From: a virus
Taxonomy: Duplodnaviria > Caudoviricetes
Length of the DNA stretch: 44,919 nt
Virus record (IMG/VR): IMGVR_UViG_3300012200_000009
Span: 1-44,919 of that record
Direction: 5' to 3' (one strand)
In this document: positions 1 to 44,919 of the stretch, in pieces
How the letters are laid out: each line of letters opens with the position of its first letter
Numbering within the stretch: position 1 is the stretch's first letter
Notes under the pieces: model-generated
Database searches by the model: none
Told to the model about the DNA's origin: nothing
Seen by the model: the letters and a program-made list of their open reading frames with translations, nothing else
Program-made: the position numbers and the translations under genes

Positions 1-695
1 TCGAGACCACCACTGGTACCCATGAAGCGCACGACGAAGTTCAAGCGCCGCTTGAGGTAGTCGTTCATGTAGAGCACAACACCTGAACCGTCAGGACTAT
101 CCACGCTCCACAACAGGAGATCGAGCATTTCCAGCAAGGCGCCGCCCGTCTTGGCAGTAAGGCCAGCCTGTGAAATGTCGGCAGCAGATCCGCCTGCGTC
201 AATCTTGTTCTCAGGACGTACGCCGAACTTGTTGGCGGAGGCTGCATCATCGATACGCGCACGTAGACCCACAGGCGCGTTAGCGTCTCCGGTGCCGTCG
301 TGCGCGTTCTTAAAAAACTTGAAGTTGATATCGTAGGTGAGCCCTTTGAGGTACGCTGCTGTCTGTGCGGCGCGTGGCTCGACGATCTGGTTTTGATCTA
401 AGACGATGAACTTATCCACATCGACGTAGTTACGCACAATGTAGGCTTGTTCCTGGTACGGGGTTGGCTGGCCGTGTACTGAGGTGCCTTCAGTGTTGAG
501 TGGCACCCAGTTTGGTGTGGGCAGGTTGCCTTCCCACCTGACCCCGTTGACTTGCAGGGATTGCTTCTCAACGAGTGGGATGTCCTGAATGACATTCCCG
601 TAATCGATAAGGGACATCGTTACTGCCTGCACTAACGGCTGATTGCTCATCAGCGCGTAGTCAGCCAGGGTAACCGTCCCGGCTCCAATTGCCAT
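1..695 (-). CDS. major capsid protein, N-terminal part (runs off window start)
   Basis: Hand translation from ATG at 695 (MAIGAGTVTLADYA...) is open to position 1. It follows the scaffold gene. It is absent from the ORF track because it has no stop in the window. Confidence 0.8.
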   Translation of the reverse strand, partial: MAIGAGTVTLADYALMSNQPLVQAVTMSLIDYGNVIQDIPLVEKQSLQVNGVRWEGNLPTPNWVPLNTEGTSVHGQPTPYQEQAYIVRNYVDVDKFIVLDQNQIVEPRAAQTAAYLKGLTYDINFKFFKNAHDGTGDANAPVGLRARIDDAASANKFGVRPENKIDAGGSAADISQAGLTAKTGGALLEMLDLLLWSVDSPDGSGVVLYMNDYLKRRLNFVVRFMGTSGGL

Positions 696-759
696 AATCT
701 CTCTCTCTTCTGTCTCCCGACGGTAGTTTCGAGACTGTACTATTCAGTTATTGCGTGCC

Positions 760-1422
760 TCAAGTTTTCCAGAGCCCTGGGTCGTTGAGGCGTGGTATTC
801 TGCCCGGTTGCTGTTGTCCAGGCGACGCGATGCTTGAACGGCCAGGGTTCATTGCTGGCACTGCTGGCGCGCGTTGCTGCTGTTGCTGTTCTTGCTGCGC
901 AGATTTCACAATTTCAGGTGTGCTTTTGGCGAGATTTTGCAAAAGCGTCTCGATGTTCTTGGGCTTGCCATCCTCAAATTCGATGGCATCAAGATCATTC
1001 AAGAGGAGCTTCGCAAGCATATCTGCTGGCAAGATGAAATTGAGCTTTGCCGCGTGACGTGCAACGTCTTGATACACACGCGCCTCTAAGAGTTCGGATG
1101 CAAGCGTCTCATGCTGCTCTTTCAAGTCGGCATATTGCTTATTCATGCGCTCGACTTCTGAGAGTTGGGCATCTTTGGCAGCTTGCTCTGCTGCTTTGTA
1201 GGCAGCGAGTTCTTTCTCTGCGGTGGTCAGGTTTTTGCCATGACGCGCCGCTTCCTCGGCCTTGTTTTGAGCGTGTTGTTCTAAATCAGCAATCTTCTTC
1301 AACGCTTCCTCAAGCGTAAGAGCGGCTACCTGAGGCGTCGCGCTCCCAGGAGCAGGGGTACCCGTCACGGGTGTTCCGGCGGGAGGCATCGCGCCTGCAC
1401 CGGAAGAGGTAGGTTCTGTCAT
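760..1422 (-). CDS. capsid scaffolding protein
   Basis: Coiled-coil, low-complexity protein with a NPG motif near the C-terminus, directly upstream of the capsid gene. Confidence 0.7.
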   Translation of the reverse strand: MTEPTSSGAGAMPPAGTPVTGTPAPGSATPQVAALTLEEALKKIADLEQHAQNKAEEAARHGKNLTTAEKELAAYKAAEQAAKDAQLSEVERMNKQYADLKEQHETLASELLEARVYQDVARHAAKLNFILPADMLAKLLLNDLDAIEFEDGKPKNIETLLQNLAKSTPEIVKSAQQEQQQQQRAPAVPAMNPGRSSIASPGQQQPGRIPRLNDPGLWKT

Positions 1423-1431
1423 AACTATAGC

Positions 1432-1629
1432 CTATTCCTTTCGTAAAGTCAATCTATGATGCGCTTCAGCATGAGCATGGGTATTGATTTGCTCCCGACA
1501 AAGCCGGTCAATTTCGTCTAATGCCTTACTAAGCAATTCTTCCCAATCGCCCATAGCATTTTGCCTGGCTTGTTCTTTAGCTTCGTGATTGATCTGAAGT
1601 ATCCTCAATGCTAGTTCTTGTGTGGTCAT
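1432..1629 (-). CDS. hypothetical protein
   Basis: ORF coupled by a 4-nt overlap to the upstream gene. Confidence 0.55.
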   Translation of the reverse strand: MTTQELALRILQINHEAKEQARQNAMGDWEELLSKALDEIDRLCREQINTHAHAEAHHRLTLRKE

Positions 1630-1826
1630 TGCGCCTTTTTCTTCAGAAACTTGTTGGCCCTGGCTCGCACTTTCGCCTTCTGTGCTGGCGTTAAAGGCGG
1701 TTTTGCCTGGTCAAGCCTGGATAGTGCAGCGATAGCGTGCTTCTTGTCAGGAATGGGGAATTTCGGCTCTCCATCGACGACAACGGTGGCATGCTTTTTA
1801 CGCGCTTTCGCTTTGAGTACCGCCAT
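1626..1826 (-). CDS. small basic head-module protein (FPIPDxxHAxxAL motif)
   Basis: Motif recurrent in phage head modules; AAGGA RBS upstream. Confidence 0.55.
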   Translation of the reverse strand: MAVLKAKARKKHATVVVDGEPKFPIPDKKHAIAALSRLDQAKPPLTPAQKAKVRARANKFLKKKAQ

Positions 1827-2010
1827 TGTTCGTGTGTTCCTTTCTGGCTTCTGCCAGGAGCCTTTCTAAATGCGGTATATCCTGATCGGTTATGCCGCGC
1901 TTGGCCCAATCTATAGCTGCCTCAAGTTCTGTGATTTGCTGTGCTGGCGTGAGTTTTGCTAGCCATTCCTCAATGGGTATTATTGGCTCCAGGTAAGGCT
2001 TCCAGGTCAC
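1798..2010 (-). CDS. hypothetical protein
   Basis: GTG start at 2010 behind AAGGAGGT, overlapping the upstream stop. Confidence 0.5.
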   Translation of the reverse strand: MTWKPYLEPIIPIEEWLAKLTPAQQITELEAAIDWAKRGITDQDIPHLERLLAEARKEHTNNGGTQSESA

Positions 2011-2366
2011 TTTGCTACCTCCTTGATTGCATTCAAAATTAACATGACATGCGAACCATTTGCCCCACAATAGCCGAAGTAGTGTTCAGGCACGTTTACA
2101 TCCCAGGACTTAATCGCATTCCAGATAGCTTCAAATGTCGGGCTGTTTAAATCCTCTTCTGTCGGGTTTGGCATCGGTGGCTTTGCTGGCAAGGGATTTT
2201 TAACAGGAGGGCTAGTGTTGTCTCTACGCAATTCTGCATTGATAGCTTGCATAATCTCTTGACCTATGCGTACTGCATTCTCGCTATCAAATACACCCTT
2301 TGGCGTTTCGCTCCAACACATGCTTGCCTCACCTAATCCCTGGAATACAATATCTTCTAATGTCAT
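2007..2366 (-). CDS. hypothetical protein
   Basis: 119-aa ORF with AAGG RBS, packed in the operon. Confidence 0.6.
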   Translation of the reverse strand: MTLEDIVFQGLGEASMCWSETPKGVFDSENAVRIGQEIMQAINAELRRDNTSPPVKNPLPAKPPMPNPTEEDLNSPTFEAIWNAIKSWDVNVPEHYFGYCGANGSHVMLILNAIKEVAK

Positions 2367-2381
2367 CGCCTTGTCCTTTCG

Positions 2382-2747
2382 CTAGTTGACCCGTGAACTC
2401 TTGATATCGCGGATGATCGCCAACTCCGTCTTCTTTTGCGTGACACGTTGCTTGACAAGCTCGTCAAAGAGGGCTGGACGTGTGGCCAGCCACTGAGAGA
2501 CCATCTGATCCATGCTCGCCTCATCAATGACAAGATTGATCGGCTGCGGCGAAATGCGGATTTCCATGCTTTGCGGCGTCATGTTAATCGTGACATGCCC
2601 TTGTGCTGGCTGCTGCTCTTGCTCTTGTTGCTGTTGTGGCGCGGCGCTATGCAAGACACGCTGTACATGACACGACTCACACTCACCGTCTATCGTGTTA
2701 TCTACTACTTTTCCGCATGTCCGGCATCTCGTTTCTTCTTCTAGCAT
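2382..2747 (-). CDS. hypothetical protein with CxxC...CxxC zinc-ribbon-like N-terminus
   Basis: CRTC and CESC motifs; TAATG coupling to the upstream gene. Confidence 0.6.
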   Translation of the reverse strand: MLEEETRCRTCGKVVDNTIDGECESCHVQRVLHSAAPQQQQEQEQQPAQGHVTINMTPQSMEIRISPQPINLVIDEASMDQMVSQWLATRPALFDELVKQRVTQKKTELAIIRDIKSSRVN

Positions 2748-3787
2748 TATTTCACTAAATCCTTCAAAGGTTTTTCGTATATCGACTTTCCCCAGTCGGG
2801 GTCGTCATTCGTGCCTACAATATCATCTAGCGTAAAATCACCATTCTGGAATGCATCATACTTCGCGTTACCGAGTATGGCGCGTTGTGTGTCTTCTGAC
2901 TGGTTATCGAACCAATCGGAGCCGCTTTCAATCTGGACGCTGGTATCTGGTATATCGCTCGTATCAATCCCTAATGGGCCGAGGATGTCAGCCCAACTCT
3001 TTGTTTTCGGAACTGGCGTACATGCCCCGTTAGGATGATCGTTCAATTCTTCATCCAGGCTGTGCTCGGTGCCATTCATCGCGACACAGGCGGCGCATGA
3101 ACTACGTAGCAAGGCACACAGCCATATCCAGCCATCCACCACATCATCGTTTGCGCGGTATGTCTCATGCGCCGCGCCGCGATAGGTGCGTACCATCTCA
3201 GTACGTGCAATCGTCAATGCCCGATAGCGCGAGATGTCCAGCGCATCTTGAATTGACAGCGCGATTTGCCGTGGGTTGTAGCCAAGTGTGACACCTGAAA
3301 TAAGCGCCGTCTTTGCACCTTTAGCAGCCTCGGCCCCGAAGCCATTGAACAAGTCCGCCAGTGGTGAGCCCGCTTGTGTCGCCCCAACCATTCCCTGTAT
3401 TGCCAGTGGGGATGGCAGTCCGAAAGACCAACTGACACCCGCAGGGATAGTAGAGTTGAGTAGTGCCATCCCTGCTTGCTGTCCGAGCGACGTACCCATT
3501 GATTGCAATTGCCCCGTCTGCATTTGGGCTAAGGCTGCAAACTGGTTGATCTGGCCCTCTATCCATGAGGTTATCACCTCCAACCTTTGCTGCTCATATA
3601 ACCACGATGTGCTGATATCTTCGCCATTGGCTTGTGCCGCGCTCATCTTGTCATAGAGTGCGTTGAGCTTTGGCTCGATCATGGCCAGCGTTTGGCGGTG
3701 CGCGTAGTCTAAAGTGGCACTAGCTGTACGTTCATGAGCAAGCAAGCGTTGACGATATTCGGCTATGGTTTGCTGTAAGCGGCTCAA
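2747..3787 (-). CDS. minor head morphogenesis protein (Mu gpF / SPP1 gp7 family)
   Basis: RAxTIARTE, CxxC and HPN motifs; located after the portal gene. Confidence 0.85.
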   Translation of the reverse strand: MSRLQQTIAEYRQRLLAHERTASATLDYAHRQTLAMIEPKLNALYDKMSAAQANGEDISTSWLYEQQRLEVITSWIEGQINQFAALAQMQTGQLQSMGTSLGQQAGMALLNSTIPAGVSWSFGLPSPLAIQGMVGATQAGSPLADLFNGFGAEAAKGAKTALISGVTLGYNPRQIALSIQDALDISRYRALTIARTEMVRTYRGAAHETYRANDDVVDGWIWLCALLRSSCAACVAMNGTEHSLDEELNDHPNGACTPVPKTKSWADILGPLGIDTSDIPDTSVQIESGSDWFDNQSEDTQRAILGNAKYDAFQNGDFTLDDIVGTNDDPDWGKSIYEKPLKDLVK

Positions 3788-3984
3788 AGTCGCCTATCCT
3801 CTTCTTCCTGCATTTTCATAAAACATGATTGGCACCATACATCTACTTCTTCCATAGCATTGTAATGCTCCGGCTCATGTGGCAGTCTGCCCGATACAAA
3901 CACCGCTAACGCTCCACACTTGCACTCTAGCCGACGATTTACAATCATAACGACTGGCTGCCACCTGGCGTATTCCTCGCTCAT
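3784..3984 (-). CDS. hypothetical protein, Cys-rich
   Basis: CKCG and CQSC motifs; tightly packed between portal and gpF. Confidence 0.55.
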   Translation of the reverse strand: MSEEYARWQPVVMIVNRRLECKCGALAVFVSGRLPHEPEHYNAMEEVDVWCQSCFMKMQEEEDRRL

Positions 3985-5487
3985 CTAGCGACCTCCTGGA
4001 ATTGGCGACGTTGGCGGCTGCCCTGGCTGCACACTGCTTGGCATTGGCGGCATGGGTGTCGGCTGTCCAGGTGGCGGCATGCCTTGCCCTTTGCTGAATG
4101 CCTCTAACTTCTGCGCGTCCTCTGTTTGTGAAAGCTCCTGCTCTTCGTCAGGGTCGTAGCCTTGCTCTCTCTGAATGGTTGTATCTGAAATGCCGATCTG
4201 CTTTTTGAGGATGGCCGCTTGCAACGATTGCAGGTCGTCATGTGGGAGTGGGTCTTGCCATGCGAGTTGAATGTCAATATCCTCGCTCATGTGGTTGAGC
4301 ACCAATAACGCCTTGCTCGCTTCGATGATGAGTTCACCGTAGCGGCAGCGTTTGCCATCGGTCTTTTTGAGTGCTGGCAAGAAGAGCAGTTCTATCGCCA
4401 CACCTGAGATGTTGCCACGTGGCATGTCCTTCATGCGCCCAGTTGCCACGCCTGGAAAGTGGCTCTGCTCGTCCATGTCGCTCCGTAGATTTTCCACGAA
4501 CAGAAGCGCGTTCGCAATATCGCTGGTGATTGACACGGCGTTGATCTCACCATCTGGGCCCACGATCATGATGCGTCCTGGCGTCCTGTCAACGCTTGAC
4601 TCACCGATACCACGACCCCACAAGAACGGCTGACCATACAGGATTTCGACAAGCTGAGTACAGGAGTTCGACATGTTGATCGCCTTGTTGACGCCGATGA
4701 TATCGGGTGTGATATCAGGCTTGCCCCAGGCGTCATTGGGCTTGGGTAGGTTCTTGCATGAAAAGAGCGGCGGGAATGGATAAGGCCAGGTGATCGGGTC
4801 GCCTTCTGCCACCCAGTTGATTGATTTGGGCTGCATGCTGTTCGCTACGGTCTGCGTCCAGTGCTGAATTTGCCACGTATCATCATCGTCGGGCATACCT
4901 TTCGAGGCGTTACCATCGGGGTCTATACGCATGATCTCTTCACGGTAGTAGACTTCTTGCGACTTGCCGTTGATCTTTTCCATTTTGCTGTACTGAATAC
5001 AATAAAGTAGCACCGTTTCGCAATCTTGCGGAGCCGTTTCCATGCCCACAACGATAGACGGGTCAACCGTGATAAGCCGGAAGTTGCCCTTATCATCGGG
5101 CATGATGCGCAGGAATGCGGATCCAGCCATTGCGCCGTTCATGCCCAGGTCTTGCAGAAGTGGAATACGTCGCTCTTTGCGGCCCCATGTCTCATTGAGG
5201 AAGTCTTGCGCCTCTTGCGGTGCGCCTTCTTCACAACTGATTTCAAGCTCCTGGCCAAACAGGAAGTTGACTCCTGCATCGACGATAGGCTGACAACGGT
5301 TCGTCAAGACGTTGGGGTCGGTGCCATCGGGCATTTTCTTGAGCGGCGGTTCAAGCTCGCCGTTGTAGGCTTGCCATGCATCACGTATGCGTTGGATGCG
5401 CTTCTTGTCCTCTTCGGTGATCTCGTAGGTTGGCTGTGCCTGTTCTGCTTGTTGTGCTGGTGCTGGTGGCTGCATGGTTTGTGTCAT
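3985..5487 (-). CDS. portal protein (SPP1 gp6-like)
   Basis: 500 aa; N-x-x-x-x-IVD and SGVAI motifs; located after the terminase. Confidence 0.85.
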   Translation of the reverse strand: MTQTMQPPAPAQQAEQAQPTYEITEEDKKRIQRIRDAWQAYNGELEPPLKKMPDGTDPNVLTNRCQPIVDAGVNFLFGQELEISCEEGAPQEAQDFLNETWGRKERRIPLLQDLGMNGAMAGSAFLRIMPDDKGNFRLITVDPSIVVGMETAPQDCETVLLYCIQYSKMEKINGKSQEVYYREEIMRIDPDGNASKGMPDDDDTWQIQHWTQTVANSMQPKSINWVAEGDPITWPYPFPPLFSCKNLPKPNDAWGKPDITPDIIGVNKAINMSNSCTQLVEILYGQPFLWGRGIGESSVDRTPGRIMIVGPDGEINAVSITSDIANALLFVENLRSDMDEQSHFPGVATGRMKDMPRGNISGVAIELLFLPALKKTDGKRCRYGELIIEASKALLVLNHMSEDIDIQLAWQDPLPHDDLQSLQAAILKKQIGISDTTIQREQGYDPDEEQELSQTEDAQKLEAFSKGQGMPPPGQPTPMPPMPSSVQPGQPPTSPIPGGR

Positions 5488-5741
5488 GGCTGTTCATCCT
5501 TTGCAAATCGCTCTCGAAGGGTATCGCGTTCTGCTACCACCTCGTTCAGTTGCTTTTCTAGTTCAGCGATCCGTCTCCAATATACCTCGCGCTCCTGCTG
5601 CCGATCTTGGAAGAGGGCGGCATTTTGTGTCAATAGACCGTCATACATACTCTTATCGAGATCACGAAGCTCAGGCGTGTAACACTCCTGTAAGCGCGCT
5701 TGCAACTTCCTGATTTCTCCCTTCAGCTTCTTCTTACCCAT
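5484..5741 (-). CDS. hypothetical coiled-coil protein
   Basis: Coupled to both terL and the portal gene. Confidence 0.55.
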   Translation of the reverse strand: MGKKKLKGEIRKLQARLQECYTPELRDLDKSMYDGLLTQNAALFQDRQQEREVYWRRIAELEKQLNEVVAERDTLRERFAKDEQP

Positions 5742-7057
5742 TAATATATCCTTTGGCTGTATTTCACGGTTGACGGCACTAAGTCAAAGTAAGCGGTTAG
5801 GTAGCGTAACGCGTCGAGGCCATGATCTGACTCCTTGACGGGTTGCTCGCCTTTCTTCGCTCCTTGCCGTGTATCCCACACATATGACTCCGGCTCATCC
5901 TCTAAGCAGGTTGGTTGCTTGCCCTCTGCTAAGTCTCTATCGCGTTCTACCAGGCAGTCACGCATGATCTGAATACGTGATTTGCCATCACCGGCTGCTT
6001 TGAAGCGTGATGCCACTGCTTGTATGCCATCAGATACCGACTTGTGCGCAGGCACCGTGTAGAGGCTTAGGTGACGTTCTAGGGTTGCTCTGTCTTCGGC
6101 GTCGGTATCACAGATGATGGCGCGCGGTAACGGCTCGCCGCCTTTTTCGCCCCAACGCGATATGCGCTTTATGTCAGCGGCGTGCTCTTCCACTAGGCGT
6201 TTGGTTCTGTAGATTTGCCTGTAAATAATGATACGCCCGTCTGGGTCGATAGCGGCCCATAAGCACACAAAGGGATGCGTAAACCCGAAGTCGATTGCCA
6301 GATACCGAGGCCATTCCCCAGGAATATGGTACGTATTGGTGACGTTTCGTTTTCTATCCCAACTATCCTCGTACACCATTCCCTCGGCGCTGACCCATAA
6401 TCCGAGTCTGTATCGTGCATATCTTACTCCTGTCAGGTTATCGAGCTTGCTCAAGTAGCGCTCGCCCTCGGGTGTCATCGTGCCATCACGATTAAAGAGC
6501 ATCGGGTTATCTTCGTGCCTGGTTTCGAACATCTCTGTCTTCGCATCCCTGGCACGTTGCAATATCCAATGTGTTGATTGCGCCGGATTGCAGTCGCCTA
6601 TCATCTGCTGAATGGGAAGCCCGCCCCAACGCAAGCGTATCGTGCATGTCTCCCAATCGTCCTCTTCAAGCTCGGTTGCTTCCTGTGCATAGATGATGTC
6701 CCAGTCGGTACTCATGATCTTGCTCGGTTTGTCGAGTCCTCCAACGGCGAGTATGGAGCCATTCGGGTAGCGGTATTGCTGCGCGCTATGGTAGAACCGA
6801 ACACCTTGAGCCGGATGTAACACCTTTTGCTCAAATGTCACCATGCCTGACTCACCAAGACTACGCCGTGTTTTGCGTACCATGAGCAAACGAGCACCAG
6901 GGTAGTTCATGGCCCAGTAGTTGAGGTATTCCAGATTGGCTCTCGATTTGCCTGTGCCCGCCGGGCCACTCAAGATCAACTCAGGCTGCTTGCTGGTGAA
7001 CAACTGCGAATTGCCGCCGTAGGGTCTATAGGTCTCTTCAATATCGGCTACAACCAT
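5741..7057 (-). CDS. terL: terminase large subunit (PBSX-like)
   Basis: Walker A GPAGTGKS, QEATE Walker B region, DCNP coupling motif, IDFG and DHGLDALRY nuclease motifs. Confidence 0.93.
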   Translation of the reverse strand: MVVADIEETYRPYGGNSQLFTSKQPELILSGPAGTGKSRANLEYLNYWAMNYPGARLLMVRKTRRSLGESGMVTFEQKVLHPAQGVRFYHSAQQYRYPNGSILAVGGLDKPSKIMSTDWDIIYAQEATELEEDDWETCTIRLRWGGLPIQQMIGDCNPAQSTHWILQRARDAKTEMFETRHEDNPMLFNRDGTMTPEGERYLSKLDNLTGVRYARYRLGLWVSAEGMVYEDSWDRKRNVTNTYHIPGEWPRYLAIDFGFTHPFVCLWAAIDPDGRIIIYRQIYRTKRLVEEHAADIKRISRWGEKGGEPLPRAIICDTDAEDRATLERHLSLYTVPAHKSVSDGIQAVASRFKAAGDGKSRIQIMRDCLVERDRDLAEGKQPTCLEDEPESYVWDTRQGAKKGEQPVKESDHGLDALRYLTAYFDLVPSTVKYSQRIY

Positions 7058-7398
7058 GCTATACTACCTTCATGAGTACAGAACGCGATACACATTTTCA
7101 AGGCTTTGCGAAACTGCTTTGGCAAGATTTGCTCAACGCCAATCGTGGATTGCTCGAAGATAGAACTGGTATTGATGCTGACAATGATTCGTCTCTCTAT
7201 CCAGAATTTGAGCGTGTTATCGCTCAACGGGCCTACGATCTGGCTGTGCATGTGTTCAACCATACCACAGAGGCGATGACGCTTTTCGATAGCTTTGCGG
7301 TGCTCGCAGAACTGAACGAGATTCCAGACCTCACAGAATGGCCTCAAGAGACATAAGCCGTAGGGCCGGTAGGTTTCTTCTATATCGGCAACGGTCAT
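7016..7398 (-). repeat. diverged direct duplication of the first 14 codons of terL (7016-7057 and 7357-7398)
   Basis: MVVADIEETYRPYG versus MTVADIEETYRPYG, with mostly synonymous differences. Confidence 0.9.
7072..7356 (+). CDS. hypothetical protein, RDTHF / AQRAYDLA / IPDLT family, copy 1
   Basis: Shares three motifs with 25882-26154; TGCTATACT lies 6 nt before the ATG. Confidence 0.8.
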   Translation: MSTERDTHFQGFAKLLWQDLLNANRGLLEDRTGIDADNDSSLYPEFERVIAQRAYDLAVHVFNHTTEAMTLFDSFAVLAELNEIPDLTEWPQET

Positions 7399-8765
7399 AT
7401 TGCCACCTCATCTAACCATGCTGGTTCACGCCTTGCCTGTGCTATCCTTGCCTCTTGTCGCGCATGGGCAATCCTGGCGTCTGCAATCACCACATACGAT
7501 GCATCTTGCTCAATGCCTATGAAGTGCATGCCCTCCTGAATAGCGGCTACTGCTGTGCTTCCACTACCCAAGAAGCAATCCAGCACGACGCCGCCGGGTG
7601 GTGTGATAAGGCGGATGAGCCAGCGCATGAGGGCGAGGGATTTCACCGTGGGATGATGGTTAGATCGTGGTTCACCTAATGGGTTTTGCCTTCCCTCTGC
7701 TGGTTTGCTTCTTGCACTTGCAGGAGGTTCACCCAAAGGCAAGCCCTCACACCCTGCATTCCTTTCGGCTCTGCTCGCCTTTGATTGGTAGAGCCAGGGG
7801 ATGTAGTCGTCGGGCGGGAAGTTGGTGAAATATCTTGAACTTCCACCTGTGTCTTGATACTTTGGCCCATCTTCCACATGTGGCATTTCAAAATAGACTT
7901 GTGCTTTGCCGTTGGGCTTCAACTTGCCAGGACGTGACGAGCGTACTCCGCTCTGCCTGTCAAGCTCGGCAATAGGACAAGACTCGTGGCACTGGTACGC
8001 TTCGACTTGCTCGTCACCATAGTTCACAGTTTGGAAGTCATGAACGTTACCACCATAACCTTGCTTACCTGCTTTGTGTGTGCCAATTCCAGCACTACCG
8101 CCACGTACACGCTTCACGCCTTGCGGGATGCACCAGATCGAGTGACTGAGCAGGAGGTGCGAGGGCCAGCGGCCTTGTGTGCTTTCGCCTGCTGGATGTC
8201 TGCTATTAATGCCAAAGATAGAACCGCTTTCCTTACCATGATCTTCACGTATAGGCACAGTACCAGCCACACGACACGCATCAATCGCCAATCCGCCAGT
8301 GCCCCATGCCAGCACATTGGCGGCGATGCTGGACTCGGCGAGGGGCTTCCTGACAAGCCACCAGCACTCTACTGACGGCTTAAGCGCCGTGCCTTGTCCA
8401 TTGCCCAGGTTCAGCGATTTCGGAAAACCTTGGCCTTGAAGATGGTACACACAGTCACGAACCTCAAAGCCTGCATCTTCTAGCGCCGTAGCCGTCCAGT
8501 GGCTTGTACGCGGCAAGGCCCACACGAGCGCATGACCACCTGGACGTAAGCACCTTTTAGCTTCAATCATGATGTCCCTGAGCCACGCTATCCATTGATC
8601 GCGCCCGCCTCTATCCTTATCGAAGTCTTTTGACATGAAATTTATACCGGCTGGTGGGTCGCAGACGATAGAATGCACATAGTTGTCTGGTATGCCTTTC
8701 AGCACTTCCAAAGCATCACCATGCAGCACGGTATCAACTTGCATCATGCTGCTCTCCAACCTCAA
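7395..8765 (-). CDS. DNA methyltransferase, N6-adenine/N4-cytosine, beta class
   Basis: DPP motif N-terminal; HPTVK and LDCFLGSGST SAM-binding motifs C-terminal. Confidence 0.9.
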   Translation of the reverse strand: MRLESSMMQVDTVLHGDALEVLKGIPDNYVHSIVCDPPAGINFMSKDFDKDRGGRDQWIAWLRDIMIEAKRCLRPGGHALVWALPRTSHWTATALEDAGFEVRDCVYHLQGQGFPKSLNLGNGQGTALKPSVECWWLVRKPLAESSIAANVLAWGTGGLAIDACRVAGTVPIREDHGKESGSIFGINSRHPAGESTQGRWPSHLLLSHSIWCIPQGVKRVRGGSAGIGTHKAGKQGYGGNVHDFQTVNYGDEQVEAYQCHESCPIAELDRQSGVRSSRPGKLKPNGKAQVYFEMPHVEDGPKYQDTGGSSRYFTNFPPDDYIPWLYQSKASRAERNAGCEGLPLGEPPASARSKPAEGRQNPLGEPRSNHHPTVKSLALMRWLIRLITPPGGVVLDCFLGSGSTAVAAIQEGMHFIGIEQDASYVVIADARIAHARQEARIAQARREPAWLDEVAI

Positions 8766-9195
8766 GTACTATCCGCTTCGTGTAGTTCATGTTGACCGCC
8801 ACCTCGTCGACTTTGGCATCCAGGCCCAGTAGTTTCGCCTCACGTTCAGCAAGTGCGATGAGGCGATCAAAGGCGAATAAGCGGCCTTTGTTCTTTTCGT
8901 CCATGGCCAGCTTCCAGGCTTCTTCGTGCAGCTTCTCCATACGTGCTATGTGGTCATTGCGCCACTCAGTCACGGCCTGGACCACCACGCGGTTGAGTTC
9001 GCGTTGTACGGCTTTACGTGCTGCGCTTGAGCTGCCATAGCCACAATCATCGGCGATGCGTTGGTAAGTCCAGCCCTCTTGACGACGTTTGACGGCCTGC
9101 TCGACACGGCTCACGGCCATCGCGTCCCTGTGGGGAATTGGTACCCTTTGAGGGGAAACATTCTTGCCTGTGCGTTGTGGGTAGTTGAGCGTCAT
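8734..9195 (-). CDS. terS: probable terminase small subunit
   Basis: N-terminal HTH (GWTYQRIADDCGY) and AKLLGLD motif; upstream of terL. Confidence 0.7.
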   Translation of the reverse strand: MTLNYPQRTGKNVSPQRVPIPHRDAMAVSRVEQAVKRRQEGWTYQRIADDCGYGSSSAARKAVQRELNRVVVQAVTEWRNDHIARMEKLHEEAWKLAMDEKNKGRLFAFDRLIALAEREAKLLGLDAKVDEVAVNMNYTKRIVLEVGEQHDAS

Positions 9196-9353
9196 GGCTT
9201 CACCGCTGGTATCTGCCGTGTGATGGGCGCAGCTCTTGGTACAGGCTTGAGCAACTTACGGTCAAGGAAGCGCATGTGAATGATGGTGCCAGCGAAGACG
9301 CAGAGGAGCGCAACGCCAGCGCCAAAGAGCATGAGCGTGATGGCTGCACTCAC
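9192..9353 (-). CDS. small membrane protein
   Basis: Hand-translated 53-aa ORF from GTG, hydrophobic N-terminus, ATGA overlap with terS. Confidence 0.45.
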   Translation of the reverse strand: MSAAITLMLFGAGVALLCVFAGTIIHMRFLDRKLLKPVPRAAPITRQIPAVKP

Positions 9354-9485
9354 TTCAATCATTGTCCCTCACCTTCATAATTGCCTGCCGTCTATCATAG
9401 CAATCTATGCAGCCACGAAACGAAAGCCACGATGCATCATTGAGTGTGAGATAGACCCACAAGCGCAAGGCATACAGGAGTCGTT

Positions 9486-9704
9486 TCATGCATCCTCCTG
9501 CATCACACGCGCCCAAAACGCCTCAAACTCGTCGTATGACATGCTGACAATGTTGATCTCATCCTCTGATCGCATGAGGTGATACAGCGCACGTTTCACG
9601 CGTGCATCAATGCGCTCGTCAAGCGTCGGGTGTTGGGATAGTGTGATAGGTTGAGGCGGTGCGGTTGCGCGTTTCGGGATGGGCGTCGGTTTGTCTGTCT
9701 TCGT
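9486..9704 (-). CDS. hypothetical protein with probable ACG start
   Basis: GGAGG, 6 nt, then ACG opens 72 sense codons filling the gap. Confidence 0.5.
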   Translation of the reverse strand, partial: TKTDKPTPIPKRATAPPQPITLSQHPTLDERIDARVKRALYHLMRSEDEINIVSMSYDEFEAFWARVMQEDA

Positions 9705-9707
9705 GTG

Positions 9708-9980
9708 TCACCTCCTAGGGATAGAGGATAGCGGGCATAGGCGCGAGCATGAGCCACGCGCCAAATCCAATGAGCCAGGCTGACAATAGAGCTGCACAGG
9801 CGATATAGAATAGGCGTTCAAAACGTGACATTGCTTGCACCTCTTCGCAATAAGCACAAGAGCAACGATATACAGGACGATGAGCAGCAGCGAGACGGTA
9901 AGGATGATCAGCCACGTTTGCCACAAGTAGTACAGCAGTTGTGAGAGTGCGAGAAACCAGAGCATGTCGTACATGTTCAC
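9708..9980 (-). CDS. hypothetical membrane protein (overlapping frames, boundaries uncertain)
   Basis: Hydrophobic stretch; a second hydrophobic ORF (MSRFERLF...) overlaps its end. Confidence 0.4.
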   Translation of the reverse strand: MNMYDMLWFLALSQLLYYLWQTWLIILTVSLLLIVLYIVALVLIAKRCKQCHVLNAYSISPVQLYCQPGSLDLARGSCSRLCPLSSIPRR

Positions 9981-10083
9981 ACCGCCTGCTTGCTACCGTT
10001 AGAACCTCTTTTATATAGTAGGGCTTGAAATGTATGCGTCGTCTAATGTACGTTAGTTGACGCACCACTTAAAACTCATCCAC

Positions 10084-10284
10084 TTATATGTCATGCTTTT
10101 CAGATGGTTTGCACTCTTCATGCGCCTGGGCAAACTTGCGTTGAGCGCCTTTATGGTTCAGCCCCATGTCGAGCGTTGCGCCACACCAGCAATGCATGAT
10201 GGGTGCGAAGCCGAGCTGCTGCGTCACATGGAAGTGATCGATGCGTACCGGCGGTGTGCGCCGTTTGAATTGGTGTATCGTCAT
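10084..10284 (-). CDS. hypothetical protein
   Basis: ATG at 10284 behind AGGTG; CWCG motif. Confidence 0.45.
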   Translation of the reverse strand: MTIHQFKRRTPPVRIDHFHVTQQLGFAPIMHCWCGATLDMGLNHKGAQRKFAQAHEECKPSEKHDI

Positions 10285-10300
10285 GGCTGCACCTACACAC

Positions 10301-10344
10301 AAAAAAGCGTTAGGTAACTCAGTATCTTGAGTGTTACCTAACGC
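10301..10344 (-). terminator. intrinsic terminator
   Basis: 12-bp stem GCGTTAGGTAAC / GTTACCTAACGC followed on the minus strand by a T run. Confidence 0.75.
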
Positions 10345-10377
10345 CTGGGAATTCCTTAGCCGCAATCAGCGTTACAT

Positions 10378-10608
10378 TTATTTATTTGGGCGAAGCGGAT
10401 AACTTTCGTTATTGCGCAAAAATGTGAAGATGCCCCGGCGCATCTCTAGCAGCCAATCAGCAAAGCCACCATTGCGTTTAATCTGTGCGTCCTTGTGCTC
10501 ATCCAGCATGATAGCCTCTTCATAGGTGAGTGCTACCAGGCGTTTGGCACCTGGCGGGATGGCTGGTAACTTGCTCGTTTCAATAAGATAAGCCATAGTG
10601 AACTCCAC
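10378..10608 (-). CDS. hypothetical protein
   Basis: ORF in operon orientation. Confidence 0.5.
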   Translation of the reverse strand: MEFTMAYLIETSKLPAIPPGAKRLVALTYEEAIMLDEHKDAQIKRNGGFADWLLEMRRGIFTFLRNNESYPLRPNK

Positions 10609-10648
10609 ACTTTACGATAAGTATAAAGCAAAACGGGCCGGGATGCAA

Positions 10649-11071
10649 CTAGCGTATCCACGCATCTTCCTGATAGCGCATCTGATTGTAGCGTTGTAGC
10701 TGCGCATCGCGCTGTATAGCTGGCATAATCACGGTAACATCGTCAAGTTTGCGTATCTTGTACTTGCGTGCCATGTCGCCCGGCATACGTGGCAGTTCTT
10801 GCGATTTGCAGTGCAGGAAGGCTTTCATGTCGTCCTTGCGCTTCTGCGCTTCCAATTGTGCGAGTAGCCGAGGGTCAGTCTGGGGGACGGGCTCGCTATT
10901 CCACGCCGAATGTTCATAGCCCCATTGCCGCTTTTGCGCCTGTTCGAGTTCTTGCTTCAAGTGCAAGATTTCAGCGTTCTTTTTGCGCAGGGCTCGTTCG
11001 CTGTCGAGCGTGCCGAATGATTTGAGCTTGCGTGCTATCTTGTTGATCAGTCGTTGCCAAAGGTGCTTCAT
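10649..11071 (-). CDS. hypothetical protein
   Basis: 140 aa with GGAGG RBS. Confidence 0.6.
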   Translation of the reverse strand: MKHLWQRLINKIARKLKSFGTLDSERALRKKNAEILHLKQELEQAQKRQWGYEHSAWNSEPVPQTDPRLLAQLEAQKRKDDMKAFLHCKSQELPRMPGDMARKYKIRKLDDVTVIMPAIQRDAQLQRYNQMRYQEDAWIR

Positions 11072-11278
11072 CTAGCCCTCCCCAAAGATGGAATTTATTG
11101 TGGGCCGTAGCTTTTCTGCAATGAGCAGCCCGATATCAGTGACTTGATCGACTTCTCTAAGCGTCACATGGAACGTCGGCACTCCGTCGGCGCTGATCTC
11201 GAAGACTGTGTGGTTAAGCACTTCCCGCACTTTCCATCCATCGGCTTGCATTTTTCGCTTAAACTCTGTTGTGGTCAT
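11072..11278 (-). CDS. hypothetical protein, paralog of 24873-25064
   Basis: MTTTEFKRKMQADGWKVR is identical in both copies, which sets the start at 11278. Confidence 0.75.
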   Translation of the reverse strand: MTTTEFKRKMQADGWKVREVLNHTVFEISADGVPTFHVTLREVDQVTDIGLLIAEKLRPTINSIFGEG

Positions 11279-11422
11279 GCTATTGTCCTTCCCACTTCTT
11301 ATCATCTTCATCTGGCCCGAACCATTCCAGGTAATGCTGGCACATCTTTATACTCAGCATGGTCATGAAGGCGACAAATGCCACGGTGCCAATCACGAGC
11401 CATGCATCTATGACGATATTGC

Positions 11423-11665
11423 TCATTCGCTTACTGCTTTCTCTAATCGCTCATCCCGAATCAGAACGAGCGCATCCACTCCAACGGCATGCATTTTCGT
11501 GCCGTGCGCCTCAGTGAAAAGCGGCGCCGCTCTATCGTATCCGGCAACATGACGTGGATCAGTGCCGAGTAATGCCACAAGACAGATTGCATTTAATTCA
11601 ACATCGTTTAAACGCTCTGTGACCATTTTCACGGCTGCATAGACATGTGGCGGTATTTCATTCAT
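11423..11665 (-). CDS. hypothetical protein
   Basis: Coupled ORF. Confidence 0.55.
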   Translation of the reverse strand: MNEIPPHVYAAVKMVTERLNDVELNAICLVALLGTDPRHVAGYDRAAPLFTEAHGTKMHAVGVDALVLIRDERLEKAVSE

Positions 11666-11982
11666 TCGTTTACTGCTTTCTTCGTTGTGCGTTTGGCTCG
11701 CAACGCTGAGAGAGCATCTTCGAGTGTGCCGATTTGGGAAAGGAGTTCCACAATCCGCACTTCATAATTTGCATTCTCGGTGCGTATCTCGACCAACTCG
11801 GCCAAAAGGAACGTATTATCATCTGCGAGCTTCACATTTCGCAGCAGTGCATCGTCACGTTCGGTACGCAGCTTTGCCTCCACGGCTTCACGGTCACGGC
11901 CCTGACTGGCCAACACGAACGCCAATACTGCCGCCAAGAGATAGCCGAGCGCGGCAATGACCGCTAGTAATACATAGTTCAT
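11662..11982 (-). CDS. membrane-anchored coiled-coil protein
   Basis: N-terminal hydrophobic helix followed by heptads. Confidence 0.6.
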   Translation of the reverse strand: MNYVLLAVIAALGYLLAAVLAFVLASQGRDREAVEAKLRTERDDALLRNVKLADDNTFLLAELVEIRTENANYEVRIVELLSQIGTLEDALSALRAKRTTKKAVNE

Positions 11983-12191
11983 CCTACATTTTCCTTCATT
12001 CTCTCCAAGACGCCTAATTCCCGTAAGCGTTCCTGGATGAGCAAGCCATCGGCGCCGTTATTCCAGGTGTACGGGAAACGGGTGTGCATCAGCAAATTCC
12101 AATCGAGGATAAGCTCCTCCATGTCTGCTATGCGCTCTTTCTGCGCGGCCACGACGCCGGACAGCACGATCAATTCTTCTTCTAGGCTCAA
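11979..12191 (-). CDS. hypothetical protein
   Basis: AAAGGA RBS, TTG start, coupled to the next gene. Confidence 0.55.
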   Translation of the reverse strand: MSLEEELIVLSGVVAAQKERIADMEELILDWNLLMHTRFPYTWNNGADGLLIQERLRELGVLERMKENVG

Positions 12192-12204
12192 TACGATATC
12201 CTTT

Positions 12205-12405
12205 CTATAGCCAAGTTAAAAATCGTGCCAGCAGATTGGCGAGATACGTGATGCCGGTCGCAAGCCAACTGCACACGATATGAATGGCATTTGCAAGCCC
12301 TGATGTTGGTGCGAAAAACTTCACCATTACAGCAAACACGATGAGAATAACGATCACATCAAACGTCTTCAATCCCCACGACGACGGCCTTAACGCCTTG
12401 AACAT
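12205..12405 (-). CDS. small membrane protein
   Basis: Two hydrophobic segments; AGGAG RBS. Confidence 0.55.
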   Translation of the reverse strand: MFKALRPSSWGLKTFDVIVILIVFAVMVKFFAPTSGLANAIHIVCSWLATGITYLANLLARFLTWL

Positions 12406-12406
12406 G

Positions 12407-12589
12407 CTATGCTCCTCTCGTCAGTACCATAGTAAGTAGCTGAATTGTTCCGGCAACACAGACAACCGCTACGCCAATCTTGCGCTTCTTGTCCATCCAG
12501 GGATGACCTGGGTCATAGAACACCCCAAAGATGGAAGTACCTGCAATAATGACTCCACATATTGACACAATAAGTATTCTCAATACCAT
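12407..12589 (-). CDS. small membrane protein
   Basis: Two hydrophobic segments. Confidence 0.5.
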   Translation of the reverse strand: MVLRILIVSICGVIIAGTSIFGVFYDPGHPWMDKKRKIGVAVVCVAGTIQLLTMVLTRGA

Positions 12590-12590
12590 C

Positions 12591-13019
12591 TCATGCGCCC
12601 TCCTGAGTGCGTGCTATTTCTTCGCCAATGGGCGGTCTCCAGGCGCGTACCTCATCATTCAAAAGGTGCGCACCATGATCCAGATATCTTTCGATCCAGT
12701 AAAGTTCTCGCCTTCTTGGATCTGAAAAATCGCCAACAACCTCCAGCGTTAACATCCAGGGCAATCTATGCTCATGTAAAATCTCTTGTATCATGGCACG
12801 CTTAAAATCATTGCCATCGTTCATGAGCATATGTTGCTTGAAGCGAACGTAAGGATCATTTGTAAGCCCAATGTAGAAAACAGCACCATCCCTCGGATCT
12901 ACCAAGGCATAGATGACGGTAACTTCTTCTTCTAGCTTGGGCAATGCCCAAGCATCTTCGTTATTCCGTCTATTTATACGGTCTGATTTATGTACATCAA
13001 AGACTAGCTTCTTCCTCAT
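12591..13019 (-). CDS. GIY-YIG nuclease family protein
   Basis: VIY...FYIG...R..QH motif and a downstream conserved E (RELYWI); start placed at 13019 behind AGGAGG. Confidence 0.8.
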   Translation of the reverse strand: MRKKLVFDVHKSDRINRRNNEDAWALPKLEEEVTVIYALVDPRDGAVFYIGLTNDPYVRFKQHMLMNDGNDFKRAMIQEILHEHRLPWMLTLEVVGDFSDPRRRELYWIERYLDHGAHLLNDEVRAWRPPIGEEIARTQEGA

Positions 13020-13264
13020 GCGCCCTCCTGAGCGGATTCGTCGGCTGCTCCCATTAAAGGAAAAGCATAGCCTTCCGTTAAACAGAAGTCCCACAGATTA
13101 TTTACAAAGTCGCGTCTGACTTCGAGCGGCCACACGTTAATGTCTACATCCTCTACATCAGCCACTTCAGAGGCAAAAGCGTTAAACTGTTCAGGCGTGG
13201 CCGTCTCTACATCAAACGTTTGTTCCTGTCCTTCGAGATTGAAGGTCAATCGGCGCAGATCCAT
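13016..13264 (-). CDS. hypothetical protein
   Basis: MDLRR start behind a purine-rich RBS. Confidence 0.5.
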   Translation of the reverse strand: MDLRRLTFNLEGQEQTFDVETATPEQFNAFASEVADVEDVDINVWPLEVRRDFVNNLWDFCLTEGYAFPLMGAADESAQEGA

Positions 13265-13844
13265 GAGATTGAACCTTCTTCCCTTTTCGGGCTTTGCGGA
13301 AGTATTCCGGGTATTCCCGCCTGTAGTATCGTCGCATTTGGTCTGAGACGTAGTTGTCATTAGGCCATGCTCCATTTCTGTTTTGCACGAACGTCAATAA
13401 ATCAATCACTTCTGCCTCTGTTCGCTGTCTCCCCTTTTTGCCTTTGAACTGCATTTTCTTTGGCAGTTTTTTAGCAGTTGGCGCCGGGGAATTAATTAAC
13501 GCTTTTTTAACGCTTTGAGGCTGTTGTGATAATTTTTCGTTAATTTTTTCAGGTTCCGATGTTTTAACGGGCGTTAATTCTTTTTCCTCAACAGGCGTTA
13601 AACTTTTCGGTTGCCTTATAACCTCCTGGGGAGGTGTCAGTGTCACCGTTTCAGGATGGCTCATAATCACTTGTTGCCTCGGTTGTTCAGGTACTACAGG
13701 CTTAACGGGTGATACGTACTCGATAAACGCCTTTGGTGGTCGCTGATAGGGCTGCACCTTTGGCTTCTTCGGTTGTTCGGGTGAGTCGCCAGGGCTAGAC
13801 CGTGCCACTGGCGGCGGGTACTCGTAAGGTGGGATAGGAGGCAT
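13212..13844 (-). CDS. Pro/Lys-rich protein, probable -1 frameshift extension of 13913-14686
   Basis: The frame is open upstream through the slippery site at 13916-13922. Confidence 0.6.
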   Translation of the reverse strand: MPPIPPYEYPPPVARSSPGDSPEQPKKPKVQPYQRPPKAFIEYVSPVKPVVPEQPRQQVIMSHPETVTLTPPQEVIRQPKSLTPVEEKELTPVKTSEPEKINEKLSQQPQSVKKALINSPAPTAKKLPKKMQFKGKKGRQRTEAEVIDLLTFVQNRNGAWPNDNYVSDQMRRYYRREYPEYFRKARKGKKVQSHGSAPIDLQSRRTGTNV

Positions 13845-13878
13845 CGCAACAGGCTCCTGGTTTGGCTCCGTCCCGATA

Positions 13879-13922
13879 GGCTCAGAAGTGTGGTCTTCGT
13901 CTCCTGAGCCGTCTATTTTGGG
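13879..13922 (-). promoter_or_regulatory. programmed -1 frameshift signal
   Basis: C CCA AAA heptamer directly before TAG, with a 10-bp stem GGCTCAGGAG / CTTCTGAGCC starting 5 nt downstream. Confidence 0.75.
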
Positions 13923-14686
13923 CTGTGTCCATTGGATGATGGCACGCTATCCATGATATCTACAGGGTCATCGAATGTACGCGGTGCAAGGTGCTTCGCA
14001 GCGGCTATACGGGCTTCCTCGCGGCGGCGTTGATCTTCGCGGCGGCGCTGCGCGGCTTTGGTATCAGAGTCCACGCGATCACGTTCATTCGCATCCTTGA
14101 CGTCATCTATCGGGCGCAAGTCACCGGCTGCCACACGGCGCAACTTATCCACATCCTTGATCTTGCCGAGGTGTTTGCGCGTTTCGCTCCACACTTTAGA
14201 CCCGGCTTCGTTCATAACCCTGGATGCCTCTACATCGTGCGGTACGTTGACCTGCGCGTGGAGCACCTTGCCGAACAGATGCGCGAGCCATAAGAGCGCC
14301 AGGCCGATACCGACCATTGCCAGCGCAATTGGCGCGAAGTTCAACTGAAATGCTCGGAACAGCAAAGAGAACAATTCCAGCGCCAGTACAGCCCACTTCA
14401 ATTGATGCAAGGCTTTGATAAACGAGCCATCGCCTTTGTCGTCCTCGTAGGCGAGTACATCCTCCTTCGTGTACTCAGCAAAGAAAAACGTATAGACGAC
14501 TGCCAGGAACATGACCGCGCCACAGGCGAGCGCGATGGTTTGCGGTGCCTCTGGAAACGCGCCTTGAAACCGCTCGCCCATCCAGAAGCCAAAGAATGAG
14601 AATGTCCAGCCGAAGTACAACGCGCAGGCCAGGCCGAGGATAAGCGCCAATAACTTGCCGATAAATTTGTTGTGAAACAACTTCAT
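13913..14686 (-). CDS. multi-pass membrane protein
   Basis: About four hydrophobic helices followed by a charged tail. Confidence 0.7.
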   Translation of the reverse strand: MKLFHNKFIGKLLALILGLACALYFGWTFSFFGFWMGERFQGAFPEAPQTIALACGAVMFLAVVYTFFFAEYTKEDVLAYEDDKGDGSFIKALHQLKWAVLALELFSLLFRAFQLNFAPIALAMVGIGLALLWLAHLFGKVLHAQVNVPHDVEASRVMNEAGSKVWSETRKHLGKIKDVDKLRRVAAGDLRPIDDVKDANERDRVDSDTKAAQRRREDQRRREEARIAAAKHLAPRTFDDPVDIMDSVPSSNGHSPK

Positions 14687-14871
14687 GTCGAGAGCCTTTC
14701 TGTTGCTTATCCGTTGTATGGATAAGGTGTGTAGCCACGTTACTGGACTGGGAGCGTGGCGACTCCCGTTTACGCTTTACACAATCAATATCAGAAAACA
14801 GAGCACAAAGAAGGCGCACACGCCGAGAAAGAGCGCACACGCGCACAGCCTGAGTATGAGCCATAGCACAC

Positions 14872-15111
14872 TCATGCTTGCATGTCCTTCAAGATTGCTT
14901 CCCAATCGACTTCTACCGGCTCTGTGATTGGCTCCTCAGCGTGTGGCAAGAAGCCCTCGCCACTGGCCTTATATGCACGCCTGGACAGTGCATAGACGAT
15001 GCCACCGCCTATCACGGCACCGACCAGGAGCGCCGCGCCGAGTGATATCCAGTAGGCGGTAAGCAGGTCGGGAACTACGTCGTACATCTCACTTACCCTC
15101 CACAACGTCAT
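14872..15111 (-). CDS. small membrane protein
   Basis: One hydrophobic helix; true start may be internal (MYDV). Confidence 0.5.
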   Translation of the reverse strand: MTLWRVSEMYDVVPDLLTAYWISLGAALLVGAVIGGGIVYALSRRAYKASGEGFLPHAEEPITEPVEVDWEAILKDMQA

Positions 15112-15289
15112 TCCAGACGGCTATAATTTGTGAAAGTTCAAATCCCTGGAAAAGCAATACCTTGATCGTCGCTTCTAAGAACCCCATTTCATCTTCTTTG
15201 TCCAATCGCTCTAAGATATACCCTCCAAAACCCTCAGCGAGACAGATGAATGTCGTGTAATCATCAGAGTCCAAATCATACTCACTCAC
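15089..15289 (-). CDS. hypothetical acidic protein
   Basis: GTG start just after the ATPase stop. Confidence 0.5.
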   Translation of the reverse strand: MSEYDLDSDDYTTFICLAEGFGGYILERLDKEDEMGFLEATIKVLLFQGFELSQIIAVWNDVVEGK

Positions 15290-15293
15290 TGTT

Positions 15294-16184
15294 CTACCCT
15301 CTTTCTGACAACTTCACTCGATAATCAACACCGTTCATCGGGAGCAAGGTGATGCGCTCATGCAGCCTACTGATCGTTGCGCCGTCTAGCCACACTTTCA
15401 AATCCTCCTGCTCATTGGTGATAATGATGGTCGGAAGTCTGCGCTTATAGCGCCTATCAAGGAACTGGGTCAAGGTCGCTTTCTGGTAGCTCATATCGTC
15501 CTTCATCTTGACGTAGAGCTTGTCGAGTTCGTCGATTACCAGGAGTGGCGTTGTAGCGGCTGCCTCGATCATGCTTGCCTTGCCCTCAAAGGATGTGCTG
15601 TATAAGGCGTCGAAGAAGCCCTGAGCCGTGCAAAAGAGGCATGGTATCATGTGCGCTCGCAGCGTGTTCAGAATGGCGGCTGCGAGGTGTGTCTTCCCAG
15701 TGCCGTAACTTCCCATCATCAACACATTTCGACTGAACGTATCACCGACCCGGCGAGCATCCACAAAGAGCCGTGCATACTCGCTGCACTCTTTGAACGC
15801 CTCATGCTGGTACATTGCATTGAAGCCCTCAAACGATTTCCCTGTGAGATCATCCTCCTCCTCACCAAGCCAGGTATAGGTTCTATTGGTGCGGTGCAAG
15901 TTCATGACAGCGGTCATCTCGGCTTTGGCTTCAGCCTGCCCGATTCCCTGGTCGGCTGCAATCTCACAAGCGCAACGCCTGCGCATGTAGCCATTCCTGA
16001 CATGCTTCGCTTCAATCAATCCGCACTCCTGGCAGACGTACCTGAGTGATTTCGGGTCATCGCGTGAGACGATGTGAGGCCGCTCATCAAACATCCAGTC
16101 AGGGATTTCAAAGCCGTGAAATGGTCGCTTGCCTGTTGAGGTATCTTGTGCAGGTTTTACTTTGAGATATGCGAGATCACCCAT
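15294..16184 (-). CDS. DnaC/IstB-like ATPase (helicase loader)
   Basis: GSYGTGKT Walker A, LLVIDELD Walker B, RY..R.PTIIITN motif; follows the initiator. Confidence 0.9.
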   Translation of the reverse strand: MGDLAYLKVKPAQDTSTGKRPFHGFEIPDWMFDERPHIVSRDDPKSLRYVCQECGLIEAKHVRNGYMRRRCACEIAADQGIGQAEAKAEMTAVMNLHRTNRTYTWLGEEEDDLTGKSFEGFNAMYQHEAFKECSEYARLFVDARRVGDTFSRNVLMMGSYGTGKTHLAAAILNTLRAHMIPCLFCTAQGFFDALYSTSFEGKASMIEAAATTPLLVIDELDKLYVKMKDDMSYQKATLTQFLDRRYKRRLPTIIITNEQEDLKVWLDGATISRLHERITLLPMNGVDYRVKLSERG

Positions 16185-16306
16185 TGTTACACCCCTTAGT
16201 GCCTGGCTAGATATTTACCCAAGGCTATTGCCGACATGAGAAGTACGACAATCAACTGGCCGAGAACAATATTAACGAGAATAAGATCAACTGGATTGTT
16301 TAACAT

Positions 16307-17677
16307 TTACATCGCTTTCTGCTGACGTGCCAGGAGCGCCGTCAGGCTATAATCATTGCCATACGCATCAGGCCCGCTTTTCGCTTTGCCATTCGTCTTT
16401 GGTATTGGCTCCTTTGCGCTCAGGTTCGGCAGCCAGCCGTAGAACTTCAAGACGGTGAATGTCTGACGCTCGAAACCGCTGAGTGACCTCAACCCCTTAA
16501 TCATGACTTCATCGCTTATATCGTCGGCTATAAGCAATGCTATGCCCTCCTTGTGTAACGCTCGCTGCCTGGCGGTGTAGGTTGTGCCACGTTCAGCTTC
16601 GATGATGGCCCATAGCTCTTTCTCACGCCGTTCTGCCTGCGCCTTGATCTGGCGTGCCGTCATCGCCATCGCGCCCTGCTGCACACTACCTGGGGGTGCA
16701 GCCGATGCAGCAGGCGCTCGGGGGAGAGTAGTCGAGATAGTTTGCTGTGTCTCGTCTACGAGTGGCGTATCTCCTCCACGACTTCGAGGAAGGTCTTCAC
16801 GAAAACCACTAGGAACGCCACTATCACCAGTGCGACTATGATCAGTCCTATCATCGCCTTGTCCTTTCAAGTTGATTGCTGGCATCTTTACGGTCTCTTC
16901 TTCCGATAGCCCTTGACTATGAGAAGAAACTACCTGTTTCTCAACATCCAACTCATGACTATGACCATATACAGGATGAGCAGGCAGATAAAGATGATCT
17001 GTATTGTTGTCGTGTCCATCGCCTTGTCCTTTCACAACTGGCATGCGTGGTTCGGTTTTGCGTACTTTCCAAACAGTATAATCAGTCACATTTTCAGATG
17101 CGGGCGCGTCAACTTCTGCGTCAGCAGAATTGACACTACCCCCGTTATTATTCTTAGTTTCTTCTATTGGTATATCTATAGGTATTCTTGCTTGCAGATT
17201 TGCAAGATCGTTCTTGTAATTTTGCAAGGTTGATCTTGCAGAATTGCTAGATGGTTCTTGCAGATTTGCAAGATCGTATGTTGCAGATTTGCAAGATTGT
17301 CCGTCTGGTAAAGCCTCTAAAGCCTTACGGATACGTTTCAAGTTTAGTTTGTATTCCATCGTGGCCTTGCCGACTGCTCGACGCTTCTCAATGAAACCAT
17401 CTTTGACCATACCTTGCAGTTCTTTATGGATTGTTCGTTCGCTGCATGCATGTCTCATACGCCGAGCCATCTCAGGAAGTGACATAAATACCCATAACTC
17501 TTTTTCGCTTCCTGTGGCCTCATACTGCTTATTGGTAAGATGTTCTAAAATTGAAGTGATGTAAGCGCGGCATACTTCATTGACACCAGGAGCCTTGAAG
17601 ACTTCGCAAAAGTCCTCTTCAAGTATGGTGAAGAAATACCCGCTTCTGTGCTGGAATACGCCATGTGTACCGCTCAT
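16307..17677 (-). CDS. replication initiator protein
   Basis: N-terminal winged-HTH-like segment, internal iterons, adjacent DnaC-like gene. Confidence 0.75.
   Translation of the reverse strand: MSGTHGVFQHRSGYFFTILEEDFCEVFKAPGVNEVCRAYITSILEHLTNKQYEATGSEKELWVFMSLPEMARRMRHACSERTIHKELQGMVKDGFIEKRRAVGKATMEYKLNLKRIRKALEALPDGQSCKSATYDLANLQEPSSNSARSTLQNYKNDLANLQARIPIDIPIEETKNNNGGSVNSADAEVDAPASENVTDYTVWKVRKTEPRMPVVKGQGDGHDNNTDHLYLPAHPVYGHSHELDVEKQVVSSHSQGLSEEETVKMPAINLKGQGDDRTDHSRTGDSGVPSGFREDLPRSRGGDTPLVDETQQTISTTLPRAPAASAAPPGSVQQGAMAMTARQIKAQAERREKELWAIIEAERGTTYTARQRALHKEGIALLIADDISDEVMIKGLRSLSGFERQTFTVLKFYGWLPNLSAKEPIPKTNGKAKSGPDAYGNDYSLTALLARQQKAM
17147..17298. repeat. replication origin: five iterons plus an AT-rich tract
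   Basis: CTTGCAGATTTGCAAG-like units start at 17191, 17213, 17235, 17257 and 17280; 17147-17190 is AT-rich. Confidence 0.8.
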
Positions 17678-17710
17678 AATATCCCCTGCTTATCTATAAA
17701 AAATGTGAAA

Positions 17711-18022
17711 TCCATGCCTTGCCCTGCCAATCCACACCTCACCTCACCTTGCCGTTGCAAACCGCACCGGGCCAAACCTTAACAGCCTCACCCGACCGCT
17801 CCACGCCTCGCATCGCAACACCGTACTAAGCCTAGCCTCGCCTCTGCATACCAATCCATACCACGCCGTTACACACCTCACCTTGCCAAACCATAGCAAC
17901 CAAGCCGCACCTTACCTGACCTGACCTCGCCCGACCCTACCGCGCCATGACTTGCCATACCAGACCAAGCCTCACCGCACCCGACCTTACCGCACCTCGC
18001 CATGCCTTAGCATCCTTACCAC
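17711..18022 (-). ncRNA. NN-GGY pentamer array 1, putative guide RNA array
   Basis: About 60 five-nt units (plus strand RCC-NN) in blocks of 14, 22, 22 and 2, separated by 4-nt units at 17781, 17895 and 18009. Confidence 0.8.
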
Positions 18023-18024
18023 AT

Positions 18025-18567
18025 TTATACCTGTTTCTCCCAGGAAGAAACAGAAAACCGACCATACTGGCCTTTCTTTGCTGGCCTGAAATCGCCTATG
18101 CCGACGAGCTTACCCGCATCTTCGAGCACTAAACGAACAAGTCTTTCACTCACCAGGTCGGTATCAATCTGTATCTGAAATCTGATAAGCCACTCGTCAA
18201 ACATCGGGCGATGACGAACAATACGCGCTCGCTGAATAACGACAGGTCTGCTATCAACATGCCATTCACCCTCTAAGGGAAGCTCAAACGGTGTAACAAA
18301 GATTGACGCTGCCATGTCTGCTGTAGCTGCTCTACGTCCGATCTTGTGGCGTGATGCAGCGCCTATAAGCGATTGTCGGATATTCTCAGCAGGATAAAAG
18401 ATACCATTTCCGTTTTGATATAAGCGGTTTGCTGCATCATCTTGTGGACTTGGCCTTTCTTTTCTGGAATGCTCGCCTGAACTAGCCGCCTCTTGCGCCT
18501 CTTCGTGAAACCTGTTGACGATAAGCGGTGTTATTCCCTCGATGCCTACGTTGATTGTTGAAATCAT
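18025..18567 (-). CDS. stand-alone Cas7/RAMP-like RNA-binding protein (Vipr-like)
   Basis: 180 aa from MISTINV behind AAAGGA. It has an N-terminal beta strand with TPL, a P-x-x-x-IR helix and a C-terminal Gly-rich loop GIGDFRPAKKGQYGRF, typical of RAMPs. Confidence 0.75.
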   Translation of the reverse strand: MISTINVGIEGITPLIVNRFHEEAQEAASSGEHSRKERPSPQDDAANRLYQNGNGIFYPAENIRQSLIGAASRHKIGRRAATADMAASIFVTPFELPLEGEWHVDSRPVVIQRARIVRHRPMFDEWLIRFQIQIDTDLVSERLVRLVLEDAGKLVGIGDFRPAKKGQYGRFSVSSWEKQV

Positions 18568-18586
18568 TTGACTATGATCTTCCTTT

Positions 18587-18653
18587 TCTTGTAACTTAGT
18601 CTCACCACAGCGGTGAAACTGCTCTTGTAACTTAGTTCCACCGTTGTGGAACT
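18587..18653 (-). repeat. tandem hairpin-plus-tail repeat
   Basis: TCTTGTAACTTAGT at 18587 and 18623, each overlapping an 8-9 bp stem-loop. Confidence 0.8.
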
Positions 18654-18657
18654 CTCC

Positions 18658-18900
18658 GCCTTGCCACGCCATACCCGACCGAACCAAGCCTTGCCGCGCC
18701 TGGCCCTACCACGCCCCACCATGCCATCCTTACCGGGCCTTACCGGGCCTCACCCTGCCAGACCTTACAATGCCACACCTGACCTCACCCGACCAGGCCA
18801 AAGCATACCGTACCTTAGCAACCGGGCCGCACCCGGCCTGACCTGACCTAACCCTACCGTGCCAGACCAAACCCCGCCCGACCTTACCACGCCTATCCTC
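18658..18900 (-). ncRNA. NN-GGY pentamer array 2, putative guide RNA array
   Basis: About 47 five-nt units in blocks of 13, 18 and 16, separated by 4-nt units at 18723 and 18817. Confidence 0.8.
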
Positions 18901-19324
18901 ACCTGCCTTGTATGATTTCCCATACTTGCAGTACACAGTTCTCCACATCCAGGTGTACTTCTGTGCCAGTAAAGCGCCAGATACGCCAGCCTAGAAGCTG
19001 TATGACTCTTGCTCTTTGTGCGTCGTATGTGCGATCACGTTTGCTGTTGTGGTATTGATGCCCGTCTAGCTCGATCACCGTCATGCTTTCAGGGTGTGCG
19101 AAATCGACACGATAGCGGTCTATGTGGTACTGGCATAAGAGTTTTATGGAAGGGAATTGCTTGCACCATTCCGCATAGAAATCTGTTTCAATTGGGCTTA
19201 TGGTGGATGTCTTCACTTCAGGTACAATGGCCTTGATTATTGATTGCCTTGCTGTACGTTGCAATGCATCATATTGATTGAAGTCTTTTAGATAGTCGTT
19301 TATATCGTGCATAGGTTTACTCAT
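18899..19324 (-). CDS. DUF559 / Vsr-like endonuclease
   Basis: YRVDF...VIELDGHQYH...D..R......GW.I.RFTG pattern. Confidence 0.85.
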   Translation of the reverse strand: MSKPMHDINDYLKDFNQYDALQRTARQSIIKAIVPEVKTSTISPIETDFYAEWCKQFPSIKLLCQYHIDRYRVDFAHPESMTVIELDGHQYHNSKRDRTYDAQRARVIQLLGWRIWRFTGTEVHLDVENCVLQVWEIIQGR

Positions 19325-19526
19325 GTTTGCCAGCCTTGCTAATCTTGACTACCTTCATGGTGGACACGTCGTATACCAACGCCACCGTATCGCCTAGCAT
19401 GATGCCCTGTGTGCCTGCCAGCGTCGGCTCTAGCCAGAATGCATAGCCGCTCTCTAGCTGAATGAAATCGCCGTCTATGCGGGTGATGCGCCCCAGGCAC
19501 GTAGAAACGGTAAGCTCGCTACTCAT
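19317..19526 (-). CDS. hypothetical protein
   Basis: Short beta-rich ORF overlapping the next start. Confidence 0.5.
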   Translation of the reverse strand: MSSELTVSTCLGRITRIDGDFIQLESGYAFWLEPTLAGTQGIMLGDTVALVYDVSTMKVVKISKAGKHE

Positions 19527-19680
19527 GCTGCATGCACTTTCTGGTAATGCTTCACCTTATAGCGCAACTTCTCGCACTCGCTGCACCTTTTGCGCAGTTT
19601 GTGGAGGCCACACAGCGCACGGTGCGCGGCGAGTTGGCGCATGAGCTGTGCGAGGCGATAGCGTGCGTACCAGTGATAGG

Positions 19681-20004
19681 TCATGGGGCCTCCTCAAGCA
19701 AAGGCCGGGGATCAGCTTTGCCGAAATACTTATTGACGAACTTGCCATGATCCCAACGCCTACCACGCCAATAGCCTTTATCGTTCATGATCGTCATAGG
19801 ATAGCCGTCAACCATGTAATGCACATGGTTGTTCACCTGGGGCATCTGTGCGCGTCGTGCCTCTTCCTGTGCTTCCAACTGAGCACAGATCTTGCAGCGA
19901 TCATTTGAGTAGATGACACGGCTCTTTCTCGGTGGTCGTACTGGCCTGCAAGCGACATGATCGCATGTGTAGATGACGGTAACGTAGATGAGTTCAATGA
20001 CCAT
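19681..20004 (-). CDS. hypothetical protein
   Basis: AGGAGG RBS; Cys motifs and a YW...KYFGK segment. Confidence 0.55.
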   Translation of the reverse strand: MVIELIYVTVIYTCDHVACRPVRPPRKSRVIYSNDRCKICAQLEAQEEARRAQMPQVNNHVHYMVDGYPMTIMNDKGYWRGRRWDHGKFVNKYFGKADPRPLLEEAP

Positions 20005-20203
20005 GCTGCGCCTCCTCCTGTCTTGCCCGATCCGTGTTCTGTATCGCTAGTTCAACGCGCCTGCACTCCTCGCACACAGCTCGCGCCTGGCCGTTGATGA
20101 CGACCGTCGTGGTTGCCTCACGGTCGCACTCACGGTCGCAGTCTAGAGGGTACGTGCAGCCGTAGCGACGCGGCCAGGGGAAAGGCTCAATCTGTTGGGG
20201 CAT
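19994..20203 (-). CDS. hypothetical Cys-rich protein
   Basis: AGGAGG RBS; CDREC and CEEC motifs. Confidence 0.55.
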   Translation of the reverse strand: MPQQIEPFPWPRRYGCTYPLDCDRECDREATTTVVINGQARAVCEECRRVELAIQNTDRARQEEAQHGH

Positions 20204-20396
20204 GGCTGGCCTCCTGCCCTATCATCGCCTTGTTGAGATTGTCTGCCATACGATCATAGAGGGCCTTTTCCCGCTTACTGAGGTCTTTCCATGCGTTTAC
20301 GGTTGTAGGTGTGTGCTGCAAGCCGCGTTTACGCACATCGTCTAGCTGAACCTTGTTATAGGCTTCGTGTACATCTTGTCCTGTAAGCTCTTTCAT
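20187..20396 (-). CDS. hypothetical protein
   Basis: AGGAGG RBS; WKDLSKREKALY segment. Confidence 0.6.
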   Translation of the reverse strand: MKELTGQDVHEAYNKVQLDDVRKRGLQHTPTTVNAWKDLSKREKALYDRMADNLNKAMIGQEASHAPTD

Positions 20397-20662
20397 CGTT
20401 GTGCCTCCTGTGTCCGCTTGACAAGCTCCTCTGCTGTGATGCCGAGCAGCTGCGCCAGGAGTGCAGCGAGGCGCATATCGTAGCCATGCTGCATGTATCC
20501 GCTTACGGTTGGCGTGGCAATGCGAAGAGTAGCGTTCTCATCGACAACGGTCGCTGCGGGCATAAGTTGGGTGACTTCCCTGGTGATATCGGATGCTTCG
20601 TTCAAGCGACTACCTCCTGCCTGTAGATCATGTTGAGACATCCTATTTGCACATGTAGACAA
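20393..20662 (-). CDS. hypothetical protein (start uncertain)
   Basis: ORF coupled to the downstream gene. Confidence 0.45.
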   Translation of the reverse strand: MSTCANRMSQHDLQAGGSRLNEASDITREVTQLMPAATVVDENATLRIATPTVSGYMQHGYDMRLAALLAQLLGITAEELVKRTQEAQR

Positions 20663-20844
20663 AAATCCTTCTCTTCTTCAGACAGGTTTTCATCTATAGG
20701 GACTTTCCATATGACTACGAATAAACAGACAATCGCAGAATGTAACGCATCTGCTGCTTGATTGCGTGTAAAGCCATTCTCACGCAGCAATTTGACGAAG
20801 TTCGGTGCAAAGTCGATCAGTTCTTGGCGTTGCTTCTCATTCAT
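20602..20844 (-). CDS. hypothetical protein
   Basis: ATGA overlap with the HTH gene. Confidence 0.5.
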   Translation of the reverse strand: MNEKQRQELIDFAPNFVKLLRENGFTRNQAADALHSAIVCLFVVIWKVPIDENLSEEEKDFCLHVQIGCLNMIYRQEVVA

Positions 20845-21095
20845 GCAACACCTGCCTTTCGTTTGCTTCGTTTGGGATGCTGGTACATGAGTTGCTGAGG
20901 GGTAATATCCAGGGCTACGGCGATCTGGCGTATGACACTTCCTCGCGCCCCCTGGTATCTAGCAATCTCAATATTCATAATCGTGTACTTACTCACACCT
21001 GCAAGATCGCCTAACTGCTTCTGTGAGAGGTGCGCTGATTTGCGCCATTCTTTCAGGTGTGGCAACGGTGTGCCGGTGTTGTCGATCTTCCTCAT
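20841..21095 (-). CDS. XRE/Cro-like HTH regulator
   Basis: LKEWR....LSQKQLGDLAGVSKYTIMNIE...IAVALDI pattern. Confidence 0.9.
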   Translation of the reverse strand: MRKIDNTGTPLPHLKEWRKSAHLSQKQLGDLAGVSKYTIMNIEIARYQGARGSVIRQIAVALDITPQQLMYQHPKRSKRKAGVA

Positions 21096-21388
21096 GCTGC
21101 ACCTCTCACTTCACGTCCGATGAGATGCCTTGCTAAAATAATCTCCCACATGCGGTCATAGCAGGCTTTGCAGACATGCCGTATTTCGCTCGGATAAGAG
21201 ATGCCGTTTAGCCTGAATGCTTCGGTGTGATAGGTGATCTCGGCGTGATGCCAGCACTCGATACCGTTCTCTTTGGCTTCACAGGTTGGAAGCGCATAGC
21301 GTGTTGATGTGCTAAAATAGGGACTCTCGTCCGTTTTACTGATGTAAGGACGTGTGTCGCGTGGTATACTATTATCATGCGTATGCAT
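21092..21388 (-). CDS. hypothetical protein
   Basis: AAAGGAG RBS; CKAC motif. Confidence 0.6.
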   Translation of the reverse strand: MHTHDNSIPRDTRPYISKTDESPYFSTSTRYALPTCEAKENGIECWHHAEITYHTEAFRLNGISYPSEIRHVCKACYDRMWEIILARHLIGREVRGAA

Positions 21389-21437
21389 TAAACAACTCCT
21401 TTCGAGTTGTGACTAGCCTCGGGCCTTGCGCTTACAT

Positions 21438-21466
21438 TTGTCTTATCCTTACGGATGTGCTACACT
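21438..21466 (+). promoter_or_regulatory. sigma70-type promoter, antisense to the early minus-strand operon
   Basis: TTGTCT, 17 nt, TACACT with a TG extension. Confidence 0.6.
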
Positions 21467-21493
21467 GTAAGCAAAGGTCGAGGTGGACTCGCT

Positions 21494-21544
21494 AACCTGG
21501 ATGCTAAGTCGCCAAACTTGTAAGCGTCCAGGTTCTTTCTTTTC
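21494..21544 (+). terminator. intrinsic terminator-like hairpin
   Basis: AACCTGGATGCT / AGCGTCCAGGTT stem followed by CTTTCTTTT. Confidence 0.65.
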
Positions 21545-21675
21545 AGCCTTATTGACTGCTGCTAGACTCTCTCTGAGTTTTCATGTATACTATTCCTAGT
21601 CTACTTTTGCTATGTGCAGTTATCTTGATGTCGAGGCGCCGATGGCTTCCCGAGTCAGCACTTCCTGCTTTTTGG

Positions 21676-21870
21676 CTACTTCTCTTCTACATGTTTCGGC
21701 TTGATCTGCTTCCGTTTCATGAGGTCATCCAGATCGGATTGTCGAATCCGATATTGTCCTCCTAATCCACTTGCGACTAAATCGCCTCTCAATATCCATC
21801 GTCTAATAGTATTAGGATGGAACTCAAGCAGGTCTGCTACTTGCTGGAGCGTATAGATACGTTCTTCCAT
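21676..21870 (-). CDS. excisionase-like HTH DNA-binding protein
   Basis: YTLQQVADLL....TIRRWI.RGDL.A......YRI...DLD pattern. Confidence 0.85.
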   Translation of the reverse strand: MEERIYTLQQVADLLEFHPNTIRRWILRGDLVASGLGGQYRIRQSDLDDLMKRKQIKPKHVEEK

Positions 21871-21951
21871 GTATACGTTTGCGCCCCTCATGCTAGGCTC
21901 CCTCACAGTACAATGTTCACTATTAATAACCAACGCACACTAACACATATC

Positions 21952-21980
21952 AGTGTACCGTGTACATTCGCATTTGTCAA
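21952..21980 (-). promoter_or_regulatory. sigma70-type promoter
   Basis: TTGACA, 17 nt, TACACT on the minus strand. Confidence 0.75.
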
Positions 21981-22159
21981 GCCATCCACCGATTATGAAG
22001 AAATCTTAATATGGATGATGAACTTTTGTTCTAGAGCTTGTGTAACAGTCAAAATCTAGAGAGACGGCTTGCTCATTGTACACCGAGAGTCCATGTTAAA
22101 AATCACATAAAACTGGTGGGAATGGTTAAGAAATCCGTGAAAACGTGAAGATTTCCACG

Positions 22160-22381
22160 TCATAACCACCCTCCAAGAAATCCAATCATAGCAACCCAAC
22201 AGAGCACCGCTGCAATAGCCAACACATCTGAACCATACCACAGCACCATATGTTCGTGTTTATTTTGTAAGGTTACATTTCTACTCATGCCAATGGAGAC
22301 AATGAGCAGGAGCACCCCCAAAACAAAACATGCTGATGCCATATCAGCATTCGGCATCCATATAGGAAAAATACTCTTCAT
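22160..22381 (-). CDS. small membrane protein
   Basis: Two hydrophobic helices in an AT-richer segment. Confidence 0.55.
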   Translation of the reverse strand: MKSIFPIWMPNADMASACFVLGVLLLIVSIGMSRNVTLQNKHEHMVLWYGSDVLAIAAVLCWVAMIGFLGGWL

Positions 22382-22605
22382 CGCACATATACCACAGTGA
22401 TGCCGCGCCGAAACATGCTGACTTTCTCAATGGGTGATTGACTGGCCACGCGCCAGCCCTGCCTGGCCAGCTTCTTTGCGTCGTGCTGAAACTTCTTCAC
22501 CGCCGAGTACGACGGCCAGCCAGCCTTGTACACCTTCACCATTTGCTCAGGCGGGCGTTGTGGCTGCTGGTATGGATACTGTGGTCGCTGTTGATATGGG
22601 TTCAT
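22378..22605 (-). CDS. hypothetical protein
   Basis: MNPYQQ start behind AAAGGA. Confidence 0.55.
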   Translation of the reverse strand: MNPYQQRPQYPYQQPQRPPEQMVKVYKAGWPSYSAVKKFQHDAKKLARQGWRVASQSPIEKVSMFRRGITVVYVR

Positions 22606-22813
22606 TGTACGTGTGTCCTTTCTACGAATATGGTATACTATTTGCACTTTTATTGTTAAGCGCATTGACAAAGAAAGTACAAAGTTTGCATGAGAGCACC
22701 GGATTATTCACGGTGCTTTTGTGTTATACTGAGTGTGTGCATGGCGCCAGGTGCATTTGACTGTGGTATACCTGTGAGCTACCCGTTAAATCTTTCATCA
22801 CCTGGCGCTGGCC

Positions 22814-23062
22814 TCACGCAGCCGGTTTGACGGCTGGCCTTTCTGCTGTGTCCTCCCCAGTGATCGACCAGGGCTTTTCCTTGTACTCTTTCAAACGCTT
22901 CACGTCAGCGAGCGCGAGATATTTGCGCCTATCACGTCCAAACTTCGTTGGTGTGATCTTCAGATCATGCATGTAATTGTAGATCGAAGCACGCTTGACG
23001 CCGATATACTGCGCAGCCTCCGCAAGGTTCATGTACTCCTTTTCTTCTGTCATAATTGACAT
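22814..23062 (-). CDS. excisionase/MerR-like HTH regulator
   Basis: YMNLAEAAQYIGVKRASIYNY pattern; AGGAG RBS; divergent from the plus-strand cluster. Confidence 0.85.
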   Translation of the reverse strand: MSIMTEEKEYMNLAEAAQYIGVKRASIYNYMHDLKITPTKFGRDRRKYLALADVKRLKEYKEKPWSITGEDTAERPAVKPAA

Positions 23063-23090
23063 AACTCCTATCTATATTGTACCTAATACG

Positions 23091-23176
23091 AGTATAACGA
23101 ATACATATGAATTTGTCAAGAGTGTCCAATATTAGTCCATGATGCGCTTGACTTCTGTCTATGAACATGCTATACT
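23091..23176. promoter_or_regulatory. divergent sigma70-type promoter pair
   Basis: Minus strand TTGACA (23119-23114), 17 nt, TATACT; plus strand TTGACT (23148), 17 nt, TATACT (23171). Confidence 0.85.
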
Positions 23177-23208
23177 ATGTATATAGAATGAAGTTAAGGA
23201 GTTTTGAA

Positions 23209-23499
23209 ATGGCAACAGAAATCAAGGCAAACGCAATCTACAAGATCATCGGGCAGAACTGTTATGCAGTTCCTAGCAATAGCTCAGACGCAATGTACAA
23301 GGTGTGCTTCGATGAGAGTGCAGCCAATTGGACATGCACCTGCCGCCACGGTGAAGTTCAATCGGAGCGCGGCCAAGCCGCTCGCTGTTGCCACGTTGCA
23401 GCAGTGCAAGTTTCGATCAAGGCAAACTTGCCAGTCTCTACTGACCAAAAAGGCTTGCTGCACAGTGCCAGTGGCAAAGCGTTCAGTTTACTGAAATAA
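23209..23499 (+). CDS. SWIM zinc-finger protein
   Basis: YxV...CTC...CCH motif; AAGGAG RBS. Confidence 0.8.
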   Translation: MATEIKANAIYKIIGQNCYAVPSNSSDAMYKVCFDESAANWTCTCRHGEVQSERGQAARCCHVAAVQVSIKANLPVSTDQKGLLHSASGKAFSLLK

Positions 23500-23513
23500 G
23501 AAAGGAAACAATC

Positions 23514-23903
23514 ATGAAGCAAGAATTAGAACAGTATCGCGTTGAGCCTGGGAACTTTTGGCAAGCATTACCGATGATGGGCGTCGATGGATATGACACC
23601 ATCGGGCTTGCAGAGAAACGCAAGTGGTACGTCGTTCCTAGTTGGGGGCGAGACGGATATGATTTGGGTAGCTGGCCGCTCGTTATCGTGTTCGTGCGAA
23701 ACACGAAAGAGTCCTTTGATGTCATCGAATACGTTGAGGGTGATGTATGTATGTACTCTTGCCCGACCTCTGGGATACGCCAATCCATTATAGACGAACT
23801 GGCTTTCTTCCATTGGAAGCATCAAGGCGAGTCCTGGGTAAAGGACTATGAGAGCGTAGAGCAGTTACCAGAAGAATTATGCGGCCCTTATCGAGCAGCA
23901 TGA
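23514..23903 (+). CDS. hypothetical protein
   Basis: AAAGGA RBS; Trp-rich globular ORF. Confidence 0.7.
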   Translation: MKQELEQYRVEPGNFWQALPMMGVDGYDTIGLAEKRKWYVVPSWGRDGYDLGSWPLVIVFVRNTKESFDVIEYVEGDVCMYSCPTSGIRQSIIDELAFFHWKHQGESWVKDYESVEQLPEELCGPYRAA

Positions 23904-24298
23904 GCTTAGAGCGATTATTGAGAGATGAGGCTGAATTGCTGGCCTCGTTTCTCGGAGAGGAATTTGAAATGGAACATCAAGCATTTTACGAAGGCTTATT
24001 CCTGACGATGGAGCGATCGGGCCAGGACTTCAGGACTGAGCAGGAAAAGCTAGAAGAGCAACGACTCGACGCTCTTGCTCAGGAGGATGTCGAGCATACG
24101 CGCAATGGCTATGGAGCCACAGAAGCGCAGCCATCAAAAGTGGAAGTCGCTATCGGCCAGGGCAAGACTGCCACGTTCTACCGTGAGGCGGGCGATGTGC
24201 TGCTTGAGTGCGAGGAAAGCGCGTTCTACCTGGACAGGGACGAGGCGTATCGGCTATTATCGTTGTTGGAGGCAGAGTTCAAAGGAAGTGTCGTATGA
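23900..24298 (+). CDS. hypothetical acidic protein
   Basis: ATGA overlaps on both sides. Confidence 0.6.
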   Translation: MSLERLLRDEAELLASFLGEEFEMEHQAFYEGLFLTMERSGQDFRTEQEKLEEQRLDALAQEDVEHTRNGYGATEAQPSKVEVAIGQGKTATFYREAGDVLLECEESAFYLDRDEAYRLLSLLEAEFKGSVV

Positions 24299-24864
24299 CA
24301 GTCAAGATACACGGCAATCAATACGTGACCGTTGTCGAGCGCATGGACATGATGCGCCAATCTGAGAAGCCTTTTGAAATCGTGGAGAGTATGCCGATAC
24401 AGGTCGGTGATCGGTGCGTGTGGCGTGTGGCTATCATGCTCGGCGATTTCAAGTTCTACGGCAGCGCTGAATGCCACTTCAACGCGAAGCCTGGCACTGC
24501 TGACGCCACAGACCCGTTTGCCTGCGCCGAAACATCGGCTATCGGTCGGGCGCTTGGCTTTGCTGGCTATGGTGCGGTTGAGAGTATCGCCAGTGCTGAC
24601 GAGGTGGTTCGCAATCAGGAGCCAGCACCACAACCAAAGCCAGCCTTGCAGACGGTGCCAGCGCAGCCTGAAACGCCAGCCGTCAAGGAATTGCAAAAAC
24701 GCTGTAACGCACTCTTCGGCGTTGGCTTCTGGCAAGCGATGATCTTGAAAGCTCTCAAGGTTGAGAACATGGATATCGTGCTGAAGGATAGCGATTTGAC
24801 GGCAGATGATCGGCTCGCTATTCAGAAGTACATGGACTTTGCCGAGGCCAGGAAGGCCAGCTAG
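24295..24864 (+). CDS. putative single-strand annealing (Rad52-like) recombination protein
   Basis: YVTVxER and AETSAIGRAL motifs seen in phage annealing proteins. Confidence 0.55.
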   Translation: MTVKIHGNQYVTVVERMDMMRQSEKPFEIVESMPIQVGDRCVWRVAIMLGDFKFYGSAECHFNAKPGTADATDPFACAETSAIGRALGFAGYGAVESIASADEVVRNQEPAPQPKPALQTVPAQPETPAVKELQKRCNALFGVGFWQAMILKALKVENMDIVLKDSDLTADDRLAIQKYMDFAEARKAS

Positions 24865-24872
24865 GAGGAGAA

Positions 24873-25064
24873 ATGACCACAACTGAGTTCAAGCGGAAAA
24901 TGCAGGCCGATGGATGGAAAGTGCGCAAATTGGAGAAGCTCGAAGTCTTTGAGATCAGCGCCGACAGAGTGCCGACGTTCCGCGTGACCTTTGCGGAATT
25001 GTACCCTTTGACTGATATCGGGCTGCTCATTGCAGAAAAGCTACGGCCTCATATCCCCTTTTAA
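24873..25064 (+). CDS. hypothetical protein, paralog of 11072-11278
   Basis: AGGAGG RBS; clear DNA and protein identity to the other copy. Confidence 0.75.
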   Translation: MTTTEFKRKMQADGWKVRKLEKLEVFEISADRVPTFRVTFAELYPLTDIGLLIAEKLRPHIPF

Positions 25065-25385
25065 ATAGTCGAATAGCAGGGCTGGTGCAAGCTGGCCCTA
25101 AAATGAAAAACCGTGCGCTAGGCTTGTACTTTGCCTATGCACGATCTTCCTCGGTGGCCTCTTTTAGCTTGTGAAGGACGACTCCTGCTTGTAGAGGTCT
25201 GCAATCAGTCCTTCGGCTCCTGGCCCTTCGTTCTTCCAGATAGCAGTTGCCTACACCCCTGATTGGCCTTCCTGTTTCATTTGCAATCTCCACAGGAGGC
25301 AAAGGTAAGCATACTCGCCATGCGCACAGTCTGTCAAGGCTCCACAGGTACAGGTATCAACACATCAGGTGCATTTCTGGTGTTG

Positions 25386-25853
25386 CTACTGCGTCGGCTG
25401 CTGCATTGCTGGTTGTACCGCGTTCAACTCAAGATTGGTAAAGTTCCGATTGAGCGGTGCGAATTGAGACGGCACGGGCTGTACCGATGTTGGGGTAGCC
25501 AACGCACCAGGTGCGAATGCGAATGTATGCGCTGGCTCTGGCGGTGCAACTGGCGCAGGTGCCTGTGGAATGTTGTTGTGAATGACCACGGGCGGCTGCG
25601 CTTGCATCGCTTGCATCTGTGAAACGACCTGGGTCAACTGCTCCTGCTGCGCATTGAGTTGCCCTTGCTGCGTTGGGCTAGGCGCTTTGAGTGCGAGATT
25701 GCCGCCAAAGAGCGCCAGGGCTGACCCGAACATCAGCGTTGCCGCCACGAAGTCGATCTTGCTCATGTACAGCAGCCCGATGCCGCCAATGACAAGCAAA
25801 GCGGCCAGGACAAGCGCCGATATTTCGGGTAGTGGGTTCGTGTTATTAGACAT
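25386..25853 (-). CDS. holin-like membrane protein
   Basis: Two N-terminal TM helices and a Pro/Gln tail; downstream of the endolysin. Confidence 0.55.
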   Translation of the reverse strand: MSNNTNPLPEISALVLAALLVIGGIGLLYMSKIDFVAATLMFGSALALFGGNLALKAPSPTQQGQLNAQQEQLTQVVSQMQAMQAQPPVVIHNNIPQAPAPVAPPEPAHTFAFAPGALATPTSVQPVPSQFAPLNRNFTNLELNAVQPAMQQPTQ

Positions 25854-25881
25854 GCTATAATTCCTTTCTGAAAGGTACGAA

Positions 25882-26154
25882 ATGACTGATAGAGATACAC
25901 ACTTTGCAGGCTTTTCCGAGTCACATTATCTTGAGTTAAGTGATCTCTTTGCTGAAATGTATGCTTGCCAGATAACGAATGACCATTCTGGTGAAGATCA
26001 GGCCAGATATACTATTCAAACCCTCATGGCGCAACGTGCCTATGATCTGGCCTATCACACGATGGCAAACGTCACGCAGGGAATGGCAGCAGAGAATGAG
26101 CATAGGCCAGACCTCGCAAGAAACATGCGCTACATTCCCGATCTTACACAATAG
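25882..26154 (+). CDS. hypothetical protein, RDTHF / AQRAYDLA / IPDLT family, copy 2
   Basis: Motifs shared with 7072-7356; TGCTATAAT promoter and AAAGGT RBS. Confidence 0.8.
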   Translation: MTDRDTHFAGFSESHYLELSDLFAEMYACQITNDHSGEDQARYTIQTLMAQRAYDLAYHTMANVTQGMAAENEHRPDLARNMRYIPDLTQ

Positions 26155-27211
26155 CCTGAGCCACCAGACTCTGAATAGCTGCATCCCCGTTGTGCGATGC
26201 CTGCCCGATAGCCTGCAAACGGCTCGCCACCTTTGTCTGATCGACGCCTGTGACCGTCGGCATTGCCTTTTGTGCCTGGGCAAGATCGTGCTGTAATTGT
26301 GCTATAGCGGGGTCTTGTCCATTCCCGCTATACAAATGCGCCTTGTAGACACGGCCTGCACCTGGCGGCGTATCGTACACATGCCCTGGATCAAAGAACA
26401 ACACGCCGCGCTCGAAGTATTGCTTGGTGTTGCCATTGCTATCAAGCGCAATCTCGTTTGAAACGGGTAAGCCTAAATCAGTCAAGCCGCACAAACCTTC
26501 GCCACCGATGCGCTGGTAGAACGCCAGCACTTCGCCGTGTATCTGGTGGCCGTTCTTGCATTGCCACCAGCCAGGCGCGTTGCTTGTGAAGTAGTTTGCC
26601 ACGCCCGGCGTTGATAAGTCAATCATACTGCCTCCTCCGATGCTCCATTGTCCATAGTCAATATGCATCGAGCGGTTATAGTCTACCGAATGGCCGGACA
26701 TGCTGACACCATTCTGGTATTGTTGGATGTGCGCGCGCGGCTCCCAGGCGCCACCTGACCATGCATAGGTTTGCCAACCCCAGGTGATAAGGCCAGCATT
26801 GAACAGGTATTCGAGCACGCGATACGAGCCATATGCACCTGTGCGACTCTTGCCTATCACGGATGCAATACCCTTGAAGTAATCCACCGTCTGCGAGCCG
26901 TCAACATCTACATCCACGCTAAAGTAGATAGGCCGGTTGGCAGGGCCCCCACATGCTTCATGTTGACCAGCCGCTATGTGTGCATCCTGCACGCCCGATG
27001 CTGTACCCTCAAGCGCACGATTAGCATACCATTCATAATTGCTCACAATGGCGATACCAGCCGCTGAAAGTCCTTTCGCCTCAGCCGGGGTCAAGAGCTT
27101 GACTTGTGTCAAATTGTTGACGTATGACAGATAGCGGCAGACGAATGACACGCCCGCCGCCTTCATGGAAGCTACGGGCGGGCCGGTTACGTAGTCAAGA
27201 CCGAAGGCCAT
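26144..27211 (-). CDS. endolysin, DUF1906 (GH25-like) domain plus LGFP-like repeat
   Basis: FVCRY, PIYFSVD, GAYG and WQTYAWS motifs; GLPVSNE...QYFERG C-terminal module. Confidence 0.85.
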   Translation of the reverse strand: MAFGLDYVTGPPVASMKAAGVSFVCRYLSYVNNLTQVKLLTPAEAKGLSAAGIAIVSNYEWYANRALEGTASGVQDAHIAAGQHEACGGPANRPIYFSVDVDVDGSQTVDYFKGIASVIGKSRTGAYGSYRVLEYLFNAGLITWGWQTYAWSGGAWEPRAHIQQYQNGVSMSGHSVDYNRSMHIDYGQWSIGGGSMIDLSTPGVANYFTSNAPGWWQCKNGHQIHGEVLAFYQRIGGEGLCGLTDLGLPVSNEIALDSNGNTKQYFERGVLFFDPGHVYDTPPGAGRVYKAHLYSGNGQDPAIAQLQHDLAQAQKAMPTVTGVDQTKVASRLQAIGQASHNGDAAIQSLVAQAIV

Positions 27212-27266
27212 AGATCACCTCCTTTCAGCGAGTTTTCAAAACTCACGATATTCATAGCAAAAACAC

Positions 27267-27296
27267 TTGACAACATATATGTATTCATGTTATTCT
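27267..27296 (+). promoter_or_regulatory. promoter of the moron-like cassette
   Basis: TTGACA, 18 nt, TATTCT with a TG extension. Confidence 0.6.
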
Positions 27297-27341
27297 TACT
27301 ATATCAAATGAATACAAAATTGTAGTCAAGGAGAAACGGAA

Positions 27342-27578
27342 ATGACAAGGTATTTTATCGAAGCAAAGCTCGGTGGCGGTGAAGTTGAATTTTACACAGA
27401 GAAGGAAGTTAAGAACTCTTTCCCATCCTTTAAAACTATCCCAAATGAGTTTGTGAGCAATGGCTATCACTACACCTCGACAATGGTGGGAAGCATCACA
27501 ATGACCACTGGTACAGTAGTTACTGGTGATTTCGCTACCCTGGCAGAACTGGAATCCTACATTCAGGAGAATCAATAA
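27342..27578 (+). CDS. hypothetical protein (moron gene 1)
   Basis: AAGGAG RBS; AT-rich. Confidence 0.7.
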   Translation: MTRYFIEAKLGGGEVEFYTEKEVKNSFPSFKTIPNEFVSNGYHYTSTMVGSITMTTGTVVTGDFATLAELESYIQENQ

Positions 27579-27809
27579 ATGGCACACAAAACATATCAAG
27601 GCCCCTACTCCGCAGTAGCGGCCTCCCCTGCTGGTTGGGAAGTAGAAGAGTGGGAAGTGGTCATGATTGGTACTGTCAATGAAGAAACCGTTCACACTCA
27701 CATCTCCCCTCATACGTACAGGCAGCGTACCGCTGCCGTGAGACGAGCTACTACCCTCAATAAACAATGGCTTAAAAAGCATCAATCCCTCCACACCGCT
27801 CCTAAGTGA
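27579..27809 (+). CDS. hypothetical protein (moron gene 2)
   Basis: Abuts gene 1; AGGAG RBS. Confidence 0.65.
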   Translation: MAHKTYQGPYSAVAASPAGWEVEEWEVVMIGTVNEETVHTHISPHTYRQRTAAVRRATTLNKQWLKKHQSLHTAPK

Positions 27810-27820
27810 GCGGCTTTTTT
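27796..27820 (+). terminator. intrinsic terminator
   Basis: CCGCTC / GAGCGG stem followed by a T run. Confidence 0.8.
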
Positions 27821-27916
27821 ATTGGCCTGAACCTCCACGAAGCCCTTACATTGAGCATGAACAGCTTCAAACGGATGTACATGCATCGCCTCCTTCCTGT
27901 GTGCTATACTAATGAT

Positions 27917-28034
27917 GCCCCGTGAGTTCAAATCTCACACGATGCTCGGCGGGCGCCATTTGTCGGGTATCGTTGCCGGAGTGGTTTAACGGAACCTTCA
28001 GGGATTAAACCCCCTGAAGGTGGGGAACACCACC
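27917..28034 (+). ncRNA. circularly permuted tRNA-like RNA
   Basis: T arm GTGAG-TTCAAAT-CTCAC precedes a loop-closed acceptor stem, D arm, anticodon-like arm and variable-like arm; TGCTATACT upstream. Confidence 0.7.
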
Positions 28035-28038
28035 TCCT

Positions 28039-28221
28039 TTAGCGTACAAGTTGTAGCACTAAAAACACGATGTCCAGCACCACGGCGATGATCGTCAGGA
28101 TGAGCATGATAATGCCTACCGCGCTTTGACGCGCCCCGGAGTACGTACCGGAAGCGGGCCACAGCAGCAGAACGAACAGATTGAGAATAGCTAAAAACTC
28201 GAAGTTTAATAATCCAGTCAT
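28039..28221 (-). CDS. small 2-TM membrane protein (holin candidate)
   Basis: Two hydrophobic helices; AAAGGA RBS. Confidence 0.6.
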   Translation of the reverse strand: MTGLLNFEFLAILNLFVLLLWPASGTYSGARQSAVGIIMLILTIIAVVLDIVFLVLQLVR

Positions 28222-28236
28222 AGTACGTTTCCTTTC

Positions 28237-28494
28237 TTAGCCTAGCCCCACTTCAGGCGTGGGCGTAGGCGTGTGTGTCGGTATACCAGTTGGTACACCA
28301 GTAGGGGTATGCGTTGGTGAATATATCGGTATCGGTGTCGGTATTGGTGTCGGTGCAGCCCCTCTTGATACAAAAACCGAGTTGAGCGCCAAGGCACCAA
28401 TAATCAGGAGCGTGATAATCAGCACGCTCACGAGTGCGAGTAAGGAAGATCGTCTCAAGATAGCTAGCTCCTTAGTTTTCCTCATCTTCGTCAT
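28237..28494 (-). CDS. membrane protein with Pro/Thr tail
   Basis: One TM helix then PTP repeats; start uncertain. Confidence 0.5.
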   Translation of the reverse strand: MTKMRKTKELAILRRSSLLALVSVLIITLLIIGALALNSVFVSRGAAPTPIPTPIPIYSPTHTPTGVPTGIPTHTPTPTPEVGLG

Positions 28495-28801
28495 CAGGTA
28501 CCTGTATGATGCGTTTACGTTTACCCTGATGACCGTCGATGAGGGTGATGGTCGTGCCATTGATTTCAATTTCCATGCCAAGCTGTTTAAATGCGGCCCG
28601 CATCGCAATGATCGCACGGCGCAGGCGTACCAACTCCCTTTCCTGTGACTCGTTTTGCTCTTTGTAGGCAGCGATGACGCTCTCCTGCAATTCCCCCAAC
28701 TGCTTGACAGCCGCACGCCGGAAGACAAAGAGGCCGCCGATAATCACACAGAGCGTAATGGCGATGCTTGGGAGTGAGAGCAGCAGGTTCTCAGGTATCA
28801 T
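28472..28801 (-). CDS. TM-anchored coiled-coil protein (lysis region)
   Basis: N-terminal TM helix followed by heptads. Confidence 0.6.
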   Translation of the reverse strand: MIPENLLLSLPSIAITLCVIIGGLFVFRRAAVKQLGELQESVIAAYKEQNESQERELVRLRRAIIAMRAAFKQLGMEIEINGTTITLIDGHQGKRKRIIQVPDDEDEEN

Positions 28802-29006
28802 GTATCTTTTCCTCAACGAGTGCCACAGCTTGCCGTGCCGTCTCAGCCGCCGCCTTTGCCGCCTCCGCGCTCTTGTTGCTCACATCGATAAGTGCCTGCT
28901 GCAAACGCATGATACGCTTGCTGCCATCTCTCCACATGAGAAAGAGTAGCACCAGCACGATAATCAGCCAGACGTAAAAAATGATGGTTAGAATGAGTTG
29001 TTGCAT
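28791..29006 (-). CDS. TM-anchored small protein (lysis region)
   Basis: AGGAGG RBS; N-terminal TM helix. Confidence 0.6.
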   Translation of the reverse strand: MQQLILTIIFYVWLIIVLVLLFLMWRDGSKRIMRLQQALIDVSNKSAEAAKAAAETARQAVALVEEKIHDT

Positions 29007-29019
29007 GTTCCTCCTTTCT

Positions 29020-29379
29020 TTACGGCTCAGCTACAACCTGCAATAGCTGCAAGTCCATCGCAACCGGGCCAGTTGAAAGCGTCACCACAGGATACGCCTT
29101 GTACAGCCCAGGCTTGCCTAATGGATTAGTGGCCAGCAGATCAGCAGCAGACGGCGTGAAGTCTGCCGTCGATGGCACAACTGGCGGCCCTATTGAGCCG
29201 ACGTTGGTGACGTTCCATGCGCCAGTACAGATATACAAAGCGTTGTTGTTGTTGATATCCTCCAGGTGCATGGCAATCGAGCCATTCGCTACACCTGTCA
29301 GCAGAAACGTACCGCTATCAGTCGTAAAGGTGTGATGCGATGCCCGACCGTCTCCTGCTGTAATGGGACTCCATGCCAT
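29020..29379 (-). CDS. hypothetical virion-associated beta-sandwich protein
   Basis: Follows the fibre gene; GAGGTG RBS. Confidence 0.55.
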   Translation of the reverse strand: MAWSPITAGDGRASHHTFTTDSGTFLLTGVANGSIAMHLEDINNNNALYICTGAWNVTNVGSIGPPVVPSTADFTPSAADLLATNPLGKPGLYKAYPVVTLSTGPVAMDLQLLQVVAEP

Positions 29380-29382
29380 ATA

Positions 29383-31584
29383 TCACCTCGCTTTCCATGT
29401 TGCTAGATCATCGCGTGCATCCCACGCCGCCTGTTCATCTCTCGTTGTCCATGTCGCTTTGCCATCTCTCGTCACCCATGTCGCCGTGGGGAATTGTATC
29501 GTCGGCGCTTGTGCTGTAAGGCTGGCGATGAGCACACCCGCGCCTGCAAACGTGAGGGAAAGGGCTGTCCGTAGGGCCATCGTGCCTGTAAGCGTACCCG
29601 TTCCTATGAGTTGACAGCCGAGCGCAGTCGAAAGTGCCATCGTCCCGGCAAGGGTACCCGCCCCGGCAAGTGTGCTTGTCAGCGCCGTCTTTGCCGAAAG
29701 CGTCCCGGTAAGCGTGCCAACCCCCGCAAGCGTCGTGGAGAGCGCGGTCGTGAGTGACGTTGTACCTGAAAGCTGGCCAACCCCAACGAGTGTCGTTGAG
29801 AGTGCGGTATTTGCGCTGAGCGTTCCTGCGAGCGTTCCAACGCCTGCCATCGTGACTGAGAGCGATACACCGGCAGTCGTTGAAAGTGTACCGGAGAGCG
29901 TTCCTACTCCTGCAAGCGTGCATGTGAGTGCGGTACTGTCGCCAAGCGTCCCGGTCAGTGTGCTAACCCCGTCAAACTCAACTGCAAGCGCGAGATTTGC
30001 CGAGAGTGTCCCTGAAAGCGTACCGACCCCTGCAAGCGTTGTTGAGAGCGCCGTAGCAAGGGAGAACGTACCCGAAAGTGTGCCTACTCCTGATAGCGTG
30101 ACAGTAAGGGCTGTTGCCTCTGTAAGCGTTCCTGTGAGCGTACCAACGCCCGGTATGGTCGTGGTGAGTGCGGTATTTGCCGAAAGCGTTCCCGTAAGCG
30201 TTGCCACGCCGACGAGGGTATCTGTCAGTGCAGTAGCCAGCGAGAATGTCTCAGCAAGTGTACCGACCCCTGCAAGCGTCACGGTGATCGGTGCAGGCAC
30301 GATGCTAGCGTTGTAGTGGGTGGCGATCTGCGTCGGGCTGAGTACATAGTTGTACAGCGCTATCTCGTCCAGATCGCCAGCCATGTAGCTACCTGAATAG
30401 AACATGTCCAGATCAACCAGGATAGGGTCGCTGGAAATAGGAGGGTTGACCAGGGTTGCCGACAATGCTCTTGGCAGGTATGGCGGTAGGTGATTGTAGC
30501 GTGAACCGTTGAGGTAGTGCAGGATGTTGCCCGATGCGTCAATGGTCGTCACGATATGCTGCCAGCCTGACGAGATGTTGATCAGGTATTCCAGCGAAAG
30601 GGAAGTCCACGTATAGGGTTCGAGTGTGTAGGGGATGGTGACGGATGCAGGGCCAGTCAAGAGCATCGAGGTATTTGCGTCACTTGCCGAATACCCCGGT
30701 TGCCTCTCAGTCACACCTGTCGAGAGCGTGCCATCATAGCCGTTACCTGTGAAGTCAGTAACGGTTGTGCCTATGCCCTCATTCAGACGGTAGTACAGCA
30801 CAGGGTTATCGGACAGCACCGCGTTGGGGTAGGCGCTCTCTGCTTGCCCTCCATTGATAAGCAGAGCTTGCACGCCACGCAGGAGATACCCCTTCGCACG
30901 TGGCGTGCCAATCGTCGCCGAGAGTGCGCGAGTGCGGTACCCCTTTTTGACCAGTACGCCGCCGAATGGTCGTTGTACGATCTTTGGCCCTAGTGCGAGC
31001 GGTTGGCTGGGTGAACGCGGCGCGTTGTCAAGGCTAAACGAGTCGAACTGGATGATATCGCCCGATGCCGCGCAGTTGGCAAACAGCCCGAATTGTCCGG
31101 CGGCTTGCAAGCTGCCATCTATCCACTGACCCGTCCAGGTGTCCGGTTCACCGGCGCCGCTCTGCCACACTTTCGCAGAGTACAATGAACCGACCGCACG
31201 AAAACGCAACCAGTACAATGTATTCGCGCTAACGCTTACGGGAAATGTCGAGCCAATCACGTTGCCAAGCACACGCAAGCGCATGAAATTGAGGCTTGGC
31301 GCAATCTCTAAACGTGCATTGGATGTTCCGCTACGCCCTACTATCCCTACCAGGTCGCCCGTTGCTGAGACGGAGAAGCGTACCAGTCCCTCGAAATCGG
31401 CGGTCGTTTTTGCGCCGAGCAGCATGATATCCGAGCCGGTCGCACCTGTCACCTTGCCTTCGTTGGAGGCAATGGAGAGCGTGACCGTCCCCGACGTTAG
31501 CGCCCAGGTTTCACCATCTGATGCCGTCCCCCAACTGCTTGCGTTATCGGCTCTGGTAAAGGTATCCTGGCTGATGATCGGCAT
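29383..31584 (-). CDS. tail fibre-like protein with lectin/LamG-like domains and 20-aa repeats
   Basis: YYRLNE...DEIALYN..LS..QI..HY LamG-like motif; about 13 TLAGVGTL-type repeats. Confidence 0.7.
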   Translation of the reverse strand: MPIISQDTFTRADNASSWGTASDGETWALTSGTVTLSIASNEGKVTGATGSDIMLLGAKTTADFEGLVRFSVSATGDLVGIVGRSGTSNARLEIAPSLNFMRLRVLGNVIGSTFPVSVSANTLYWLRFRAVGSLYSAKVWQSGAGEPDTWTGQWIDGSLQAAGQFGLFANCAASGDIIQFDSFSLDNAPRSPSQPLALGPKIVQRPFGGVLVKKGYRTRALSATIGTPRAKGYLLRGVQALLINGGQAESAYPNAVLSDNPVLYYRLNEGIGTTVTDFTGNGYDGTLSTGVTERQPGYSASDANTSMLLTGPASVTIPYTLEPYTWTSLSLEYLINISSGWQHIVTTIDASGNILHYLNGSRYNHLPPYLPRALSATLVNPPISSDPILVDLDMFYSGSYMAGDLDEIALYNYVLSPTQIATHYNASIVPAPITVTLAGVGTLAETFSLATALTDTLVGVATLTGTLSANTALTTTIPGVGTLTGTLTEATALTVTLSGVGTLSGTFSLATALSTTLAGVGTLSGTLSANLALAVEFDGVSTLTGTLGDSTALTCTLAGVGTLSGTLSTTAGVSLSVTMAGVGTLAGTLSANTALSTTLVGVGQLSGTTSLTTALSTTLAGVGTLTGTLSAKTALTSTLAGAGTLAGTMALSTALGCQLIGTGTLTGTMALRTALSLTFAGAGVLIASLTAQAPTIQFPTATWVTRDGKATWTTRDEQAAWDARDDLATWKAR

Positions 31585-31618
31585 GATGCTCTCCTACTCT
31601 GGCCCTGGCATCGATTGA

Positions 31619-32287
31619 CTACTCTTCAGTCCAGGTGATCGAAAGATCATACACGCCGCCCGATGGGATTGCTACAGAGTTGAAGTTAAATGCAAGCTCT
31701 TGAGCTACCCCACGCAAGGTCATCGGCTCATACGGCTCTTGTCCATAGTCATAGACATAGCGATCTTGCGACCAGGTGCCGGCTGCCGCCGTCACAAGGC
31801 CATACGTCAGCCTGATATTCTTCCAGATCGTTGATGTGCCATCAATGGTTGGGGCGACGGTGTAGAGTAAGATGAGTCCAGTTGCCGCGCCATCGTTGCT
31901 ATCGTGTTTGATAACTGCGGGGTTCGTACTGGTGCCGCCCGTATTCGCTATCGTGTGCTTCACGGCCCTGATATAGTTGCCCGCAGTTGCTGCCGTTGCT
32001 ACACCCGAATATTCAATACGCATGACTTTGATGAGCTTGGTCGCCGAACCACGTAGTACGACCCAATCGGTCGGCGTTGCATATGGTGCAGTTGAAGCAA
32101 TGGTGTAGGTATAGGTTGCCTTACTGCCTGCTGCTCCCTCAGCCCGTATCGGCGCTGAGTCGTTGGTTGATGCATCAGTAAGAACCTGCCCGCTCTGAAT
32201 GGCCTTAAAGCCCACATTAGGGACGTAGCCGCAGCCAATAGGGATTGTTGATGAATCTGTGGGAGTTGCACCAAAGTTTCCACTCAT
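31619..32287 (-). CDS. hypothetical virion protein
   Basis: Thr/Gly-rich beta protein in the tail module. Confidence 0.6.
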   Translation of the reverse strand: MSGNFGATPTDSSTIPIGCGYVPNVGFKAIQSGQVLTDASTNDSAPIRAEGAAGSKATYTYTIASTAPYATPTDWVVLRGSATKLIKVMRIEYSGVATAATAGNYIRAVKHTIANTGGTSTNPAVIKHDSNDGAATGLILLYTVAPTIDGTSTIWKNIRLTYGLVTAAAGTWSQDRYVYDYGQEPYEPMTLRGVAQELAFNFNSVAIPSGGVYDLSITWTEE

Positions 32288-32306
32288 AGTAGTTTATCCT
32301 TTCTCG

Positions 32307-33758
32307 TTAGTCGCCAAACCACTGCCAGGTAGGGGCGACACTATAGGTAATCGCGATAGTCTGCCCAACGGGTACCCTCACGCTATGCACATTCCCTGCG
32401 GGCGCTGCTGCCGTAATGCCAACCGACGACCCGCCTACGGAGACAAGGGTGAGCGTCCCGCCCAGGATATGCACCGTGCAGTCACAGCCGGTCGTGTTGG
32501 TAGCCGCCACGGTTGTAGCCGGGACGGCTGGCTGTGTGACGCTATGGCCGCGCGGGTTAAAGCCGATGTTGTTTCTGATGCGCGTGTTTGTGCCTATCTG
32601 CGTGATCGTGCCGCCGCCAATCAAGGTATTGTCGTGAATGTTGTTGCCCTGCGCACCAGTTTGCTCGATAATGTTCTGACCAGCCAGGCACACATTATCG
32701 TGAAATTCAGAATTGGTGGATTTTGTAGCGATGACCTGCCCACCAGTTGCAGAGAGGACATTATCATGACAGATAAACCCGCTTGCACCAGTATCGAATG
32801 CGATAGCTGTTGAGGAGCCACTGATCGTATTATTGGCTATAATCCCGCCGTTCGCACTATTGACATAGATATTCTCAAACGTCACACTATAGCAGTTGCA
32901 GCCGATGATATTGCATTGTGCATAGCTTGCAATATCGGTATTACTATTCCCAAAGCACGATGCGCCAACGATAAACGTGTTGATGCCACTTGTCTCGATG
33001 CCGTTGAGGGTATTATTCTCAAACTCCCCGCCAAGTATCTGACAACCGACCCCAGAAATGATATAGAACCCATCGCTTTTGCAAAAGTAGCAATGGCAAT
33101 CCACAAACTTTTGCTGGCCTGCCCCGTTGATCGTGATGCCGTTGTTGGTGGTCGATTTGGCCGCATCACCCTGGCTGATAACGCGATGATACTCACAGTC
33201 CGAGGCCCCGCCATTGATGACCAGATTATCGCCTGGCGTGGTCGTATTCATCCCATTCCACACAAGCTCCACATCATCAAAAAAGACCTCATAGATCGTA
33301 CCGGAAAAGGAGTCAACCTCAATGCCATTGCCACCGAACAGCGCGACCTTTGATTGCTGGATTTTGCCGCCATTGGAACGGAAGTGGATACCCTTGCCCG
33401 TGCTCGTGGTGGTGCTGCGCCCGATGAAGGTGATGCCAGAAATGAGGCAACTATCGGCATTTCTGGTATTGCCCACAATGAGCGCATAGGACGGATCAGC
33501 CGATGGGTCAATTTGAATGGTCGCCGAGCCATCGCGCTCCCCAAAGCTCACCAGAGAGACCCCATCGTTATTAATAACGATGGGTTGGGAGATGAAGTAT
33601 TTCCCCACGGCGGGTACCGCAATAACCCCACCCGACGCGGGCAGGGAAGCAATAGCCGCCGCAAACGCAGCGTCATTTTGCGTAGCAGGCGCAGACGGCG
33701 ACGCGCCAAACTGCGCAGCGGTGGCATAGATGGGCGGAATCAGGTTGATAAATGTCAT
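32307..33758 (-). CDS. tailspike with right-handed beta-helix (pectate lyase 3-like)
   Basis: FGA...NDAAFAAAI...GGVIAVP..GKY start and repeated Asn/Gly/Ile rungs. Confidence 0.8.
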   Translation of the reverse strand: MTFINLIPPIYATAAQFGASPSAPATQNDAAFAAAIASLPASGGVIAVPAVGKYFISQPIVINNDGVSLVSFGERDGSATIQIDPSADPSYALIVGNTRNADSCLISGITFIGRSTTTSTGKGIHFRSNGGKIQQSKVALFGGNGIEVDSFSGTIYEVFFDDVELVWNGMNTTTPGDNLVINGGASDCEYHRVISQGDAAKSTTNNGITINGAGQQKFVDCHCYFCKSDGFYIISGVGCQILGGEFENNTLNGIETSGINTFIVGASCFGNSNTDIASYAQCNIIGCNCYSVTFENIYVNSANGGIIANNTISGSSTAIAFDTGASGFICHDNVLSATGGQVIATKSTNSEFHDNVCLAGQNIIEQTGAQGNNIHDNTLIGGGTITQIGTNTRIRNNIGFNPRGHSVTQPAVPATTVAATNTTGCDCTVHILGGTLTLVSVGGSSVGITAAAPAGNVHSVRVPVGQTIAITYSVAPTWQWFGD

Positions 33759-33770
33759 AAGCCTGCACCT

Positions 33771-34208
33771 CTAGTCCATTGTCATGACAAGCGCGCCAAT
33801 GGCAAAGCTAGCGACAACCCCAATTCCGATTGCCTGCGACGTGATGGTATTCCACCACAGTAGATTGCCCGTCGTTGATGCATCGAAAATACCGACCGCG
33901 AGGACGGTACCCCAGGAGACCGTTGGCGTTGGAAATGTGATAATACCTGAGTTACTGATTTGCGATGGTGTGGTTGAGCCGCCGCTAATCGATGACCAGC
34001 CACTCGACGCGACGGCAACCCGTGCATAGGAGCCGCCCGATACCTCAGTACCCGTATAGCTTGCGCTGGCGTCGGTGGTGGGTGCCGTTGTAAATAGCCC
34101 GACGTAGGTATTGGCCGGTGCTGCTCCCCATGCGCCTGACCCTGGCCACGTCGTTCCTTTCATCAAGTTGAGTAGATTGTTTTGCGCTTGTGTTGTTAAG
34201 CCTGACAT
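33771..34208 (-). CDS. tail-associated structural protein
   Basis: YVGLFT..P....EVSGGSYAR and GIFDA...GNLL motifs common in phage tail modules. Confidence 0.75.
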   Translation of the reverse strand: MSGLTTQAQNNLLNLMKGTTWPGSGAWGAAPANTYVGLFTTAPTTDASASYTGTEVSGGSYARVAVASSGWSSISGGSTTPSQISNSGIITFPTPTVSWGTVLAVGIFDASTTGNLLWWNTITSQAIGIGVVASFAIGALVMTMD

Positions 34209-34220
34209 GAGTATTCCTCC

Positions 34221-34595
34221 TTACGCGATGGCAAGCCACCAGACGTTATTATTGGTCGAGACGGTTGCCGTAAAGGTCGTGCTCGTCATCGTCGAGTTGA
34301 CAAAGAACGTGATGCCTGTTGCCGACGGCGTGAGCAGCACCGCCGAGGGAATGACCCCCAGGCTGTGTGTAATGGTCGTGCCGCCCGTCGTGATGGCAGA
34401 GAAGCCAAATGCAATACGTGTGAGCGTGCCATGTGTGAGTACAATCGATGCGACGCCAAGATGCCCCGCGCCGTCGGTTGTGATAGCCGTATCGGAGGCG
34501 TAGTACAAGAACGTCTCCAAATTATTTAGGAATGTGGCGCTGATGGCAGGCGCTGCGTTCGTATTGAATGGCCCGGTCTTTATATAATGTGTGAT
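34221..34595 (-). CDS. small tail protein, probable ATC start at 34595
   Basis: AAGGAGGTG 5 nt before an in-frame ATC; the extension adds a PAISATFLNNLE motif. Confidence 0.6.
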   Translation of the reverse strand: MTHYIKTGPFNTNAAPAISATFLNNLETFLYYASDTAITTDGAGHLGVASIVLTHGTLTRIAFGFSAITTGGTTITHSLGVIPSAVLLTPSATGITFFVNSTMTSTTFTATVSTNNNVWWLAIA

Positions 34596-34607
34596 AGCTA
34601 CACCTCC

Positions 34608-37600
34608 TTATGATGGGTAAAGTACGTCCCCAGGGAATAATGTGCTTGATGGATAGAGTGGCACTGCAATCGCCACGCCGATATTGATGCTTTGGGCAAT
34701 GCCGAGTCCTGGGCTGATGATGTTGCCAAAGAAATCTGTCCAGTTCGTGTCGTATGGCCCCACGACCGCCGTCACCGTATACCACAGGTTGAAGCCATCC
34801 TGTTGATCTGAGAACGCTACTTCGTCTACCAGCATCTGCGTGCCTGAGAAGCCAAACGGCGCGTAGCTGACGGTGATCAATTGCCCTGGGGCAAAGCCTG
34901 TCTGCAAGGTTGCCCACGTAAAGAGCAAGCCTTGTGTACAGTAGCGCGTCAAGCCTTGCCCAACGACGCTCTGGCCTTGCGCGAATGAGTTGATGGTGGG
35001 GTCGGTAATCACCGCTTCCACAATGCCCGATGTGCCATCAATCCCCGCCATGTACAGCACTTGATCAACATGCTGATTGTTGAAGACGGCCGAGGACTGC
35101 CCCGCGTAGATCATATGTAGCCTATCAGTACTCACCAGGATGGTTTGTGAGGGGTCTTGTGCGATCACCGGGTCATTGGGCGCCCAATAATACTGTGCTC
35201 CGACGGTGCCTTTGATCGCAATGCTCTTGGCAACACTATTGAGCGTGAAGGTGGTGGGCGCTGCATTCAAGGGATAGGAAAAGGTAAATGCGCGGGTTTG
35301 GCCGTCACCTTGCCGTGTCTCATCCCACGGCCCATTCTCCTGGAAGCCGCCGACGGCGTACTGCGTATTCCTGTACTTGGGGTTGGCGCGTGTCACCGAT
35401 GGCGCCACACCGGAGCGTTTCCCGTCACTGTCAATCGTCGTGCCATCCACCGTTGGGCCTGTAATCGCCGTGTAGGGTACGAACCACAACACCTGATTTT
35501 GGTCGATCACCCAGTAGAACGGGATGCCATTGCCCGATGCTGCTGCGACCAGCGCATCCAGGGCCGTGGCTACGGTGCAATAGCCAAAGTTGGCAATCGG
35601 TATGGTGAGCCCCGCATCGATCTCGCCGACTGTCACACCCTCAGCAGCTAGGATGTTGGTGACGATATCCTGCACGATGAAACCAGTCGTCTTGTTGCGA
35701 TAGAGATTGGCCACGATGCGCTTGTCCGCGAGATAATGCTGATCGGTTGCCGTGAAGCTCGTCAGCAGCATCGGTGAAAAGCCGGGCTTTGTCTCTACTG
35801 GACTGGTGATGTAACCAGAGTAGACGAGGTTGCTCAACTGATCGAAGAGCGCCATTTGCTGATACTGCTGGTAGTGGTTCGCACCGAGTGCATCGTACAC
35901 GGAACACGATAGTTCGCCGCGCCGCCCGACCTTTGATTTGCCTTGCAGCGAGCCACTCACCATATTCACCGGCGTATTGCTAATCGTAAGGCCGGTATTC
36001 GAGGTTGGTGGTGGCGGCGGCGGCGGGGCTACAGCCGTGGGACTGTAGCCAGGAGTCGCTACAGATGCCGTTGACGACCCCATGAAGGTGACGGTATCGG
36101 TTGAAAGGTCATTCAACTGGATTTGCGCCGCCGCTGGCCCCGTATTGGTCAGCACCTTCACCTTTATTTCGATATACAGCTTATCCCCAGTACCAAAGGT
36201 TGTCACGCCTCCCGACGTACCAGTTGGCGCAAAGTTGACCTTGGTGGTGAGAATGGTTTGGCCTGCCAACACACAATCGACGATCTGGGTGTTGTAGCCT
36301 GTGGCCGCATTCCAGAGCCATAGGCGCACATGGATATCGGCGGTAATGGAGACCGCGCCTGCGCCGATCATGTTGAGACGCACGGAACATGTATACGTGC
36401 CTGGTTGCAGGTCGTTACCTTCCAGCGCCTTTGCACCATACAGGAAGCCAAAGCCCGACGGCCCGCCAATAGTGGTAGAAGCAGCCCAGGCTGCCGTGGT
36501 ACCCTGAGCGACGAGCTCGCCCCAGTTGAGTGCTGTACCAAGCGTCGATGCTGTGTTCACGTCAACTGGCGTGCCAGGGATGGTATAGACCTGATTAGCC
36601 GTCGGCGTGACGAGTGATGCAGCATTGGCAAAGTAGGCGGTAAGCGGCGTCACTCCTGGCGGTGGCGGTGGCGTCACGTCTGAGACGGTCAAAACGACCG
36701 ACGTGGTATCACTCTGCCCGCCTGCCGTCCAGGTCACACTGCCGGTATAGGTGCCTGCTGTCAGTCCTGAGATATTGACACTGATGGTTGAGTTCGCGGT
36801 GCCTCCTGCCGCCACGCTGCCAGATGTGGGTGACACACTCATCCAGGCGGCACTGTCCACAACGGTATAGGATGCTGATGACCCCGCCGTATTGGAGAGC
36901 GTCACCGTCTGATTGGCCGGGTTAGCGCCCCCTGTAGTGGCACTAAATGAGAGTGAGTTCGGGCTGGCGCTGAACGTTGCACCAGTCCCGCTACCCCATG
37001 TCGGATACGTCGCAGCGTAGGTCTTGAGGCCGTTATAGGCAGCCGTTTTGTGAGGACTGGCAAGCGTGCCTTGCACCAAACTCATGCCATCACGGTAGTT
37101 TGGTGCCGTATAGCCAGCGTAGTAGCCAAGTGTGAAACGAAACCATTTGGAGACGACGTTACTGGTACGTAAACTGTCGAGCACGGCATTGTCATACTGC
37201 CATGCTAGCGCCTCGCTGTTGTTACAGGCGGGAGCGCGGCCAGGATTGGCATTGACCTGGTAGCCCGCCTCTGTCAACCAGATAGGCACGGTCTGACTAT
37301 ACTGTGTGCGTTTGGCGTCGATCAATTGCCATGCATGCTTGATCGACGGGAGGCCGTTACCACCATTCCACGATGGGAGATCAACGGTTGGATCCATTGA
37401 GACAGGCACGCCGCCACTCGTAGGCAGGCATCCGTAGTAATGGAAGTTGATGTAATCGCCCTGGAAGACGCTCGAAATATAGGGCCCTGTTGCGGGATTG
37501 AGCAGGGTATCAAAGAACGCCGTATAGCCTGCGGTGTTGCGTTGGAGCTTACAGGCCACGCCTACGGTGATCGCGCTTGAGACGGCTTTGATGGCAGGGT

Positions 37601-38063
37601 AGACTGCCTTCATGGTCAGCGCTAATGATTGTACGAGTGGCACTGGTATGCTGGTGGTATCCGCCCCACTATTGTAGTCCTCGTTGCCGACCTCGATACC
37701 GTTCACGGTACCGTGTGCGCCGCCGTTGTAGCGTGTAGCGATCTGGCTGGCAAAGGTTGCTGTGTAGGACGGGTTTAACGGGTTGCCCCCTGGCCCTTGA
37801 AACTGAGAGGGCGCGAACATGATACTAAGCAATATATTGATGCCCGCCGCGTTACATTGCGAAACGGCACTGTCATATGCGCCCCATGAGTAGGTGGCTG
37901 CGTTCTGGTTCGTGGTACCCGTTGCGTCGATCAAGCTCCATCTGACCTGGTAGCGTAGCCAGGTGACGCCGAGATCAAGCATATCGGTGATGGCCTGACT
38001 GTTGAGCGCACCGGAGGCCGATGAGTTGCCAATGGTGACGCCGTAGACGTTGGTAAATGTCAT
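34608..38063 (-). CDS. tail tip/hub protein with clan GH-A glycoside hydrolase and BACON-like domains
   Basis: IEVGNE and PIWLTEAGY catalytic-type motifs, WMSVSPTSG Ig-like segment, hub-like C-terminus; follows the tape measure gene. Confidence 0.75.
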   Translation of the reverse strand: MTFTNVYGVTIGNSSASGALNSQAITDMLDLGVTWLRYQVRWSLIDATGTTNQNAATYSWGAYDSAVSQCNAAGINILLSIMFAPSQFQGPGGNPLNPSYTATFASQIATRYNGGAHGTVNGIEVGNEDYNSGADTTSIPVPLVQSLALTMKAVYPAIKAVSSAITVGVACKLQRNTAGYTAFFDTLLNPATGPYISSVFQGDYINFHYYGCLPTSGGVPVSMDPTVDLPSWNGGNGLPSIKHAWQLIDAKRTQYSQTVPIWLTEAGYQVNANPGRAPACNNSEALAWQYDNAVLDSLRTSNVVSKWFRFTLGYYAGYTAPNYRDGMSLVQGTLASPHKTAAYNGLKTYAATYPTWGSGTGATFSASPNSLSFSATTGGANPANQTVTLSNTAGSSASYTVVDSAAWMSVSPTSGSVAAGGTANSTISVNISGLTAGTYTGSVTWTAGGQSDTTSVVLTVSDVTPPPPPGVTPLTAYFANAASLVTPTANQVYTIPGTPVDVNTASTLGTALNWGELVAQGTTAAWAASTTIGGPSGFGFLYGAKALEGNDLQPGTYTCSVRLNMIGAGAVSITADIHVRLWLWNAATGYNTQIVDCVLAGQTILTTKVNFAPTGTSGGVTTFGTGDKLYIEIKVKVLTNTGPAAAQIQLNDLSTDTVTFMGSSTASVATPGYSPTAVAPPPPPPPTSNTGLTISNTPVNMVSGSLQGKSKVGRRGELSCSVYDALGANHYQQYQQMALFDQLSNLVYSGYITSPVETKPGFSPMLLTSFTATDQHYLADKRIVANLYRNKTTGFIVQDIVTNILAAEGVTVGEIDAGLTIPIANFGYCTVATALDALVAAASGNGIPFYWVIDQNQVLWFVPYTAITGPTVDGTTIDSDGKRSGVAPSVTRANPKYRNTQYAVGGFQENGPWDETRQGDGQTRAFTFSYPLNAAPTTFTLNSVAKSIAIKGTVGAQYYWAPNDPVIAQDPSQTILVSTDRLHMIYAGQSSAVFNNQHVDQVLYMAGIDGTSGIVEAVITDPTINSFAQGQSVVGQGLTRYCTQGLLFTWATLQTGFAPGQLITVSYAPFGFSGTQMLVDEVAFSDQQDGFNLWYTVTAVVGPYDTNWTDFFGNIISPGLGIAQSINIGVAIAVPLYPSSTLFPGDVLYPS

Positions 38064-40075
38064 CGGCCAAACCCCCCAGTATTGTACCTGATGGCTGCCG
38101 CGATATGTGGCATCAACCCGCGTGAGAGGCGCACACCATCGAGATACGTGTCCTGTGGTGGCACATTGACAACTACCGTGATCGGGCCGCCCGAACTGCG
38201 TGGAGCCATGGAGAGCGGAGTCAGCACAAGGTTGAGGCTTGATTGCAATTTCGGCATGCCCGATACCATGCCTTGCCCGATCTGCTCCGATATCTTTGAG
38301 CCTTGCGTTGCGAGGTCACGGAGTGGCCCTATCTTAGCAGGCGATGATGGAAGATGATCGTGGATGAAGGAGCCAACGGCATTCATGGCGCCACCGATGG
38401 CATTGCCGATATTGCCGATGATACCGCTTGCCAGATTGGAAATGATGTTTGCGCCCCACTGGATAGCCCGATGTGCCAAACCGCCGAAGAAGTCATGGAT
38501 GATGGTGCCAAGAGCGGAAAACTCACCGCCGAGCATGCCTTTGAATCCATGCACCATCGTGCCGATGCCGTCAAACACCCCGCCTAGCATCTTCTTCATG
38601 TCCTCCCAAACGGCTTTCCAATCTCCCCGCAAGAAATCCAACCCGATCTTGATAATACCCGAAACGAGCGCCCACGCTACCTTGACGATGCCAGAGATAA
38701 CGTCCCATGCCCCTTTCAGAATAGGCCCAAGCATCCCCCAAATTTGTGACCAATGATCTCTTATAAAGGTGAGATCAATCACAATGACCTCAGCCAGAAA
38801 CTTGATAACGGGTACGATTTTCTCCATGATGAACTGCCCGAACTTTTGTAAGATCGGGCTGCCTTCTGTCACGAACCAGTTCCCCATCTGCTGCAAGACG
38901 GGTAACACCTTTGTCTGTATGACGCTCCATATGATTTGCAGACCGGGGATAAAGTTTGCCTGGATGACGCTCCATGCCTGTTTGAGCCCCACTATCAGAT
39001 TGTCGATAAACGCCTTGAAGCCTGCATTGGTCTGGTAGAAGTGCATGAAGATCGCGGTGACGCCTGCGATAGCCGCGCCAATCGCCAGGAACGGCCACGT
39101 CGCTGCAATCACCCCGGCAGCCAGTGACCAGACGGCAGCTATGAGACCCCCCAGGAGGACGGCGCCGATGCCTGTCAGGATAGGAATGAGGATATTGGCG
39201 TGTGCGTTGAAGGTGGCAATCACATCAGAGACGGCATGACCGGATGCAACCCATTGGCTGAATGCATCAACGATTGGCCCGATTTTCTGCAAGAGCGAGG
39301 TTAAGATAGGCATGAGTGCATCGCCGATGCTCTGCTTGATATCATCCAGGCGCTGTTGTGCGATAGCCAGTTGCCCGCCAAAGGTCTTGCCAGCCGCTTC
39401 AGCGCTCCCGCCAAATTCCTTTTGCAGTTCTTTCAGGATGACGCCTTGCGCACCTGCGACATTGTTTGTATCCATGAGGTGCTTGATCGTGTCTTTTTGC
39501 GTCTGGTTAAAGGTGACGCCCACACGCTGCAAGGCAGAAACGCCCGTTATCGGGTCATTCAAGGCTTTGCCTAATTGAATAGCCGATGATTTGGTATCCT
39601 GGCCTAATGCCTGGCTCATATCGAGCACGGTCTTGGTCGCCTGGGGAAACACGTTCTTGCCGATATTGGTAAAAGTGAGCAGCATATTCTCAGATGCTTG
39701 TACCGTGTCGTCGCTAAACTTGGTGAGGTGTGAGTATTGCGTAGCGAGATCGAGCACCGCATTGGCGGTCACGCCTGCGATACCATGCGTCGATTCTATG
39801 ACTTTGTTGGTTTGTGCAAGTCCAGCCTGAGCATTCATGGACTCGGTAAATATGCCGCCAATCTGCTCTTTGAGGAAGCCCAGGCCCGCAAAGACAGCCT
39901 GCCCACTAGCAAAGGAAAGCGCGTTTTTGAACATGCCGCCAAGACCGCCGCCAGCTTCTTTCGCCTTTTCGCCGGTCTTCTGCGCTTCCTGGCCCACGCC
40001 TTGTAGCTTTGCCTTTGCCTCGGCATCGCCCTCGACGCTGACCTTTGCTACTAATTGCGCGGCGGTGATAGCCAT
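38060..40075 (-). CDS. tail tape measure protein
   Basis: Ala/Gly-rich helical protein with LGKALNDP motif and Trp-spaced repeats; follows the chaperones. Confidence 0.9.
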   Translation of the reverse strand: MAITAAQLVAKVSVEGDAEAKAKLQGVGQEAQKTGEKAKEAGGGLGGMFKNALSFASGQAVFAGLGFLKEQIGGIFTESMNAQAGLAQTNKVIESTHGIAGVTANAVLDLATQYSHLTKFSDDTVQASENMLLTFTNIGKNVFPQATKTVLDMSQALGQDTKSSAIQLGKALNDPITGVSALQRVGVTFNQTQKDTIKHLMDTNNVAGAQGVILKELQKEFGGSAEAAGKTFGGQLAIAQQRLDDIKQSIGDALMPILTSLLQKIGPIVDAFSQWVASGHAVSDVIATFNAHANILIPILTGIGAVLLGGLIAAVWSLAAGVIAATWPFLAIGAAIAGVTAIFMHFYQTNAGFKAFIDNLIVGLKQAWSVIQANFIPGLQIIWSVIQTKVLPVLQQMGNWFVTEGSPILQKFGQFIMEKIVPVIKFLAEVIVIDLTFIRDHWSQIWGMLGPILKGAWDVISGIVKVAWALVSGIIKIGLDFLRGDWKAVWEDMKKMLGGVFDGIGTMVHGFKGMLGGEFSALGTIIHDFFGGLAHRAIQWGANIISNLASGIIGNIGNAIGGAMNAVGSFIHDHLPSSPAKIGPLRDLATQGSKISEQIGQGMVSGMPKLQSSLNLVLTPLSMAPRSSGGPITVVVNVPPQDTYLDGVRLSRGLMPHIAAAIRYNTGGFGR

Positions 40076-40078
40076 GTG

Positions 40079-40315
40079 TTACTTCTTCCTGTTCTGTGCT
40101 TCGATGATATCCTGCGCTTCACTCTCGGCGCTCATGCTCATAAATGCGCGATCTTGCCACCACAGCGATTGGTTCATCAGTTCCCAGGGTGGCACGCCTA
40201 AATACTTCGCAGCCTGGATAACGGCATACCAGTCAGGGTAATACCCCATCTTGCCCTTGGTCGCTATACACCGCCTCAGTGCGCGCCGTTCATCTGAGGC
40301 GTCAGCACTTCCGGG
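40079..40315 (-). CDS. tail assembly chaperone, -1 frameshift extension (gpT-like)
   Basis: -1 frame relative to 40276-40605; AAKYLGVPPWEL segment. Confidence 0.65.
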   Translation of the reverse strand, partial: PGSADASDERRALRRCIATKGKMGYYPDWYAVIQAAKYLGVPPWELMNQSLWWQDRAFMSMSAESEAQDIIEAQNRKK

Positions 40316-40605
40316 CGTAGATCGTTGACAATCGCCATAGCCACCTGCACCTTGAAGCCATACCCGAACTTGTCCATCTCCTCTATGGGCCACATCACGG
40401 TAAAGTCCTCATCCACGTAGATGTCCCAGGACTTGATAAGGTCGATCAAAAGGGTGTTGTCATCGACATTTCCGGCTTGCAAGTCGGCCACGTACTTGTC
40501 GGTCATTTTGTTGGGATAGTAGACAATCGTCACCGGCCCCAGGTTCTCTATCGGGATGGTGACGCTTGCCGTATTGCTTGCAATCTGGTTAAACGTAACT
40601 GGCAT
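40276..40605 (-). CDS. tail assembly chaperone (gpG-like)
   Basis: Located between the major tail and tape measure genes; LIKSWDI motif. Confidence 0.75.
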   Translation of the reverse strand: MPVTFNQIASNTASVTIPIENLGPVTIVYYPNKMTDKYVADLQAGNVDDNTLLIDLIKSWDIYVDEDFTVMWPIEEMDKFGYGFKVQVAMAIVNDLRPEVLTPQMNGAH

Positions 40606-40615
40606 ATGTGCCTTT

Positions 40616-41917
40616 CTATAGTGCTGTAAGTAGCGTGGTGATTAAGAACTTCTGTGCAGCGCCCCACGTCGCATCCTCCACAATCGTGAACTCCCATTGC
40701 TCAGCAAACACGCCGTCCTTGTCTGAGAATGGATTGGGCTTGCTAACCTTGACCGCCATATCATGCTGGAAGATGTTGTACGCCTGTGCGACCGATGCCA
40801 CGGTGGGCGTGCCGCCTGACAGGGCAACGTTCGTCACACCGACTGGCGACATATCCGAGGCGAGCGCGCCTGAGAAGGTGAAGGTGTATGGCCCGCCCGC
40901 ACTGCCTGTCACGGTACAGTTCGTCAAGACCGTCGAAAGTAACTGGAAGGCCGTGTTGACCGTCGCTGAGGTGAGGCCCGCGCTATAGGTGATGTTGGCG
41001 GTAGTCTGCCCCTTATATGAGAGCGTGAATGTTCCACCTGTCGCGCCGCCACCAATCGTCACGGTCTGCAAATTGTCAATAATCGCCCCCTGGCCCTGGA
41101 TGCGCAAGAACTGCGTCGAGCCGGCTTGCAGGTTCGTAAGTGGCGTCATGCCAGTCGCATCAGCCTCCATGAGCAGCTTGATCGTACAGGTTGGGTTGAG
41201 ATCAACGTGTGCCGACCAGCCCAGATTGGCGCGGTTGAATGGAAAGAACATCCCGTACAGATTGCCAAAGGCAAAGTCAACATCGAGCACTTTCAGCAGT
41301 TGGGTGGTGCCGAGTGCGGCACTGGTCGGGTCAAGGTAGTAGTTGAAATGCTTGCCTGCCGACGGCGCCAGCGCAACCGCCGTTGGCGTGCTCGTCATGG
41401 TGATGGCTCGTTGCAACGCCTGGGCCAGCACCTTGCCTGAGATGTTGAAGCCTGTTTTGCGGTCGCCTTTGTAGGCAAACTCGCTAATCAGGCCATAGTT
41501 GACCTTGTGGTTATAGATCGCATTCCCAAAGGCGTTGTTCTCGCCTTGCTCAATGGTGTAGGTTTGTGGCTGCACTGAGCCTGTCAGTGGCGGGACAAAT
41601 GTCCAGTCTTTCGCCGTAGATGAGGAGCCATGCGCGGCAATCGAGGTGGCCGCGCCACACACGCCAGCGAGCGCATAGACGATACCGTTATAGTCAAGTT
41701 CTCCGGTCAGCGTACCCTCAACCCATTCACTATTTTCAATCAGGATGCTAGGATACTTGCGGCCCGTCGCCGAGAACTCGTTCACATCGGCCATAGGGCC
41801 AAAGGTGACGGCAAAGCATTGAATGCTCTTGTTCGCTGCGACGTTCACGCCAGGCGTCGTCTCAAGCCCAAATTGGAGCGTCTGGTTGATCGTACTTCTT
41901 TCGGGTGTCCAGACCAT
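40616..41917 (-). CDS. major tail (tube) protein with an inserted Gly/Thr-rich domain
   Basis: FGLETTPG start; GGTFTLSYKGQTT insert; synteny. Confidence 0.75.
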   Translation of the reverse strand: MVWTPERSTINQTLQFGLETTPGVNVAANKSIQCFAVTFGPMADVNEFSATGRKYPSILIENSEWVEGTLTGELDYNGIVYALAGVCGAATSIAAHGSSSTAKDWTFVPPLTGSVQPQTYTIEQGENNAFGNAIYNHKVNYGLISEFAYKGDRKTGFNISGKVLAQALQRAITMTSTPTAVALAPSAGKHFNYYLDPTSAALGTTQLLKVLDVDFAFGNLYGMFFPFNRANLGWSAHVDLNPTCTIKLLMEADATGMTPLTNLQAGSTQFLRIQGQGAIIDNLQTVTIGGGATGGTFTLSYKGQTTANITYSAGLTSATVNTAFQLLSTVLTNCTVTGSAGGPYTFTFSGALASDMSPVGVTNVALSGGTPTVASVAQAYNIFQHDMAVKVSKPNPFSDKDGVFAEQWEFTIVEDATWGAAQKFLITTLLTAL

Positions 41918-42067
41918 GATTTACACTCCTATCATCCCCTGCCTTGCCAACGAAAACGGCCCGCTTATTCCACGGCTTTCCTGAGAAGATAACCTACCTA
42001 TTCGTAACCGACTAGATAAGCCCTTGCTTCTCAACCTCCCCATTGGCAAGGCACGAGATATAAAAAA

Positions 42068-42487
42068 TTAGCTTCCTTGTAACTCTATATGGTACAGCCC
42101 GCCCAAATGACTCCACTGAGCGCCGTTAATGATTTCTTCATATGCCAGCGATTGCTCGCGATAGCAGCACAATATCCCCCCTGTCCCTAGCCCTACATCA
42201 CGTACACTCTTGAACAAGGCATCAATCCTGTCAGCAATCGTCACCAGCGCAGAGTAGTTATTCGCAGGCCCGATGGCTTTTATTTGTAGCAAGATGCTGA
42301 CAAACAGCCTGACGGCATTCACCGTCAGCACATCGGTGGCGACCTGCTGAGACACGATGGCAAACGGCGCAGTCGTGCCAATCGGCGCGTAGCCCTGGAA
42401 AACGCCACCCGTTGCTGCTGCCATGAGTGCGCTATCGGCCACCATCGTCGTTTTTACCCATTGAAAGGCGCTGTACGTTTCACTCAC
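42068..42487 (-). CDS. tail terminator / completion protein (DUF3168-like)
   Basis: GVFQGYAP.GT..PF motif; synteny. Confidence 0.7.
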   Translation of the reverse strand: MSETYSAFQWVKTTMVADSALMAAATGGVFQGYAPIGTTAPFAIVSQQVATDVLTVNAVRLFVSILLQIKAIGPANNYSALVTIADRIDALFKSVRDVGLGTGGILCCYREQSLAYEEIINGAQWSHLGGLYHIELQGS

Positions 42488-42966
42488 CGGGCAGCCTCCG
42501 CGAGTTTGGCTTCAATGCGTGACAGCGCAGACTCAAAGCCTGCACGTGCATGTTCAACAGCCGGATAGAAATAGGGCTTTGCTGGCATGTACCGCGTGCC
42601 GAACTCAAGATAGATGCCATATTCAGCGCCCACCGCAACGTAGGCCGTTTGCTCGTTTTCAGGTGCCTGCACCGAAGGCAAGAGATAATAGCCATACGGC
42701 GTACTAAAGGATGAGGTCAAGCCTGATAGACTACTGGCCGCTTTCTTCCGCGCCGTTTTCGTGATCCGCGCAGGCTTCACATGACCCTCGCCATAGGTGC
42801 TACCCTCGCTCGTCACGGTATAGATGCTGGCACGCAAGAAGCCCGTATCTACAGGTGCCCGCCTGACCGCTCCTGCTTGCACATCGAAGGCTGTCTTGCG
42901 CACCACCTGACCGAGCACCTGTGGCAAGGCATCAGCGATAGAGCCAAAGTGATTGAAACTTTCCAT
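42484..42966 (-). CDS. HK97 gp10-like neck protein
   Basis: APVDTGFLRASI and YLEFGTRYMPAKPYFYPA motifs. Confidence 0.9.
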   Translation of the reverse strand: MESFNHFGSIADALPQVLGQVVRKTAFDVQAGAVRRAPVDTGFLRASIYTVTSEGSTYGEGHVKPARITKTARKKAASSLSGLTSSFSTPYGYYLLPSVQAPENEQTAYVAVGAEYGIYLEFGTRYMPAKPYFYPAVEHARAGFESALSRIEAKLAEAAR

Positions 42967-43334
42967 TAGTGGATCACTGTCATAATGGCATCATTCGGCA
43001 CGGTGTATGACTCCTGTACCTGGATGGCTTGCACCGTCCAGTTCTCATTTTTGTAGGTCACTTGATCGCCTTCCCTGATGTCCGTCCCTGGCAGATAGCG
43101 CAGCATCATCGCCTGTTGCGCCCCGATGATATCGGCATACAATTGCAGATGCGTCGCCGTCGGGCGAAAGACGTTGCAGGTGATATTGCCCTGACTCACC
43201 AGAGTGACCACATGATGCCCTGAGTCATCGGTAGCCGTTGACGTATCACGATACATCGGTAGACTCTGGTCAAGTGCAGAAGCCACTGTTGCCTGCATGG
43301 TTGCGATTTCAGCCGCCGTCAGCAATCCAGCCAT
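42966..43334 (-). CDS. head closure / head-tail joining protein
   Basis: GTDIREGDQV motif; synteny. Confidence 0.7.
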   Translation of the reverse strand: MAGLLTAAEIATMQATVASALDQSLPMYRDTSTATDDSGHHVVTLVSQGNITCNVFRPTATHLQLYADIIGAQQAMMLRYLPGTDIREGDQVTYKNENWTVQAIQVQESYTVPNDAIMTVIH

Positions 43335-43429
43335 ATGCTATACTTCTCCTTGAGACTTCAAGCGTTGAGGCAGGGTCAACCATGTACGCACGGTCTCTCG
43401 GCACCTGCCTCGCATACGCTACGCTCCTA

Positions 43430-44026
43430 TCAACCCGAACTCATGTAGTCAATTTCTGTAGGGCCAAGTCCCACGCTTGCCATACCCTCAGCTTGCAAAT
43501 CTGATTGTGAGAATGATATGCTGCTTGCCCGTTGCTTGCGCCTGTACGTGGCCGCCAATGTTTGCAGCGCCGTAGCCGCCTGTGAACGCCTGAAGCTCTG
43601 CCCATCGCTTGTGAAGTCGTAGGATAGCACCCACTTCGCGGCCCATCGCTCTAAGAGATCAGCAGAGGCGCGGTAGAGATCGTGCGTTGAGCCAGTGAGA
43701 TACACAGGTGGTCGGGTGTTCTGTGCAAATGTCCAGTGGCCTGTAATTGGCTCGCTTGCTGATGGCGTGACCACGACGTACAGAAATTGCTTGAAGATCG
43801 TGCCATCTTCCCAACTGCCGAGGTCGTGCCAGTAGTCCAGGTATTGAATGGTTCCACTGACAAAGGTCGGCTTTGTGGTGAGCGACTCGTTGACGTAATC
43901 CTGGCGTGAGTCGTCAAGCACATTCTGAATGGTCTGATCGTCAAAGGTTTGAGAGGCGCCCTCAGGGTCATTTATGAGCACGCGGACTCGCTTGATAATC
44001 GCTGCCATTGTGCTACGAACAGCCAT
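43430..44026 (-). CDS. head-tail adaptor protein
   Basis: VRVLIND and DLY.ASA..LE.WA motifs; synteny. Confidence 0.65.
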   Translation of the reverse strand: MAVRSTMAAIIKRVRVLINDPEGASQTFDDQTIQNVLDDSRQDYVNESLTTKPTFVSGTIQYLDYWHDLGSWEDGTIFKQFLYVVVTPSASEPITGHWTFAQNTRPPVYLTGSTHDLYRASADLLERWAAKWVLSYDFTSDGQSFRRSQAATALQTLAATYRRKQRASSISFSQSDLQAEGMASVGLGPTEIDYMSSG

Positions 44027-44063
44027 CGCGAGCGCCTCCTTTCAATATGAACAACCTACAAGA

Positions 44064-44471
44064 CTATGGGCGAGTTAAGCTCAAGTCTCCCTGATAGGTA
44101 ATTGTGGGCGTTGTTGGCGACCCTGTCAGTATTGCCGAAAGGCGTATCTGTGGCGCGGTAATCACGCCTGATACCACTACGGGCTGCACATTAAAGGGAA
44201 TAAAGATTTCGCCCGCCTGGGCAGTCGTGGTCAGTGTGATGATCGGCTCACCCTGGAAGTCAGAGCGCCAGGTGGTCGGCACACCATCCAGGCAGACGTC
44301 AACCGTAAATGTCCATACGCCTGAACCTGACGCCTGGTTTGCCGCCGAGTAAATCACACGGCACCACATCCCACGGCGCGGAGTCCCACCAGGCAGAATT
44401 AAAGCTGCGCCGTTAAACGTGGCGGTTTTTGTGACACTGGCTTGTAAAGCGATAAGGGCATCAACTGGCAT
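44064..44471 (-). CDS. hypothetical head-associated protein
   Basis: Beta-rich ORF downstream of the capsid gene. Confidence 0.55.
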   Translation of the reverse strand: MPVDALIALQASVTKTATFNGAALILPGGTPRRGMWCRVIYSAANQASGSGVWTFTVDVCLDGVPTTWRSDFQGEPIITLTTTAQAGEIFIPFNVQPVVVSGVITAPQIRLSAILTGSPTTPTITYQGDLSLTRP

Positions 44472-44745
44472 TTGCTTCTCCTTCTGCGGCAGGTTCTACC
44501 GGAGTAGCCGCTGCTGCCGCTTCCTCTGCTGCTTTGGCCGCTTCCTCTGCTGCCGCTTGTGCTTTGGCGTCCTCAACCGTCGGGTCAAGGTCATGTGCAT
44601 GTCCCAGGTGCAACACCAGCAAGTCAAGCACGCGGCCAAGTTGCACATCCTGTTGGCCAACGGCGGCGGCGGCGGCTCGTAGTTCGGCAAACTCGTCTGG
44701 GGACATCGTCAGCGCGACCTGCGGAGTCTCATCTTTTCTAGGCAT
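44461..44745 (-). CDS. hypothetical Ala/Glu-rich protein
   Basis: AAAGGA RBS right after the capsid stop. Confidence 0.6.
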   Translation of the reverse strand: MPRKDETPQVALTMSPDEFAELRAAAAAVGQQDVQLGRVLDLLVLHLGHAHDLDPTVEDAKAQAAAEEAAKAAEEAAAAATPVEPAAEGEANAS

Positions 44746-44766
44746 CGTTGTATCCTTTCTGGCCTT

Positions 44767-44919
44767 TTAGCCGATCTTGATGTCATAGAGACGCCCGATA
44801 GAGCGCGTTGAAGCGTTGACTAAGCCAACGGCCCAGTCGATCAGTGTGCGGTAAATGGCGCCGTTGTAGATCAAGCCCAGGTCTTGCACGTTGGGCGGCG
44901 CAAACTGCCAGCCGAAGAA
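44767..44919 (-). CDS. major capsid protein, C-terminal part
   Basis: FFGWQFAPPNVQDLG...YRTLIDWAVGL...RSIGRLYDIKIG-stop, resembling an HK97-fold C-terminus. Confidence 0.75.
   Translation of the reverse strand, partial: FFGWQFAPPNVQDLGLIYNGAIYRTLIDWAVGLVNASTRSIGRLYDIKIG

Follow-up and report, generated by a model that had tools for sequence, protein, structure and literature searches.

Organization of the locus

The window (the whole stretch of 44,919 nt analysed here) is a whole tailed-phage contig with terminase, portal and tape measure genes. On its minus strand, two arrays of GGY-NN pentamers (18656–18907 and 17709–18015) flank a gene of 180 aa (18025–18567), and their step is broken six times by four-base units, which read GG[TCA][AT] in the GGY-NN frame and are spaced by 84, 94, 114 and 114 nt. 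The preliminary description had placed five such units at 17781 (TGTT), 17895 (TGCT), 18009 (TGCT), 18723 (TGGC) and 18817 (TGCT) of the minus strand, each directly followed by AAGG or ATGG, and these positions, the bases that follow and the spacings of 114, 114 and 94 nt were all exact. The sixth break, GGCA at 18904–18907, 84 nt from the next, had been missed, and it is the least certain unit because it overlaps the last codons of the DUF559 gene. The register change was –1 at all six breaks, which matches the 1-nt offset of published staggered arrays as judged from the legend of their fig. S18. The features are listed below in the direction of the minus strand.

18899–19324, minus strand: nuclease-fold gene of the DUF559 / REase_MTES_1575 type (Pfam E = 1.7e-13), immediately upstream of array 2; a possible accessory gene
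18904–18907, minus strand: four-base opener of array 2, GGCA, inside the last codons of the DUF559 gene
18824–18903, minus strand: segment T1, 16 GGY-NN units; its decoded match is the central part of an excisionase-like HTH_17 gene
18820–18823, minus strand: four-base separator GGTT (previously TGCT at 18817); appears to hold the place of one codon between the targets of T1 and T2
18730–18819, minus strand: segment T2, 18 units; fits best to the portion of the T1 HTH_17 family that comes after the T1 match; 10-nt duplication at its end
18726–18729, minus strand: four-base separator GGAT (previously TGGC at 18723)
18656–18725, minus strand: segment T3, 14 units; decodes weakly to a Cro/CI-like helix-turn-helix motif (p = 0.019, uncorrected)
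18565–18655, minus strand: structured spacer that separates array 2 from the vipr start; contains a 10-nt direct repeat and may be the 3′ tail of T3
18025–18567, minus strand: vipr gene, RAMP/Cas7-like protein of 180 aa
18012–18015, minus strand: four-base opener of array 1, GGAT (previously TGCT at 18009), 9 nt past the vipr stop
17902–18011, minus strand: segment S1, 22 units; no target family identified
17898–17901, minus strand: four-base separator GGTT (previously TGCT at 17895)
17788–17897, minus strand: segment S2, 22 units; once decoded, resembles a ribosome-binding site followed by an HTH_17 N-terminus
17784–17787, minus strand: four-base separator GGCT (previously TGTT at 17781)
17709–17783, minus strand: segment S3, 15 units, ending in GGATT and a T-rich run; no target established

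The protein encoded by the middle gene had 145 homologs, and a profile built from 101 of them matched one solved structure, SUSP1 Vipr (PDB 36pp), over 178 positions (E = 1.8e-18). Its AlphaFold model (pLDDT 91.7) found its structural matches among chains of Csm and type VII Cas complexes. The invariant residues D159 and R161 (G-loop, GDFRP) and R120 (thumb) align with D177, R179 and R138 of SUSP1 Vipr, reported from cryo-EM in the available text as the G-loop and thumb residues that read GGY (10.64898/2026.04.26.720927), and the position of SUSP1 K82 is occupied by Ser72 in the window protein. The locus is thus a VIPR locus with a Vipr homolog, a single-RRM RAMP protein with thumb and G-loop. 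It has a minimal viral form, in which tandem GGY/NN pentamers lie beside the vipr gene on the same strand, and the arrays shared the strand of the gene in 129 of the 129 unique arrays of related loci.

Of 14 related loci, 4 (L004, L005, L084 and L085) had a DUF559 homolog in the corresponding position, which makes 5 of 15 with the window. The gene is unlikely to encode a required processing enzyme, being missing from the retrieved flanks of 10 of the 15 loci, some of them on short contigs. Since the available text of the VIPR preprint assigns predicted nucleases only to the host-defence types III and V (10.64898/2026.04.26.720920), this DUF559/Vsr-like nuclease-fold gene may represent a new, phage-borne nuclease partner of VIPR. 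The host is likely a member of the Ktedonobacteria, a class name that we infer: a Vipr 68% identical to that of the window is labelled Ktedonobacteraceae, an HTH protein of the window had its sole strong match in genome G038 among 151 genomes of the Anaerolineae-containing phylum, and the class of G038 carries a gene family labelled Ktedonobacterales.

Run X3 has the array stretch in a single piece and run X4 in two overlapping ones, in both cases without any difference in sequence, and either run may be its source. No array deletions or joints were found as strain variants among the contigs of four runs. A second record of run X3 (record 2, 156 nt), from the same soil run, carries a fragment of a different GGY-NN array that resembles the end of array 1. 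No CRISPR-like array was present among the tandem repeats of the window, no cas genes were detected among 26 of the larger ORFs, and neither Cas6 nor cas1 was seen at the locus, where promoter and terminator scans scored no better than shuffles. The spacer upstream of vipr (18565–18660) presented a fold with z = –2.7, equalled by 2 of 200 shuffles. On its minus strand (18565–18655), one 10-nt sequence occurs twice, each copy after a palindromic block, an arrangement not seen after the arrays of relatives; a tail, an operator or a translation control are possible roles. Downstream, the cassette adjoins a likely replication initiator (16307–17677, minus strand) that contains about five iteron-like repeats of 22 bp (17191–17297) and is followed by a DnaC/IstB-like ATPase gene. 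Two contigs of run X6 match the start of the initiator gene and diverge at 17677–17680, so that relatives have other sequence in place of array 1.

Conservation and signature of the four-base units

Parsing of 207 loci, including the window, revealed 129 with an array, giving 129 unique arrays. The close clade, defined by a Vipr at least 53% identical, comprised 17 arrays from 13 loci after removal of duplicates, with one further locus (L086) devoid of an array. In this clade, 74 of 78 register shifts were –1, the four internal ones of the window included, and every array of at least 25 units had such a shift (15/15), in contrast with the 112 arrays of distant relatives, in which just 16 of 152 shifts were –1 and 8 of 64 long arrays had one. 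This –1 bias is far beyond chance. Many of the distant arrays part their guides by AT-rich linkers that start with a similar GG-W-W motif.

The –1 unit also carries a distinct signature. Its fourth base was A or T in 71 of 74 cases (p = 2e-14), the unit preceding it favoured AA, AT, GA or TA (56/74, with classes picked post hoc), and the unit after it began with G in 72 of 74; degenerate units, with G followed by C or T, were found in this last position in 22 of 74 cases versus 80 of 1298 elsewhere (p = 3e-9). The 3′ ends of arrays, otherwise different between loci, often read GGWTT followed by a T-rich run. Because it shares its motif with these ends and with the starts of distant linkers, the separator resembles the end of a guide with its linker reduced to zero length. 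Junctions were somewhat more unpaired than other positions (0.60 vs 0.49, p = 0.003), and no conserved hairpin or fold was found at them (MFE p = 0.26).

Comparison with the homologous loci separated what is general from what belongs to this locus in the earlier proposal, according to which regular four-base units, 114 nt apart in array 1 and 94 nt apart in array 2, divide the arrays. The –1 shift and its GG[TCA][AT] frame, which overlaps the units first described by one base, were kept; TGYT was rejected as a conserved motif, and so was 114 nt as a conserved period, since only 2 of 38 adjacent pairs of segments had equal length in relatives, against 6.7% expected by chance, and none of their 51 segments had 22 units. 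The division into guide-sized units was supported, the –1 unit being conserved in the clade, copying the array 3′-end motif and coinciding in relatives with the point where decoded matches stop. Segments of the close clade ranged from 1 to 51 units, with a median of 16, so some of them are not guide-sized.

Other array layouts were observed in the same set. Very long staggered arrays of 320 units (L095/L096, 3059–4643) and 241 units (L006/L007, 3066–4257) contain about 16 segments each, and L095 includes unbroken stretches of 36, 43 and 51 units. A locus with a distant Vipr of 36% identity (L153, from 3097 onward) presents GGAT four-base breaks every 11–13 units, which means that staggering may have evolved repeatedly or may predate this clade. 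The distant arrays of L180, L201 and L177 have repeated linkers of about 45–50 nt and are candidates for a hammerhead-spaced layout. Moreover, tandem duplications of 10–15 nt occur inside segments, often near their 3′ part (18728–18754 of the window; arrays of L001, L004 and L084), which suggests that slippage shapes guide length.

Predicted targets of the guides

In the VIPR skip rule, as given in the available preprint text, NN is read and one base, usually the wobble base, is skipped (10.64898/2026.04.26.720920), and guides were decoded here by taking each NN as codon positions 1 and 2. The NN frequencies of the arrays followed those of codon positions 1–2 in phage genes (rho = 0.65, p = 0.007; antisense 0.13). 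When 79 segments were searched in two orientations against pooled phage proteins, fits were obtained for L092 segment 0 (z = 10.2), L004 segment 1 (z = 8.9, over all 16 units), L085 segment 3 (z = 5.8, across all 16 units), L087 segment 1 (z = 3.9, on a DnaB-like motif) and L004 segment 2 (z = 3.6), the two neighbours in L004 fitting two different genes; the other 74 gave no clear fit in this protein pool. At the DNA level, a scan of the 79 clade segments against 2.7 Mb of retrieved DNA gave two matches above the null, one of them real-looking. The decoded segments at L004 3269–3461 and L085 2211–2472 correspond to homologs of genes that their own genomes contain, yet at the DNA level they agree poorly with the resident copy, a pattern that would suit the targeting of related phages.

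A homolog could be identified for only about 5 of 73 segments of relatives, and the test of segment boundaries was therefore small. A neighbouring segment continued the target at a one-codon gap in none of six tests (p = 0.35–0.90), and one of 18 neighbour-gap tests gave p = 0.015 (L087, gap 0). For this small sample, in which homologs stand in for the true targets, the decoding supports segments bounded by different predicted targets.

Regarding the six segments of the window, no exact target was found: the best full-segment matches reached 64–77%, below the published bar of at least 80% by the 1-nt skip rule, as stated in the available text (10.64898/2026.04.26.720920). Six gapped motifs of 8–9 units gave 15, 7, 6, 7, 30 and 4 matches in IMG/VR, none extending to 80%. 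The T3 motif had seven, all in one CI-like repressor family and six of them in an intact gene (20/28), and for the S3 motif the match in L397 agreed over the first 10 units and then failed. Matches within the window itself were at shuffle level (lowest p = 0.05 among six), which gave no sign of self-targeting. The T1, T3, S1 and S2 motifs were also scanned, with three mismatches allowed, in 169 genomes of the likely host class. T1 had five matches, four of them in homologous HTH_17 genes (control 0), S1 had eight versus six in the control, T3 had a single chance match and S2 none.

The matches obtained at the homolog level show wobble-aligned skips. S2 fits the start of HTH_17 excisionase-like proteins (generic profile; none of 1000 shuffles did as well; one of 24 tests on the window) as well as the N-terminus of the Ktedonobacterial HTH_17 family matched by T1 (p = 0.015), and its units before the HTH_17 start read like a ribosome-binding site, as spotted by eye. 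T3 fits the Cro/CI recognition helix weakly. From these homologs, it is predicted that three of the six guides are directed to an excisionase-like regulator belonging to a competing phage or satellite, and a fourth to a Cro/CI-like repressor.

The HTH_17 family containing the T1 matches is single-copy and near-universal in the host class (125 of 169 genomes). Its small gene, with a YVSRG motif and a W-x-P-x-V end, was also observed at L313 1417–1698, besides the class of G038, and is often mislabelled as citrate synthase. The chromosomal family itself was rejected as the actual target, since its 120 members all read YVSRG whereas the guide calls for K/N at the third position, and six weaker paralog loci and one truncated family copy fitted no better. 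Since the family is near-universal, single-copy and invariant where the guide differs, the real target of T1 is likely a mobile-element paralog of it.

T2, which had no part in finding this family, fits the 120-member profile best exactly one codon past the end of T1 (p = 0.0034 at this gap; 0.04–0.99 at other gaps; 0.097 for the best score anywhere). On the DNA of 30 family members, a 3-nt gap gave T2 a score of 14.2/36, and none of twelve other gaps exceeded 10.2. Among 58 adjacent pairs scanned for tiling, T1/T2 alone was conspicuous, though narrowly (139 against 131 for the runner-up) and in a database enriched for their HTH_17 family. It is quite probable, on this profile evidence, that T1 and T2 tile one excisionase-like gene family, with the break at 18820–18823 taking the place of one codon; we hold back from a firmer statement because the arrangement was spotted by eye before testing. 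As this break appears inside a continuous target, a separator need not mean a change of target. It is also conceivable, at rather long odds, that the separator is punctuation left while continuous rival DNA was copied into GGY-NN code, T1, the four-base unit and T2 amounting to 35 consecutive codons of one gene. If so, staggered arrays would record how VIPR guides are written, or hinged multi-filament guides would cover more than 100 bp, well beyond the published guides of 9–16 repeats. The T1/T2 pair offers a direct test case for neighbouring guides tiling one gene.

Role of the separators and relation to known systems

The four-base units very probably constitute a boundary between filaments or guides. 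Of the two options in the preliminary description, processing sites or filament boundaries, we infer the latter from the published structure, in which, according to the available text, one Vipr protomer binds each repeat, two neighbours share each GGY and assembly proceeds from the 3′ end (10.64898/2026.04.26.720927). That the units are also guide ends, where the array RNA would be cut apart, has a somewhat better than even chance, with the counterpoint that the 3′ pseudoknot tail present on type II guides would be missing from internal ones. In the mechanism proposed here, Vipr protomers would load one per pentamer, and the four-base step would break their spacing and stop a filament from running into the next, leaving bare an A/U-ending, more open junction. 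Host ribonucleases might trim the long transcript at these junctions into guides of 74–114 nt, each of which would read a DNA site of 41–65 bp, two bases in three with the wobble skipped, and silence it; the silenced sites would mostly be excision and repressor genes of a rival element.

The same boundaries could bound filaments and never be cut, each array remaining one RNA with three independent Vipr filaments joined by flexible hinges and holding several sites, or two adjacent ones, at once. The junctions present no conserved cleavage structure, no accessory gene is common to the clade (DUF559 in 5/15 loci), and T1 and T2 fit adjacent target stretches, as expected of a hinged two-filament guide. 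Against this, the two arrays are predicted to belong to a single run of co-oriented genes (DUF559, vipr and replication genes), which would call for some processing in any case; arrays of 241 and 320 units exist; and type II, ribozyme-spaced and single guides were found as discrete RNAs by sequencing, in the published text available (10.64898/2026.04.26.720920). The uncut arrangement is considered rather unlikely, guide ends being the preferred reading.

A further possibility is that the –1 units are scars of guide writing or insertion, produced by template switching or recombination at GGY and devoid of a role at the RNA level. Their invariable –1 sign and locus-specific flavour would agree with such an origin, as would the slippage evident in the internal duplications of 10–15 nt and the contiguity of T1 and T2, which resembles one copied stretch punctuated once. 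The identity of the unit with the natural 3′-end motif of arrays and with the start of distant linkers points instead to a conserved guide end, which makes pure scars improbable; scar and boundary are not mutually exclusive. Random one-base deletions in a decaying repeat, compatible with the broad range of segment lengths (1–51 units) and with an equal 114-nt spacing arising by chance, are hardly credible, being already contradicted by the one-sided, motif-bound pattern: 74 of the 78 shifts are –1, the fourth base is strongly A/T, the neighbouring units have their own signature, and long distant arrays mostly do without a –1 shift (8 of 64 have one).

In the context of known systems, the locus belongs to a very recent kind, the VIPR staggered array, sketched in a 2026 preprint whose fig. 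S18 legend describes "staggered vrRNA arrays" in which successive guides overlap by 1 nt (Yoon et al., 10.64898/2026.04.26.720920). In both cases GGY/NN arrays flank the Vipr gene, and an overlap of 1 nt is equivalent to a four-base unit given that G opens the following unit in 72 of 74 cases. The published text available shows one representative locus, without junction consensus, lengths or targets, and the layouts it confirms by sequencing are ribozyme-spaced and single guides only, staggered arrays not being among them (10.64898/2026.04.26.720920). The word "stagger" is absent from the available text of Lopez et al. (10.64898/2026.10.15.759431), as is "processing", and was not found in the available passages of the Evo-PIN preprint (10.64898/2026.10.21.760802); our literature search found no further paper on staggered VIPR arrays. 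New here are the junction consensus, guides of up to 22 units, predicted target families, the DUF559 neighbour and a likely instance in which the guides on either side of a separator tile one gene; data files published with the preprint may already contain this clade, its accessory gene or its targets. The cutting of arrays into guides and the origin of new guides are not addressed in the available text of three VIPR preprints (10.64898/2026.04.26.720920, 10.64898/2026.04.26.720927, 10.64898/2026.10.15.759431), and in this clade the boundary signal is at its minimum, the loss of a single base, for which 74 examples and a measured consensus are now available. Should that loss be enough to separate guides, multiplex VIPR arrays could dispense with linkers, tails and processing enzymes.

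Type II VIPR (SUSP1 and a Pseudomonas fulva prophage), as described in the available preprint text, shares with the window a homologous protein with the GGY-reading G-loop and thumb arginine (10.64898/2026.04.26.720920; 10.64898/2026.04.26.720927), arrays up- and downstream of the gene, a skip base on the wobble position and predicted targets among lysis-lysogeny and excision regulators. It differs in that its guides have 9–16 repeats, a range that the 14–22 units here do not keep to, and a conserved structured 3′ tail, whereas the window segments follow one another without a tail between them and the upstream gene encodes a DUF559 nuclease-fold protein. The SUSP1 guides act on a satellite excision recombinase, and in both systems guides are predicted to converge on an excision-related gene of a competitor; in the available account of SUSP1, target and effect were shown (Lopez et al., 10.64898/2026.10.15.759431), whereas here the excisionase-like HTH_17 target is predicted from homologs. 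Unlike ribozyme-spaced VIPR arrays, the window has no hammerhead between guides, for which the four-base separators leave no room. The arrays also recall a more familiar arrangement: CRISPR arrays processed by Cas6 are transcribed as one long RNA, which is split at a recurring boundary motif into guides that RAMP filaments bind. Here, too, a recurring boundary motif would part guides for RAMP filaments, but it involves no direct repeat or hairpin, no Cas6 or cas1 was seen at the locus, and the boundary consists of one missing base.
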